Assembly: GCA_026394935.1 (NCBI GenBank)
Contig: JAPLZR010000081.1
Span: forward strand, 4,178-39,606
Reading direction: 5' to 3'
Length of the DNA: 35,429 nucleotides
Source: Candidatus Woesearchaeota archaeon
GTDB lineage: Archaea > Nanobdellota > Nanobdellia > Woesearchaeales > ARS49
Shown here in pieces: positions 1 through 35,429 of this stretch. The first letter of the stretch is position 1; each line of letters begins with the position of its first letter. The translations under genes were made by a program, and so were the position numbers. Below the pieces are notes generated by a model. The model saw only the letters and a program-made list of their open reading frames with translations, was not told where the DNA came from and did not search any database.

Positions 1-1
1 T

Positions 2-694
2 TTGGTTGTTGCAGTTGCTGGCGAAGAGGAATTAAGGCATTACTACGAGGCTATTGCAGGGGACCTTGGCATTTCGTGCAGGGCGTTTCCTCATGCTGAG
101 GAAGTTCCTGCTGATTTAAGGGATGCGAGGATGCTGATTTCTAACTGGCGTTCTATTCCTTATGTTGGGGGTTTTTCCGGCAGCAAAATACTGATTACAG
201 GAGGAGACGTTATTGGTGGCTATGAGAATTATTGTGTTAACGAGGTTTGGCAGAATCCTGTATCTGTTGGTGTTCTTCAGGGTTTGATGCGCAAGTGCAC
301 TTCTGATAAGCCAAGATTGTTGTGCATTGAAGACGATACTAATCTTGCTTTCTTGGTTGAGTCTCTTGTTGGAGATATGGGCGTCGAGCCTGTGATGGCT
401 AAGCACGTTGATGCTGGTCTTCCTTTATTGCCTTCTGTTCATGCTGTTTTGTCAGACGTTTATCAGGAAAAGTTTACTAATAAGGATGGTTATTGGATGC
501 TGGCTGAGGCGCGTAAAATCTATGACGGGCGTCAGCTTCCTTTTGCTTTGATGAGCGGTAAAATTTTTGATGAGGAAAAAAAAGGCGATGCTTTGCTTTT
601 ACCTAAGATATTTAGTGAGAAACAGCTGGTAGCAACTGTGCGTTCTTTGATTTCCAAATCTTTATATGCTTCTGTATTTCCAAAGTTCTTGTGA
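2..694 (+). CDS. 5'-truncated protein with degenerate CheY-like receiver-type domain(s)
   Basis: ORF is open to the window edge. The C-terminal half has a receiver-like layout (KPRLLCIEDD ... AVLSDV ... LMSGK). Its TGA stop overlaps the GTG start of polB (GTGA at 691-694). Confidence 0.4.
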   Translation: MVVAVAGEEELRHYYEAIAGDLGISCRAFPHAEEVPADLRDARMLISNWRSIPYVGGFSGSKILITGGDVIGGYENYCVNEVWQNPVSVGVLQGLMRKCTSDKPRLLCIEDDTNLAFLVESLVGDMGVEPVMAKHVDAGLPLLPSVHAVLSDVYQEKFTNKDGYWMLAEARKIYDGRQLPFALMSGKIFDEEKKGDALLLPKIFSEKQLVATVRSLISKSLYASVFPKFL

Positions 695-3084
695 AAACAT
701 CTTTTTACCCGACGGACATCAGCTATGTTGTTAAGGACGGCAAGCCGGTTATCCAGTTGTTCGGCCGTACGGTAGACGGGAAGCAAATCTGCGTTCTTGA
801 TGCTTTTGAGCCTTATTTTTATGTTGTTGGAAAGATTGATGTCAAGGATATTGAAGCTTTGCAGCAGGATGACTTAATGGTTGTTCGTGTTGAGAAGGTG
901 AAGAAAAACCTGAACGAGCATGAAACCAGTGCTTTGAAGGTTTTTGTTAACATTCCGAAAGCTGTTCCAGTCATTAAGGACTTAGTGAAACAGCTTGGCG
1001 TTGATGTTTACGAGTATGATATCTTGTTCACTCGCCGTTATTTGATTGACAAGGGCATTGTTCCGCTCACTTTAACAGAAGTGGATGGCGAGGAAGTTCC
1101 TGCCCAGTTAAAGGTGCCTTGCATTAAGGCTAAAAAAATCGTTCCAAAAGAAGACAAAGTTCTTCAGCCTAAAATGCTGGCTGTTGACATTGAAACCTAT
1201 AATCCTGTGCGTGAAGTTAATCCTAGTAAGCATCCTATTTTGATGATTGGCTTGTACGGCAAAGACTTCTCAAGAGTTATTACCTGGAAGAAGTTTCCGA
1301 CAAAGGAAAAGTACGTCGAGTTTGTTCAGTCAGAGGCTGACTGTTTGCAGCGTTTTGTCGAGCTTGTTGCCCAGTATGCCCCTGATTTTCTTGTTGGTTA
1401 TTTCTCTGACGGTTTTGATTTTCCGTTTATTCACGAGCGCGCAAGGATTAACAAGGTGAAACTGGACCTTGGCCTGGACTTTAGCGAGTTGGAAATTGTT
1501 GGCAGGACGCAGAAGGAAGCGAAAATAACCGGCATTTCGCATATTGATATTTTCAAGTTTATCAGGAAGGTTATTGCCCGTAGCATGAAGACTGATGTTT
1601 ACACGCTGGATGCTGTTTCTGGCGAGCTTTTGGGCGAGAAAAAGCACGTTGTTGCTAAGGAATTGTTGTTTAAGGCTTGGGATGATAATGAGGGTTTGGA
1701 GGAGTATTGCAAGTACAATTTGCAGGACTGCGTTCTGACTTACAAATTAACTGAAAAACTTCTTCCTAATCTTACAGAGTTTGTCAGGATTGTCTGTTTG
1801 CCTCCTTTTGATATTGTTCGTATGACTTTTTCGACTTTTGTTGAGTGGTATTTGATGAATCAGGCTGTGAAGAGGAATGAGATTGTGCCTAACCGTCCTG
1901 GCAGGATGGAAGAGATGAACAGGATGTCTGATAGAATAAAAGGCGCATTCGTGTTCGAGCCAAAGCCTGGTTTTTATGAAAACCTTGTTGTCTTCGACTA
2001 TAGAAGTTTGTATCCGAGCATTATTGCTTCTCATAATATTAGTAAGGGTACTTTGAACTGTAAGTGCTGTGGTGATCCTAAGATGGAGACTGAGCGTGGC
2101 ACTTTCTGGTTTTGCGGAAAGCAGAAGGGCTTGTTCAGCATTGTTATTTCTGATTTAATTTTGCGTCGTGCTGAGATTAAGAAGCAGTTGAAGACGAGCA
2201 AGGACCCGTTATTAGCAGCCCGTTCTGAAGCACTGAAAGTTCTCGCTAACAGTTTTTACGGTTATATGGGTTTTCCTCCAGGCAGATATTATTGTATTGA
2301 GTGTGCTGAGAGCACGACTGCTTGGGCTCGGCATTACATTCACAAAGCGATTGATGCTGCAAAGCAGTCTGGCTTTACTGTACTTTACTCAGATACTGAT
2401 AGCCTCTTCGTCCTGCTTGAAAACAAGTCTAAGGATGACGCTCTTGCTTTGATGGAGAAGATTAACAAGGACCTGCCTGGGATGATGGAGTTGGACTATG
2501 AGGGCTTTTATCCTGCTGGTATTTTTGTGAGCTTGCGCGCTGGCGATTCTGGTGCTAAGAAGAAGTATGCTTTGCTTGATGAACAGGGTAATTTCAAGAT
2601 TCGCGGTTTTGAGACTGTGAGGAGAAATTGGAGTTTTATTGCTAAGGATGTTCAGAAGAAGGTTTTGGAGATTATTTTGAAGGAGCATGATGCTCCGAAG
2701 GCAAAATCTTTTGTGCGTCAGGTCGTTGAGGATTTGAGGAAGAACAAGATTCCTTTGGACAAGGTCGTTATTCATACTGCTTTGTCTAAAGCCATTGCTG
2801 GTTATGCTAATGTTGGTCCTCATGTTGCTGCTGCTCAGAAGATGGAGGCTAAGGGTTTGGAGGTTGGCGCTGGAACTATCATTAAGTATGTCGTCATCAG
2901 GGGCAAGGGTTTGATTCGTGATAAGGTCAAATTGGCTGATGAAGCAAGTCAGGACGAGTACGATGGCGAATATTATGTCCAGAACCAGATTATTCCTGGT
3001 GTTGAGCGCATCTTTGCTGTTCTCGGTATTGGTGTTGATGATTTGACCAAGAATACAAGGCAGAGCTCTTTGGGCAATTTTTGA
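691..3084 (+). CDS. polB: Family B DNA polymerase (archaeal PolB, no intein)
   Basis: 797 aa, GTG start. Exo I DIETYN, Exo II FDFPF, Exo III YNLQDCVLTY. Pol motif A DYRSLYPSII, motif B KVLANSFYGY, motif C YSDTDSLF, plus KKKYALL. The N-terminus is Pfu-like (KPVIQLFGR...FEPYFYVV). The extreme C-terminus QSSLGNF resembles a PIP box. Confidence 0.97.
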   Translation: MKTSFYPTDISYVVKDGKPVIQLFGRTVDGKQICVLDAFEPYFYVVGKIDVKDIEALQQDDLMVVRVEKVKKNLNEHETSALKVFVNIPKAVPVIKDLVKQLGVDVYEYDILFTRRYLIDKGIVPLTLTEVDGEEVPAQLKVPCIKAKKIVPKEDKVLQPKMLAVDIETYNPVREVNPSKHPILMIGLYGKDFSRVITWKKFPTKEKYVEFVQSEADCLQRFVELVAQYAPDFLVGYFSDGFDFPFIHERARINKVKLDLGLDFSELEIVGRTQKEAKITGISHIDIFKFIRKVIARSMKTDVYTLDAVSGELLGEKKHVVAKELLFKAWDDNEGLEEYCKYNLQDCVLTYKLTEKLLPNLTEFVRIVCLPPFDIVRMTFSTFVEWYLMNQAVKRNEIVPNRPGRMEEMNRMSDRIKGAFVFEPKPGFYENLVVFDYRSLYPSIIASHNISKGTLNCKCCGDPKMETERGTFWFCGKQKGLFSIVISDLILRRAEIKKQLKTSKDPLLAARSEALKVLANSFYGYMGFPPGRYYCIECAESTTAWARHYIHKAIDAAKQSGFTVLYSDTDSLFVLLENKSKDDALALMEKINKDLPGMMELDYEGFYPAGIFVSLRAGDSGAKKKYALLDEQGNFKIRGFETVRRNWSFIAKDVQKKVLEIILKEHDAPKAKSFVRQVVEDLRKNKIPLDKVVIHTALSKAIAGYANVGPHVAAAQKMEAKGLEVGAGTIIKYVVIRGKGLIRDKVKLADEASQDEYDGEYYVQNQIIPGVERIFAVLGIGVDDLTKNTRQSSLGNF
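3016..3067 (+). repeat. Direct repeat copy 1 (inside the polB 3' end); partner at 4081-4132
   Basis: gctgttctcggtattggtgttgatgatttgaccaagaatacaaggcagagct matches 4081-4132 at 50 of 52 positions with no indels. Confidence 0.95.
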
Positions 3085-3432
3085 TTATTTCTTTTTGTAC
3101 CCGAATAATTGGTCGTATTCTTTGTGGTCCATGATGCTTAGGACAAAACAAAAAATTTCTATTTGGGTTCCTTCAAGTGTGTATAGCATTCTCCAGTAGT
3201 TTGATAGTTCTGCACGGTATAAGTTTTGTATTTCCATTTCAAGAAATTTTTGTGGAATGAGCTGTTTTTTTATTGGGTCTCCGAACTGGGGATGCTCTTT
3301 GAGAACGTCAATAATGCGGTGTATTGAGCGAAGCATAGTCTCCGCTTCCTTGTCTCCCCGTTTCTTGAGCTCCAGGTACGCTTCTCTGGCTTGGCCTTTT
3401 AGTTTCACTCTGACTTCTTTTCCAAAAAACAT
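3085..3432 (-). CDS. RelE/ParE-superfamily toxin-like protein
   Basis: 115 aa. The C-terminal pattern NLYRAELSNYWRMLYTLEG..IFCFVLSIMDHKEYDQLFG matches the RelE/ParE layout (LYRxxLxxYRxxY ... H..Y). It lies 1 nt downstream of a small DNA-binding-type gene, the canonical antitoxin-then-toxin order. Its stop codon directly abuts the polB stop. Confidence 0.6.
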   Translation of the reverse strand: MFFGKEVRVKLKGQAREAYLELKKRGDKEAETMLRSIHRIIDVLKEHPQFGDPIKKQLIPQKFLEMEIQNLYRAELSNYWRMLYTLEGTQIEIFCFVLSIMDHKEYDQLFGYKKK

Positions 3433-3433
3433 T

Positions 3434-3745
3434 TCACACTTCCAGTGTGTTTTCCAGCATTTTACGGAGGTGTTCTGGTTCAGAATAAATCCATTGGATG
3501 CCTTTTGGTCCGTAAATTATTTTGCCGCTCTTCCAAAGATACTCAAGAATGACTTTTAGTGTTTCGTGCATTATTTGCTTTGGAAGCTGTTTCTTGATGT
3601 CTGAAACTTTCATTGGCACATCCCTGTGCGCCTTCAGAAAATCTTCCACCATTAAAACAGTGTTAAGATTAGGATACCTCTTAACCTTGTGGTCTTCTTT
3701 CTGCACTAGTTCTGTTTCGCTAAATTCTAACGCTTGAATGCTCAT
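3434..3745 (-). CDS. Small winged-helix protein, candidate antitoxin/autoregulator
   Basis: 103 aa. Paralogous to the 82-aa product of 3779-4027 (LNTVLMVEDFL...IKKQLPKQIMHETLKVILEYLWKSGKI versus LDTVLMVEETI...LKRRLPRQVNHNTLKIILAYLQKNGKI). It sits immediately upstream of the RelE-like gene. Confidence 0.6.
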   Translation of the reverse strand: MSIQALEFSETELVQKEDHKVKRYPNLNTVLMVEDFLKAHRDVPMKVSDIKKQLPKQIMHETLKVILEYLWKSGKIIYGPKGIQWIYSEPEHLRKMLENTLEV

Positions 3746-3748
3746 TTT

Positions 3749-3762
3749 GTATCAATTGATGC
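3749..3762 (-). promoter_or_regulatory. Operator-like palindrome upstream of the 103-aa wHTH gene
   Basis: GTATCAATTGATGC contains the perfect 10-bp palindrome ATCAATTGAT (3751-3760), 6 nt upstream of the ATG at 3745. A related site lies at 4040-4054. Confidence 0.45.
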
Positions 3763-3778
3763 TAAAAAGGTATAGTAT

Positions 3779-4027
3779 TTAAACCTTTCGGTAAAATTCT
3801 TTTGGCATTGAAATCCAGACAACGCCGTCAGGAGTGAACTCTATTTTGCCGTTTTTCTGCAAATAAGCAAGAATTATTTTGAGCGTGTTGTGGTTTACTT
3901 GGCGCGGTAGTCTTCTTTTTAGTTCTGCAATTTTTATGACTTCTTTTGCGTTTCGTATTGTTTCTTCAACCATTAGCACTGTGTCTAGTGTTGGGCTGTG
4001 TGCTGGCTTTTCTAAAATCTGTTCCAT
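3779..4027 (-). CDS. Small winged-helix protein, paralogue of 3434-3745
   Basis: 82 aa, ATG start. A TATA-like box lies about 30 nt upstream. Clear protein-level similarity to the neighbouring wHTH ORF. Confidence 0.65.
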   Translation of the reverse strand: MEQILEKPAHSPTLDTVLMVEETIRNAKEVIKIAELKRRLPRQVNHNTLKIILAYLQKNGKIEFTPDGVVWISMPKEFYRKV

Positions 4028-4039
4028 AGTTATCAGTTA

Positions 4040-4070
4040 GTATCTAATTGATACTTATTTATAAACCTTT
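4040..4070 (-). promoter_or_regulatory. TATA box plus operator-like inverted repeat for the 82-aa wHTH gene
   Basis: On the minus strand, AAAGGTTTATAAATAAG (4054-4070) is followed by GTATC-AATTA-GATAC (4040-4054), ending 13 nt before the ATG at 4027. Confidence 0.5.
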
Positions 4071-4080
4071 CTATTGTTTC

Positions 4081-4149
4081 GCAGTTCTCGGCATTGGTGT
4101 TGATGATTTGACCAAGAATACAAGGCAGAGCTTGCCGGCTGGTTTTTAG
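4081..4149 (+). pseudogene. Displaced polB 3'-end fragment (contains direct repeat copy 2, 4081-4132)
   Basis: Translates in frame as AVLGIGVDDLTKNTRQSLPAGF*. The live polB end is AVLGIGVDDLTKNTRQSSLGNF*. There is no start codon or upstream polB sequence. Confidence 0.85.
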
Positions 4150-4625
4150 TGATGCCTGCTGCCTCCCCAATTTTTCTCGAAAGGAAAAGTGAAACGTGGT
4201 GCGCCATTCGGAGATGCGTGCTTTTTTGCGACTTTCCTGAATTCTGCGTAAAGCTTATAGCGCGATCTGGAAAAAGCGTTTGCCAAAGCGCCAACATCGG
4301 GAAGGGGCAGGCCTGGATTTTCAGCTCTTGCCACTCCCAGTTGTAGAATTATTTGATATACTGTGTTGTTCTTGTATTCTCCCGAAGGTGGTCTATAGGT
4401 GCGCGTATACACTTTCACGCGTTTATGAATGTCGTAATAATACGTTTTTCCCCTCGAATCAATCGCAGTTACGCGCGAGTAAGGTTCGTGGTGAGTCTCA
4501 TACAATTTTCTACTCCATCTTGTAAAAGTTGTTGAAGAAATGCCCAGCTTGCTGACGGCCTCTTTTGTGGTGTCAAAATAGCCTCCTGAATCAAGATAGT
4601 CGACCAAATTTTCAAATGTTGTCAT
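4146..4625 (-). CDS. Hypothetical protein with N-terminal helix-turn-helix
   Basis: I trimmed the ORF to the ATG at 4625 (MTTFENLVDY...) because the longer 4727 start would overlap the neighbouring gene by 67 nt. HTH-like segment TKEAVSKLGISSTTFTRWSRKL. By eye it is richer in GC-rich words than its neighbours. Its stop overlaps the polB remnant by 4 nt. Confidence 0.5.
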   Translation of the reverse strand: MTTFENLVDYLDSGGYFDTTKEAVSKLGISSTTFTRWSRKLYETHHEPYSRVTAIDSRGKTYYYDIHKRVKVYTRTYRPPSGEYKNNTVYQIILQLGVARAENPGLPLPDVGALANAFSRSRYKLYAEFRKVAKKHASPNGAPRFTFPFEKNWGGSRHH

Positions 4626-4660
4626 ATTGTCAAATGCGGGTAGCAATAAAACATTTTTAT

Positions 4661-5083
4661 TTAAGATACTTTGGCAAAGTCGCCGTTTATTATTGTTGGT
4701 CCTATTATTCTTATTTCGTGAGCCCATCTTGCTTCAGAGGGTTTTGGTGTGGGATTTAAGAGGAATATTTTTTTGCCGAGATAATATGCCAGTCCTATTT
4801 CCATCAGGCAGGCTGTTCCGATGTAGCCGTTAATGCTGTTTTTGCGATGGTTCATTACCAATATTGCGTCGCTTTTTGTCAGAGTGTCCATGCAGGTTTT
4901 CATTATGTTGTGCTTTGTGCAGTATTCAAAATCTGTTTCTAGATCGTCTATTAACTTGCTGTTTTCTAGGTGAGTATCAATATCACAGGGCAGTTTTACT
5001 ATGTGCCCCTGTTTTTCAAGTTTCTCTTTTGCAGCGAGCATTTCCTTTGAAAAAGTCATGCTTCCGCATATCATTATTTTCAT
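4661..5083 (-). CDS. Nucleoside 2-deoxyribosyltransferase-like (Rossmann-like) protein
   Basis: 140 aa. N-terminal MKIMICGSM..., a mid-protein DAILVMN and a GYIGTACLMEIGLAYYLGKKIF segment recall the PF05014/PF15891-type fold. The assignment is by eye only. A TATA-like AAACAAATATAAACATC lies about 30 nt upstream. Confidence 0.45.
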   Translation of the reverse strand: MKIMICGSMTFSKEMLAAKEKLEKQGHIVKLPCDIDTHLENSKLIDDLETDFEYCTKHNIMKTCMDTLTKSDAILVMNHRKNSINGYIGTACLMEIGLAYYLGKKIFLLNPTPKPSEARWAHEIRIIGPTIINGDFAKVS

Positions 5084-5147
5084 AGGAAGGGCAAAATGGC
5101 AGATGTTTATATTTGTTTAGAAATTGCTTTGTTTTCTGCGCATTTTA

Positions 5148-5164
5148 GAAAAAGTTATAAATAG
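5148..5164 (+). promoter_or_regulatory. BRE/TATA-type promoter
   Basis: GAAAAAGTTATAAATAG matches the recurring RRNNTTTATAWAG pattern and ends 31 nt upstream of the ATG at 5195. Confidence 0.5.
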
Positions 5165-5194
5165 TTCCTTTTTCCCTCGAGCTGGGTGGTAGTG

Positions 5195-5428
5195 ATGACA
5201 GACCTTTTTAAGACCAGAATGCAGGTAACTCAATTGGTATATCGCTTTCCTGGCATTGAATCTGCAGAGGTTGGAGAGCGTTTTTCGCTTAATGAGCGTG
5301 AGCTGGAAATTATTCTTCGTCGTGCTGAAACAGCGGGTGAGATCAGAAGATACGATATCAACGGTCATGAAAAACTTCAAGGCAAGTCTTTTCTTAAACA
5401 ATTGTTGTATTATTGGATAACTTCTTAA
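5195..5428 (+). CDS. Small winged-helix-like protein
   Basis: 77 aa from the ATG at 5195 (the ORF track starts at GTG 5186). Codon style matches plus-strand genes. wHTH-like segment FPGIESAEVGERFSLNERELEIILRRAETAGEIRR. The competing antisense ORF 5117-5560 is low-complexity. Confidence 0.5.
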   Translation: MTDLFKTRMQVTQLVYRFPGIESAEVGERFSLNERELEIILRRAETAGEIRRYDINGHEKLQGKSFLKQLLYYWITS

Positions 5429-5531
5429 TATTTTATATAATTTCTTAGCACTAAATATAAATCCTTTAAGTTCTATAATGGCTTTACTGTATCTAAGAGA
5501 GGCGTAGTTAGGAATCTGGAGGGAGCTTAAT

Positions 5532-5678
5532 ATGGAACCTATTAGGTATTTTGACAGCATTGATTTTATAGAGCCTAAATGTACTGGTTGCAGTCACATC
5601 ATTCATTACGAAAGGGATACTGTGTTTGATAATAAAAGGAATTCTCTTGCGTGTGTATTCTGTGGTCACTCGGTATAG
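5532..5678 (+). CDS. 48-aa zinc-ribbon protein (below the ORF-track size cutoff)
   Basis: MEPIRYFDSIDFIEPKCTGCSHIIHYERDTVFDNKRNSLACVFCGHSV has CxxC...CxxC. GGAGGG lies 8 nt upstream of the ATG. A TATA-like TTTTATATAA lies further upstream, and the ORF sits directly upstream of rpl15e. Confidence 0.45.
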   Translation: MEPIRYFDSIDFIEPKCTGCSHIIHYERDTVFDNKRNSLACVFCGHSV

Positions 5679-5713
5679 AAACCTTTTTAAATCAGTCATA
5701 TAAACCCAAAACC

Positions 5714-6238
5714 ATGGCCCTTTTCAAACAATTATCAAACAGCTGGCGTGAAAATGGTATGCCTGCAGAGCTTAAAAGAGAGCGCTTGATTGCGTGGCGT
5801 CGTGAGCCGGTTACTTTGAGGATTGAGCATCCGACAAGGCTTGACCGTGCCAAGGCTATTGGCTTCAAGCACGTGCAGGGCATCTTTATGGTTCGCCAGC
5901 GTGTCACAAGGGGCACTCACAAGCGTCCTGACTGGAGTGGTGGTCGTCATTCTCACAATATGAGTTCTCGTCTTAATATGCGCAAGAATTATCAGAATAT
6001 TGCAGAGGAGCGCGCTGGCAGGGCGTACACTAACTGTGAAGTTTTGAACTCTTATTATGTTCTTCAGGACGGTAAAAATTACTGGTATGAGATCGTTATG
6101 GCCGACCGTGCTCTTGTTCAAGTGCAGGGCAGGGTGTTCAGAGGTTTGACCAGCGCTGGCAAGCGTACCCGTGGCCTTCACAAGAAGGGCGTGGGTTCTG
6201 AGAAATCAAGGCCGAGCAGGCGCGCGCATTCGCAATAA
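5714..6238 (+). CDS. rpl15e: 50S ribosomal protein L15e
   Basis: 174 aa from the ATG at 5714. Matches L15e along its length (WR...R.ERPTRLD.A...G.K..QG..V.R..V..G....P..GRR...... RVLNSY.V..DG...W.E.....FRGLT.AG...RGL..KG.G.EK.RPS). Confidence 0.93.
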   Translation: MALFKQLSNSWRENGMPAELKRERLIAWRREPVTLRIEHPTRLDRAKAIGFKHVQGIFMVRQRVTRGTHKRPDWSGGRHSHNMSSRLNMRKNYQNIAEERAGRAYTNCEVLNSYYVLQDGKNYWYEIVMADRALVQVQGRVFRGLTSAGKRTRGLHKKGVGSEKSRPSRRAHSQ

Positions 6239-6252
6239 AAAAGCTCTAAGAG

Positions 6253-6441
6253 GTGGTTGGATTGCCTAAGAACGACAAGCAACACGAAGACTTCGAAAAA
6301 GAGGAAGAACCTAAAGAAATCAAAGAGGAAATCGAGCCTGAAGTGCTTTCCGACGAGGAAGCTGAGTACGAGGAGGATGTGGAGACTTCTGGTGAAAAGG
6401 TAGAGGAAGAGGAATCTGCTGAGGCCTGGGCTGACGAGTAG
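6253..6441 (+). CDS. Small extremely acidic (Glu-rich) protein
   Basis: 59-62 aa (GTG 6253, or TTG 6262 lying 5 nt after GAGGTGG). It follows rpl15e on the same strand. No homology recognised, and low-complexity composition lowers confidence. Confidence 0.3.
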   Translation: MVGLPKNDKQHEDFEKEEEPKEIKEEIEPEVLSDEEAEYEEDVETSGEKVEEEESAEAWADE

Positions 6442-6662
6442 TGTTGTTTTCCTTTTGTTATCCGTCCGAGTTTGCATTCTGAGGTGGATGATTGAGTGTT
6501 TTGGTTGCAGGGAACCAGACTGTCCTGCGCGTCAAGAGGCAGGTGTTCTATGACCTTCCTGAGAGTGAGTTTTTGAAGCTCAGACCTAAAAATCGTTAAT
6601 TTCGCCTTCTATATATAGTGTCTGGAATATAGGTCTGTTGTCACTCAGTAGTGCTCATAAAT

Positions 6663-6678
6663 CGAAAGCTTTATATAG
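6663..6678 (+). promoter_or_regulatory. BRE/TATA promoter, 16-nt identical to the grpE promoter
   Basis: CGAAAGCTTTATATAG is identical to 17700-17715. It ends about 40 nt upstream of the ATG at 6718. Confidence 0.65.
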
Positions 6679-6717
6679 TGGTCGGTCTTTTACTCCTCTA
6701 CAGGGGTGTCAAATAAC

Positions 6718-8310
6718 ATGATAAACCACAAAACTGACAAGAACGTATTTTCTTTAGAGCAACGTACAGAGAAATCACTGATAGGAAAAGTATTGAACTT
6801 TCCTAAGAAAGTCTTGGCAACAGCAGGCCTTTTGGTTGCATTGTCAGGTATTAACTGCACAGTTGATCCAACATATACTCGTGGCATCGACCCCTTTGAT
6901 ATTCCCCGTGCAGATAGGCGTACGGCTGTTGATTACAAGTGCAAGAACATCGAATCTCTGAAACAATTGTCTGACGGTATTTTGGAATGCACGAGTTTGG
7001 GTGCTACTATTGGTTCTTATAAGGCTCCGGAAGCTCTTCGCAAGGAGGCAGGCGCTCTTGGCAAGGATGCTCAGGAATTATTCTCTATGTTTGAAAAACA
7101 GAACGACCTTGTTGCAAGGTTGAGTTCTTCAAGAATGGCTTATTTGCTTGTTGACAGTTTTGATAGAAACGTTGATTATGATTTGGGTGTCAAGACTGAC
7201 CCTGCTGAACTTGAAAATGTTAAGAAAGACCTTGCTGCTTTGCAGGAGTCTATTAAGAATTTGGATTTTGAAAAGCGCCAGAAGTTTTTGTCTGCTTTCA
7301 AGCGTGTTAAGTCTAAAGATGAATTTGAACGCATGTTGAAGTTTAACAGGGAAGGTCTCGACGATGTAGACCGTATGTTAAGGGCTACGGCTGATATAGA
7401 GACAATCGAAGGCTATCTCGGTCTTGTGGACAGCGCAAATCACATTAGTGCTGAAATTTTGAAGTCCCAGACCGGTTTTGACCAGTACGGTAAAGCTAAG
7501 GGTGAGGGAAGGTTTGTTTTGGACGAATTGCTCGGCCAGAAAGTTACTGATATTATTACTGAAAAAAGCGTTTTTGCTGATGTTTACAAGGATCCTCAGG
7601 ATCTTGTAGGTAAAAGCTTGAGAAGCGTTTATGAGGAATTGCTTGGCCAGATTGAATTGGAAGCAAGGGAATCAAGCCCTGAAAGCATGCACAGGATTTG
7701 CAACAAGTATCTTGCTGCTGCTTTGAGTATGGCTTGCGAAGCTCATAAGGTCGAGTATTCAGATCCTAAGACAAAGACCAGTGGTCGTTTGATTAGCGAT
7801 GAGCAGTATCAGGCAATCGTAAGGATTATGGTTGATGATGCTCTCTCTGCATTTGAGAAATCTGGAAAACAAGCTCATGATGGCAGCGTCAGTCTTGGTA
7901 AGATTTTGGAATCAATACTTCCGTTGTACAGCTTTGCTGTTCCTTTTGATGTTGGAAGGACTGCTTTGAGCAGGGACCACAAGTCTCCTGAACAAGAAGT
8001 TCCTTCTCTTGCAATGCGCGAGATGCTTGCTTACGGCAACCGCATCAATAATGGTTTTATGACTAGAGATAATTTTGTAGGAAGTGCTCACGGCAGGCGT
8101 GCTGAATTCTATTCTGCTATTGCGTCAAGCCTTGCTCAGGCAGGTGTTGTTGCAGGTAGCGCAGCTTACAATATTGCTGGCATTCATTCAATGTTATACA
8201 CTGCTTTCCCTAAGACATTCCCTCAGTTGGGTCCTGAGAAAACGCAGCATTACAATCCTGTTACGCAGGGCGGAGAAGAAGGAGGTCCTGACATAGGTCC
8301 TAAAAAATGA
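6718..8310 (+). CDS. Membrane-anchored or secreted hypothetical protein, coupled to the giant surface-protein gene
   Basis: The ORF opens at GTG 6706; ATG 6718 fits the promoter position better. An N-terminal hydrophobic segment (VLATAGLLVALSGINC) and a C-terminal hydrophobic stretch are present. Its stop overlaps the next start (ATGA at 8307-8310). Confidence 0.75.
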   Translation: MINHKTDKNVFSLEQRTEKSLIGKVLNFPKKVLATAGLLVALSGINCTVDPTYTRGIDPFDIPRADRRTAVDYKCKNIESLKQLSDGILECTSLGATIGSYKAPEALRKEAGALGKDAQELFSMFEKQNDLVARLSSSRMAYLLVDSFDRNVDYDLGVKTDPAELENVKKDLAALQESIKNLDFEKRQKFLSAFKRVKSKDEFERMLKFNREGLDDVDRMLRATADIETIEGYLGLVDSANHISAEILKSQTGFDQYGKAKGEGRFVLDELLGQKVTDIITEKSVFADVYKDPQDLVGKSLRSVYEELLGQIELEARESSPESMHRICNKYLAAALSMACEAHKVEYSDPKTKTSGRLISDEQYQAIVRIMVDDALSAFEKSGKQAHDGSVSLGKILESILPLYSFAVPFDVGRTALSRDHKSPEQEVPSLAMREMLAYGNRINNGFMTRDNFVGSAHGRRAEFYSAIASSLAQAGVVAGSAAYNIAGIHSMLYTAFPKTFPQLGPEKTQHYNPVTQGGEEGGPDIGPKK

Positions 8311-11300
8311 AAAAGTTACTATTAGCGATTTTGGTATTATTGGCGATTCCAATCGTCAGTGCTTATGTTGATGTTACTTACATTGCTGACCAGGCTAACG
8401 TTAATGCTACGGCTTACAATTGCCTTGATGCAACTTGTGACAGTGTTGGTCCTTTCTCAGGTCAGATTATAAAAGGTCCTTATGCTGCTGATGGCAGGAT
8501 TGTTGTTCGTTATCCTGATGTCAGGAACACTTTTGATTATGCTGTATTTTTTGTAAGCAAGGGATACAGGCCTTATGTAGTTAAAGCCAGTTGGAATACT
8601 GCTGGAGTTCCAGGCGCTGGTGCTCCTGTTTCATCTAATGTTTACTTTACCAAGTACCCGGTTGTTTGCCGTGCTACTGTAAGCGAGCTGAATTTTGTTA
8701 ATGAATTGCAGCCGAACATTCCTTTGGTTGTTAATACTAATGCAAAGCTTGACGCAAGTACTGCAAGCGCTTTCCAGTTTGTTGCTAACAAGGTTGGATT
8801 TATTCCTCCTCAGTTCATGCAGGAATTTTATGGTGCTGATACTATTGTCAAGATTGAAGTTTTGAAGAACAATGTTGTTGTTCACAATCAACAGAGGGAA
8901 TTCAGTGCTGTTAAAGGCAATTCTTTGATTGCTGAAAGCTCTGTTCCTGTAAGCTTTACTTATCTTCCTGCTGAAACAGGAAACTTTTTGGTTCGTGTTA
9001 CTGCACAAATCGTGGATGACCAGTGCGACCGTTATGAAGATTCTAATGCTCAGGGCGCGTTTACTGTTTTGCAGTCTGCTCCTCAGAGCCAGTTCTATAC
9101 TATACTTAACCAGCTGACTGTTAATGATACTTATCCAAGGATTGGTCAGACTGTTTTGGTTTCTTATAACAAGATTACAAACCACGCAGATGGTGTTACA
9201 GGTCCGTATACGCCTGTTCAGACAGATATTGAATACGTTGTCAAGAACGGTGCAACAACTGTTTTCAGCAAAACTGAGACCTTGTTCGCAAACCCGGACT
9301 CTATAGCGCCTGTTACATACTCGTTTGTTTTTACTCCAACAACTGCAGGTGTTTATACTGTTACAGTTAAAGGCAAGGCAAATTCTGCTTTGACTACAAC
9401 TAATGCAGAGATTACTGATGAAGAGAGTTTGCAGTTGAATGTTTTGGGAGATCTTTCCTATAATGTCTATTTTAATGTAAGAAGTTCTGCAGACGGCAAT
9501 GGTATTGGTGCTGCTTCTGTGGCTTTGGGCAGTTTTGAAGCTAAGGCAACAGATGCTCAGGGTCAGGTTGTTTTTGACTCAATTCCTGAGGGAACTTACA
9601 CTTATACTATTAGCGCATCTAACTTTGGTTCAAAGAGGGGCTCTGTTGATGTGACTTCAGACAAAACTATTGCTGTAGTCTTGCATCCTGGTGCTAATGA
9701 ATCAGAAGCTAACATGCCTCCTTGGATGAATTTGCCTGACAGCATTCAGTTCCAGGCAGGTACTTCAAGTTCGTTTAATTATCATACTTATGTTCGTGAT
9801 GAGCAGGATTCTGACAGCGACCTTGTTTTGAGTGTTACTGGCGGAAATTCAACTGTTGAAGTTGTAATTGACCAGCTTTCTGGCTTGGTTACATTCAGCG
9901 CTCCTGCTTCATTTACTGGTCAGGAAACCATATCCTTCATGTTGAAGGATACTCAGGGTGCTACTGCTAGAGATCGTGTTGTTGTTAACGTTCAGTCTTA
10001 TGCTGAAGCTCCTAATAGTTTGGCTTTGGATGAAGCAACAGTTACTATTAATGAAGATTCTACTGCTGTGAGATATTTGAACTTGAGAGACTACGTCTCT
10101 GACGCAGATACTCCTGTTGAGAATCTTGTTTTCAATGTTATTTCAGTCACTCCAAGCTCTCTTGCAACTGCTCGTGTTGAGGACAAGTATTTGTCTGTTT
10201 ACCCGAAGCAGGACCAGAATGGCAATGGCGTGATTAACGTCAGTGTTACAGATGGCAGTGTTATTGCTTATTCAAGCATTGATTTGAGTGTTACTCCTGT
10301 TAACGATGCTCCTGTTGTTATTTCAACTCCAAGCATACACATTAATGAGAGTACTACTTTTGTTTTGAACTTGTCAACTGTCTTTAAGGATGTTGATGAT
10401 GTTTCATTGACTTACACTGTTACTCCGACGTTGAATGTTGGCTTTATGATTGACAATGCAGCTCCAAGTTTGACCATTATGCCTGAATTTAATATTAATG
10501 GTACAAGAACTTTCAATGTTACTGCTACTGACCCTGGAAGGCTTTCAGCAAAGGTTACTGCGCAATTATTCCTTGGCTTTGTTGATGATGCGCCGTTCTT
10601 TAATTCAGTGATTCCAAATATTAATACTTACGAGGAAGTGCCTAACAGCATTGACTTGACTCCTTTCGAGAATGATCCTGAGGAAGGTCCTGGTGCTAAT
10701 GGCAACACTTTGAATTGGAAGATGCAGTTTGCAAACCAGAGCAATATGACTCCGGTTAATGTTTTGAGCAATGCTTTGTTCACTGCAACTCTTAACTCAA
10801 CCACAGATTACTTGCTTGTAGTTCCTAAAGCAAATGCAACTGGTAGTGATAATATTACTTTGTACTTGTTTGACGGCACTGGCAGGAATGCGTCGCAGAA
10901 CATCAGTATTACAATATTGAACGTTAACGATGCTCCTGTATTTGTTAACTTGTCTGACAAGACTGGCGAAGCAGGTATTGTGTTCACCTATCAGGTTAAT
11001 GCGACTGATGTTGATCCGACAAATGATACTTTGACTTTCAGCCTTGTTAATGTGACTCCTGCTCTTTCAGGATTTGCGATTAACAGCTCTGGAATGATTA
11101 ATTTCACTCCGTCAGCTAATGGCTTGTTCAATGTTACTTTGTCTGTCTGCGATAACTTCAATGCGTGCACTAACGGAACTTTCAAGTTGAACTTGAGCGA
11201 TATTTCAGCTCCTGTTGCTGCTAATGAAGTCACTCCTGCAAACCCGAGCATTTACGTTTTCAATGCGAGCTATACTTGGGGTATTAACTGGACTGACAAC

Positions 11301-14045
11301 GTGAATGTTTCAAATGTCACTTTCCAGCTTAGTGGAACTAATTATACTAACGTGACTCAGAACAGTACGTTCTACAATATTACATTGCAGAATCTTGCTG
11401 CTGGCAATTATACTTACAGATGGTTTGCTCGTGATTCAGCTAATAACCTGAACAGCACAAACTCATCTAACTTTACTATTTTGCCTGCTAACAGCTCATT
11501 GAATTTGACTTTGAACGGTACTGCTGGCAACATTTCAGTTGCTCAGAACAGTGTTGTTCCTATTGTTGCAAACTTGACAAGCAATACCGGCAATGTTTCA
11601 TTGTACAGAAATGGTGCTTTGATTGGTAGTGGTGCTTCACCTTTGAGTGTTAACCAGACTTTCAATGCTTCAGGACCGTACAATATAACTGCGACATATG
11701 CAGGAAACCAGAATTACACTGCTGCTTCAACTACATACTTTGTTAATGTTCAGGATACAACTGCGCCTTCATTTGGCTCTCAGTTGGTAAGTCCTTTGTC
11801 GCCTGCTACGTATACTTCATTGTACACGTTTGGCGTTGTTGTTACAGACAATGTTGCTGTTGGCACTGTGAAGCTTGAATTGGACAATTCAACTAATTCA
11901 ACTGCAACACAAGTTGGCAATTCAAGCACTTATCAGGTCAACTTAACATCTTTGACAGTTGGCAACCACACTTACAAATGGTTTGCGAATGATACTTCAA
12001 ATAACTTGAACAGCACTTCAAGCGCTAATTATACAGTTACTCAGGGCACTCCTGTTATTGATTTGTTAATTAACGGTGTTGCTGGAAACGTTACTGCTCA
12101 GGCTGGAAACATATCAATGCTTGCTAACGTTACCAATCCTGCAGGTGGTTTTGTAAACTTGTATGTGAACGGAACTCAGGTAACTAACGGAACGTCTCCG
12201 TTGAATTACAGCAACTTGTTTAACGGTACTGCATCATTTACTATTCCGATTACTGCAATCTTCCCAGGCAACACTAACGTGTCTGCTGGTCAGATTACAA
12301 GGTATTTGACTGTTGTGCCTACTATAGCGATAACAAACATTAGTCCTGCGAGTGGCGCTTCATTTAATTACAGTAATTTCCAGATGAACGTTACTACATC
12401 TGCAGTTACAACCTGCAGTTGGGACTTTAATGACGTTGCTCAGGGTAATATGGGTCATAATTTCACGACTTCAGATGGTTTGAATCATGTTGCAAACATT
12501 ACTGGTTTGACTCTTGGTTCAAAAAATGTTTCTGTTGCGTGCAACAGCCAGAACTCTGCTCAGAATACTGATTTGACGTACAGTGTGCAGAACATATTGG
12601 ACGGAAGCACTTTGGTTGGCACTAACACGATTAACAGCACTATTATGAAGTCTAGCACGATTAATGCCAGCACTCTTTTGAGTGATGTTGGTTTTAGCAA
12701 CACGTTGACAAACGTTACTGCTTCAAACTCAACTATTGACAATTCAGTGTTGACCAACTGTGTCATCAGCAATGCGACTGTTTTGACTATTAATGCTTCA
12801 AACTGCAATTTGGCTAATGGTTTCTATGATCCGAGTGATTTGACTGGAAGCAATATTCAGTCAAGCAATGTAAGGAACAGCAATGTTACTTACAGCACTG
12901 TTTCAAACAGTTCGATAACTGGCAGTAATATTTTCAATTCAACAATATCTGGAAGCACAATTGTAAACAGTACTTTCAGCAACGCTAACGTTACAAACGC
13001 AAACATCACAAACAACGTGATTTACAGTGGTACGATAACTGTTGGCAGTTATCCTCCTTACAATGCATCTCAAAATGGTACTGCGAACTTGTCTCAGATA
13101 GTTCCTGTTGCTCCTGTTGCAAGCTTTACAATAAGCAGCACCAGAACTCCTGGAAGTACTTTGACGTTCACAAGTACAAGCACTGATGCTAATATTCCTG
13201 GTCCTTTGAATGATTCTTTGTTATACAATTGGACTTTCAGTGATAATAGCACTAATACATCTGCAAATGTTTCAAAGACTTATGCAAATATTGGTAGTTA
13301 CAATATAACTTTGACAGTGACTGACAGCTTTAGTCTTTCAAGCAATACTTCACAGACATTTAATATTGCAACAACGCCAACAACGCCTGATGTACAACCA
13401 TCTTCATCTCCAGGCCGCCATGGAGGACCCGGGGGGGGTAGTGGCGGTGTTAGTAGGATAGCTCTTACTGACGCGCCATTGGCTAAAGTCGTGTTCATCG
13501 GTCAGCCTTTGCAGTTTAGCAAGGACACGAAGCCTCTTCAGTTGCCTATGCTTATGCGCAGGGCAGATATGACTGCTGGTACAACTGAGTGGGTTTTGAA
13601 TGGTGTTTTCTACACTATCAAGAAAGGAGAGCACAAGCTCTTTGATTTGAGCAAGGATGGTGTTGCTGATCTTGATTTGGCGATTACTGATGTCAGCAGG
13701 ACTACTGCTAATATTGTGGTTAAGAATGCAGGTGCTCCTGAGGCTGTTGTTGCGCCTTTGTTGCCTTTGTTTAACTTTACTGCAACGCCTAAGGTTACGC
13801 CTAAGGTTGAGCCTGTTGTTCCTGTAGTTCCTATTGTTGAAGAGCCTAAGGCTGACGAGAAGATTGTTCCTGTTCAGGCTGAAGTTAAGGATGGCTTGTT
13901 TACAAGGTTGGGCAGGGCTTTGAAGGACTTGTTCACGTTTGAACTGTCTGCGAAGTCAACTGCAGTGAAGGTCGGCATCGTCGTAGGCGTTGTTGTGATA
14001 GGCCTTTCATCTTATCTCATCTTTGTTAGATGGGAAAGTTTTTAA
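8307..14045 (+). CDS. Giant (1,912 aa) multidomain surface protein, adhesin or S-layer-like
   Basis: Signal peptide MKKLLLAILVLLAIPIVSA. CarboxypepD_reg-like segment (~9459-9685). Cadherin-like repeats marked by VNDAPV, VDDAPF and VNDAPV (~9700-11220). A duplicated two-domain module of about 190 aa that is very rich in N-x-S/T (~11203-12320). Pentapeptide-type repeats (~12600-13040). PKD-like domain (~13110-13370). Gly-rich linker. C-terminal TM anchor VKVGIVVGVVVIGLSSYLIFV. Confidence 0.9.
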   Translation: MKKLLLAILVLLAIPIVSAYVDVTYIADQANVNATAYNCLDATCDSVGPFSGQIIKGPYAADGRIVVRYPDVRNTFDYAVFFVSKGYRPYVVKASWNTAGVPGAGAPVSSNVYFTKYPVVCRATVSELNFVNELQPNIPLVVNTNAKLDASTASAFQFVANKVGFIPPQFMQEFYGADTIVKIEVLKNNVVVHNQQREFSAVKGNSLIAESSVPVSFTYLPAETGNFLVRVTAQIVDDQCDRYEDSNAQGAFTVLQSAPQSQFYTILNQLTVNDTYPRIGQTVLVSYNKITNHADGVTGPYTPVQTDIEYVVKNGATTVFSKTETLFANPDSIAPVTYSFVFTPTTAGVYTVTVKGKANSALTTTNAEITDEESLQLNVLGDLSYNVYFNVRSSADGNGIGAASVALGSFEAKATDAQGQVVFDSIPEGTYTYTISASNFGSKRGSVDVTSDKTIAVVLHPGANESEANMPPWMNLPDSIQFQAGTSSSFNYHTYVRDEQDSDSDLVLSVTGGNSTVEVVIDQLSGLVTFSAPASFTGQETISFMLKDTQGATARDRVVVNVQSYAEAPNSLALDEATVTINEDSTAVRYLNLRDYVSDADTPVENLVFNVISVTPSSLATARVEDKYLSVYPKQDQNGNGVINVSVTDGSVIAYSSIDLSVTPVNDAPVVISTPSIHINESTTFVLNLSTVFKDVDDVSLTYTVTPTLNVGFMIDNAAPSLTIMPEFNINGTRTFNVTATDPGRLSAKVTAQLFLGFVDDAPFFNSVIPNINTYEEVPNSIDLTPFENDPEEGPGANGNTLNWKMQFANQSNMTPVNVLSNALFTATLNSTTDYLLVVPKANATGSDNITLYLFDGTGRNASQNISITILNVNDAPVFVNLSDKTGEAGIVFTYQVNATDVDPTNDTLTFSLVNVTPALSGFAINSSGMINFTPSANGLFNVTLSVCDNFNACTNGTFKLNLSDISAPVAANEVTPANPSIYVFNASYTWGINWTDNVNVSNVTFQLSGTNYTNVTQNSTFYNITLQNLAAGNYTYRWFARDSANNLNSTNSSNFTILPANSSLNLTLNGTAGNISVAQNSVVPIVANLTSNTGNVSLYRNGALIGSGASPLSVNQTFNASGPYNITATYAGNQNYTAASTTYFVNVQDTTAPSFGSQLVSPLSPATYTSLYTFGVVVTDNVAVGTVKLELDNSTNSTATQVGNSSTYQVNLTSLTVGNHTYKWFANDTSNNLNSTSSANYTVTQGTPVIDLLINGVAGNVTAQAGNISMLANVTNPAGGFVNLYVNGTQVTNGTSPLNYSNLFNGTASFTIPITAIFPGNTNVSAGQITRYLTVVPTIAITNISPASGASFNYSNFQMNVTTSAVTTCSWDFNDVAQGNMGHNFTTSDGLNHVANITGLTLGSKNVSVACNSQNSAQNTDLTYSVQNILDGSTLVGTNTINSTIMKSSTINASTLLSDVGFSNTLTNVTASNSTIDNSVLTNCVISNATVLTINASNCNLANGFYDPSDLTGSNIQSSNVRNSNVTYSTVSNSSITGSNIFNSTISGSTIVNSTFSNANVTNANITNNVIYSGTITVGSYPPYNASQNGTANLSQIVPVAPVASFTISSTRTPGSTLTFTSTSTDANIPGPLNDSLLYNWTFSDNSTNTSANVSKTYANIGSYNITLTVTDSFSLSSNTSQTFNIATTPTTPDVQPSSSPGRHGGPGGGSGGVSRIALTDAPLAKVVFIGQPLQFSKDTKPLQLPMLMRRADMTAGTTEWVLNGVFYTIKKGEHKLFDLSKDGVADLDLAITDVSRTTANIVVKNAGAPEAVVAPLLPLFNFTATPKVTPKVEPVVPVVPIVEEPKADEKIVPVQAEVKDGLFTRLGRALKDLFTFELSAKSTAVKVGIVVGVVVIGLSSYLIFVRWESF

Positions 14046-14107
14046 TTTTTTGTAATTTCTTGACGTTCTTATTTTTTAAGAAAATTTAATATATTTCAAG
14101 GTATTTA

Positions 14108-14461
14108 ATGACTATGATGACGCCAGAAGCACCAGCACAGAAAGTGTATGAGATTGGGGTTCCTCAGTTATATGCTGGGGAGAGAGAATACGCCTCAATC
14201 GCGACGGTTGTAGACAGAGCCATATCTGAAGGTGCAAGAATTCGCATAGACCTTTCTAAGGCAAGAACCGGTGTGCAAACTGAGTTTTTTGGTGCTCTTT
14301 GGAGTGCTTGTGTTAGGCATTATCCTGTTGAATTTGAAGCCGAACGCGCTGCTAAAGAACAAATTACTCTGATTTTTGAATCAACAACCTCGAAGGCATA
14401 TAGGAAATATCAGCAAAACTTTGATGGTCTTTTTGGTGTTGAAGTGTCTAGTACAGATTAA
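14108..14461 (+). CDS. Hypothetical protein
   Basis: 117 aa, ATG start. A TATA-like AAAATTTAATATATTTC lies about 25 nt upstream. No confident family assignment. Confidence 0.6.
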   Translation: MTMMTPEAPAQKVYEIGVPQLYAGEREYASIATVVDRAISEGARIRIDLSKARTGVQTEFFGALWSACVRHYPVEFEAERAAKEQITLIFESTTSKAYRKYQQNFDGLFGVEVSSTD

Positions 14462-14503
14462 AATGAAGTGCTTGAAGAAAAACAAGCTCGGGTTCTTTGA
14501 GAA

Positions 14504-15016
14504 TTAAGTTTTTGTGTGTTGTTTGGCTGGGCTTATTTCTTTTATGGTTATCGTGTATGGTTCGTAGTCCCAGATGTATTCTGGATTTTTTTTGATGAAT
14601 TCTGTCATGTTCATTTTCGTTAATTCTTTTTCTTGTTCGCTTAGGTATTTGTTGTATTCTTCCTGCGTCATTTTGTCTGTTTTTGGGCAGGCGTCTTTGT
14701 CCCAGCACGCTAGTAGTGTTTTGTCTTTGTTTTTGTTGTTCATGAAGAGGAATGGCCATATTTTGCAGTCAATTGGTCTTATTTCGTAGATTTCGCACAG
14801 GTGTGTTTCTTCGTTTAGGTATGGGCAGGCTAGTATTTTGGGGTGTTTTGTTTTTATCAGTTTTATTTGAAAGATGTTTCTTGAATTTTTAAATGGAAAG
14901 AACGTGTTGTTTTCGTCTTTTATTTTTGTTAGTTCTTCTTGAGTGAATATTGGCGCGTAATACGCGTCTTTTTCTTCAAATTTGCAGCAGTCTTTGCAGG
15001 CTTGGCATTGATTCAT
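14504..15016 (-). CDS. YkgJ-family (CxxCxxCC) cysteine-cluster protein
   Basis: N-terminal CQACKDCC, followed by CPYLNEETHLCEIYEIRPIDCKIWPF. This is the signature layout of PF03692/UPF0153. Confidence 0.8.
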   Translation of the reverse strand: MNQCQACKDCCKFEEKDAYYAPIFTQEELTKIKDENNTFFPFKNSRNIFQIKLIKTKHPKILACPYLNEETHLCEIYEIRPIDCKIWPFLFMNNKNKDKTLLACWDKDACPKTDKMTQEEYNKYLSEQEKELTKMNMTEFIKKNPEYIWDYEPYTITIKEISPAKQHTKT

Positions 15017-15072
15017 GCGTGCTGGGTGTGCTGGTTGGTATAAAAAGGTGGTTGTGTTGTTTTAGAATGAAT

Positions 15073-15276
15073 TTAATTTATCAGTTTTTTGTGTGCATTC
15101 ACAAATGCTTTGATGCTTCTGTCATATGTTTGTTCTGCTTCTGGCGGGAATAGGCACCCAGGTAATTCTCCTCTTTCGCGGTGTTCTCTTATGCATTTGC
15201 AGCACATTCCTCTGTTTGGGCATCCTGGGTATGTGCACGTGCAGTCTTTAAGGTTTATTTCTTTTTGGCATTCCAT
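15073..15276 (-). CDS. Small Cys-rich protein (DUF6485-like)
   Basis: 67 aa with CTCTYPGCPNRGMCCKCIREH...PGC. It starts 7 nt downstream of the radical SAM gene on the same strand. Confidence 0.65.
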   Translation of the reverse strand: MECQKEINLKDCTCTYPGCPNRGMCCKCIREHRERGELPGCLFPPEAEQTYDRSIKAFVNAHKKLIN

Positions 15277-15282
15277 TTTGCA

Positions 15283-16833
15283 CTAAACAATAACTCCGTT
15301 TTCGTAAGTGTTTCTTTTGAATTTTGGCTGGCGCATTAGCGCTGGTATTCTTCTTTCAAGTGATATTCTTGCTGATTCGTACATTCCGAGGCAGTTTACC
15401 AGGATTCTTTGTGGGATGTAAAAGCTTGGTTTGCCTATTGCTGATATGATGTCTCCTCTGAGCTGTCTTATTTTGTCTTTGACTTCTGGGTTTGGGTGTC
15501 TGTTGATTGCCAAATCGATTAGTGGGAGTGCGCGTCTTAGCGTGTTTGAGTTTTGTTCAACTCTTTGCCTGATTCTTGGAACTCCGGAATTCTTGAAAGT
15601 TTTGTATCCTTTGAAGGAAATGGCTAGTGCTCTGATGATTGATGGTCCGAGTTCGAAGTAGTCTCTTTTTTGCGCTTGGAGCTGTAGTGCTTCCATTTGT
15701 TCTTTTGTAATTGTTGGGTGTTCAAAGACTAAGTGGTTTCCTTCGTAATTCTTGTATCTTTTGTCAGTGATGTGAACTTTTTCGTGGAAGGGCGTGCCTG
15801 GGAATGGGGTTTTGATGTTCATTTGCATGGTGTAAGGTGCTAATTCTATCATCCTGTCTATTGTTGTTTTGCAGTCTTGAAGCGTCTGTTTTGGGTCTCC
15901 TATGAAGCTTGAGGCAATCAATAGTATGCCGTGTGCGTGCATGGTTTCCACAAAATCTTTGATTTCATCATAGTTATTTTTTGAGTACATTGATGAGAAG
16001 TCTTCAAACCCTGCCCAGATGTGGTAGCCTAAGTCGAAGAGTTCTTCTGGTTTGTATTGTCTGACGCTTTTTGTTGTGCCGAAGCAGGTGATGTTGATGA
16101 GTTTTTTGAGTTCTTTGACGTGTTTGTGGAAGGATTCGTTTCTGACTTTGTCTTCGAGATGGTCTTCGTTGAACATGGTTATTTCGCTTAGTCCTGCTTC
16201 AACATATTTGGAAACTAGCGAGTTGACTTCTTCTCCGTTCAATAGTGCGGTTTTTTTTCCGTTGTGGTAGTGGGAGGTTGCGCAGAAATCGCATTTGTTT
16301 CCGCATCCTACGTTTGCCAGGATTACTCCTGAGCCTGTGCCGAGGGGTATGTTTAGCACTCCGTATTTGAGTATCATTAAGGGGTGCGTTATTTCTCTTT
16401 GTTCTTCTCCTAAGAATTCTCTGAACCTTGAGACTCCTTCTCCTAGAAAGAGTTCGTCTGCAGAGCCTTTTTCTGGTGCGTATCCTCCGTAGATGACTTT
16501 TACTTCTGGAAAGAGTTCTTTGATTTTTCTGGTCATATTCTCTGCTCTTTCGAATGTTGGCGCGGTTACCTGCATTGCAACATACAACGGCTTTTCGCAC
16601 CTGATTTCTGCAAGAAGTTGTTTCATGGTTGGCCAGTGCAGTACTACTGATGAGGCTCGTATGTTGCTGGCTATCAGGTCAAGGGGATAATGGTCTAATT
16701 GTGCTCTTGCTCCGAAGACGTCTTGTTCGTATTCGAGATGTGAGTAGATGTGTTCAGAACTTGAGCATTTTGCTAGATCTTCACAGTCTATTCCTACTGG
16801 AGTTGTTATGCTTGTGAAGATGATGTCTGCCAT
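15283..16833 (-). CDS. B12-binding-domain radical SAM protein
   Basis: 516 aa. CxxxCxxC cluster (GCGNKCDFCATSHY). The N-terminal Rossmann-like segment is typical of class B enzymes (VAMQVTAP...VKVIYGGYAPE). No C-terminal SPASM-type Cys cluster was seen. Confidence 0.85.
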   Translation of the reverse strand: MADIIFTSITTPVGIDCEDLAKCSSSEHIYSHLEYEQDVFGARAQLDHYPLDLIASNIRASSVVLHWPTMKQLLAEIRCEKPLYVAMQVTAPTFERAENMTRKIKELFPEVKVIYGGYAPEKGSADELFLGEGVSRFREFLGEEQREITHPLMILKYGVLNIPLGTGSGVILANVGCGNKCDFCATSHYHNGKKTALLNGEEVNSLVSKYVEAGLSEITMFNEDHLEDKVRNESFHKHVKELKKLINITCFGTTKSVRQYKPEELFDLGYHIWAGFEDFSSMYSKNNYDEIKDFVETMHAHGILLIASSFIGDPKQTLQDCKTTIDRMIELAPYTMQMNIKTPFPGTPFHEKVHITDKRYKNYEGNHLVFEHPTITKEQMEALQLQAQKRDYFELGPSIIRALAISFKGYKTFKNSGVPRIRQRVEQNSNTLRRALPLIDLAINRHPNPEVKDKIRQLRGDIISAIGKPSFYIPQRILVNCLGMYESARISLERRIPALMRQPKFKRNTYENGVIV

Positions 16834-16853
16834 ATTTTCGCTGTTTCAAATAA

Positions 16854-16869
16854 TTATTTATAAATGTTC
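16854..16869 (-). promoter_or_regulatory. TATA-box promoter of the radical SAM gene
   Basis: The minus strand reads GAACATTTATAAATAA, centred about 27 nt upstream of the ATG at 16833. Confidence 0.5.
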
Positions 16870-16876
16870 TGAGAGT

Positions 16877-17278
16877 TTACAGTTGCAGCATTCTGTCTAA
16901 TTCTTCTGCTGCTTTTTTCATTTCTTGTATTGCTCTGTCTGTGTCTCTTTGCAAGTCGTCTACAAGTAATGTCAGCCGGTCTCCTCGCATTATGTATTTG
17001 TTGCCTTCGTGTGTTATTATTCCTTTTTCCATCAGCGTGTTGAGGTGGTGCACTACTGTTGCTCTTGTCAGTCCTAGTCTGTCTGCAAGTTGGTCGCTTG
17101 TTAGCCCGCCTGTTGCTTTTATTGCTTTGATTAATTCAATAAATATTCGGAAGCAGGACTTATCGCGGTCCCGCTCTCCAAACAGTCCTAGGGATGTGCC
17201 GAACCATTGGAGTTCTTCGTTTACTGAAACCTGTCTGGGTCTTCTGACGTTTACAATGGTTATTCTTCTTACAAACAT
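16877..17278 (-). CDS. Winged-helix (ArsR-like) transcriptional regulator
   Basis: 133 aa. wHTH segment LTSDQLADRLGLTRATVVHHLNTLMEKGIITHEG. It is transcribed divergently from the grpE operon, together with the DUF3467-like gene. Confidence 0.7.
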   Translation of the reverse strand: MFVRRITIVNVRRPRQVSVNEELQWFGTSLGLFGERDRDKSCFRIFIELIKAIKATGGLTSDQLADRLGLTRATVVHHLNTLMEKGIITHEGNKYIMRGDRLTLLVDDLQRDTDRAIQEMKKAAEELDRMLQL

Positions 17279-17279
17279 C

Positions 17280-17633
17280 TTATCCCATGTAAGTTGGCAC
17301 TTCAGGCACTTGTTCTCCTGCTTTTTTCATGTATTCTTTCTGTTTTTTTTCTGCTTTTTCAAGCGATTTTGGCTTTTGTATTTTGCCGAATTCTTCTTCG
17401 TATTTTTGTATTACGCTGTTAAGCACTCCTACGAGGCTTTTTGCGTGCCATGGCTCGAGCATTATTACGTTGTGTTTTAGCTGGAAGCTTGGCTTTTTGC
17501 TTCTTGGGTCTGTTCTTGGAGTTATGCATTTGAAGTCCAGAGTCAGCTGTGTTGGCGTGAAGTTGACTGTTGCTTCGTGTGCAAAGAATGGTTCTCCGTC
17601 GTTAATGTTTATGCTTATTTGTTCTTGTGCCAT
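17280..17633 (-). CDS. DUF3467-like protein
   Basis: 117 aa from the ATG at 17633, with GAGGTG 7 nt upstream (the ORF track starts at GTG 17642). FFAHEATVNFTPTQLTLDFK resembles the DUF3467 N-terminal signature. Confidence 0.6.
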   Translation of the reverse strand: MAQEQISININDGEPFFAHEATVNFTPTQLTLDFKCITPRTDPRSKKPSFQLKHNVIMLEPWHAKSLVGVLNSVIQKYEEEFGKIQKPKSLEKAEKKQKEYMKKAGEQVPEVPTYMG

Positions 17634-17699
17634 AAAATTCACCTCGGTTATTTTGTTTTATCATGGTAATCATAACAACTATATAAACCTTACTATTTC

Positions 17700-17715
17700 C
17701 GAAAGCTTTATATAG
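17700..17715 (+). promoter_or_regulatory. BRE/TATA promoter of the grpE-dnaK-dnaJ operon
   Basis: CGAAAGCTTTATATAG lies 50 nt upstream of the grpE ATG. A divergent AAGGTTTATATAG on the minus strand (~17678-17692) faces the DUF3467-like gene. Confidence 0.65.
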
Positions 17716-17765
17716 GAGTTAAGTCTACCATCTACTTCGTTGACTTAAAGTCAACGGGTGAAGAC

Positions 17766-18278
17766 ATGGGAATTATGAAAAAGGCCGACAAGGAAACTGA
17801 AGTGTTCAAGCGCGAGCTTGTTAAAAAGGATGCTCAGCTGGCTGACTATACTGATCATTTGAAGCGTTTGCAGGCTGAGTTTGAGAATTATTGCAAGCGT
17901 GTTGAAAAGGAAAGAAAGGATGTTGTAAGTTTTGCTTCAGAAAGGCTTGTTGTCAAGCTTTTGCTTGTCATTGATGATTTTGAGCGTGCGCTTCAACAGC
18001 TTAAGGATGTTCCTGAACAGACTAAGAAGGGTATTGAGATGATTTTCAAGAATTTGCATAAGATGTTGGATGAGGAGCGTGTTGTTCCTATAATTGCTGT
18101 TGGTCAGAAGTTTGATCCTTACAAGCATGAGGTTGTTTTGCAGGTTGAGAGCGACAAGCCTGAAGATGTCATAGTTGAGGAATTGCAGAAGGGTTACATG
18201 ATGAATGGCAAGGTAATTCGTTATGCGAAAGTCAAGATTTCGAAGAATCACAATTTGGAGAGTGGTAAACATGGGTAA
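17766..18278 (+). CDS. grpE: Nucleotide exchange factor GrpE
   Basis: 170 aa. Contains [18 protein letters not shown] and the C-terminal beta-domain pattern. Overlaps dnaK by 8 nt (ATGGGTAA). Confidence 0.9.
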
Positions 18279-20088
18279 AGAAAAAATAATTGGTATAGAT
18301 CTCGGCACATCGAACAGTGCAGCTTCTGTTTTGGAGGCTGGCAGGCCGAAGATTATTCCTTCAGCAGAAGGAGTTTCGTTGTATGGTAAGGCGTTTCCGT
18401 CTTTTGTTGCTTTTACAAAAGATGGGCAGTTGTTGGTTGGCGAACCTGCAAGAAGACAAGCAGTCAGCAACCCGCATGGTACTGTTTACGCTGCTAAACG
18501 TAAGATGGGTTCTAATTTCAAGTACCAAATTTACGGTAAGGAATATACTCCTCAGCAGATTTCTGCGTTTTTGCTGCAGAAAATCAGGAAGGATGCAGAG
18601 GCTTTTATTGGTGAGCCTATCAAGCGGGCTGTTATTACTGTTCCTGCTTATTTTGATGACAATCAAAGGCAGGCTACAAAGGATGCTGGCACTATTGCCG
18701 GTTTGGAAGTTGTCAGGATAATTAATGAGCCGACTGCTGCTTCTTTGTCGTATGGTCTTGACAAGCAGGGTCAAGAGCAGAAAATATTGGTTTTTGACCT
18801 TGGTGGCGGTACTTTGGACGTTACTGTTATGGACTTTTCAGAGGGTGTTTTCGAGGTTGTTTCAACTTCTGGTGATACCCAGCTGGGTGGTACTGATATG
18901 GATAACGTGCTTATCAGCCATATTGTCAAGGAGTTCCAGAAGGATTCTGGAATAGATTTGAACGATGATGCTGTTGCTATGCAGCGTGTTAGAGAGGCTG
19001 CTGAGAAGGCAAAGATTGAGTTAAGCACTGTTCTTGAAACTGACATTAATTTGCCTTTCATTTCTGCGACTAGTGCTGGTCCTAAGCATTTGCAGATGAA
19101 GTTGACAAGGGCTAAATTGGAAGAGCTTATTGACCCTATTGTTAAGAAGTGCAAGAAGAGTGTTGACCAGGCTTTGTCTGATGCCAAGATGGCTGTTAAG
19201 GACTTGGTTAAGGTTATTCTTGTTGGCGGTCCTACAAGGATGCCTATTGTTCAGAAGTATTTGGAGCAATGGTTTGGCAGCAAGGTTGAAAGAAGTATTG
19301 ACCCGATGGAATGTGTTGCTATGGGTGCTGCTATTCAGGCTGGTGTTCTTGCCGGAGAGGTTAAGGACATTTTGCTTTTGGACGTTACTCCTTTGAGTTT
19401 GGGTATTGAGACTTTGGGAGGAGTTTTAACAAAGCTTATCGAAAGGAACACCACGATTCCTGTGAAGCGCAGTCAAGTGTTCAGCACTGCTGCTGACGAT
19501 CAGTCTGCTGTTACTATCAGGGTTTCGCAGGGTGAAAGGGCGATGTTTGCTGATAACAAAATGCTTGGTCAGTTTGATCTTGTTGGCATTCCTTCTGCTC
19601 CGAGGGGTGTTCCTCAGATTGAGGTCGCGTTTGACATTGATGCTAACGGCATCTTGAATGTTTCAGCTAAGGATTTGGGCACTGGTAAGGAGCAGAGTAT
19701 GCGTATTACTGCTCCTAACAAGCTTGATTCTGCTGAGGTTGAGAGGATGCGCAAGCAGGCTGAGGAGTTTGCTGAGACTGATAAGAAGAAAAAGGATGAG
19801 ATTGAGACTGTCAATGAGGCGGATACTATCATCTATACTACTGAGAAGCAGATGAAGGACTTTGAGGGTAAGGTGAGCGAAAAGGAGATAAAGGACGTCA
19901 AGGACAAGATTGATGAGCTGAAGAAGCTTATGGCAGAGAGTCCTCGTGATCCTGCTAAGATTAGGAAGAAGCTTGACGAGTGCAATCAGGTTTTGCACGC
20001 TGCTGCCACTGCCTTGTATCAGAAGGCTGGCAAGGCAAAAGAAGCGAAGGCTGGCAAGGAAGATGTTGTAGACGCTGAGAAGGCGTAA
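18271..20088 (+). CDS. dnaK: Hsp70 chaperone DnaK
   Basis: 605 aa from the ATG at 18271. Contains [31 protein letters not shown] and the [12 protein letters not shown] motifs. Confidence 0.97.
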
Positions 20089-20106
20089 GTATTAATCCAA
20101 GCCGCG

Positions 20107-20166
20107 CCTTGGCAAGACCAAGGTCAATTTTCCTCTCCCCTTGCAAAGCGTGGGGAGAGAAAATTG
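20107..20166 (+). terminator. Two tandem hairpins downstream of dnaK (terminator or processing/attenuation element)
   Basis: ccttgg-caaga-ccaagg (20107-20123). caattttcctctcccc / ggggagagaaaattg with an 11-nt loop (20125-20166, one bulged c). Confidence 0.4.
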
Positions 20167-20194
20167 AGTCGTAGACCGCAGCTTGAGGAAAATA

Positions 20195-20353
20195 ATGGAT
20201 TACCGGATACTTGCATATGTTGGAATTGGTTTGATAGCGCTGTATTTAGCTGTCAGGCTGCTCGGCCAGTATGCTTTTGGCAGGCTTGTTGATGCTGAGT
20301 TTAGCCACGTCTTGAATGCGGATGAGCATAAGGTAAAGGGGCGGTATGGGTAA
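20195..20353 (+). CDS. 52-aa single-pass membrane protein (below the ORF-track cutoff)
   Basis: [56 protein letters not shown] lies 7 nt upstream of the ATG. Its stop overlaps the dnaJ start with the same ATGGGTAA junction used by grpE/dnaK. Confidence 0.5.
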
Positions 20354-21407
20354 GGATTACTATAAAGTTCTTGGAGTTGAGAAGGGTGCTTCTCAGGATG
20401 AGGTTAAGAAGGCTTACAAGCGTTTGGCTAAGAAGTATCATCCTGATTTGAATAAGGAGGCTGATGCTTCTGATAAGTTTAAGGAGATTAATGAGGCTGC
20501 TGCTGTTCTTGGTGATCCTGATAAGCGTCAGCAGTATGACCAGTTTGGCACTGCTGATTTTGGTCAGCAGGCTGGTTTTGATTTCCGCGATTTTGCCGGT
20601 GGTTTTAATTTTGATGATATTTTTGACCAGTTCTTTTCTGGTTTTGGTTTTAAGTCAAAGCGTGGCGGTCGTCCTGGCAGGGATTTGGTTGCAGAGGTCG
20701 ATATTACTTTGGAAAACGTTTCAAAGGGGACTACAACTGAGATTGAGATGCAGCGTTCTGTGACTTGCAGTGAGTGTCGTGGTAAGGGTGGAAAGAATTT
20801 TGTTCAGTGTTCTGATTGTCAGGGTCAGGGTATGGTGAGGCATGCTAAGAGGACTCCTTTTGGTGTGTTTGCTACTACTTCTTCCTGTGGTGCCTGTAAG
20901 GGTACTGGCGAGGTTGCTGAGAATGTTTGTGAAACCTGTGATGGTGATGGCGTTATTGTGAGCAGGGAGCCTGTTAAGGTGAAGATTCCTGCTGGTATTG
21001 AGGATGGTATGAAGTTGCGTGTTTCCGGCGAGGGCGAGGCTGGTAGTCAGGGTGCTTCTGCTGGTGATTTGTATGTTATCGTTCACGTTCTTGAGGATGA
21101 AAGGTTTGCGAGAGTTGAGAATGATTTAGTGATGGACCAGCCAATCAGCTTTTCCACAGCGTGTTTGGGTGGAGAAATTAGTGTTGAAACATTAGCAGGC
21201 AAAAAGAAGGTTGACATCAAGCCCGGCACCCAAAATAATTCTGAAGTGCGCTTGAAAGAAGAGGGTTTGCCTGACTTGAGAAGCAGTCGTGTCGGTGATT
21301 TTGTGATTAAAGTCAGTGTTGAAGTTCCTAAGAAGGTTTCTAAGAAGCAGGCTGAATTATTGCAGGAGTTCGAGAAGGAAGGCAAGAAGAAGTGGGGCTT
21401 GTTTTAA
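20346..21407 (+). CDS. dnaJ: Co-chaperone DnaJ (type I)
   Basis: J domain with HPD (KKYHPDLN), a G/F-rich linker, and four CxxCxGxG zinc-finger repeats ([32 protein letters not shown]). Confidence 0.96.
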
Positions 21408-21408
21408 T

Positions 21409-22143
21409 CTAATCTTTGTGATGCCAGTATATTACTGCAAAAAAGCTTGCAATAGCGAGGATTGCTTCAAAGCCTGGCGTGGTTGAATGTGCTGTGTCAT
21501 TTTCAATTTCTATTACTTCTACTTTTCCAGTATCTAAGTGGTATTTAGCGCCTATGATTGTAACTTTTTCTTCTTTGACGTACTCTTCTGTAATTGGGCT
21601 GTTTTCCAGTATGTTTTTGATGCCCAGCTTCACGTTTTCATCAATGGCATTATCTAATAGATTTCCTGGTTTGGTTTTGGCTATTTCCACTGCTGGCTCT
21701 ATTTGATCTGTGATGCTTCTGATATTTCCTCCAGCTGGTCCTTGAAGAGCTGCTGAAACTGCTCCGCAGCTCTGGTGTCCTAACACGATGATTAGGGGCA
21801 CGTGCAGGTGTTCAATGCTGTATTCGATAGAGCCCAGTTCAATGGGACCTACCACGTTGCCTGCTACGCGAACGATGAACAAGTCTCCTAGTCCTTGGTC
21901 GAATAATAGTTCTGGCGGGACTCTGGAGTCAGAACAGCTGACAATTGTTGCAATTGGATACTGTCCTGTAATCAGCTCGGCGCGTCTGATTGAAAAGTCT
22001 CTGACAGTTTGTTCACCAGAAGCGAAGCGTTGGTTTCCGTTCATCAGTTGTTTCCAGGCATTGTCAGCATCTGCTGCTGTTGCAATAGCGGAAAATGATA
22101 ATATTAAAAATAATGTGAGAATGATTGTTAATCTCTTTTTCAT
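21409..22143 (-). CDS. Secreted beta-class carbonic anhydrase with PGF-CTERM-like anchor
   Basis: Sec signal MKKRLTIILTLFLILSFSAIATAADA. Beta-CA zinc ligand motifs CSDSR and HQSCG. The C-terminus is TTPGFEAILAIASFFAVIYWHHKD. Confidence 0.88.
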   Translation of the reverse strand: MKKRLTIILTLFLILSFSAIATAADADNAWKQLMNGNQRFASGEQTVRDFSIRRAELITGQYPIATIVSCSDSRVPPELLFDQGLGDLFIVRVAGNVVGPIELGSIEYSIEHLHVPLIIVLGHQSCGAVSAALQGPAGGNIRSITDQIEPAVEIAKTKPGNLLDNAIDENVKLGIKNILENSPITEEYVKEEKVTIIGAKYHLDTGKVEVIEIENDTAHSTTPGFEAILAIASFFAVIYWHHKD

Positions 22144-22188
22144 AATTATCTTTTAATCGCCAGCGCTTAATAATTTTTTGGTGAAAAG

Positions 22189-23073
22189 TTACGTAAGTTC
22201 TTCATCTTCAATTTCGCTTATGTACTCTAATGTCGTTGGATCTTTATCTGATTCATAGGATTTTCTTAAGTTTTCAATGGCGTTTTTCCTTAACTCGGCT
22301 CTTTCCTGTAAATCCGTGCGGTGGTAGCTGAATTTGTCTTGAGCATTGCCTAGTGCATAAAAATCACAGGACTCGCCGTCTGAATTCGCGATTTCTTGAA
22401 GGTATTTTATTCCTCTTTGAAATAGCGTGGTTCTTTGCTGCGCATCCATGCTTAAATCATCTGAGTCAGCCATATCTATGAATGTCCTGGCAATATAGTG
22501 TAGTGTATCGGGCGTCAAATTCTGGGCAGAATCGAGTTTTTGGGCTTCTCTATAAGCTTCCTGTAAAACTGGCTGGTCGTCTTCATGTGAGCAGTTCCAT
22601 AATTTGAATAGGTTTACGACAAGTTCGGACTGATAGTCTGGGTATGTTCTTGCTCCTTTTTTTAGGTGGGCTATTGCAGAGGCGTAATAAGTTGCTGCCT
22701 CTTCATCATTCATTGACCCTGCCATTTGTGATTCGATGCTTGCCAGGTCGAAATAGTCTGTGGGTGTTCCTCTTGTAGCGACAGCCAGTTCATACACGTT
22801 TTTTAATATGAGCATAATATCTAATGATTTGATTCCGTGCAATTCGCCTGCTTGGTTTATGGTGACGTAATTATCGGGGATCTGTGAAAGAACCTGTTCT
22901 AATGCGAAAGTGGTCATGTCAACGAAATAATGGCTGAGAGGTTGTTCTGGTTTCTCTTCAGTTTTTTGTTTTATTCCTATTTTTTTCAGTATGAATTCCA
23001 GTAAGCCCATGTGTTTTTGTTGGCTTTCAGGATGTTTATAAAACTTGCCTTCATGACCACTATGAAATGACAA
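22189..23073 (-). CDS. Hypothetical alpha-helical (repeat-like) acidic protein
   Basis: 294 aa from TTG 23073 (alternative ATG at 23010). Last gene of the minus-strand kinase cluster. No family recognised. Confidence 0.6.
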   Translation of the reverse strand: MSFHSGHEGKFYKHPESQQKHMGLLEFILKKIGIKQKTEEKPEQPLSHYFVDMTTFALEQVLSQIPDNYVTINQAGELHGIKSLDIMLILKNVYELAVATRGTPTDYFDLASIESQMAGSMNDEEAATYYASAIAHLKKGARTYPDYQSELVVNLFKLWNCSHEDDQPVLQEAYREAQKLDSAQNLTPDTLHYIARTFIDMADSDDLSMDAQQRTTLFQRGIKYLQEIANSDGESCDFYALGNAQDKFSYHRTDLQERAELRKNAIENLRKSYESDKDPTTLEYISEIEDEELT

Positions 23074-23108
23074 TGTTTATCGCGCCAGAAATTTAGAAGT
23101 GGCTTGCT

Positions 23109-23330
23109 TTACTTCGTTGTCTGGAATATTGGTTCTGCTATTCCTAGAATGGTGGCAACTATTCCGCCGAAAATGCCTGCTTCCAGCAAATGTTCAAGTA
23201 TTACGCCGGTTGAGCCCTTGGTGTTGAATTCTCCGACTTTTTTCAGACCATAGGCGTTTCTCATTGGAATTGAGATTTGTTCGCTTATCGGGTTGAGTAT
23301 TCTTTGAAGGTTGTTTTGTGATATTTTGGC
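23109..23330 (-). pseudogene. Second copy of the kinase C-terminal tail module, intact frame but no own start
   Basis: 23113-23330 aligns to 24738-24955 at a constant offset of 1625, with 21 mismatches in 218 nt and no indels. It translates without stops to AKISQNNLQRILNPISEQISIPMRNAYGLKKVGEFNTKGSTGVILEHLLEAGIFGGIVATILGIAEPIFQTTK*. It overlaps the 3' end of the 475-aa ORF in a different frame. Confidence 0.8.
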
Positions 23331-24712
23331 ACTCGTATATCATCTAATGATAACGGAATGAAAGCTCCTTTTCCATTCTTATGGCCTTTATAATGTTCAA
23401 TGTGAAGTTTTTCTTTAGGATTTGTTAATCCGATGCTTCTTTGCATCGCATAAACCTCGGCTGCAAGTGTGGTAGTTCCTATGACTGGCGGCAACCATAG
23501 TCCTAATTGTCGGTTTAGTTCTGTTGTGATTATTTCTCTTGTAATGCAATAGAGTTTGGCTTGGTCTTTATATTCGCTTTCATCTGCTAATCTTTCCAGT
23601 CTTTTTGCTTTTTTTGGGTCTTTTTCGTACATTTCTTTAGGAGGATATTTGATTTCTTTTGGTCCTGTCAATTTTTGCATAATCTTTTGTGAAGTGGCAA
23701 CTAGCATTTCTGCATCTGTTGCAACTCCATTAAAGCCGGATTCTCTGACGTAATGAGCGCCTGTTAAGTCGCTGACACCGCCAATTCTGATGTTTTGTTC
23801 GTGAACCCAGCCGTGTGTAATTCCGAGTTTCCAGATTATTGCCATGTCTCTGGCCGCAGAGCGTATAATGTATTCGGCGAATTCTTTATTTGACATGCCT
23901 AAGGCTTCAGCAACATCCCGCAAATTTTCATCGTAATGCGATAATGGTGGTGAAGATTTGACTGCTCTGATGTATGCTCCCAGTTCTTGTCCATCAAATT
24001 GAGTGAGTGGAAATTTATATGCTGCAACTAAAACTACGCTATCGTAACCATTTGAGTTGAGATTTTTGAGCATATCGATTGAATTGTTCATTCTTGCAAC
24101 AGTTAAACCACCGGCACATTCCCCGCCATCACAATAGTTTTGTCTTAGGTCAATGGGTTTTTCGCCAAAATTGACGCCTTTTACTTCTAATAGGTAGGGT
24201 TGTCCGTTAATTATTACTGGTTTTTCAAATGCGGCTGTTCTTCCAGTGGTCCATTTCATCCGCGCAACTTCCATTTGGATAGTTTCGCCGGTTGTTCTCA
24301 ATCCAAATAAGGATGGTCTAAAGAATGGTGTGAGAGAAGATACGCCGAGTTGCGTTAAAATGGCTTCTAAATCTTTATGTGCATAAACTAAATCAGCACC
24401 TTGTAAAATGTCAAAATCTCTATTTACTAATCTATACTCCTCAGTCGCTTGATCAGATGAATTTCCTGTTTCAAAACCAACAGCTCGCTTCCAGAATCCT
24501 TTTTCTTCTCTGGCTAAACCTTTACTGCCTGGCAATATTTCTGTTTTTGCATTTTTGCAAACAACTTTTTCAACTCCTTTTTGTCCTGGCAACGGTTCGG
24601 AAATGATGTGCTTATATCTGGAGAAGTCAAATACATAGGTCTCTTGTTCTGGCAGCATGATATCCTCTACTTTGCCGTTTATGACTGCCCGTCCATTTCT
24701 TATTTTAGTCAT
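23285..24712 (-). CDS. Atypical protein-kinase-like fold protein (APH/RIO/Kdo-like catalytic loop)
   Basis: 475 aa. GITHGWVHEQNIRIGGVSDLTGA resembles the HGDxHxxN ... D(F/L)xx catalytic and Mg-binding loops of atypical kinases. The assignment is by eye only. Its last 15 codons read the duplicated kinase-tail DNA in the +1 frame. Confidence 0.7.
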   Translation of the reverse strand: MTKIRNGRAVINGKVEDIMLPEQETYVFDFSRYKHIISEPLPGQKGVEKVVCKNAKTEILPGSKGLAREEKGFWKRAVGFETGNSSDQATEEYRLVNRDFDILQGADLVYAHKDLEAILTQLGVSSLTPFFRPSLFGLRTTGETIQMEVARMKWTTGRTAAFEKPVIINGQPYLLEVKGVNFGEKPIDLRQNYCDGGECAGGLTVARMNNSIDMLKNLNSNGYDSVVLVAAYKFPLTQFDGQELGAYIRAVKSSPPLSHYDENLRDVAEALGMSNKEFAEYIIRSAARDMAIIWKLGITHGWVHEQNIRIGGVSDLTGAHYVRESGFNGVATDAEMLVATSQKIMQKLTGPKEIKYPPKEMYEKDPKKAKRLERLADESEYKDQAKLYCITREIITTELNRQLGLWLPPVIGTTTLAAEVYAMQRSIGLTNPKEKLHIEHYKGHKNGKGAFIPLSLDDIRVPKYHKTTFKEYSTR

Positions 24713-24733
24713 TTCGTCATCTAAGAGTTTGTT

Positions 24734-26554
24734 CTATTTCGTTGTCTGTAAGATTGGTTCTGATATTCCTAAAACTGTTGCTAGTATTCCGCCGAAGACG
24801 CCTGCTTCCAGTAAATGTTCGAGCAGTATGCCGGTTGAACCTTTGGTGTTGAATTCTCCGACTTTTTTCAGGCCGTAGGCGTTTCTCATTGGAATTGAGA
24901 TTTGTTCGCTTATTGGGTTGAGTATTCTTTGAAGGTTGTTTTGTGATATTTTGGCGTTGGAAAATAGTGATGCGAATGCGCTGCCTTCTCTGTATCCTAT
25001 TGCGTTTTGTGCTGTTGTTGCGTAGTCGTTCATGGTATTGATTAGGTTTGCTGGTGTGTCTCCTACAACTTCTGATATGATTTCTTTGTCAGATAGGTTT
25101 CTGACGTCGTACAATATTTTTTTGACTTTTTCTCCTGCTTCTGCTGTTCTTTCGTCGCTTAATTCTGCATAGTGTTGGCCGATTAAGTATACTGGCACAG
25201 AGGCTGCAGCTACTGTTCCTAGTTTGAGCAGGTTTCTTCTGGACGTGTTTTTTGAGGCGCTGAATTGTTTGTCAGTGAACAGTTCTAGTCCTTCTTCGTA
25301 GAACATTAGTGCTGCTCCGATTGAGCCGTAAGCGCAGGCTAGTATTGCTATTTCTCCTGCAAGGTTGGCTTTTTCTTTATTTATTTCGAAATTGTTTTCA
25401 GAGTGGTCGAAGAATGGTTGTTTGCTGACTGAGGCTATTTTGTTTGTGATGTCTTCTGTGTTGTCTCTCCATTTTTTTACTGTGTCTTTGTCAGGCAGGC
25501 CTTTCGGAACTTCCCAGTAATAGACTGTTTCTGTCTCGATTCTCAGTGTCACGTTTCCGTCCATGTCTACTTCAGGTACTGTTCTGGTTTCAGTTCTGCT
25601 TTTGTAATACTGTTTTTTGTAATGGCTCCAGAGGTTGTCTAAATCATTTTTGACTGAGGTAAAGCATCCTTCAAGCTGGTTTATGCTTTGCTGGTATTCT
25701 TTTATTTTTTCTACAGGGCTTAGTTTGACTACCGGGTATTCTTTTCTGCTGATTAGGCTTTTGACAGCAAGTCCTGCTACTGGAATGAGGGCGCAGAATT
25801 CTGCGATTTTTGCCCAGGTGCCTTCAAGGAATTGTCTTCTTGGGAGTTGTTTTGCATTGTTTAAAACTAGGTAGAATATTACGCCAAGGCTGTAGAGGTC
25901 GAATCTTTTGTCTGGGTTTTTGTGCTCTTCAGGGTCTGGTGGGAAATATCCGAGTGTTCCTTCCAGGCCTGCTGATTCTTTTGTTCTGGAAAGTGATTGT
26001 CTTAATGACATTGAGAATTCTGGGTGTTCTGTTATGATTTTCCCTAATCCGAAGTCTGATATCTTGGCTTGGTTGTCTGGTGTGATCAGTATGTTGTTTG
26101 GTTTTAAGTCCTTGTGGATTAATCCTGAGTCGTGTGCTGCCTGAAGTCCTTCTATCGTTTGGTTCATGATTTGATAGAGTTTGTCATTGGTTATTTCTGT
26201 TACATCAAGGGCTTTTAGGCCTTCCACGTAATCCATTATGATGAATGGTGATGGCTCAAAGCGGCCGTAGAATGATGATGCTGCATCGAATCCGTGGACT
26301 CTTAGCACGTTCGGATGTCTGATTCCTGAAACGAGTCTGTATTCTTTTTTCAGTTCATTTACAAGGTGGGTTTTGTTTTCTTTTAGGAATTTTAGGGCGA
26401 ATTTTCTGTTGTCTTTTTCAGCGAGGTACACTACTCCAAATCCGCCTTCGCCAAGTTTTCTGATGATTTTGTGCCCTGCGATGGTTCTGCCTGTGAAGTC
26501 TGAACTGTTCCAGGGCTTTTCATTCTCTTTTTGCAGACTGTTTTCTAGAGTCAT
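24734..26554 (-). CDS. Hanks-type Ser/Thr protein kinase with membrane-spanning C-terminal region
   Basis: 606 aa. Contains GEGGFGVVY, ALKFL, HKDLKPNNIL, SDFGLGK, GTLGYFPP and DLYSLGVIFY. Several hydrophobic segments follow the kinase domain, and the hydrophobic tail is GILLEHLLEAGVFGGILATVLGI. Confidence 0.92.
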   Translation of the reverse strand: MTLENSLQKENEKPWNSSDFTGRTIAGHKIIRKLGEGGFGVVYLAEKDNRKFALKFLKENKTHLVNELKKEYRLVSGIRHPNVLRVHGFDAASSFYGRFEPSPFIIMDYVEGLKALDVTEITNDKLYQIMNQTIEGLQAAHDSGLIHKDLKPNNILITPDNQAKISDFGLGKIITEHPEFSMSLRQSLSRTKESAGLEGTLGYFPPDPEEHKNPDKRFDLYSLGVIFYLVLNNAKQLPRRQFLEGTWAKIAEFCALIPVAGLAVKSLISRKEYPVVKLSPVEKIKEYQQSINQLEGCFTSVKNDLDNLWSHYKKQYYKSRTETRTVPEVDMDGNVTLRIETETVYYWEVPKGLPDKDTVKKWRDNTEDITNKIASVSKQPFFDHSENNFEINKEKANLAGEIAILACAYGSIGAALMFYEEGLELFTDKQFSASKNTSRRNLLKLGTVAAASVPVYLIGQHYAELSDERTAEAGEKVKKILYDVRNLSDKEIISEVVGDTPANLINTMNDYATTAQNAIGYREGSAFASLFSNAKISQNNLQRILNPISEQISIPMRNAYGLKKVGEFNTKGSTGILLEHLLEAGVFGGILATVLGISEPILQTTK

Positions 26555-26557
26555 GTT

Positions 26558-26905
26558 TTATTGTGTCAGAAATTTAGAAAGCTCGCCTATTACATATAAT
26601 TTCATGTGTGAGTCGAATGTTCTTTCATGGTCGTAACTGCGCACTGCGTAGTCGAAAGCTTCTCTTGCTACCCTTTTCGCTTCTTTTAAATCCGCATCAG
26701 AATTGTTAAAATTGCACATGTCTTTTGCAAGCATTTCGATTGTTGGAGTGAATTCGTGCAGCAATCGTTTATTTGCTTTCGTATCACCTTCTTTTGATAG
26801 ATCTATCAGCGTGGTTATTCTGCCTTTTGTGTGCGCTTCTCTTGTTGTTTGAGGGCACATTGCTGTCCAAACACCAACCGCCTCATTAATCCTGTACTCA
26901 CTCAT
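26558..26905 (-). CDS. Hypothetical protein; possible sigma-70 region-2-like helical domain
   Basis: 115 aa, ending 3 nt before the kinase start. REAFDYAVRSYDHERTFDSHMKLYVIGELSKFL loosely resembles the sigma r2 pattern (A...FD..R...F.tYa...I.GEi.r.L). A TATA-like AAAGATTTATAAAC lies about 25 nt upstream. Confidence 0.6.
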   Translation of the reverse strand: MSEYRINEAVGVWTAMCPQTTREAHTKGRITTLIDLSKEGDTKANKRLLHEFTPTIEMLAKDMCNFNNSDADLKEAKRVAREAFDYAVRSYDHERTFDSHMKLYVIGELSKFLTQ

Positions 26906-26994
26906 GAGAAGTAACGATGTTGGTTCGTTTATAAATCTTTCTTGCAGACATCAAATCCATAAACCTTAAAAACAGTTAAACTCGTATTCCGTCA

Positions 26995-27642
26995 ATGGTA
27001 AGCGTTCATCTTGGTCCGAGCTGGTTTTTTGGTGCTGATGCCTGTTTGGAGGCTTTGGCTTCTGTTATTGCTTTTTTTGTTGCATTGGCGTCTTTCAGGG
27101 TTTACAGGCTCACGAAAGAGAGGAAGTATGGTTATTTTACTGTGAGCATGGTCTTGTTGACGTTGAGTTTTCTTTCCCGTGCTGTTACTGATGCGTTGAT
27201 GGAGGAAATATTGTTTAAGGTGCCTGCCAGGCTTGTTGGCTCGATTTTCTATGCTGGTTATGTTGCGCATATCTTGCTTGCTTTGGTTGCTTATCTGCTT
27301 TTGTTCATGATTACTCATAAGCTGGCTGACAAGCGTGTTATTGCGCTTTTGTTCCTGATTTTGATTCCGAGTTTGCTGCTTAGCGGCAGTTATTATATGA
27401 GTTTTTACGGTATTAGTGCTTTGTTGCTGGGCTTTATCGCTTTGGCTTACTGGCAGAATTATCGCAAGGTGTGCAAGCTTGCTGCTTGTTTGGTGTTTGC
27501 TTCGTTTTCGCTTTTGACTGTTGCTCAACTCTTGTTTTTGCTTGAGGCGCATCTCAAGCTGTTTTACGTTGCTGCAGAACTGACTCAGGCAGCAGGCTAT
27601 TTGTTGTTGCTTTTCGCATTGATTAAGACGATGTTCAAATGA
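26995..27642 (+). CDS. Polytopic membrane protein (about 6-7 TM)
   Basis: 215 aa, hydrophobic throughout. Its stop overlaps the next start (ATGA at 27639-27642). Confidence 0.75.
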   Translation: MVSVHLGPSWFFGADACLEALASVIAFFVALASFRVYRLTKERKYGYFTVSMVLLTLSFLSRAVTDALMEEILFKVPARLVGSIFYAGYVAHILLALVAYLLLFMITHKLADKRVIALLFLILIPSLLLSGSYYMSFYGISALLLGFIALAYWQNYRKVCKLAACLVFASFSLLTVAQLLFLLEAHLKLFYVAAELTQAAGYLLLLFALIKTMFK

Positions 27643-27905
27643 AACGTTCAAAAATCGATATAGTGTACGATATGCTTCGTGCAATTGAGGACAAGGGAGG
27701 AAGGATTATTCCCACGCATTTGCTGTACAAGTCAAACCTTTCCCATCAGAGGATGAAATTGTACTTGGATGAATTGAAGCAGAAGAGTATGATTGTTGAG
27801 ACTCATTCTAATGACAAGACTTTTTTTGAGCTTACTGATGTCGGCAGGAAGTTCATCCAGAACTTCAAGCAGATGAAGGAATTCACGCAGGCGTTTGGAT
27901 TGTAA
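27639..27905 (+). CDS. Winged-helix DNA-binding protein (HTH_45-like)
   Basis: 88 aa. KIDIVYDMLRAIEDKGG...THLLYKSNLSHQRMKLYLDELKQKSMI is the pattern typical of small archaeal wHTH proteins. Confidence 0.65.
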   Translation: MKRSKIDIVYDMLRAIEDKGGRIIPTHLLYKSNLSHQRMKLYLDELKQKSMIVETHSNDKTFFELTDVGRKFIQNFKQMKEFTQAFGL

Positions 27906-27972
27906 TAGACGAATAATATCTGTTGTGCGTTTTTCGAATATTTTATAAATTCTGATGGTCATCTAAGAAAAT

Positions 27973-28542
27973 GTGAATTTAGGAAAAACACTTTATGTGA
28001 CTGATAGAGAACCGTGGCGTTTATGGCTTGCTAAAAATCACGCTAAAGAAAAAGAAATTTGGCTGGTTTATTATAGAAAATCATCTGGTAAGCCAAGAAT
28101 CCCGTACGATAGCGCAGTTGAAGAAGCACTCTGCTATGGTTGGATTGACAGCATTGTCAAAAGAGTGGATAATGATAGGTTTGCACAGAGGTTTACTCCT
28201 CGAAGGCCTAAAAGCTCTGTTTCAGAGATGAATAAGGAGCGTATCCGCAGACTCATTAAAGAAAAGAAGATGACTCCTATCGGGCTTGATGCAGTTTCAA
28301 AAGTCTTTGACAAATCTAAAGATGAGAACGAGAGATTCACTATCGCGCCTGATATAATTAAAGTGTTAAAAGCAGATGTGCAAGCATGGAAGCATTTCCA
28401 AAATTTTTCGGAAGGTTACAAAAAAGTTCGTATAGGTTTTATTGAAAGCCGTAGACGTCATGGTGATGGCGTGTTTCAAAAAAGTCTGCAGCATTTCACG
28501 AGAATGACGGCAAAAAACAAGAAATTTGGAATGGTGCAATAA
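27973..28542 (+). CDS. YdeI/OmpD-associated family protein
   Basis: 189 aa, GTG start. WRLWLAKNH...EIWLVYYRKSSGKPRIPYDSAVEEALCYGWIDSIVKRVDNDRFAQRFTPRRPKS matches the PF13376 layout. Confidence 0.8.
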   Translation: MNLGKTLYVTDREPWRLWLAKNHAKEKEIWLVYYRKSSGKPRIPYDSAVEEALCYGWIDSIVKRVDNDRFAQRFTPRRPKSSVSEMNKERIRRLIKEKKMTPIGLDAVSKVFDKSKDENERFTIAPDIIKVLKADVQAWKHFQNFSEGYKKVRIGFIESRRRHGDGVFQKSLQHFTRMTAKNKKFGMVQ

Positions 28543-28588
28543 AACGTCTCGCAGGTGCCCCATTTTTCTGGAGCAAGACTTCCTAAAT

Positions 28589-28639
28589 AGAAACATTTAT
28601 ATATTGCTATTAACTAAAGGTTAATAACTATTAACTAAA
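28589..28639 (+). promoter_or_regulatory. TATA box plus two direct-repeat operator-like sites
   Basis: GAAACATTTATATATTGC (28589-28606) is followed by CTATTAACTAAA at 28607-28618 and again at 28628-28639, with 21-nt spacing. The second copy ends 13 nt before the ATG at 28653. Confidence 0.45.
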
Positions 28640-28652
28640 AGGAAACAGTGAG

Positions 28653-29255
28653 ATGAAAACAGATAAACCTGGTGCGAAAATCCTGAAAATACTGCTTAAA
28701 GACTTTACAGTAAAACCCACTATAACAGCCCTGGCCGAGGAACTGGGTATGAGCCGGGTGGGAGTTTGGAAAGTTCTTAAAAAGTTAGAAGCAGAAAAAC
28801 TTGCTGTTCTTTCTCCGATTGGAGCAGGGAAAACAAGCACGTATAGTATAAGTTTAAACTGGGATAATCCTCTCACTGAAAAAAATCTTGCTCTTGCTTT
28901 AACAGAAGACGCCTTAGAAAATCAGAGATGGCGCAGTAATTTTGCAGAACTTGAAAAAAAAGTGGATTTCCTCGTCATTTATGGAAGTATAATTCATTCG
29001 CCGAAAGAAGCCGATGATATTGATATACTGAGTGTTGTTTCTAACAAGAATAAATTTTTGGACATCGATGAATCTATCAGGAAGACCCAAAAAACCCAAA
29101 TCAAGAAGATTCATTCTTTGAGTTTTACACAAGCAGAATTTAAGCAGGAGCTGGAGAAGCCGAATAAGGTGTTTATCGATGCTGTTAAGAAAGGAATAAT
29201 ATTGTTTGGGCAGGAAAAATTTATTGCGTTCATAAGGAGTGTGGCTAAAAGATGA
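28653..29255 (+). CDS. wHTH-fused minimal nucleotidyltransferase (MNT-like)
   Basis: 200 aa. N-terminal wHTH (ITALAEELGMSRVGVWKVLKKLEAEK) followed by an NTase motif, YGSIIHSPKEADDIDIL (GS...DxD). Confidence 0.7.
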   Translation: MKTDKPGAKILKILLKDFTVKPTITALAEELGMSRVGVWKVLKKLEAEKLAVLSPIGAGKTSTYSISLNWDNPLTEKNLALALTEDALENQRWRSNFAELEKKVDFLVIYGSIIHSPKEADDIDILSVVSNKNKFLDIDESIRKTQKTQIKKIHSLSFTQAEFKQELEKPNKVFIDAVKKGIILFGQEKFIAFIRSVAKR

Positions 29256-29788
29256 AGAAAGAAGTCAGGGACTGTTTTGTATTTGCTGCAAAGGATGAGG
29301 AGAAAGGCAGGAAGCATAAAGGCCTTCTTATCACTAAGCCTGACGATAAAATGGCGGAGGAATATATCGCTAAGGCAAAGATAAACTTGCAGCTTTGTGA
29401 TTTGTATAAATCGCAGGGGTATGATTACAAAATTCCTGAAGAGTGGTTTTATACTCTTTATTATTGCGCTCTTGCTATTTTGTCAAAGTTTGGGATTGAA
29501 AGCAGAAGCCAAAAGTGCACTGCCGCTTTTTTGCGGTATGCTAAAGATAGTGGACTAATGGATTATGATGACGAATTTATTGACAGAATAACTGTTTATA
29601 GTGCTAAAGAAGAAAAATCAGATGTAGATGAGAGAGAAACTGCAAGATACGGTTCATCCATAAAAAGCAAGGAAGTTGAAGTTAAATATGAATATATGGC
29701 CGATATTTGTAAAAAAGCAATTTCTCAGGCAGAAGAAATAGTTTTCTCAGATAAAGAATTCAAGGTTCCTGAAGAATTATACGAATAA
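29252..29788 (+). CDS. HEPN-like protein, partner of the MNT gene
   Basis: 178 aa, with an ATGA overlap onto the NTase gene. Helical pattern AEEYIAKAKINLQLCDLYKSQGYD...WFYTLYYCALAILSKFGIESRSQKCTAAFL. The expected R-x4-6-H appears as RSQKCT, lacking His. Confidence 0.55.
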   Translation: MKKEVRDCFVFAAKDEEKGRKHKGLLITKPDDKMAEEYIAKAKINLQLCDLYKSQGYDYKIPEEWFYTLYYCALAILSKFGIESRSQKCTAAFLRYAKDSGLMDYDDEFIDRITVYSAKEEKSDVDERETARYGSSIKSKEVEVKYEYMADICKKAISQAEEIVFSDKEFKVPEELYE

Positions 29789-29903
29789 CTAGCCAAAAAA
29801 TCAACTTCGTTAAATCGCGATGTTAGTTTCAATTTCAGGTTTTTTAACGGTCTGCCTAAAACCCAAAACTCTTCGGACGAAGTTTGACCACACGTCGTAA
29901 GTG

Positions 29904-29917
29904 CGTTTAATATCTGT
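29904..29917 (+). repeat. Short direct repeat R2, copy a (partner 32231-32244)
   Basis: cgtttaatatctgt is exact in both copies, with imperfect similarity extending about 10 nt upstream and a shared acccaaa (29861 / 32207). It overlaps the stop codon of the 203-aa gene. Confidence 0.4.
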
Positions 29918-30518
29918 CGGGCTCTTCTAGAATAATTCTTCTTACTTCAACATTCTCAAATCCTCGGAATTCTAATAACTTTTTAGTTTGTTGATTTCTG
30001 ACCCGGACTCTTTTGGCATCCGGCAAGTGCAAACTTCGGGTTACTAACTGAACTGAAGAAGGTTTTTTTTCTACATTTTTCAGCCATTTTAATTTCGGCC
30101 AAGATGGTTTGAAAATCAGTCTTTTTTCATAATCCGTCATTTGATAATTCTTATGGCTGGAATTCAGGACCAAATGCCAATAACCATAATCCATAAAAAC
30201 TCCTTCAACCTTTTCGAATGAAAAAAGAACATCATTTGGACCATCTGACAAGATTTTTCTCCACTGATTCTGATAACCGGTCATTCTGATATCTTCGTCA
30301 GTTGTTCCAACTGCCAAGAATAACGGATAAAAACCAACTTCTTTTTCTAACCAGGAATATGCATCTTTGAAGTCTTGGTCAGCATGTTCAGGACTGGCTT
30401 CCACCCTTCCATAAACTGCACTGTCCAGAGATCTGCAATGATGGTATTGTAACATGACAATGAGAAATCGGCAAACATTATTAAATTTATTGAGCCCGAA
30501 CGCGGCTTCTTCGTTCAC
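29907..30518 (-). CDS. Hypothetical protein
   Basis: 203 aa from GTG 30518 (alternative ATG at 30455). No family recognised. It is flanked exactly by repeats R2a and R1a. Confidence 0.55.
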   Translation of the reverse strand: MNEEAAFGLNKFNNVCRFLIVMLQYHHCRSLDSAVYGRVEASPEHADQDFKDAYSWLEKEVGFYPLFLAVGTTDEDIRMTGYQNQWRKILSDGPNDVLFSFEKVEGVFMDYGYWHLVLNSSHKNYQMTDYEKRLIFKPSWPKLKWLKNVEKKPSSVQLVTRSLHLPDAKRVRVRNQQTKKLLEFRGFENVEVRRIILEEPDRY

Positions 30519-30535
30519 TCGAGCACCATTGCACT
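30519..30535 (+). repeat. Short direct repeat R1, copy a (partner 32117-32133)
   Basis: tcgagcaccattgcact (17 nt) is exact in both copies. It directly abuts the start codon of the 203-aa gene. Confidence 0.5.
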
Positions 30536-30626
30536 CTCAGCCTTCAGCTCCGGGGCAAAATTTATGAGGGGGCAAAAGTGTTAAAATTTATCAAAGACTA
30601 TATAGTGATTGCCTCCTCGATTAACT

Positions 30627-30659
30627 GCTTTTTTACCTACTTAATAATGGTAAAAAAGC
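30627..30659 (+). promoter_or_regulatory. Perfect 11-bp inverted repeat next to a TATA box
   Basis: gcttttttacc-(11 nt)-ggtaaaaaagc is immediately followed by CAAGTTTTATATAC, about 25 nt upstream of the ATG at 30696. Confidence 0.4.
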
Positions 30660-30695
30660 ACAAGTTTTATATACTGTGAAGAATTAGAAAATAGT

Positions 30696-31172
30696 ATGTC
30701 ACAATATTTAAATACTTCAAAAGCCTGTACAGAACTAATGGGGGTTTCTCAGGAAGTAACAATACTTGAAAGAACAGTTCGCCGACTTGCTGCTGAGTTA
30801 GGTATTCCGTTGCGAAATACTGCGGGTGTTTCTTATGAGCAGGCGCTAGAAGGAAATAGCGGTATAGACCTTAACTATCACCGTGATTTTGATGGGTACG
30901 AGTGTTTTGCTGCTAAAAAAGAAAATAGTGGATTTGCGATCATGTCTGCCAGAGGAGAATATAGTATTTGTTTAAAAAATCGTGGTAGAAATCTGAAGAA
31001 AAGCGCTCTTGCCGAGCCAGCAAACGGAATTGAAAAAAAGCTAAATCTTCGAATACTAATTCCAGATGACATACGTTCAGAACCTGAGAAAATTCATGAG
31101 CCTCTTGTTGATATTGAAGAAGCTGAGCTTGATGCCATAACTTCTCGGACAGTATTGAAATATTTGTCCTAA
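30696..31172 (+). CDS. Hypothetical protein with N-terminal HTH-like segment
   Basis: 158 aa. SKACTELMGVSQEVTILERTVRRLAAELGIP. Converges on the next gene and overlaps it by 4 nt. Confidence 0.55.
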   Translation: MSQYLNTSKACTELMGVSQEVTILERTVRRLAAELGIPLRNTAGVSYEQALEGNSGIDLNYHRDFDGYECFAAKKENSGFAIMSARGEYSICLKNRGRNLKKSALAEPANGIEKKLNLRILIPDDIRSEPEKIHEPLVDIEEAELDAITSRTVLKYLS

Positions 31173-31855
31173 GCTATTCCTAAGTGCTTATGCGTGTCTA
31201 TCGTTTTAAATAATGCCTTTTCGTCATTCCAGGAATAAACTATCCTGTGATCTCCCATTGGGTGGGGTAAATCTGCGTGCCTCCATCCTCTCCACAGGCC
31301 TGTTTTGATTTTCTGTGTGACTCCTGGAACATCAAACCAGCCCTTTGAAACATAAAACAGGATTTTTTCTTCAACTGCAGTTATTCTTTCTTTATATTGT
31401 GAATAAAGATTATCTTTTTCTTTAAGTTTGGCATATTCAGGCGAATATTCAAATGGTGGCAGTATCTGTGATTGAACTGGTGTTTTCAGGAAATCACTCA
31501 TTCTTTCTAATAAAGAGCCAATCACGTCTTTTTTTTCTTTAAAAACACAGGATAGTAATTCTTTCCAGGTTTCAGGATCTTCGGCAAAGGTCTGGTCGGT
31601 TATGTTTAGCTCTTTGTCAGCCAGTAATTTGAACTCTATCAATGCAGTTTGTACTGTCTGCCATGCGTCCTTTATTTGATTTGCACCATCTTCTTCAAGA
31701 CTTTGAATGATGGCAGGAATAATTACCCTAAGTTCATTAAAAATCTTGAATGCAAATTCTAATGTATTTTTTGCTTGTTCAATTTTTCCATCAATTAAAC
31801 GTCCATAAAATTCTTCCAGTGATTCTTTAAGCAAATTCACTTCTTTTACTTTCAT
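31169..31855 (-). CDS. Helical N-terminal domain fused to a RelE/YafQ-like C-terminal domain
   Basis: 228 aa from the ATG at 31855 (the ORF track extends to GTG 31918, but TTTTTATAAAAA sits about 25 nt upstream of 31855). The C-terminus LWRGWRHADLPHPMGDHRIVYSWNDEKALFKTIDTHKHLG follows the RelE/YafQ pattern. Confidence 0.6.
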   Translation of the reverse strand: MKVKEVNLLKESLEEFYGRLIDGKIEQAKNTLEFAFKIFNELRVIIPAIIQSLEEDGANQIKDAWQTVQTALIEFKLLADKELNITDQTFAEDPETWKELLSCVFKEKKDVIGSLLERMSDFLKTPVQSQILPPFEYSPEYAKLKEKDNLYSQYKERITAVEEKILFYVSKGWFDVPGVTQKIKTGLWRGWRHADLPHPMGDHRIVYSWNDEKALFKTIDTHKHLGIA

Positions 31856-31906
31856 ATTCGACGTTTTAGAAGAAGTTTTTATAAAAAACTTGTCATTTTT
31901 CAAACA

Positions 31907-32103
31907 TCGAGAATCCACCAGTCTATGACTGGTGGTTTACTATGTGCAAACCACAATAGGGTGGATTCTCGAGTGTGCTCAAGAACCACCGTGCCGTATC
32001 GCGTCATTATGCAGCATTCGCTTCATGCCACCGGTCACTTGAAAACGAAGTTTTCAAGTTCGTCAGAAACTTTGTTTCTGAGATATTGACCGGTGGTTCT
32101 TGA
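31907..32103. other. Densely palindromic non-coding block (candidate structured RNA or protein-binding/recombination site)
   Basis: 13-bp perfect stem 31907-31919/31960-31972 encloses hairpins 31920-31930 and 31932-31954. 13-bp perfect stem 31979-31991/32091-32103 encloses a 10-bp hairpin (32037-32059, loop GAA) and an 8-bp hairpin (32063-32081, loop TTT). The motif CCACC(A/G)GTC / GAC(T/C)GGTGG recurs. Confidence 0.6.
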
Positions 32104-32116
32104 CAAGCAGCCATAA

Positions 32117-32133
32117 TCGAGCACCATTGCACT
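32117..32133 (+). repeat. Short direct repeat R1, copy b
   Basis: tcgagcaccattgcact is identical to 30519-30535. Confidence 0.5.
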
Positions 32134-32230
32134 AAAAGTTCGTCCTCTTTTCATTCGGAGAGCATAATGGCGATTTTTCGACTACTCTTGGTTGCACTCT
32201 CGTTCCACCCAAATCCGCCTACGGCGTGTA

Positions 32231-32244
32231 CGTTTAATATCTGT
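32231..32244 (+). repeat. Short direct repeat R2, copy b
   Basis: cgtttaatatctgt is identical to 29904-29917. Confidence 0.4.
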
Positions 32245-32310
32245 AATATAAGTAATAGAACATAAATATTAAAGTGTACTTATCTTTATGTGGTTTGGTG
32301 GGGGGTTTGA

Positions 32311-32469
32311 ATGGAAAACGAAATCTGTCCGACCATTGTTAAACTGCTGGACGAGCAGTATGTTGTTTATTTGAAGGAAGTGCCTTCTCGTGTTTTGGCT
32401 GGGGGAAAAGCGCAGTCTACTTGTGTGCGCGCGTTTGTTAGAAAGCTTTACCCGCCTGCGCTTGAGTAG
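32311..32469 (+). CDS. Possible 52-aa protein (below the ORF-track cutoff)
   Basis: MENEICPTIVKLLDEQYVVYLKEVPSRVLAGGKAQSTCVRAFVRKLYPPALE. GGTGGGGGG lies 6 nt upstream and a TATA-like CATAAATATTAAA about 40 nt upstream. The 3' end overlaps the convergent permease gene by 22 nt. Confidence 0.3.
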   Translation: MENEICPTIVKLLDEQYVVYLKEVPSRVLAGGKAQSTCVRAFVRKLYPPALE

Positions 32470-33233
32470 CTTTTTATTGCGTGTCTCCAGAGCATTAGTG
32501 ATGCGATGAAGAATGCTGCTACTGGCAGGAGTGTTATTAGCAGCATTTTTGCTGTTACTCCGCTGATGAGTGCTTGTGCTGGGTAGAAACTGCTGACTGC
32601 TATGGGAAATAAAAACGTGAGTGCGAACCTTATTCCTGTGCCGTAAACGTTCAGTGGGTATCTTGCGAAGTCTGTGATTTTTGAGTATAGGAATTCGAGT
32701 GCTTCGCTTTTTACTGCTATGAATCCCATGCTTGATATGATTATGTTTGCTGACAGGTGCACGAAGTAGCCTGCTATTACGAGTATGATGTACGCGAGTG
32801 TTGCGAGTGTGAAGAATGGTATGCCGATTTGCATTGCTGAGTGTATGACTATTGCTAGTCCTACGATGATTTCTGCTATGCCGTAGTGGTCTGTTGTTAG
32901 TGCGAGCAGATACAAAAGTGTTGGGTATGGTTTCAATAAATACTGGTCGAATTCTCCTTCGTTTATCGCGTCCAATACCCACCAGGATAGTGTGAATGCT
33001 GATGTTCTTGCTAGCCCCATTACGAGTATTAGTGTTCCTTGGAACAGCATTAGTTGGCTGAAGGTCCATCCTGGAAGTCCTGATGTTGTGTTGTAGATGA
33101 ACAGTGTGACTAGTGGTCCTATTAGGTCTGAGAATACTACTGAGATTGTTTTGATGAGAAAGTCGTATTTGTATGCTAAGTCTCTCATTATCCAGATTCC
33201 TGCGCACCGCCGTAATAGCTTGAAATATTTCAC
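32448..33233 (-). CDS. ABC-2 family transporter permease
   Basis: 261 aa polytopic membrane protein, GTG start overlapping the upstream permease stop (GTGA). Third gene of the ATPase-permease-permease operon. Confidence 0.8.
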   Translation of the reverse strand: MKYFKLLRRCAGIWIMRDLAYKYDFLIKTISVVFSDLIGPLVTLFIYNTTSGLPGWTFSQLMLFQGTLILVMGLARTSAFTLSWWVLDAINEGEFDQYLLKPYPTLLYLLALTTDHYGIAEIIVGLAIVIHSAMQIGIPFFTLATLAYIILVIAGYFVHLSANIIISSMGFIAVKSEALEFLYSKITDFARYPLNVYGTGIRFALTFLFPIAVSSFYPAQALISGVTAKMLLITLLPVAAFFIASLMLWRHAIKSYSSAGG

Positions 33234-34030
33234 AGTCCCACGCTCGCGTATCTTTTAATTGCTCTTTTCCATATCAAATGCGCGATGAAATAGATGATTG
33301 CTATCCAGAGTAATTGTATGGCGAGTGATTTGATTATCATCGCTTTTGTTATCGTGCCCAAATAAATGGTGATTGGGACGAATTTTGTGTACTCGAATGG
33401 CAGGTAGTGGAAGATTGTTTGCGACCACGCCGGGAATAGTGTTAGTGGTATGAAGCTTCCGCTGAAGAATCCGAGTGTTGCTCTTCTTAGTCTTCTTAGT
33501 CCTGCTATTCTTTTGAGCCAGAATGCTGTTAGTCCGAGGCAGTACGTCATTCCGAAGTATATGAAGAACGCGAATACGATTGATATGAGGAAGGCTATTG
33601 TGTTGAATGCTGTTGTTGTTCTTAGTCCGAAGAATACGAAGCCTATCAAAAACACTGGTATCATCTGCCATAGTATGTTCATCAGGTTTATTCCTATTTC
33701 GAATGACATGTACCAGGTTATGAATGAGATTGGTTTTAGGAGTCCTGTTATCATTCTTCCCCAGATGAGGTCGTTTTCCATCCATTTGTCGACTTCTGAC
33801 CAGGTGACGAATCCTACTATCATGCTTAGGATGTAGTAGTTTACCATTTCTGGGAATGCGAATCCGCCTACGGTTGCTGTTCCCATGTATGCGTAGATTG
33901 ATTTCCATAGAAAGTAGTAGATTATCAGGGAGATGGGCGTGCTTAGCATCATGACGATGCCTTCAAATCTGTATGCGCTCCATACTTTTATGCCTGCTTT
34001 GGCAAATGCCCAGTTGCCTTGTAGGTTCAT
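33230..34030 (-). CDS. ABC-2 family transporter permease
   Basis: 266 aa polytopic membrane protein, starting 2 nt after the ATPase stop. Confidence 0.8.
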   Translation of the reverse strand: MNLQGNWAFAKAGIKVWSAYRFEGIVMMLSTPISLIIYYFLWKSIYAYMGTATVGGFAFPEMVNYYILSMIVGFVTWSEVDKWMENDLIWGRMITGLLKPISFITWYMSFEIGINLMNILWQMIPVFLIGFVFFGLRTTTAFNTIAFLISIVFAFFIYFGMTYCLGLTAFWLKRIAGLRRLRRATLGFFSGSFIPLTLFPAWSQTIFHYLPFEYTKFVPITIYLGTITKAMIIKSLAIQLLWIAIIYFIAHLIWKRAIKRYASVGL

Positions 34031-34032
34031 TT

Positions 34033-35007
34033 TTATTCCTTGTAGATTTTCTTGATGATTTCTTCTATTGGTGGGTCTGTGACTGTGATGTCTGCTACGT
34101 CAAAGTTTTGGAGGAGGTAGTTGATTAGTTGTTGTACTGGTTTTTTGCTGGTGTCAAGCTCGAGTTTCAGCATGTATCCTTGTTTTTCGAGGACTTTGCA
34201 TCCTTTGAACTTGAACGGTCCGACTTTTCCTGACAGTTTTACTTCTATGTGTTTGTCAGTGATGTATTTTTTCTTGATGTCTTCGAGAGGTCCGTCGTAG
34301 ATTATTTGTCCGTGGTTGATGATTATGATTCTTTTGCAGAGTTTTTCTATGTCTTGCATGTCGTGTGTTGTGACGATGAATGTTGTTTTGTATTTTTTGT
34401 TGACTTTGAGTACGAAGTCTCTGAACTTGTCTTTTGCGATTACGTCTAGCCCTATTGTCGGCTCGTCGAGGAATACGAGTGGCGGGTTGTGGAGTAGTGC
34501 GTTGATTATTTCGCATCTCATTCTTTCTCCTAGTGATAGTTCTCTGACTGGTGATTTGATGACTTCTTCTACTTCAAGGAGTGAAATCATTTCTTTGAGT
34601 CTTTTCGTGAATTCTGAGTCAGGCGTTCCGTAGATGTCTTTGTTCATGTAGAATGAGTCTATTGGCGGCAGGTCCCATATCATTTGGGTTTTTTGTCCGA
34701 ATACTACTCCTATGTGGGCTACGTATTTTATCCTGTTTTCCCAGGGCGTCATTCCTATGATGTTTGCTTCTCCGCTGTCCGGCCATAGGAGTCCTGATAG
34801 AATTTTTACTAGTGTTGATTTTCCTGCGCCGTTTGGTCCTATTAAGCCGACTATTTCTCCTTTTTCTATGTCGAGGCTTGCGTTTTTGAGCGCTTCTTTT
34901 ATGGTGTATTTTCTGCTGAAGAGTGATTTGATTGCTTCAAGGACTCCTTGTTCTCTTTTGTATACTTTGAAGGTTTTGCGCAGGTCTTTGACGTGTATTA
35001 TTGGCAT
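34033..35007 (-). CDS. ABC transporter ATP-binding protein
   Basis: 324 aa from the ATG at 35007, with GGGTGA upstream; the longer ORF-track N-terminus looks non-coding. Walker A GPNGAGKST, signature LSLGERMR, Walker B LVFLDEPTIGLD, H-loop TTHD. Confidence 0.92.
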   Translation of the reverse strand: MPIIHVKDLRKTFKVYKREQGVLEAIKSLFSRKYTIKEALKNASLDIEKGEIVGLIGPNGAGKSTLVKILSGLLWPDSGEANIIGMTPWENRIKYVAHIGVVFGQKTQMIWDLPPIDSFYMNKDIYGTPDSEFTKRLKEMISLLEVEEVIKSPVRELSLGERMRCEIINALLHNPPLVFLDEPTIGLDVIAKDKFRDFVLKVNKKYKTTFIVTTHDMQDIEKLCKRIIIINHGQIIYDGPLEDIKKKYITDKHIEVKLSGKVGPFKFKGCKVLEKQGYMLKLELDTSKKPVQQLINYLLQNFDVADITVTDPPIEEIIKKIYKE

Positions 35008-35112
35008 TGCTTCACCCTTTTTGGTATGAGCCTGTTTGGAACTACTTAAATTTTGCTGAAAACCGTAAATATTATATTTAAGCGGCAAATTCAGTACTCT
35101 TGGGTGGTCAGT

Positions 35113-35429
35113 ATGAAAGAAATGCATTATGGTTTTTTCAGGAAATGGAAGGATTTCTTTGTGCATCCGTCAGAGATGTTTGAGTCTTTGCTTTTGGAGC
35201 CGGTTGAAAGGACTGCTACGATTATTGTTCCTCAGCTTTTGATTTTGTTCGTGCTTAATTATTTTGTATACACGATGGGGGATTATACTGCGTTTGCTAA
35301 CCTTCTGCCTAATTATTTTCAGAATCTGGGGTTTTCCTTTATTTTGATATTGGTGGCTTCGTATTTCTTCTTTATGCACGGTTTTATGAGATTGCTTGGC
35401 GGTTCTGGCTCGATGGCTGATACTTTTGC
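35113..35429 (+). CDS. 3'-truncated membrane protein (Yip1-domain-like), absent from the ORF track
   Basis: ATG at 35113, open to the window end: MKEMHYGFFRKWKDFFVHPSEMFESLLLEPVERTATIIVPQLLILFVLNYF... Hydrophobic segments and plus-strand codon style. The competing minus-strand ORF 35170-35379 is K/N/R low-complexity. Confidence 0.5.
   Translation, partial: MKEMHYGFFRKWKDFFVHPSEMFESLLLEPVERTATIIVPQLLILFVLNYFVYTMGDYTAFANLLPNYFQNLGFSFILILVASYFFFMHGFMRLLGGSGSMADTF

Follow-up and report, generated by a model that had tools for sequence, protein, structure and literature searches.

A displaced kinase 3' end beside a kinase-like gene in a Woesearchaeota archaeon: very probably a recombination scar

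In the window analysed here, a stretch of 35,429 nucleotides on a MAG contig from a Candidatus Woesearchaeota archaeon, the 3' end of a membrane kinase gene is present twice. The outlying copy (copy 1) is very probably the original 3' end of the kinase gene, displaced by 1.6 kb by a neighbouring gene that recombined in at a 9-nt microhomology. We hold with equally high confidence that this displaced tail is an ordinary strain-specific rearrangement scar and not a frameshift-decoded extension. Related contigs carry the arrangement kinase, tail, gene for a 475-aa protein and dnaJ (type A; L001 and L010), or kinase, tail and gene for a 294-aa protein (type B; five contigs), and the window is a splice of the two. 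The window-type arrangement is known from one assembly, a MAG. The features concerned are as follows.

24734..26554, minus strand: Hanks-type Ser/Thr kinase, 606 aa, with a multi-pass hydrophobic C-terminal region
24729..24955, minus strand: repeat copy 2, the kinase's last 73 codons, stop codon and about 5 nt
23285..24712, minus strand (24712 to 23285): 475-aa ORF, NTW67_04430, stop codon 23285-23287; protein-kinase-like, with a SelO/YdiU-like predicted fold
23322..23330, minus strand: putative recombination junction, 9-nt microhomology GCCAAAATA
23104..23330, minus strand: repeat copy 1, the putatively displaced (orphan) 3' end of a kinase allele, with its own TAA and the native type-B downstream flank attached
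23109..23264, minus strand: 51-codon ORF in copy 1, starting at the tail's internal Met; annotated by NCBI as hypothetical protein NTW67_04425
23076..23098, minus strand: 23-nt motif TTCTAAATTTCTGGCGCGATAAA, in the spacer from copy 1 to the 294-aa gene
22189..23073, minus strand: 294-aa gene, function not assigned; ATG start probably at 23010 (MGLLEF...)

Two copies of the kinase tail

The kinase matches the Pfam Pkinase profile (E 6.8e-35, profile positions 3-210 of 263), shows hydropathy peaks near residues 250, 400 and 580, and in this MAG has an in-frame deletion of about 90 aa past subdomain IX, as seen in an alignment with the L005, L006 and L001 alleles. A repeat search of the window recovered a sole family of direct repeats, 23104-23330 and 24729-24955, which align without gaps at a spacing of 1625 and with 89% identity. 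An earlier note on this DNA had described this pair, and its observations held on recomputation: compared column by column, positions 23113-23330 differ from copy 2 at 21 of 218 nt with no indels, the 105 nt nearest the junction contain just three mismatches (23247, 23250 and 23289), and copy 2 encodes on the minus strand the final 73 aa of the 606-aa Pkinase-domain protein. The tail frame of copy 1 is indeed open, for 76 codons that begin just past a TGA and end with its own TAA (23109-23111); its translation reads AKISQNNLQRIL...EPIFQTTK before the stop, and no decay was seen. By tblastn the tail found two places only in the window, copies 1 and 2, with E values of 1e-43 to 1e-46, far beyond chance.

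The differences between the copies are unevenly spread (5 in 126 proximal nt versus 17 in 93 distal nt), and the homology of their flanks stops about 5-8 nt past the stop codons; beyond this point, copy 1 runs into the type-B spacer, and copy 2 into the type-A spacer and then the 475 gene. A simple tandem duplication of the whole unit does not fit these differing flanks.

The locus in related contigs

In the type-B contigs L002, L003, L005, L006 and L014, an unbroken BLAST alignment leads from the 294-aa gene (22202-22252) through copy 1 and halts at 23326-23330, and the upstream kinase sequence of these contigs picks up again at copy 2. Copy 1 and its flank are 93.5% identical to L002 and 90.8% identical to L003. 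In L001 and L010, the type-A contigs, the alignment leads from the kinase by way of copy 2 and the spacer into the 475 gene and halts at 23311; L001 resumes in dnaJ. The genes upstream (HTH_45, 215 aa, 115 aa and the kinase) are common to L005 and the window, which therefore represent the same locus and not a paralogue. The kinase and dnaJ enclose a gene slot whose content varies among strains, and L015 carries a scar of a similar kind, a displaced gene-end remnant: 39 nt of a dnaJ 3' end lie ahead of an inserted gene for a 386-aa protein, a match seen in none of 500 shuffles.

The 294-aa gene lies directly downstream of the kinase in related strains, and a promoter-like TTTATAAA box is present about 30 nt upstream of its ATG. 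The 23-nt motif in the spacer has a second copy just upstream of the kinase start, where the 115-aa gene ends (26557-26579); at up to three mismatches the window holds no further match, and none of 100 shuffles gave any. The same motif flanks the kinase on both sides in L005 and is found upstream of the 294 homologue in L015.

The 475-aa protein and the junction

According to an alignment with its orthologues, the native part of the 475-aa ORF spans 23324-24712 and ends in ...DDIRVPK; the remaining 12 codons (23288-23323; YHKTTFKEYSTR) are a non-native extension, an out-of-frame read of the repeat. The nine orthologues are 446-467 aa long and end at, or at most 2 residues from, VPK. The two closest (P0001 and P0015; 91-92% identity) end in ...DDIRVPK and a stop, exactly at the repeat junction, and in the DNA of L001 and L010 VPK is followed by TAA at the native stop. 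A fused 475-aa-plus-tail ORF, for which the earlier note had proposed to compare orthologous loci, was not encountered: neither a tail nor a fused frame occurs in any of the nine. The protein similarity that had been perceived a little ahead of the repeat, between GKGAFIPLSLDD and GSAFASLFSN, carries no weight; this stretch is the native, conserved C-terminus of the 475 family and is also found in genomes without a nearby kinase.

The 475-aa protein has no Pfam or NCBIfam family at E<=0.01 and no sequence-level match in the PDB. Its AF2 model has a pLDDT of 81.8, with residues 464-475 below 50, and the 12-residue extension is modelled as disordered. The best PDB matches of this model in Foldseek are YdiU/SelO chains of 460-478 aa (E 7e-7 to 1e-5, probability 1.00), with TM-scores of just 0.36-0.42 and a sequence identity of 10-15%. 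Genes of the 475 family reside in ordinary chromosomal contexts in other Woesearchaeota; the window-type product and the 51-aa ORF were each found in this MAG alone among approximately 15 billion proteins.

The earlier note was right that the 475-aa ORF enters the repeat one base ahead of the tail frame and ends in VPKYHKTTFKEYSTR and a stop, and that the tail lies in the -1 frame relative to this ORF, with a T4 run at 23324-23327. A three-way junction comparison explains this geometry. The 9-mer GCCAAAATA, which occurs only twice in the window, heading each repeat copy, is common to the 3' end of the L010 475 gene (GTGCCAAAATAA) and the start of the kinase tail (AACGCCAAAATATCA); it is read GTG CCA AAA TAA at the end of the 475 gene and GCC AAA ATA at the start of the tail. 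The A4 run is present in both parental sequences, in the L010 475-gene end just given and in the tail start as GCCAAAATATCA, and the frame offset therefore needs no indel, sequencing error or frameshift mutation. The window junction, GTGCCAAAATATCAC, is the exact predicted crossover product, without indel or filler. A recent frameshift mutation and a sequencing indel are accordingly disfavoured, the A4 run in both parents and the crossover being sufficient to explain the offset. Among the four options that the earlier note had left side by side, the orphan recombination cassette is thus the one supported by the data, while the orthologues that stop at the junction and the A4 run in both parents argue against slippage, a recent frameshift mutation and a sequencing indel.

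Programmed -1 frameshifting or transcriptional slippage at CC-A-AAA-T would join the 71-residue tail to the 475-aa protein and yield a second, membrane-anchored isoform. We regard this as extremely improbable. The tail frame opens three codons ahead of the junction and stays open as far as its own stop, and a slip of the P-site tRNA-Lys from AAA to A-AA is sterically possible, but an A4 run is too short for transcriptional slippage, and the 0-frame overlap (GTG CCA AAA TAT CAC AAA ACA ACC TTC AAA GAA TAC TCA ACC CGA TAA) contains no X-XXY-YYZ heptamer (G-CCA-AAA-T), leaving a single-tRNA A-AAA slip as the sole possibility. Such single P-site slippage on A-AAA or A-AAG is documented, including for the archaeal fucA1 gene (PMC1616953). 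RNA structure downstream does not rise above background: the 136 nt that begin at the site have a folding energy of -19.5 kcal/mol, shuffled sequences average -18.3 (z = -0.40), and 73 of 200 of these do equally well. Moreover, none of the nine orthologues is fused or tailed, the native stop sits exactly at the junction, the overlap geometry is fully explained by the position of the 9-nt microhomology in both frames, and the arrangement is present in a single assembly.

It is likewise very unlikely that copy 1 is expressed alone as a 51-aa small membrane protein (NTW67_04425) from the internal ATG at 23264, for example through re-initiation. This ATG-initiated 51-codon ORF was called by NCBI's pipeline, holds the hydrophobic segment of the tail, and begins just 20 nt downstream of the stop codon of the 475 ORF (23285-23287). 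However, neither a TATA-like box nor an SD-like motif is present within 40 nt upstream, the Met is an internal residue in every kinase allele, and the ORF forms a singleton cluster among the approximately 15 billion proteins; no independent conservation is seen, the four private changes of copy 1 being too few for a selection test. NTW67_04425 is probably an annotation artefact of a gene fragment.

The nature of the junction also bears on the proposal that type-A and type-B strains living together were merged into one chimeric contig during assembly and that no real genome has two tail copies. The window is indeed part of a MAG contig and has a further oddity in the in-frame kinase deletion, and a type-A-like contig (L010) and a type-C contig (L015) do occur together in SRR12594517, another sample. 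Yet the parents share only 9 nt at the join, far below the k-mer or overlap length of an assembler, so that a mis-join would not be expected, and the copies differ at 10% of their positions and hence are not collapsed or duplicated reads. In our view, a chimera is highly improbable.

Selection or inherited allelic variation

The earlier note had read the conservative differences between the two tails as a sign of selection or of very recent conversion. Copies 1 and 2 differ by seven amino-acid changes per 22 coding-nt differences, where 15.2 would be expected from random substitution, and none of 20,000 simulations was as low as seven. Statistically, the reading of purifying selection was right, but this selection preceded the rearrangement and acted on functional kinase alleles: 19 of the 23 copy-1 states at the differing sites are present in functional kinase alleles of other strains, and the "selected" look is therefore inherited allelic variation. 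Copy 1 equals L006 exactly at codons 57-64 and 66-68, with one synonymous difference at codon 65. Private changes number four in copy 1 (two synonymous, one V to I and one stop to stop) versus five in the functional copy 2. The tail protein alleles in general share a conserved hydrophobic C-terminus and differ mostly by V/I/L exchanges.

For the proximal half alone, very recent conversion is a weak possibility, since there tail nt 3, 122 and 128 show private states that are common to copies 1 and 2 and absent from six other alleles; this half, however, is the most conserved in all alleles (DNA identity 86-98%, versus 69-92% in the distal half), and the uneven mismatches between the copies therefore mirror a general pattern of conservation. 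We attribute the intact and seemingly selected appearance of copy 1 to differences that arose while both copies sat in working kinases, and to an undated event too recent for decay.

Origin of the displaced tail

The scar would have originated from a kinase allele located directly ahead of the 294-aa gene (type B), when a type-A segment comprising a kinase 3' end, a short spacer and a 475-family gene was joined into the locus. The right-hand join would have been illegitimate, via the GCCAAAATA microhomology, and the left-hand join presumably homologous, within the kinase. Such an event could be described as homology-facilitated illegitimate recombination (HFIR) between co-existing strains or, equivalently, as the Campbell-type integration of a 1,625-bp segment that had become circular. 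The kinase would thereby have kept a complete tail (copy 2), the TAA of the 475 gene would have become TAT, adding 12 codons in the wrong frame of the repeat, and the resident tail (copy 1), stranded without a start codon of its own, would still precede its native spacer, with the TTTATAAA box and the 294-aa gene beyond. The collinearity, the junction, the native ends of the orthologues and the sharing of alleles are observed; we infer the direction of the event, its single step and the untranslated state of copy 1. The kinase body adjoining copy 2 is a mosaic that comes closest to a type-B allele, L005 (95.9% identity, versus 89% for the sampled type-A L001); all parental pairs are too distant for the crossover to be mapped, and the assignment of donor and recipient is therefore ambiguous. 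To our knowledge, the mechanisms of DNA uptake and recombination have not been characterised in Woesearchaeota.

A scar could also be reached by a different, in-genome route, in which unequal crossing-over or replication slippage between GCCAAAATA 9-mers 1,625 bp apart in a type-A genome gives a tandem duplication, followed by distal type-B replacement or proximal gene conversion. In a type-A genome with the kinase allele of the window, two identical 9-mers would stand in direct orientation precisely this far apart, and the tail's conserved proximal half lends itself to homologous crossover. The copies also differ little in this half and have three private states in common within the proximal 128 nt. 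These shared states fit an in-genome duplication, or a later proximal gene conversion, at least as well as a one-step event between strains, but they could also be polymorphisms of the local population, the compared alleles all being derived from other samples. The in-genome route needs at least two events where one event of one-sided homology suffices, and its tandem 475-475 intermediate was not found in any contig examined. We therefore consider this route possible but rather unlikely.

On the preferred reading of an inter-strain scar, the 227-bp direct repeats should permit loss of the 475 gene by homologous recombination, which would restore the type-B locus. A wider and distinctly doubtful proposal is that the slot from the kinase to the dnaJ 3' end is a recurrent site of gene-cassette exchange in this Woesearchaeota population, at which genes are captured by one-sided homology in conserved gene ends, each capture stranding a gene-end copy. 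The captured genes would be those for the 475-aa SelO-like protein, the 294-aa protein, a carbonic anhydrase and the 386-aa protein; the anchors would be, on one side, the proximal half of the kinase tail with its unusually high conservation and, on the other, the dnaJ 3' end; and the tail copy in the window, the dnaJ remnant in L015 and possibly the pair of 23-nt motifs would be successive layers of one process. If this were true, the 475 gene would remain excisable through the 227-bp repeats, and the locus would represent a toxin-free archaeal equivalent of C-terminal displacement arrays.

Comparison with known systems

The overlap resembles those of genes decoded by programmed -1 frameshifting (dnaX, IS3-family transposases and Saccharolobus solfataricus fucA1; PMC1616953) in its downstream -1 frame and in an A-rich tetranucleotide within the overlap. 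In contrast to these systems, it lacks an X-XXY-YYZ heptamer, a stimulatory structure and conservation of the overlap, and the orthologues end at the site without a downstream frame. The likeness to the AMPylating/UMPylating SelO/YdiU pseudokinases concerns the 475-aa protein only, and consists in a protein-kinase-like predicted fold and a similar chain length; this protein has no sequence-profile membership in that family, and the resemblance is at the level of the fold, from a predicted model.

Integrative elements that target gene 3' ends, supply a substitute for that end and are bounded by attL/attR direct repeats show the same R-X-R layout, in which the element-proximal copy completes the gene and the native 3' end is found at the far side, by its native flank. 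Here, however, the repeat is 227 bp long with 10% divergence and not a short identical core. The 1,625-bp unit (1.4-kb insert) contains no integrase or recombinase, its sole gene being the 475-aa ORF with its kinase-like fold; an integrative element was rejected on account of this lack of a recombinase and of the ordinary chromosomal contexts of 475-family genes elsewhere.

HFIR, 'C-terminal displacement' and orphan 3' fragments have been described for the Rhs, CDI and Vibrio cholerae T6SS effector loci (PMC5361080; PMC3240628). The gene studied here differs from these in that it encodes a membrane Ser/Thr kinase and not a polymorphic toxin; the displaced part is a hydrophobic C-terminus that is conserved, where those loci have a variable toxin tip, and no immunity gene lies beside it. 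We know of no demonstration of HFIR in DPANN archaea, to which the host belongs. No Pfam or NCBIfam match to a toxin or immunity family was obtained, the neighbours being the 294-aa protein and the kinase-like protein; an orphan module of a polymorphic toxin was rejected for want of a variable toxin domain and an immunity family. Unlike at HFIR loci, tail alleles and downstream genes do not strictly co-vary (L003 combines a type-A-like tail end with a type-B neighbour), and the window has a single displacement layer. In its architecture, the locus nevertheless corresponds to HFIR-type displacement: the incoming module, presumably anchored by homology in a conserved part of the upstream gene, is joined at its far end at a microhomology, the resident 3' end is not deleted but pushed downstream, start-less and initially intact, ahead of its original partner gene, and different modules occupy the same slot in different strains. 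The fragment is collinear with its native flank, the insert is collinear with the alternative arrangement, and the junction lies at a microhomology without filler.

Gene order at the kinase locus

A repeat search of the window recovered a single long direct repeat, whose copies at 23104-23330 and 24729-24955 are spaced by 1625 nt and are 89% identical in an ungapped alignment. Copy 2 (24729-24955) is the 3' end of a Hanks-type kinase gene, and copy 1 (23104-23330) is an extra copy of the kinase's last 73 codons (the tail), located downstream of a kinase-like 475-aa ORF (the 475 gene).

Genes of the kinase locus, in order of transcription of the minus strand
26905 to 26558, minus strand: 115-aa gene
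26554 to 24734, minus strand: 606-aa Hanks-type kinase (Pfam Pkinase, E 6.8e-35)
24712 to 23285, minus strand: 475-aa ORF, no Pfam or NCBIfam match
23330 to 23109, minus strand: extra tail copy (copy 1)
23073 to 22189, minus strand: 294-aa gene
22143 to 21409, minus strand: beta-carbonic anhydrase with a weak PGF-CTERM archaeal sorting motif
plus strand, convergent with the minus-strand genes: dnaJ and dnaK

Copy 1 contains 76 open codons with its own TAA stop and would encode a tail peptide specific to this copy, GIFGGIVATILGIAEPIFQTTK. The 475-aa ORF reads copy 1 one base ahead and ends with ...VPKYHKTTFKEYSTR, followed by a stop.

The native end of the 475-aa protein

A hypothetical fusion of the 475-aa body (through VPK) and the tail was used as the query for a search of about 5.8 billion protein clusters. 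Nine body homologues (446-467 aa, 44-91% identity) were recovered, each covering the body only, and three kinases were matched via the tail only; a fused 475-plus-tail protein was not found among these clusters. In the alignment, the members of the 475 family end at most two residues from VPK. The closest of them (P0001, 91% identity), encoded on the related contig L001, ends with ...AFIPLTLDDIRVPK; the corresponding DNA reads GTG CCT AAA TAA and is directly followed by the convergent dnaJ stop, and a second close relative on contig L010 (92% DNA identity) reads GTG CCA AAA TAA. Since these orthologues end at VPK-TAA, the native stop codon of the 475 gene falls exactly at the repeat junction, and the twelve extra residues of the window's ORF are non-native. 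In the AlphaFold2 model of the 475-aa protein (pLDDT 81.8, pTM 0.86), residues 464-475 have pLDDT values below 50. The public MAG probably contains an annotation problem in NTW67_04430, the NCBI locus tag of the 475-aa protein, in the form of a 12-residue non-native extension, and another in NTW67_04425, a 51-codon ORF within copy 1 (51 aa) that is labelled "hypothetical protein" and is likely a gene fragment.

For the 475-aa protein, neither Pfam nor NCBIfam gave a sequence-family match, and a coiled-coil-like PDB sequence-profile match for the family was discarded as spurious. The top fold matches of the model in Foldseek are SelO/YdiU pseudokinases (E 7e-7 to 1e-5, TM 0.36-0.42), with eukaryotic-type kinases next; the label "kinase-like" chosen in the earlier note is hence appropriate at the level of the fold. 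The 475 family (446-467 aa in Woesearchaeota) may represent an undescribed archaeal pseudokinase family, to which the SelO/YdiU AMPylases/UMPylases are closest in modelled fold. Its invariant residues include an HEQN...D motif (H304, E305, Q306, N307 and D315). Among the GTDB species-representative genomes, the family profile recovered only one distant locus, and the tail DNA pattern had no match. The 73-aa tail alone, as a protein query, gave only two candidates in a word-index search, a result that says little on its breadth.

The repeat junction and the frameshifting reading

The end of the 475 gene in L010 reads GTGCCAAAATAATTC, the start of the kinase tail reads AACGCCAAAATATCAC, and the junction in the window reads GTGCCAAAATATCAC. 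The two parental sequences have the 9-mer GCCAAAATA in common, which occurs only twice in the 35-kb window, heading each copy of the repeat. It is read as G CCA AAA TA in the 475 gene and as GCC AAA ATA in the kinase. By these sequences, the junction is that of a microhomology crossover, and the -1 frame offset results directly from the position of the 9-mer in the two frames. A sequencing indel or a recent frameshift mutation, both put forward in the earlier note, is not required, because A4 is present in both parental sequences.

An alternative explanation invokes -1 frameshifting, a recoding event that would attach the tail to the 475-aa protein and yield a product reading ...DDIRVPK-ISQNNLQR. 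We consider this highly improbable. A single-tRNA slip on CC-A-AAA-T is conceivable and represents the sole option in the 475/tail overlap; however, the 0-frame codons of this overlap contain no X-XXY-YYZ heptamer, the 136 nt downstream of it fold no better than shuffled sequences (z = -0.40), and these 136 nt are ordinary coding sequence in the kinase. Likewise, none of the nine 475-family homologues carries the tail, and fused orthologues as contemplated in the earlier note were not found among them. Transcriptional slippage would require a run longer than A4. The one proven archaeal -1 case, fucA1, combines an A-AAA-AAT sequence with a stem-loop on its flank and a full-length product that is essential (PMC1616953), none of which applies to the window.

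Related contigs and the origin of copy 1

Three metagenome contigs carrying the tail were identified via a degenerate tail DNA pattern, and more via look-ups of kinase and 294-aa homologues. In the type-B arrangement, seen in L002, L003, L005, L006 and L014, the 294-aa homologue comes directly after a complete or partial kinase with its tail, and there is no intervening 475 gene; in the type-A arrangement (L001 and L010), kinase, tail, 475 gene and dnaJ follow each other. L005 has the upstream genes (HTH_45, 215 aa and 115 aa) in common with the window at 90% DNA identity, and therefore represents the same locus and not a paralogue.

In BLAST comparisons, the alignment of the type-B contigs runs from the 294-aa gene to position 23330 and then jumps by 1,625 nt to copy 2, and that of the type-A contigs runs from the kinase through the 475 gene to position 23311, the L001 alignment resuming in dnaJ at 21403. 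By multiple alignment, copy 1 together with the spacer that follows it (TAAAGCAAGCCACTTCTAAATTTCTG...) matches the kinase end and spacer of L003; copy 2 and its spacer match the kinase end, the spacer and the start of the 475 gene of L001. By these breakpoints, the window corresponds to a type-B locus with 1,625 bp extra (spacer, 475 gene and one tail copy) or, in an equivalent description, to a type-A left part spliced to a type-B right part at the 9-mer. Copy 1 is then the native kinase 3' end, still joined to its native flank. With this type-B collinearity and the microhomology junction, an orphan recombination cassette, the fourth option of the earlier note, turns out to be the right one.

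Divergence of the two tail copies

Column comparison yielded the same 21 mismatches in 218 nt, three of them within the junction-proximal 105 nt, that had been counted previously, and the earlier description of the repeat is accurate. The copies differ at 22 coding positions with only 7 amino-acid changes; random substitution gave a mean of 15.2 changes, and 0 of 20,000 simulations were as low as 7. The probability that the copy 1 frame stayed open by luck alone is a modest 0.40. Both copies were compared with six functional kinase tails from other contigs. Of the 23 sites differing between the copies, 19 have their copy-1 state in one or more of these functional alleles. Copy 1 equals the L006 allele at codons 57-64 (GTT GCC ACC ATT CTA GGA ATA GCA) and also at codons 66-68, with codon 65 differing synonymously, and this stretch contains the I, A and F residues that had been taken as conservative substitutions. 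Private changes number four in copy 1 (two synonymous, one V->I, one TAG->TAA) and five in the functional copy 2. In the distal half, copy 1 is 82% identical to copy 2 and 69-84% identical to the alleles of other strains. Because copy 1 is, in this half, equally far from copy 2 and from other alleles, and its states are shared with functional ones, the divergence between the copies is allelic variation that built up in working kinases. Purifying selection has left its mark on this divergence, as had been proposed, but in-situ selection on copy 1 is rejected as the cause of the conservative changes.

Across the pairwise allele comparisons, DNA identity is 86-98% in the proximal half of the tail, 69-92% in the distal half and 67-97% in the 150 nt upstream. 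In every such comparison, no part of the tail is more conserved than the proximal half, which largely explains why this half is clean and weakens recent conversion as the sole cause. The two copies nevertheless share three private states (tail nt 3, 122 and 128), and some recent history in common, or gene conversion within the proximal 128 nt, is possible.

The first ~37 tail codons (24845-24955 and 23220-23330) are 86-98% identical to those of L001-L006 and L014 at the DNA level, synonymous sites included. This proximal DNA seems conserved beyond the need of the protein, and the cause may be frequent homologous exchange or an overlapping nucleic-acid function.

The variable slot between kinase and dnaJ

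At least four kinase-to-dnaJ arrangements occur in near relatives, whose dnaJ genes are 88-93% identical.

Arrangements between kinase and dnaJ
kinase-475-dnaJ: L001; probably L010
kinase-294-dnaJ: L014
X-294-386aa-dnaJ: L015
kinase-475-tail'-294-CA-dnaJ: the window

In distant Woesearchaeota and Nanoarchaeota, the 475 and 294 families are found in unrelated neighbourhoods without the kinase, which makes the adjacency of kinase and 475 gene a recent and local feature. L015 carries, behind its 294 homologue, a 39-nt dnaJ 3'-end remnant, then an inserted 386-aa gene and finally the real dnaJ end. This remnant (1128-1166, with an 8-nt gap) resembles L015 2364-2411 and L014 3490-3540 to a degree reached by 0 of 500 shuffles, and gives the same repeat-insert-repeat signature in the same variable slot as the tail pair of the window. 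In the window, a search for a dnaJ-end remnant between the 294-aa gene and the carbonic anhydrase gene found none. That the locus is a recurrent cassette-capture site with conserved gene ends as anchors seems to us unlikely.

After its 475 orthologue, L010 has only 23 nt of the dnaJ 3' end before it diverges (AAAGCACAATACTTA, the last 15 nt at the contig end); this very short stretch may reflect a further arrangement in which a dnaJ-end remnant is present. The carbonic anhydrase gene (21409-22143, minus strand), 1 nt from the dnaJ stop, is missing at the matching position in L014 and L001 and therefore appears to be another strain-variable cassette. Its beta-class product has an N-terminal signal-like segment and a PGF-CTERM Pfam match (E 0.0026) below the family's cutoff.

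Further features of the locus

The window's kinase (606 aa) is without ~90-96 residues that are present in L005 (702 aa), L006 (691 aa) and L001 (partial). The in-frame deletion site lies at 25853-25870 on the minus strand, within the gene 26554 to 24734, and the missing stretch extends from just after DLYSLGVIFY (subdomain IX) to LPRRQFLEGTW, comprising the last C-lobe helices and a linker. The kinase of this strain may be crippled, or the assembly may have collapsed at the deletion.

A 23-nt motif, TTCTAAATTTCTG(R)C(R)C(R)ATAAA, has exactly two copies, both on the minus strand (0 of 100 shuffles gave any match). The copy at 26557-26579, immediately ahead of the kinase ATG, supplies the 115-aa gene with its final codons and stop (in-frame reading ...SKFLTQ and stop); the downstream copy at 23076-23098 (...SKFLAR and stop) lies just after tail copy 1 and before the 294-aa gene. 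The pair flanks the kinase in L005 too, and in L015 the downstream copy accompanies the 294 homologue. The pair could have been left by an older insertion, that of the kinase itself, or could be a shared regulatory element.

The listed start of the 294-aa ORF (22189-23073, minus strand) is a TTG, and the gene calls of its relatives use an internal ATG (MGLLEF..., window 23010), with a TTTATAAA box ~30 nt upstream; this ATG is the likelier archaeal start. The 294-aa family is without a known domain and adjoins the kinase only in close relatives; in a Nanoarchaeota genome, its neighbours are NYN and NTP_transf_2/HEPN genes.

A putative mechanism and its counterparts in other systems

The duplication is most simply explained by a one-sided-homology event in which two co-existing strains took part. 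Type-A DNA would pair homologously within the kinase. At the other end of this DNA, the final codons of the 475 gene would be joined illegitimately through the 9-nt microhomology, at a point 219 nt upstream of the stop codon in the resident kinase, so that the kinase tail would be duplicated rather than replaced. The same product would result from a Campbell-type insertion in which the inserted piece is a 1,625-bp circle, or from tandem duplication between the two 9-mers with subsequent allelic replacement in the distal part. The kinase alleles cannot separate these routes, because they are mosaics (L002 is L001-like upstream, at 96%, and L005-like in the distal tail, at 92%) and no parental pair is sufficiently close for tracing. 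By any of these routes, the 227-bp direct repeats expose the 475 gene to loss through homologous recombination, and a type-B locus would then be restored.

We regard the repeat, on the sequence comparisons presented here, as a strain-specific rearrangement scar of a known kind in a single MAG. Its value is mainly corrective. Where an out-of-frame coding segment behind a gene is intact and apparently selected, it can pass for recoding; the comparison with sister strains shows that such a segment is here the stranded native end of the upstream kinase. The scar reveals no new mechanism. It exemplifies, at base resolution, gene insertion mediated by microhomology and strain-level flux of gene content in a DPANN archaeon; for the DPANN group, little has been documented on recombination. 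The proposed event would follow the logic of homology-facilitated illegitimate recombination. Rhs, CDI and T6SS effector genes have stranded 3' ends and orphan genes behind them, for which this logic has been proposed as well (PMC5361080; PMC3240628).

Follow-up and report, generated by a model that had tools for sequence, protein, structure and literature searches.

Insertion sequences (ISs) of the IS200/IS605 family, which includes IS200 of Salmonella and is reported to outnumber every other IS family in archaea (PMC13343696), are characterized by subterminal hairpins of similar sequence at both ends, by a Y1/HUH-type partner protein, TnpA, and by insertion 3′ of a conserved target of 4–5 nt which is not duplicated (TTAC for IS608 of Helicobacter pylori and TTGAT for ISDra2 of Deinococcus radiodurans; PMC3201880, PMC2806898). 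The right end of such ISs lies 9–10 nt past the hairpin foot, and the target is read by a guide sequence lying 5′ to the foot, a base at the left foot being complementary to it; for IS608, the hairpin-to-end distances are 19 nt on the left and 10 nt on the right, cleavage occurring 10 nt 3′ of the right hairpin, IP_R (PMC3201880). Derivatives devoid of a transposase gene are likewise known: the palindrome-associated transposable elements (PATEs) of the haloarchaea Haloquadratum walsbyi and Natronomonas are multi-copy elements with near-terminal palindromes as in IS605-type elements, which insert without target duplication, exist also as short terminal-only forms and often harbour foreign small repeats inside their palindromes (PMC3119063). 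REP/BIME (REPIN) sequences, finally, are hairpins scattered between genes as inverted pairs, which a Y1 HUH enzyme recognises by the hairpin together with a neighbouring guide-like tetranucleotide (PMC3333891, PMC3479197).

The stretch of 35,429 nt analysed here (‘the window’), from a Candidatus Woesearchaeota archaeon, contains a block of nested, perfectly paired inverted repeats. Our comparison indicates that this block is very probably a 202-bp transposase-less archaeal derivative of IS200/IS605, that is, a PATE and, in a loose sense, a MITE. It is thus ordinary mobile DNA, and neither a new RNA gene nor a replication origin. With the IS200/IS605 ISs the family to which it belongs shares (i) the paired subterminal hairpins of similar sequence, (ii) insertion without duplication 3′ of a short conserved target, here TTNAW, (iii) the distance of the right end from its hairpin, and (iv) the partner protein; guide pairing between target and left hairpin foot may be shared too, the last target base being complementary to the base at the foot. 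The copy in the window differs from these ISs in lacking tnpA, in having its left cleavage point only 11 nt from the hairpin foot, and in possessing two extra features, namely a centre whose sequence complements either terminus and, within the right hairpin loop, a module (Table 1).

Table 1. Component parts of the 202-bp element and its target, in window coordinates.
Feature	Position	Strand	Remarks
Target pentanucleotide TTCAA	31899–31903	+	Flanking DNA, outside the element; family consensus TTNAW
Whole element, 202 bp, very probably non-autonomous IS200/IS605 family (PATE/MITE-like)	31904–32105	+	Profile match; two alignments set both ends
Left-end terminal segment ACATCGAGAAT	31904–31914	+	Spans cleavage point to left-hairpin foot, with T31914 as guide-like base
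Left subterminal palindrome IP_L, CCACCAGTC-tat-GACTGGTGG	31915–31935	+	Pairing and covariation
Centre-left segment GGTGGATTCTCGAGTGT	31960–31976	+	Reverse complement of left terminus; Unit A outer stem; covariation, helices 1–2
Centre-right segment TCAAGAACCACCG	31979–31991	+	Reverse complement of right terminus; Unit B outer stem
Small hairpin ATGCAGC-attc-GCTTCAT	32009–32026	+	Directly 5′ of right palindrome
Right subterminal palindrome IP_R	32028–32096	+	Arms CCACCGGTC (32028–32036) and GACCGGTGG (32088–32096), split by inserted module
Nested two-hairpin module, acttgaaaac-gaa-gttttcaagt + tcagaaac-ttt-gtttctga	32037–32083	+	In IP_R loop
Right-end terminal segment TTCTTGACA, 9 nt	32097–32105	+	Hairpin foot to element end; presumed right cleavage site

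All stems and pairings listed in the initial annotation are present. Segments 31907–31919 and 31960–31972 are 100% complementary over 13 nt, as are 32037–32046 and 32050–32059 over 10 nt and 32063–32070 and 32074–32081 over 8 nt, the latter two pairs enclosing loops of 3 nt; the pairing of 31979–31991 with 32091–32103 turns out to be the perfect portion of a 22-nt arm pair. The motif CCACCRGTC occurs four times in the window, always within the block, where 0.2 occurrences are expected. When folded as single-stranded DNA (ssDNA), the top strand of the block is far more stable than shuffled sequence (z = −7.9), and the minimum-energy fold recovers the 13-bp outer stem around the 4-bp and 7-bp hairpins; folding as RNA yields z = −6.5 and −7.1 for the two strands. 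That the block is non-coding holds as well, the ORFs inside it spanning only 41–54 amino acids. Its extent, originally given as 31907–32103, stands in substance, the exact ends being shifted slightly by comparison with other copies. The alternative pairings that had been noted, CCACCAGTC-tat-GACTGGTGG at 31915–31935 and CCACCGGTCA with TGACCGGTGG (32028–32037 and 32087–32096), exist, but their reading as mutually exclusive folds of a non-coding RNA (ncRNA) is not supported: they arise because a transposon employs one and the same end palindrome three times, at either end and in its centre. The adjacent region 32106–32240, which we considered as a degraded, inverted second copy that might explain long-range pairings, aligns with a score of 31 (24.6 ± 4.6 for shuffles), is not hit by the family profile and folds unremarkably (z = −0.55), and this idea was rejected.

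In order to find further copies, a 17-mer from the right end of the element was used as search pattern, whereby the 3′ arm of the right hairpin is fixed. It matched at least 119 places; about 97 of the matches listed carry an archaeal label, and many lie at contig ends. Among the matches listed, one Woesearchaeota metagenome-assembled genome (MAG) has copies on at least 20 contigs, and the genome closest to the window (DnaK 96% identical) has at least four copies at unrelated loci. Hits of a family profile number 93, spread over 83 sequences; about 50 are full length, and none lies in a bacterial-labelled locus. In the 35-kb window the only hit of the profile is 31899–32105 (E = 3.8e-34). The repeat units measure 110–210 bp, have defined asymmetric ends, including a sharp 3′ end (...GGTTCTTGACA), and follow a target motif; the copies are mostly intergenic and arranged as inverted pairs. 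The MITE-like dispersal for which a search had been proposed is therefore what is observed, and so is the outcome named as contrary to the original reading, namely a common intergenic repeat family. As expected for a PATE, the element is short (202 bp, longest ORF 54 amino acids), multi-copy and endowed with palindromes common to IS605-type elements, and a terminal-only form of 47 bp, including the TTCAA flank, exists (L153). PATEs differ from the present family in their hosts, which are haloarchaea and not DPANN-type MAGs, in their partner, which is of the IS1341/tnpB type and not an IS200-type, tnpA-only element, and in their definition, which excludes the inverted-repeat similarity that the ends of this family show to some extent (PMC3119063). 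Transfer across phyla between DPANN archaea and Methanosarcinales was also considered; the ‘Methanosarcinales’-labelled MAGs have DnaK sequences 85–96% identical to those of the window and of Woesearchaeota/Nanoarchaeia MAGs, and their labels look unreliable by this measure.

No tnpA gene lies in the 35-kb window. An autonomous relative (L075), however, consists of the left hairpin, an ORF of 154 amino acids, the right hairpin and TTCTTGACA, in this order. The encoded protein contains the motifs HVHMLV and YIRNQ, matches Pfam Y1_Tnp (5.6e-21), and scores 76.6 bits with the NCBIfam IS200/IS605 transposase model (cut-off 55). It also matches solved TnpA structures, the closest of which (5e-11) is 2xm3, listed in the PDB under the title ‘transposase’, which we take to be ISDra2 TnpA. 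In L075 the stop codon of tnpA is closely followed by the right-end hairpin, with a loop of 2–3 nt, and the 3′ ends of tnpA adjoin the same right end at three further loci (L049, L079 and L160). Since tnpA ends are found on three contigs of one MAG (L079, L125 and L160), the gene is multi-copy there. Outside the hairpin, the left end of L075, the sole intact autonomous copy, departs from the consensus of the non-autonomous copies, and for this reason a direct parent element was not found. Of the binding partners that had been put forward for the block, a recombinase-type protein is the likely one, here a Y1/HUH transposase; the proposals of a replication initiator, a cruciform regulatory site, an origin or an att region find no support.

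Y1 transposases are also the partners of REP sequences (PMC3333891, PMC8266576), and one may thus ask whether the block is a domesticated, REP/BIME-like (REPIN-like) repeat that is maintained by a single-copy REP-associated tyrosine transposase (RAYT) and fulfils a host role, for example in mRNA stabilization or termination, rather than being selfish. The occurrence as a high-copy, mostly intergenic hairpin family in inverted pairs would fit, and the L075 protein does match the RAYT model weakly (NF047646 REP_Tyr_transpos). The score of 33.2 bits is below the cut-off of 80, however, whereas the IS200 model passes its own cut-off; moreover, L075 has its gene enclosed between the two ends in the manner of an IS, tnpA is multi-copy in one MAG, and units of this length with polarised, defined ends and a target motif are unlike the much shorter REP/BIME units. 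We consider such a domesticated repeat very unlikely.

The alignment of 42 copies bears on whether structure is kept in DNA or in RNA. The hairpin stems covary, almost entirely as Watson-Crick pairs and without strand bias, and G.T and A.C mismatches are equally rare; none of 500 shuffles reached the observed covariation for four of five measures, and a single one did so for the fifth. In IP_L, 97.9% of the cells are paired and six of nine pairs change on both sides, and in IP_R 97.6% are paired, a figure silent on covariation, as the search pattern held the 3′ arm of this hairpin constant. The left terminal segment pairs in addition with 31965–31976, where nine of 11 pairs have changed on both sides. 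TCAAGAA-TTCTTGA, in the outer stem of Unit B, is paired in 99.7% of the cells, which is hardly informative on covariation because the search pattern left no freedom to its 3′ side. The small hairpin at 32009–32026, located where the right guide sequence lies in the IS608 family, recurs in many copies, where some of its changes are compensated (73.7% of cells paired, in a poorly aligned region). These data bear out the initial suggestion of DNA-level sites as opposed to a long-evolved RNA, and they answer the question of covariation or strict identity in favour of the former.

They bear in both directions on the view that the block is the gene of a structured ncRNA, be it a TnpB/IscB omega-RNA scaffold with its guide in the 3′ flank or an RNA with riboswitch-like alternative folds. 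Strong predicted folding of both strands, conservation of structure with covariation, a sharp 3′ boundary followed by variable sequence, reminiscent of a scaffold followed by its guide, and a palindromic TATA box ∼20 nt upstream of the block would all be in accord with this view. Yet nearly all pairs are Watson-Crick and neither strand shows a surplus of G.U, the TATA box is that of the neighbouring gene and persists in a relative devoid of the block (L041), and the sequence upstream is unrelated in other copies. Neither was a TnpB-like ORF present upstream of the loci examined: judged by length and C-terminal sequence, none of the ORFs that precede the element on its own strand at these loci resembles TnpB/IscB. 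Rfam produced no hit at gathering thresholds and no credible family; the best sub-threshold match (STnc490, 22.8 bits versus 56) falls on IP_L at 31915–31935, and STnc490/art200 is itself the left-end hairpin region of IS200 (PMC4513863). The earlier failure to match RNase P, SRP or tRNA was reproduced, with signature motifs of SRP and RNase P absent by eye and no tRNA or tmRNA reported by ARAGORN. Neither the small ORFs inside the block nor those next to it had an exact match, and a synteny search via the ABC permease was unsuccessful. A structured ncRNA gene of this sort appears highly improbable, and a unique one with alternative folds that exclude each other is not supported. It follows a caution for the annotation of genomes: since the ends of single-strand transposons covary too, folding energy and covariation alone do not suffice to call new ncRNAs.

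The boundaries of the element are evident from the same 42 copies, whose flanks are otherwise unrelated. Conservation begins at the target (1.2–1.8 bits, compared with at most 0.2 bits further upstream), TTNAW being kept immediately 5′ of the copies, and information content drops from 2.0 bits to below 0.5 directly after GACA; the final CA, which lies outside the search pattern, is invariant in 42/42 copies and the next base is variable. No target-site duplication was seen in the 42 copies, the flanking positions +1 to +5 being variable and free of a repeated TTNAW, and the window copy is accordingly flanked by TTCAA on its 5′ side and AGCAG on its 3′ side. In all 42 copies, related ones included, the final base of the target and the one preceding the IP_L foot are complementary (A/T in 30, T/A in 12); other target/guide positions obey no clear rule. 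The distance from hairpin foot to element end is 11 nt on the left and 9 nt on the right. The block-free relative L041 has a 53-nt left flank in common with the window, and homology runs through TTTTCAA and stops exactly after TTCAA. On the right, L041 does not align with the window (score 34 versus 30 ± 5), so that it does not constitute a clean empty site. An element-free joint at 31903/31904 would, without duplication, read ...TTTTTCAA|AGCAGCC...; a scan of metagenomes for the precise empty site or the predicted donor joint gave 0 hits, and one for the window-type left end a single chance match in coding sequence.

The outermost bases of the element differ (ACATCG... versus ...TTGACA) and its ends are functionally asymmetric, but positions 31907–31923 match the reverse complement of 32088–32103 at ∼14 of 17 positions, corresponding to an imperfect inverted repeat common to both ends (TCGAGAATCCACCAGTC versus TCAAGAA-CCACCGGTC). 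Such similarity is atypical for the textbook description of IS200/IS605. It might recall a classical MITE with terminal inverted repeats, small, devoid of genes and multi-copy, that is moved by a cut-and-paste transposase of the DDE type. For this the absence of target-site duplication, the restriction of TTNAW to the 5′ side and of the invariant GACA to the 3′ side, and the finding that a Y1/HUH transposase is the sole protein encoded between matching ends leave an exceedingly small probability, and no DDE gene was seen next to the ends in the 64 upstream ORFs inspected. The similarity of the ends reflects the use of the same palindrome with similar flanks at both of them.

An origin of replication, an att site of a plasmid or virus, or a recombinase/initiator binding array, to which the repetition of CCACC(A/G)GTC in both orientations beside an AT-rich stretch (reminiscent of ORB-like repeats) could have pointed, can practically be dismissed, given that the same element recurs at dozens of unrelated loci per genome (the origin reading was dropped because the repeat proved multi-copy), that the neighbourhood is devoid of orc1/cdc6, integrase and rep genes, that cumulative GC skew does not reverse across the window, and that phage and plasmid collections gave no blastn match and viral contigs none for the right end. 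The stem pattern gave only two candidate hits in viral contigs, and in genomes the stem-only pattern CCACCGGTCA...TGACCGGTGG was met only in high-GC bacteria and one Halovenus MAG, which we take as chance.

If the block is an IS200/IS605 derivative, the way in which it moves may be sketched. The element would retain, apart from short terminal segments with the cleavage points, the two subterminal hairpins (CCACCAGTC/GACTGGTGG and CCACCGGTC/GACCGGTGG) that the Y1/HUH TnpA of the family presumably recognises in ssDNA. If IS608 and ISDra2 serve as models, a dimer of TnpA provided in trans would bind both hairpins once the top strand becomes single-stranded, cut directly behind the TTCAA flank and, at the other end, after ...TTGACA, and release a single-stranded circle to be re-inserted 3′ of another TTNAW without target duplication; the copy in the window may be active in this manner. 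Since the central segment complements each of the termini, the folded strand would bring the ends together.

Considering that both the abundance of IS200/IS605 in archaea and the existence of transposase-free derivatives have been reported before (PMC3119063), what is added to biology is small. For annotation, an enigmatic structured intergenic block becomes a recognisable copy of a mobile element, which may be masked and counted by its target TTNAW, the palindromes CCACYRGTC on the left and on the right, and the 3′ end GGTTCTTGACA; the repeat breaks assemblies in DPANN-type archaeal MAGs. Specialists may find interest in the complementarity between last target base and hairpin foot, in the pairing of the centre with both termini, and in the nested module.

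The centre complementary to both termini and the nested module of ∼47 nt are features specific to the non-autonomous family. It is tempting to speculate, albeit with considerable doubt, that the module at 32037–32083 represents an independent, ultra-small mobile element targeting the hairpins of IS200/IS605 derivatives and, separately, that the pairing of the centre with both termini is an adaptation. The module would then be a parasite of a parasite, and the centre would pre-assemble both strand ends and thus help an element without genes to compete for TnpA in trans. A precedent for the former may be seen in the small mobile repeats SMR-A of Haloquadratum, which are like the module short, transposase-free and not associated with target duplication, and reside preferentially within palindromes close to the ends of PATEs and of IS605-type elements, just as the module resides in a hairpin of its element; they are, however, ∼110 bp long with prominent inverted terminal repeats (PMC3119063), whereas the module, the mobility of which is putative, measures 47–55 nt across copies and is made of two adjacent hairpins. 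Its presence varies among otherwise near-identical copies, the nearest copy (L110) being without it, and modules of like architecture and different sequence occupy other positions in other copies. At the loci examined, modules were seen only inside copies of the element family, and in each of eight different ones folding produces a pair of neighbouring hairpins (z = −3.3 to −7.7).

Our analysis suggests that the inverted-repeat block lying between two diverging genes is very probably a non-autonomous member of the IS200/IS605 family, of the type known as palindrome-associated transposable elements (PATEs). A repeat search of the window recovered, position for position, every pairing listed in the initial annotation, so that these stems and palindromes are real, and likewise the alternative hairpins formed on CCACC(A/G)GTC, a motif occurring four times in the 35-kb window (0.2 expected) and each time within the block. 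Compared with shuffled sequence, the block folds with z = -6.5 (+ strand) and -7.1 (- strand) as RNA and with z = -7.9 as single-stranded DNA, the minimum-energy structure of the latter reproducing Units A and B; the adjoining 135 nt (32106-32240) exhibit no special fold (z = -0.55). ORFs in the block region comprise 41-54 aa only.

Features of the window copy, its neighbourhood and related loci (IP_L and IP_R, left and right subterminal palindromes; L handles, loci from other genomes)
Feature	Position	Remarks
Start codon (ATG) of 229-aa protein	31857	- strand; function unknown
Palindromic TATA box TTTTTTATAAAAAC	31877-31890	of 229-aa-protein gene
Target flank TTCAA	31899-31903	outside element
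Whole element	31904-32105	alignments A2 and A3, limit of L041 homology
Left-terminal segment ACATCGAGAAT	31904-31914	between TTCAA flank and IP_L
Unit A, perfect 13-bp stem	31907-31919/31960-31972	repeat search
IP_L	31915-31935	then short variable spacer
Central segment GGTGGATTCTCGAGTGT		complement of left terminus; then GC
Central segment TCAAGAACCACCG		complement of right terminus; 3' of GC
Unit B, perfect 13-bp stem	31979-31991/32091-32103	repeat search
Spacer with small hairpin	32009-32026	5' of IP_R
47-nt module	32037-32083	between 5' and 3' arms of IP_R
Perfect palindrome, 3-nt loop	32037-32046/32050-32059	repeat search
Perfect palindrome, 3-nt loop	32063-32070/32074-32081	repeat search
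Right-terminal segment TTCTTGACA	32097-32105	3' of IP_R 3' arm
52-aa ORF	32311-32469	+ strand; preceded by GGTGGGGGG
L075 left hairpin TTCCACTGGTC-ttt-GACCAGTGG	5' of ORF	Woesearchaeota RIFOXYB1_FULL_31_16
L075 154-aa ORF	between hairpins	HVHMLV (HUH) and YIRNQ (catalytic tyrosine) motifs
L075 right end CATGCCACCGGTC-ta-TGACCGGTGG, then TTCTTGACA	14 nt past stop codon
Similar modules, L063 and L068	IP_L 3' arm
Similar modules, L086, L156 and L052	element centre
Similar modules, L132 and L142	IP_R 5' arm
Module loci		window 32037-32083, L057, L152, L063, L086, L084, L073, L158, L132; 47-55 nt

The MITE-like behaviour that the initial annotation proposed to check for is indeed what we find. The 17-mer TGACCGGTGGTTCTTGA (Unit B 3' arm), scanned against one genome per species, matches at least 119 places, and a profile constructed from 25 copies yields 93 matches in 83 sequences, ∼50 of them full length, with exactly one in the window (31899-32105, E = 3.8e-34). 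The copies compared share a common architecture upstream of the 17-mer, and similarity stops abruptly downstream. Among the matches listed, ∼97 are in archaeal-labelled MAGs (Woesearchaeota, Nanoarchaeota/Nanoarchaeia, Aenigmatarchaeota, Altiarchaeota, ‘Methanosarcinales’ and unclassified archaea), many of them at contig ends; the Woesearchaeota MAG UBA12459 carries the 17-mer on at least 20 contigs. None of the 22 bacterial-labelled loci among the matches listed matches the family profile, and the 11 inspected are all in coding sequence, nine with one common conserved protein context. The Verrucomicrobia matches, in the coding context ...ELTKIDRWFL (L055, L064, L074, L101, L114, L117, L124, L136), were rejected as family copies: they are otherwise dissimilar from the element and represent a chance coincidence. 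Short and long N runs inside or beside copies in UBA MAGs (L042, L097, L130, L159, L123, L139, L051) fit a repeat that breaks or confuses assemblies, or masking in the collection.

The boundaries were derived from alignments of 12 (A2) and 42 (A3) copies. At the 3' limit conservation stops after ...GGTTCTTGACA, with 0.47 bits at the next position and ∼0 thereafter; the final CA is outside the search pattern, yet invariant in all 42 copies. The 5' flanks carry at most 0.2 bits up to a T-rich pair preceding the target consensus TTNAW (1.2, 1.6, 0.14, 1.8 and 1.1 bits), which is followed by an invariant A, and no flank (target) duplication is present in the aligned copies. Since homology with L041, an element-free locus among the contigs fetched for relatives of the 229-aa protein, includes TTCAA, this pentamer was assigned to the flank. 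The L041 homologue is 70% identical, and the 53 nt preceding its gene are near-perfectly alignable with the window (score 90 versus 20 +/- 3.6 for shuffles), an alignment taking in the palindromic TATA box and extending through TTTTCAA, where similarity ends. Because the L041 sequence past this point cannot be aligned with the right flank of the window, L041 does not constitute a clean empty site; the alignment is consistent with the left boundary. The L041 intergenic region shows no unusual fold. The promoter block (window 31851-31903, L041 2548-2600) differs at only four positions (three substitutions and one 1-nt gap), despite no more than 70% identity in the protein encoded downstream; the element lies ∼6 nt past the presumed BRE and leaves this block undisturbed. 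In MAG GCA_964354285.1 (L037, 5700-5950), the region upstream of the orthologue has two copies of a ∼55-nt unit with the palindrome gaagttttaaggaacttc, one on each side of a 100-N gap; they represent a tandem repeat or else result from an artefact of assembly.

The link to a transposase is provided by L075, an autonomous relative whose ORF matches Pfam Y1_Tnp (E = 5.6e-21) and passes the NCBIfam IS200/IS605 transposase model (76.6 bits, cut-off 55), while falling short of the REP-associated tyrosine transposase model (33.2 bits, cut-off 80). It also matches solved structures of the Y1/HUH transposase TnpA, the best being 2xm3 (E = 5e-11), which we take to be ISDra2 TnpA. The 3' ends of tnpA adjoin the same right end in three further loci (L049, L079, L160), and a tail of such sequence remains in L125. 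Most copies, that of the window included, have no gene between their ends, and tblastn found no tnpA in the window. Among the upstream ORFs inspected beside ends, none is TnpB-like or DDE-transposase-like; two unrelated transposase-like ORFs (L130, L139) lie 246-333 nt from ends.

The TnpA of IS608 binds imperfect palindromes near both ends of the element, on the top strand. Its left cut falls 3' of the flanking TTAC, at a distance of 19 nt on the 5' side of the left hairpin, and its right cut after TCAA, 10 nt beyond the right hairpin on the 3' side; both sites are recognized through pairing with guide bases that directly precede each hairpin foot. Excision yields a single-stranded circle, which inserts 3' of its target, bases being neither gained nor lost (PMC3201880). 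ISDra2 inserts 3' of TTGAT (PMC2806898). For the window element, the distances from hairpin foot to end are 11 nt (31904-31914) on the left and 9 nt (32097-32105) on the right, with TTNAW as the target. The final target base and the base directly flanking the IP_L foot on its 5' side are Watson-Crick complementary in all 42 copies (30 A/T, 12 T/A), which is consistent with guide-target pairing but no proof of it, since the copies may be related to one another. The central segment approximates the reverse complement of the junction expected on joining right end to left end and, in a folded single strand, would place both termini side by side; it is tempting to infer that it might help a gene-less element to use TnpA supplied in trans. 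L075 is devoid of such a segment.

A covariation test was performed on A3 with the structure of the window copy. Standard pairs occupy 88.7% of cells (30-46% with partners slid), 20 pairs change on both sides, and the observed value was reached by none of 500 shuffles for four of five measures and by one of 500 for the fifth. IP_L is 97.9% paired with six of nine pairs compensated, its arm variants CCACCAGTC, CCACTCATC, CCACCAATC, CCACTGGTG and CCACCTTCC each having a matching partner, and the left terminus-centre stem has nine of 11 pairs compensated; the right-hand stems, whose 3' sides are fixed by the search pattern, are uninformative on covariation. Mismatches are rare, with G.T and A.C numbering 8 and 6 (IP_L), 7 and 7 (IP_R) and 22 and 16 (outer stem). 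Such equal rates are the pattern of DNA-level palindromes and not of a one-strand RNA with G.U pairs, in support of the initial preference for DNA-level sites. Of the structured RNA with mutually exclusive folds that had also been considered, the alternative pairings stand; they are explained by the layout of the element, because each terminal CCACC segment is able to pair with either its own palindrome partner or the central complement. Nor did the block prove to be a known RNA: Rfam gave no match at gathering thresholds, a tRNA/tmRNA search found none, and the only notable match at permissive thresholds, a sub-threshold one, was between the first hairpin and STnc490 (22.8 bits versus a cut-off of 56, E = 0.034). 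[quoted passage not shown] The suggested plasmid or virus origin found no backing, as phage and plasmid collections contain no match to the block.

The ∼47-nt segment with two small palindromes forms a module separable from the rest of the element. L110, the copy closest to that of the window, lacks this module and has CCACCGGTC-tat-TGACCGGTGG in its place, and the presence of the module varies between otherwise near-identical copies in UBA12459. Eight modules of differing sequence each fold as a pair of adjacent hairpins (z = -3.3 to -7.7), those of the window and L158 having common linkers and fully compensated stems. Among the loci examined, modules occur only within copies of this family. 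They resemble the small repeats of Haloquadratum that insert into PATE palindromes (PMC3119063), and the module might itself be a very small mobile element.

The window belongs to an archaeal chromosome (family-B DNA polymerase, DnaK/DnaJ, Ser/Thr kinase, ABC-2 transporter). Its DnaK (18223-20088) shares 96% identity with the DnaK of MAG CAYUHB01 (‘Methanosarcinales’ binchicken_co119_486), 90% with that of LFW-252_3 and 85-89% with those of other ‘Methanosarcinales’, Woesearchaeota and Nanoarchaeia MAGs; across the MAGs labelled Woesearchaeota, Nanoarchaeia or unclassified archaea the range is 85-90% (loci L163-L171). Because these identities span Woesearchaeota and Nanoarchaeia, the ‘binchicken’ MAGs have probably been mislabelled as ‘Methanosarcinales’, and the lineage is probably DPANN-like. 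The copies most similar to that of the window (L110, L096, L158, L161) are all in CAYUHB01, with flanks unrelated to those of the window; therefore the subfamily has moved within the lineage. A limited literature search found no description of this subfamily. The block is an ordinary object, correctly observed and of a kind already known: PATEs have been on record since 2011 (PMC3119063), and IS200/IS605 is reportedly the most abundant IS family in archaea (PMC13343696). What remains curious are the target/guide complementarity, the pairing of the centre with both termini and the nested module.

Elsewhere in the window, the 3' end of the putative 52-aa ORF, for which an exact sequence look-up gave no record, overlaps that of the convergent ABC-2 permease gene, and a 1912-aa ORF (8307-14045) is preceded by a 534-aa ORF without Pfam match. 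Two ORFs with a 4-nt overlap (28653-29788), the first having an HTH domain and a weak nucleotidyltransferase (Polbeta) match and the second (178 aa) no Pfam match, may form an MNT/HEPN-like toxin-antitoxin pair.
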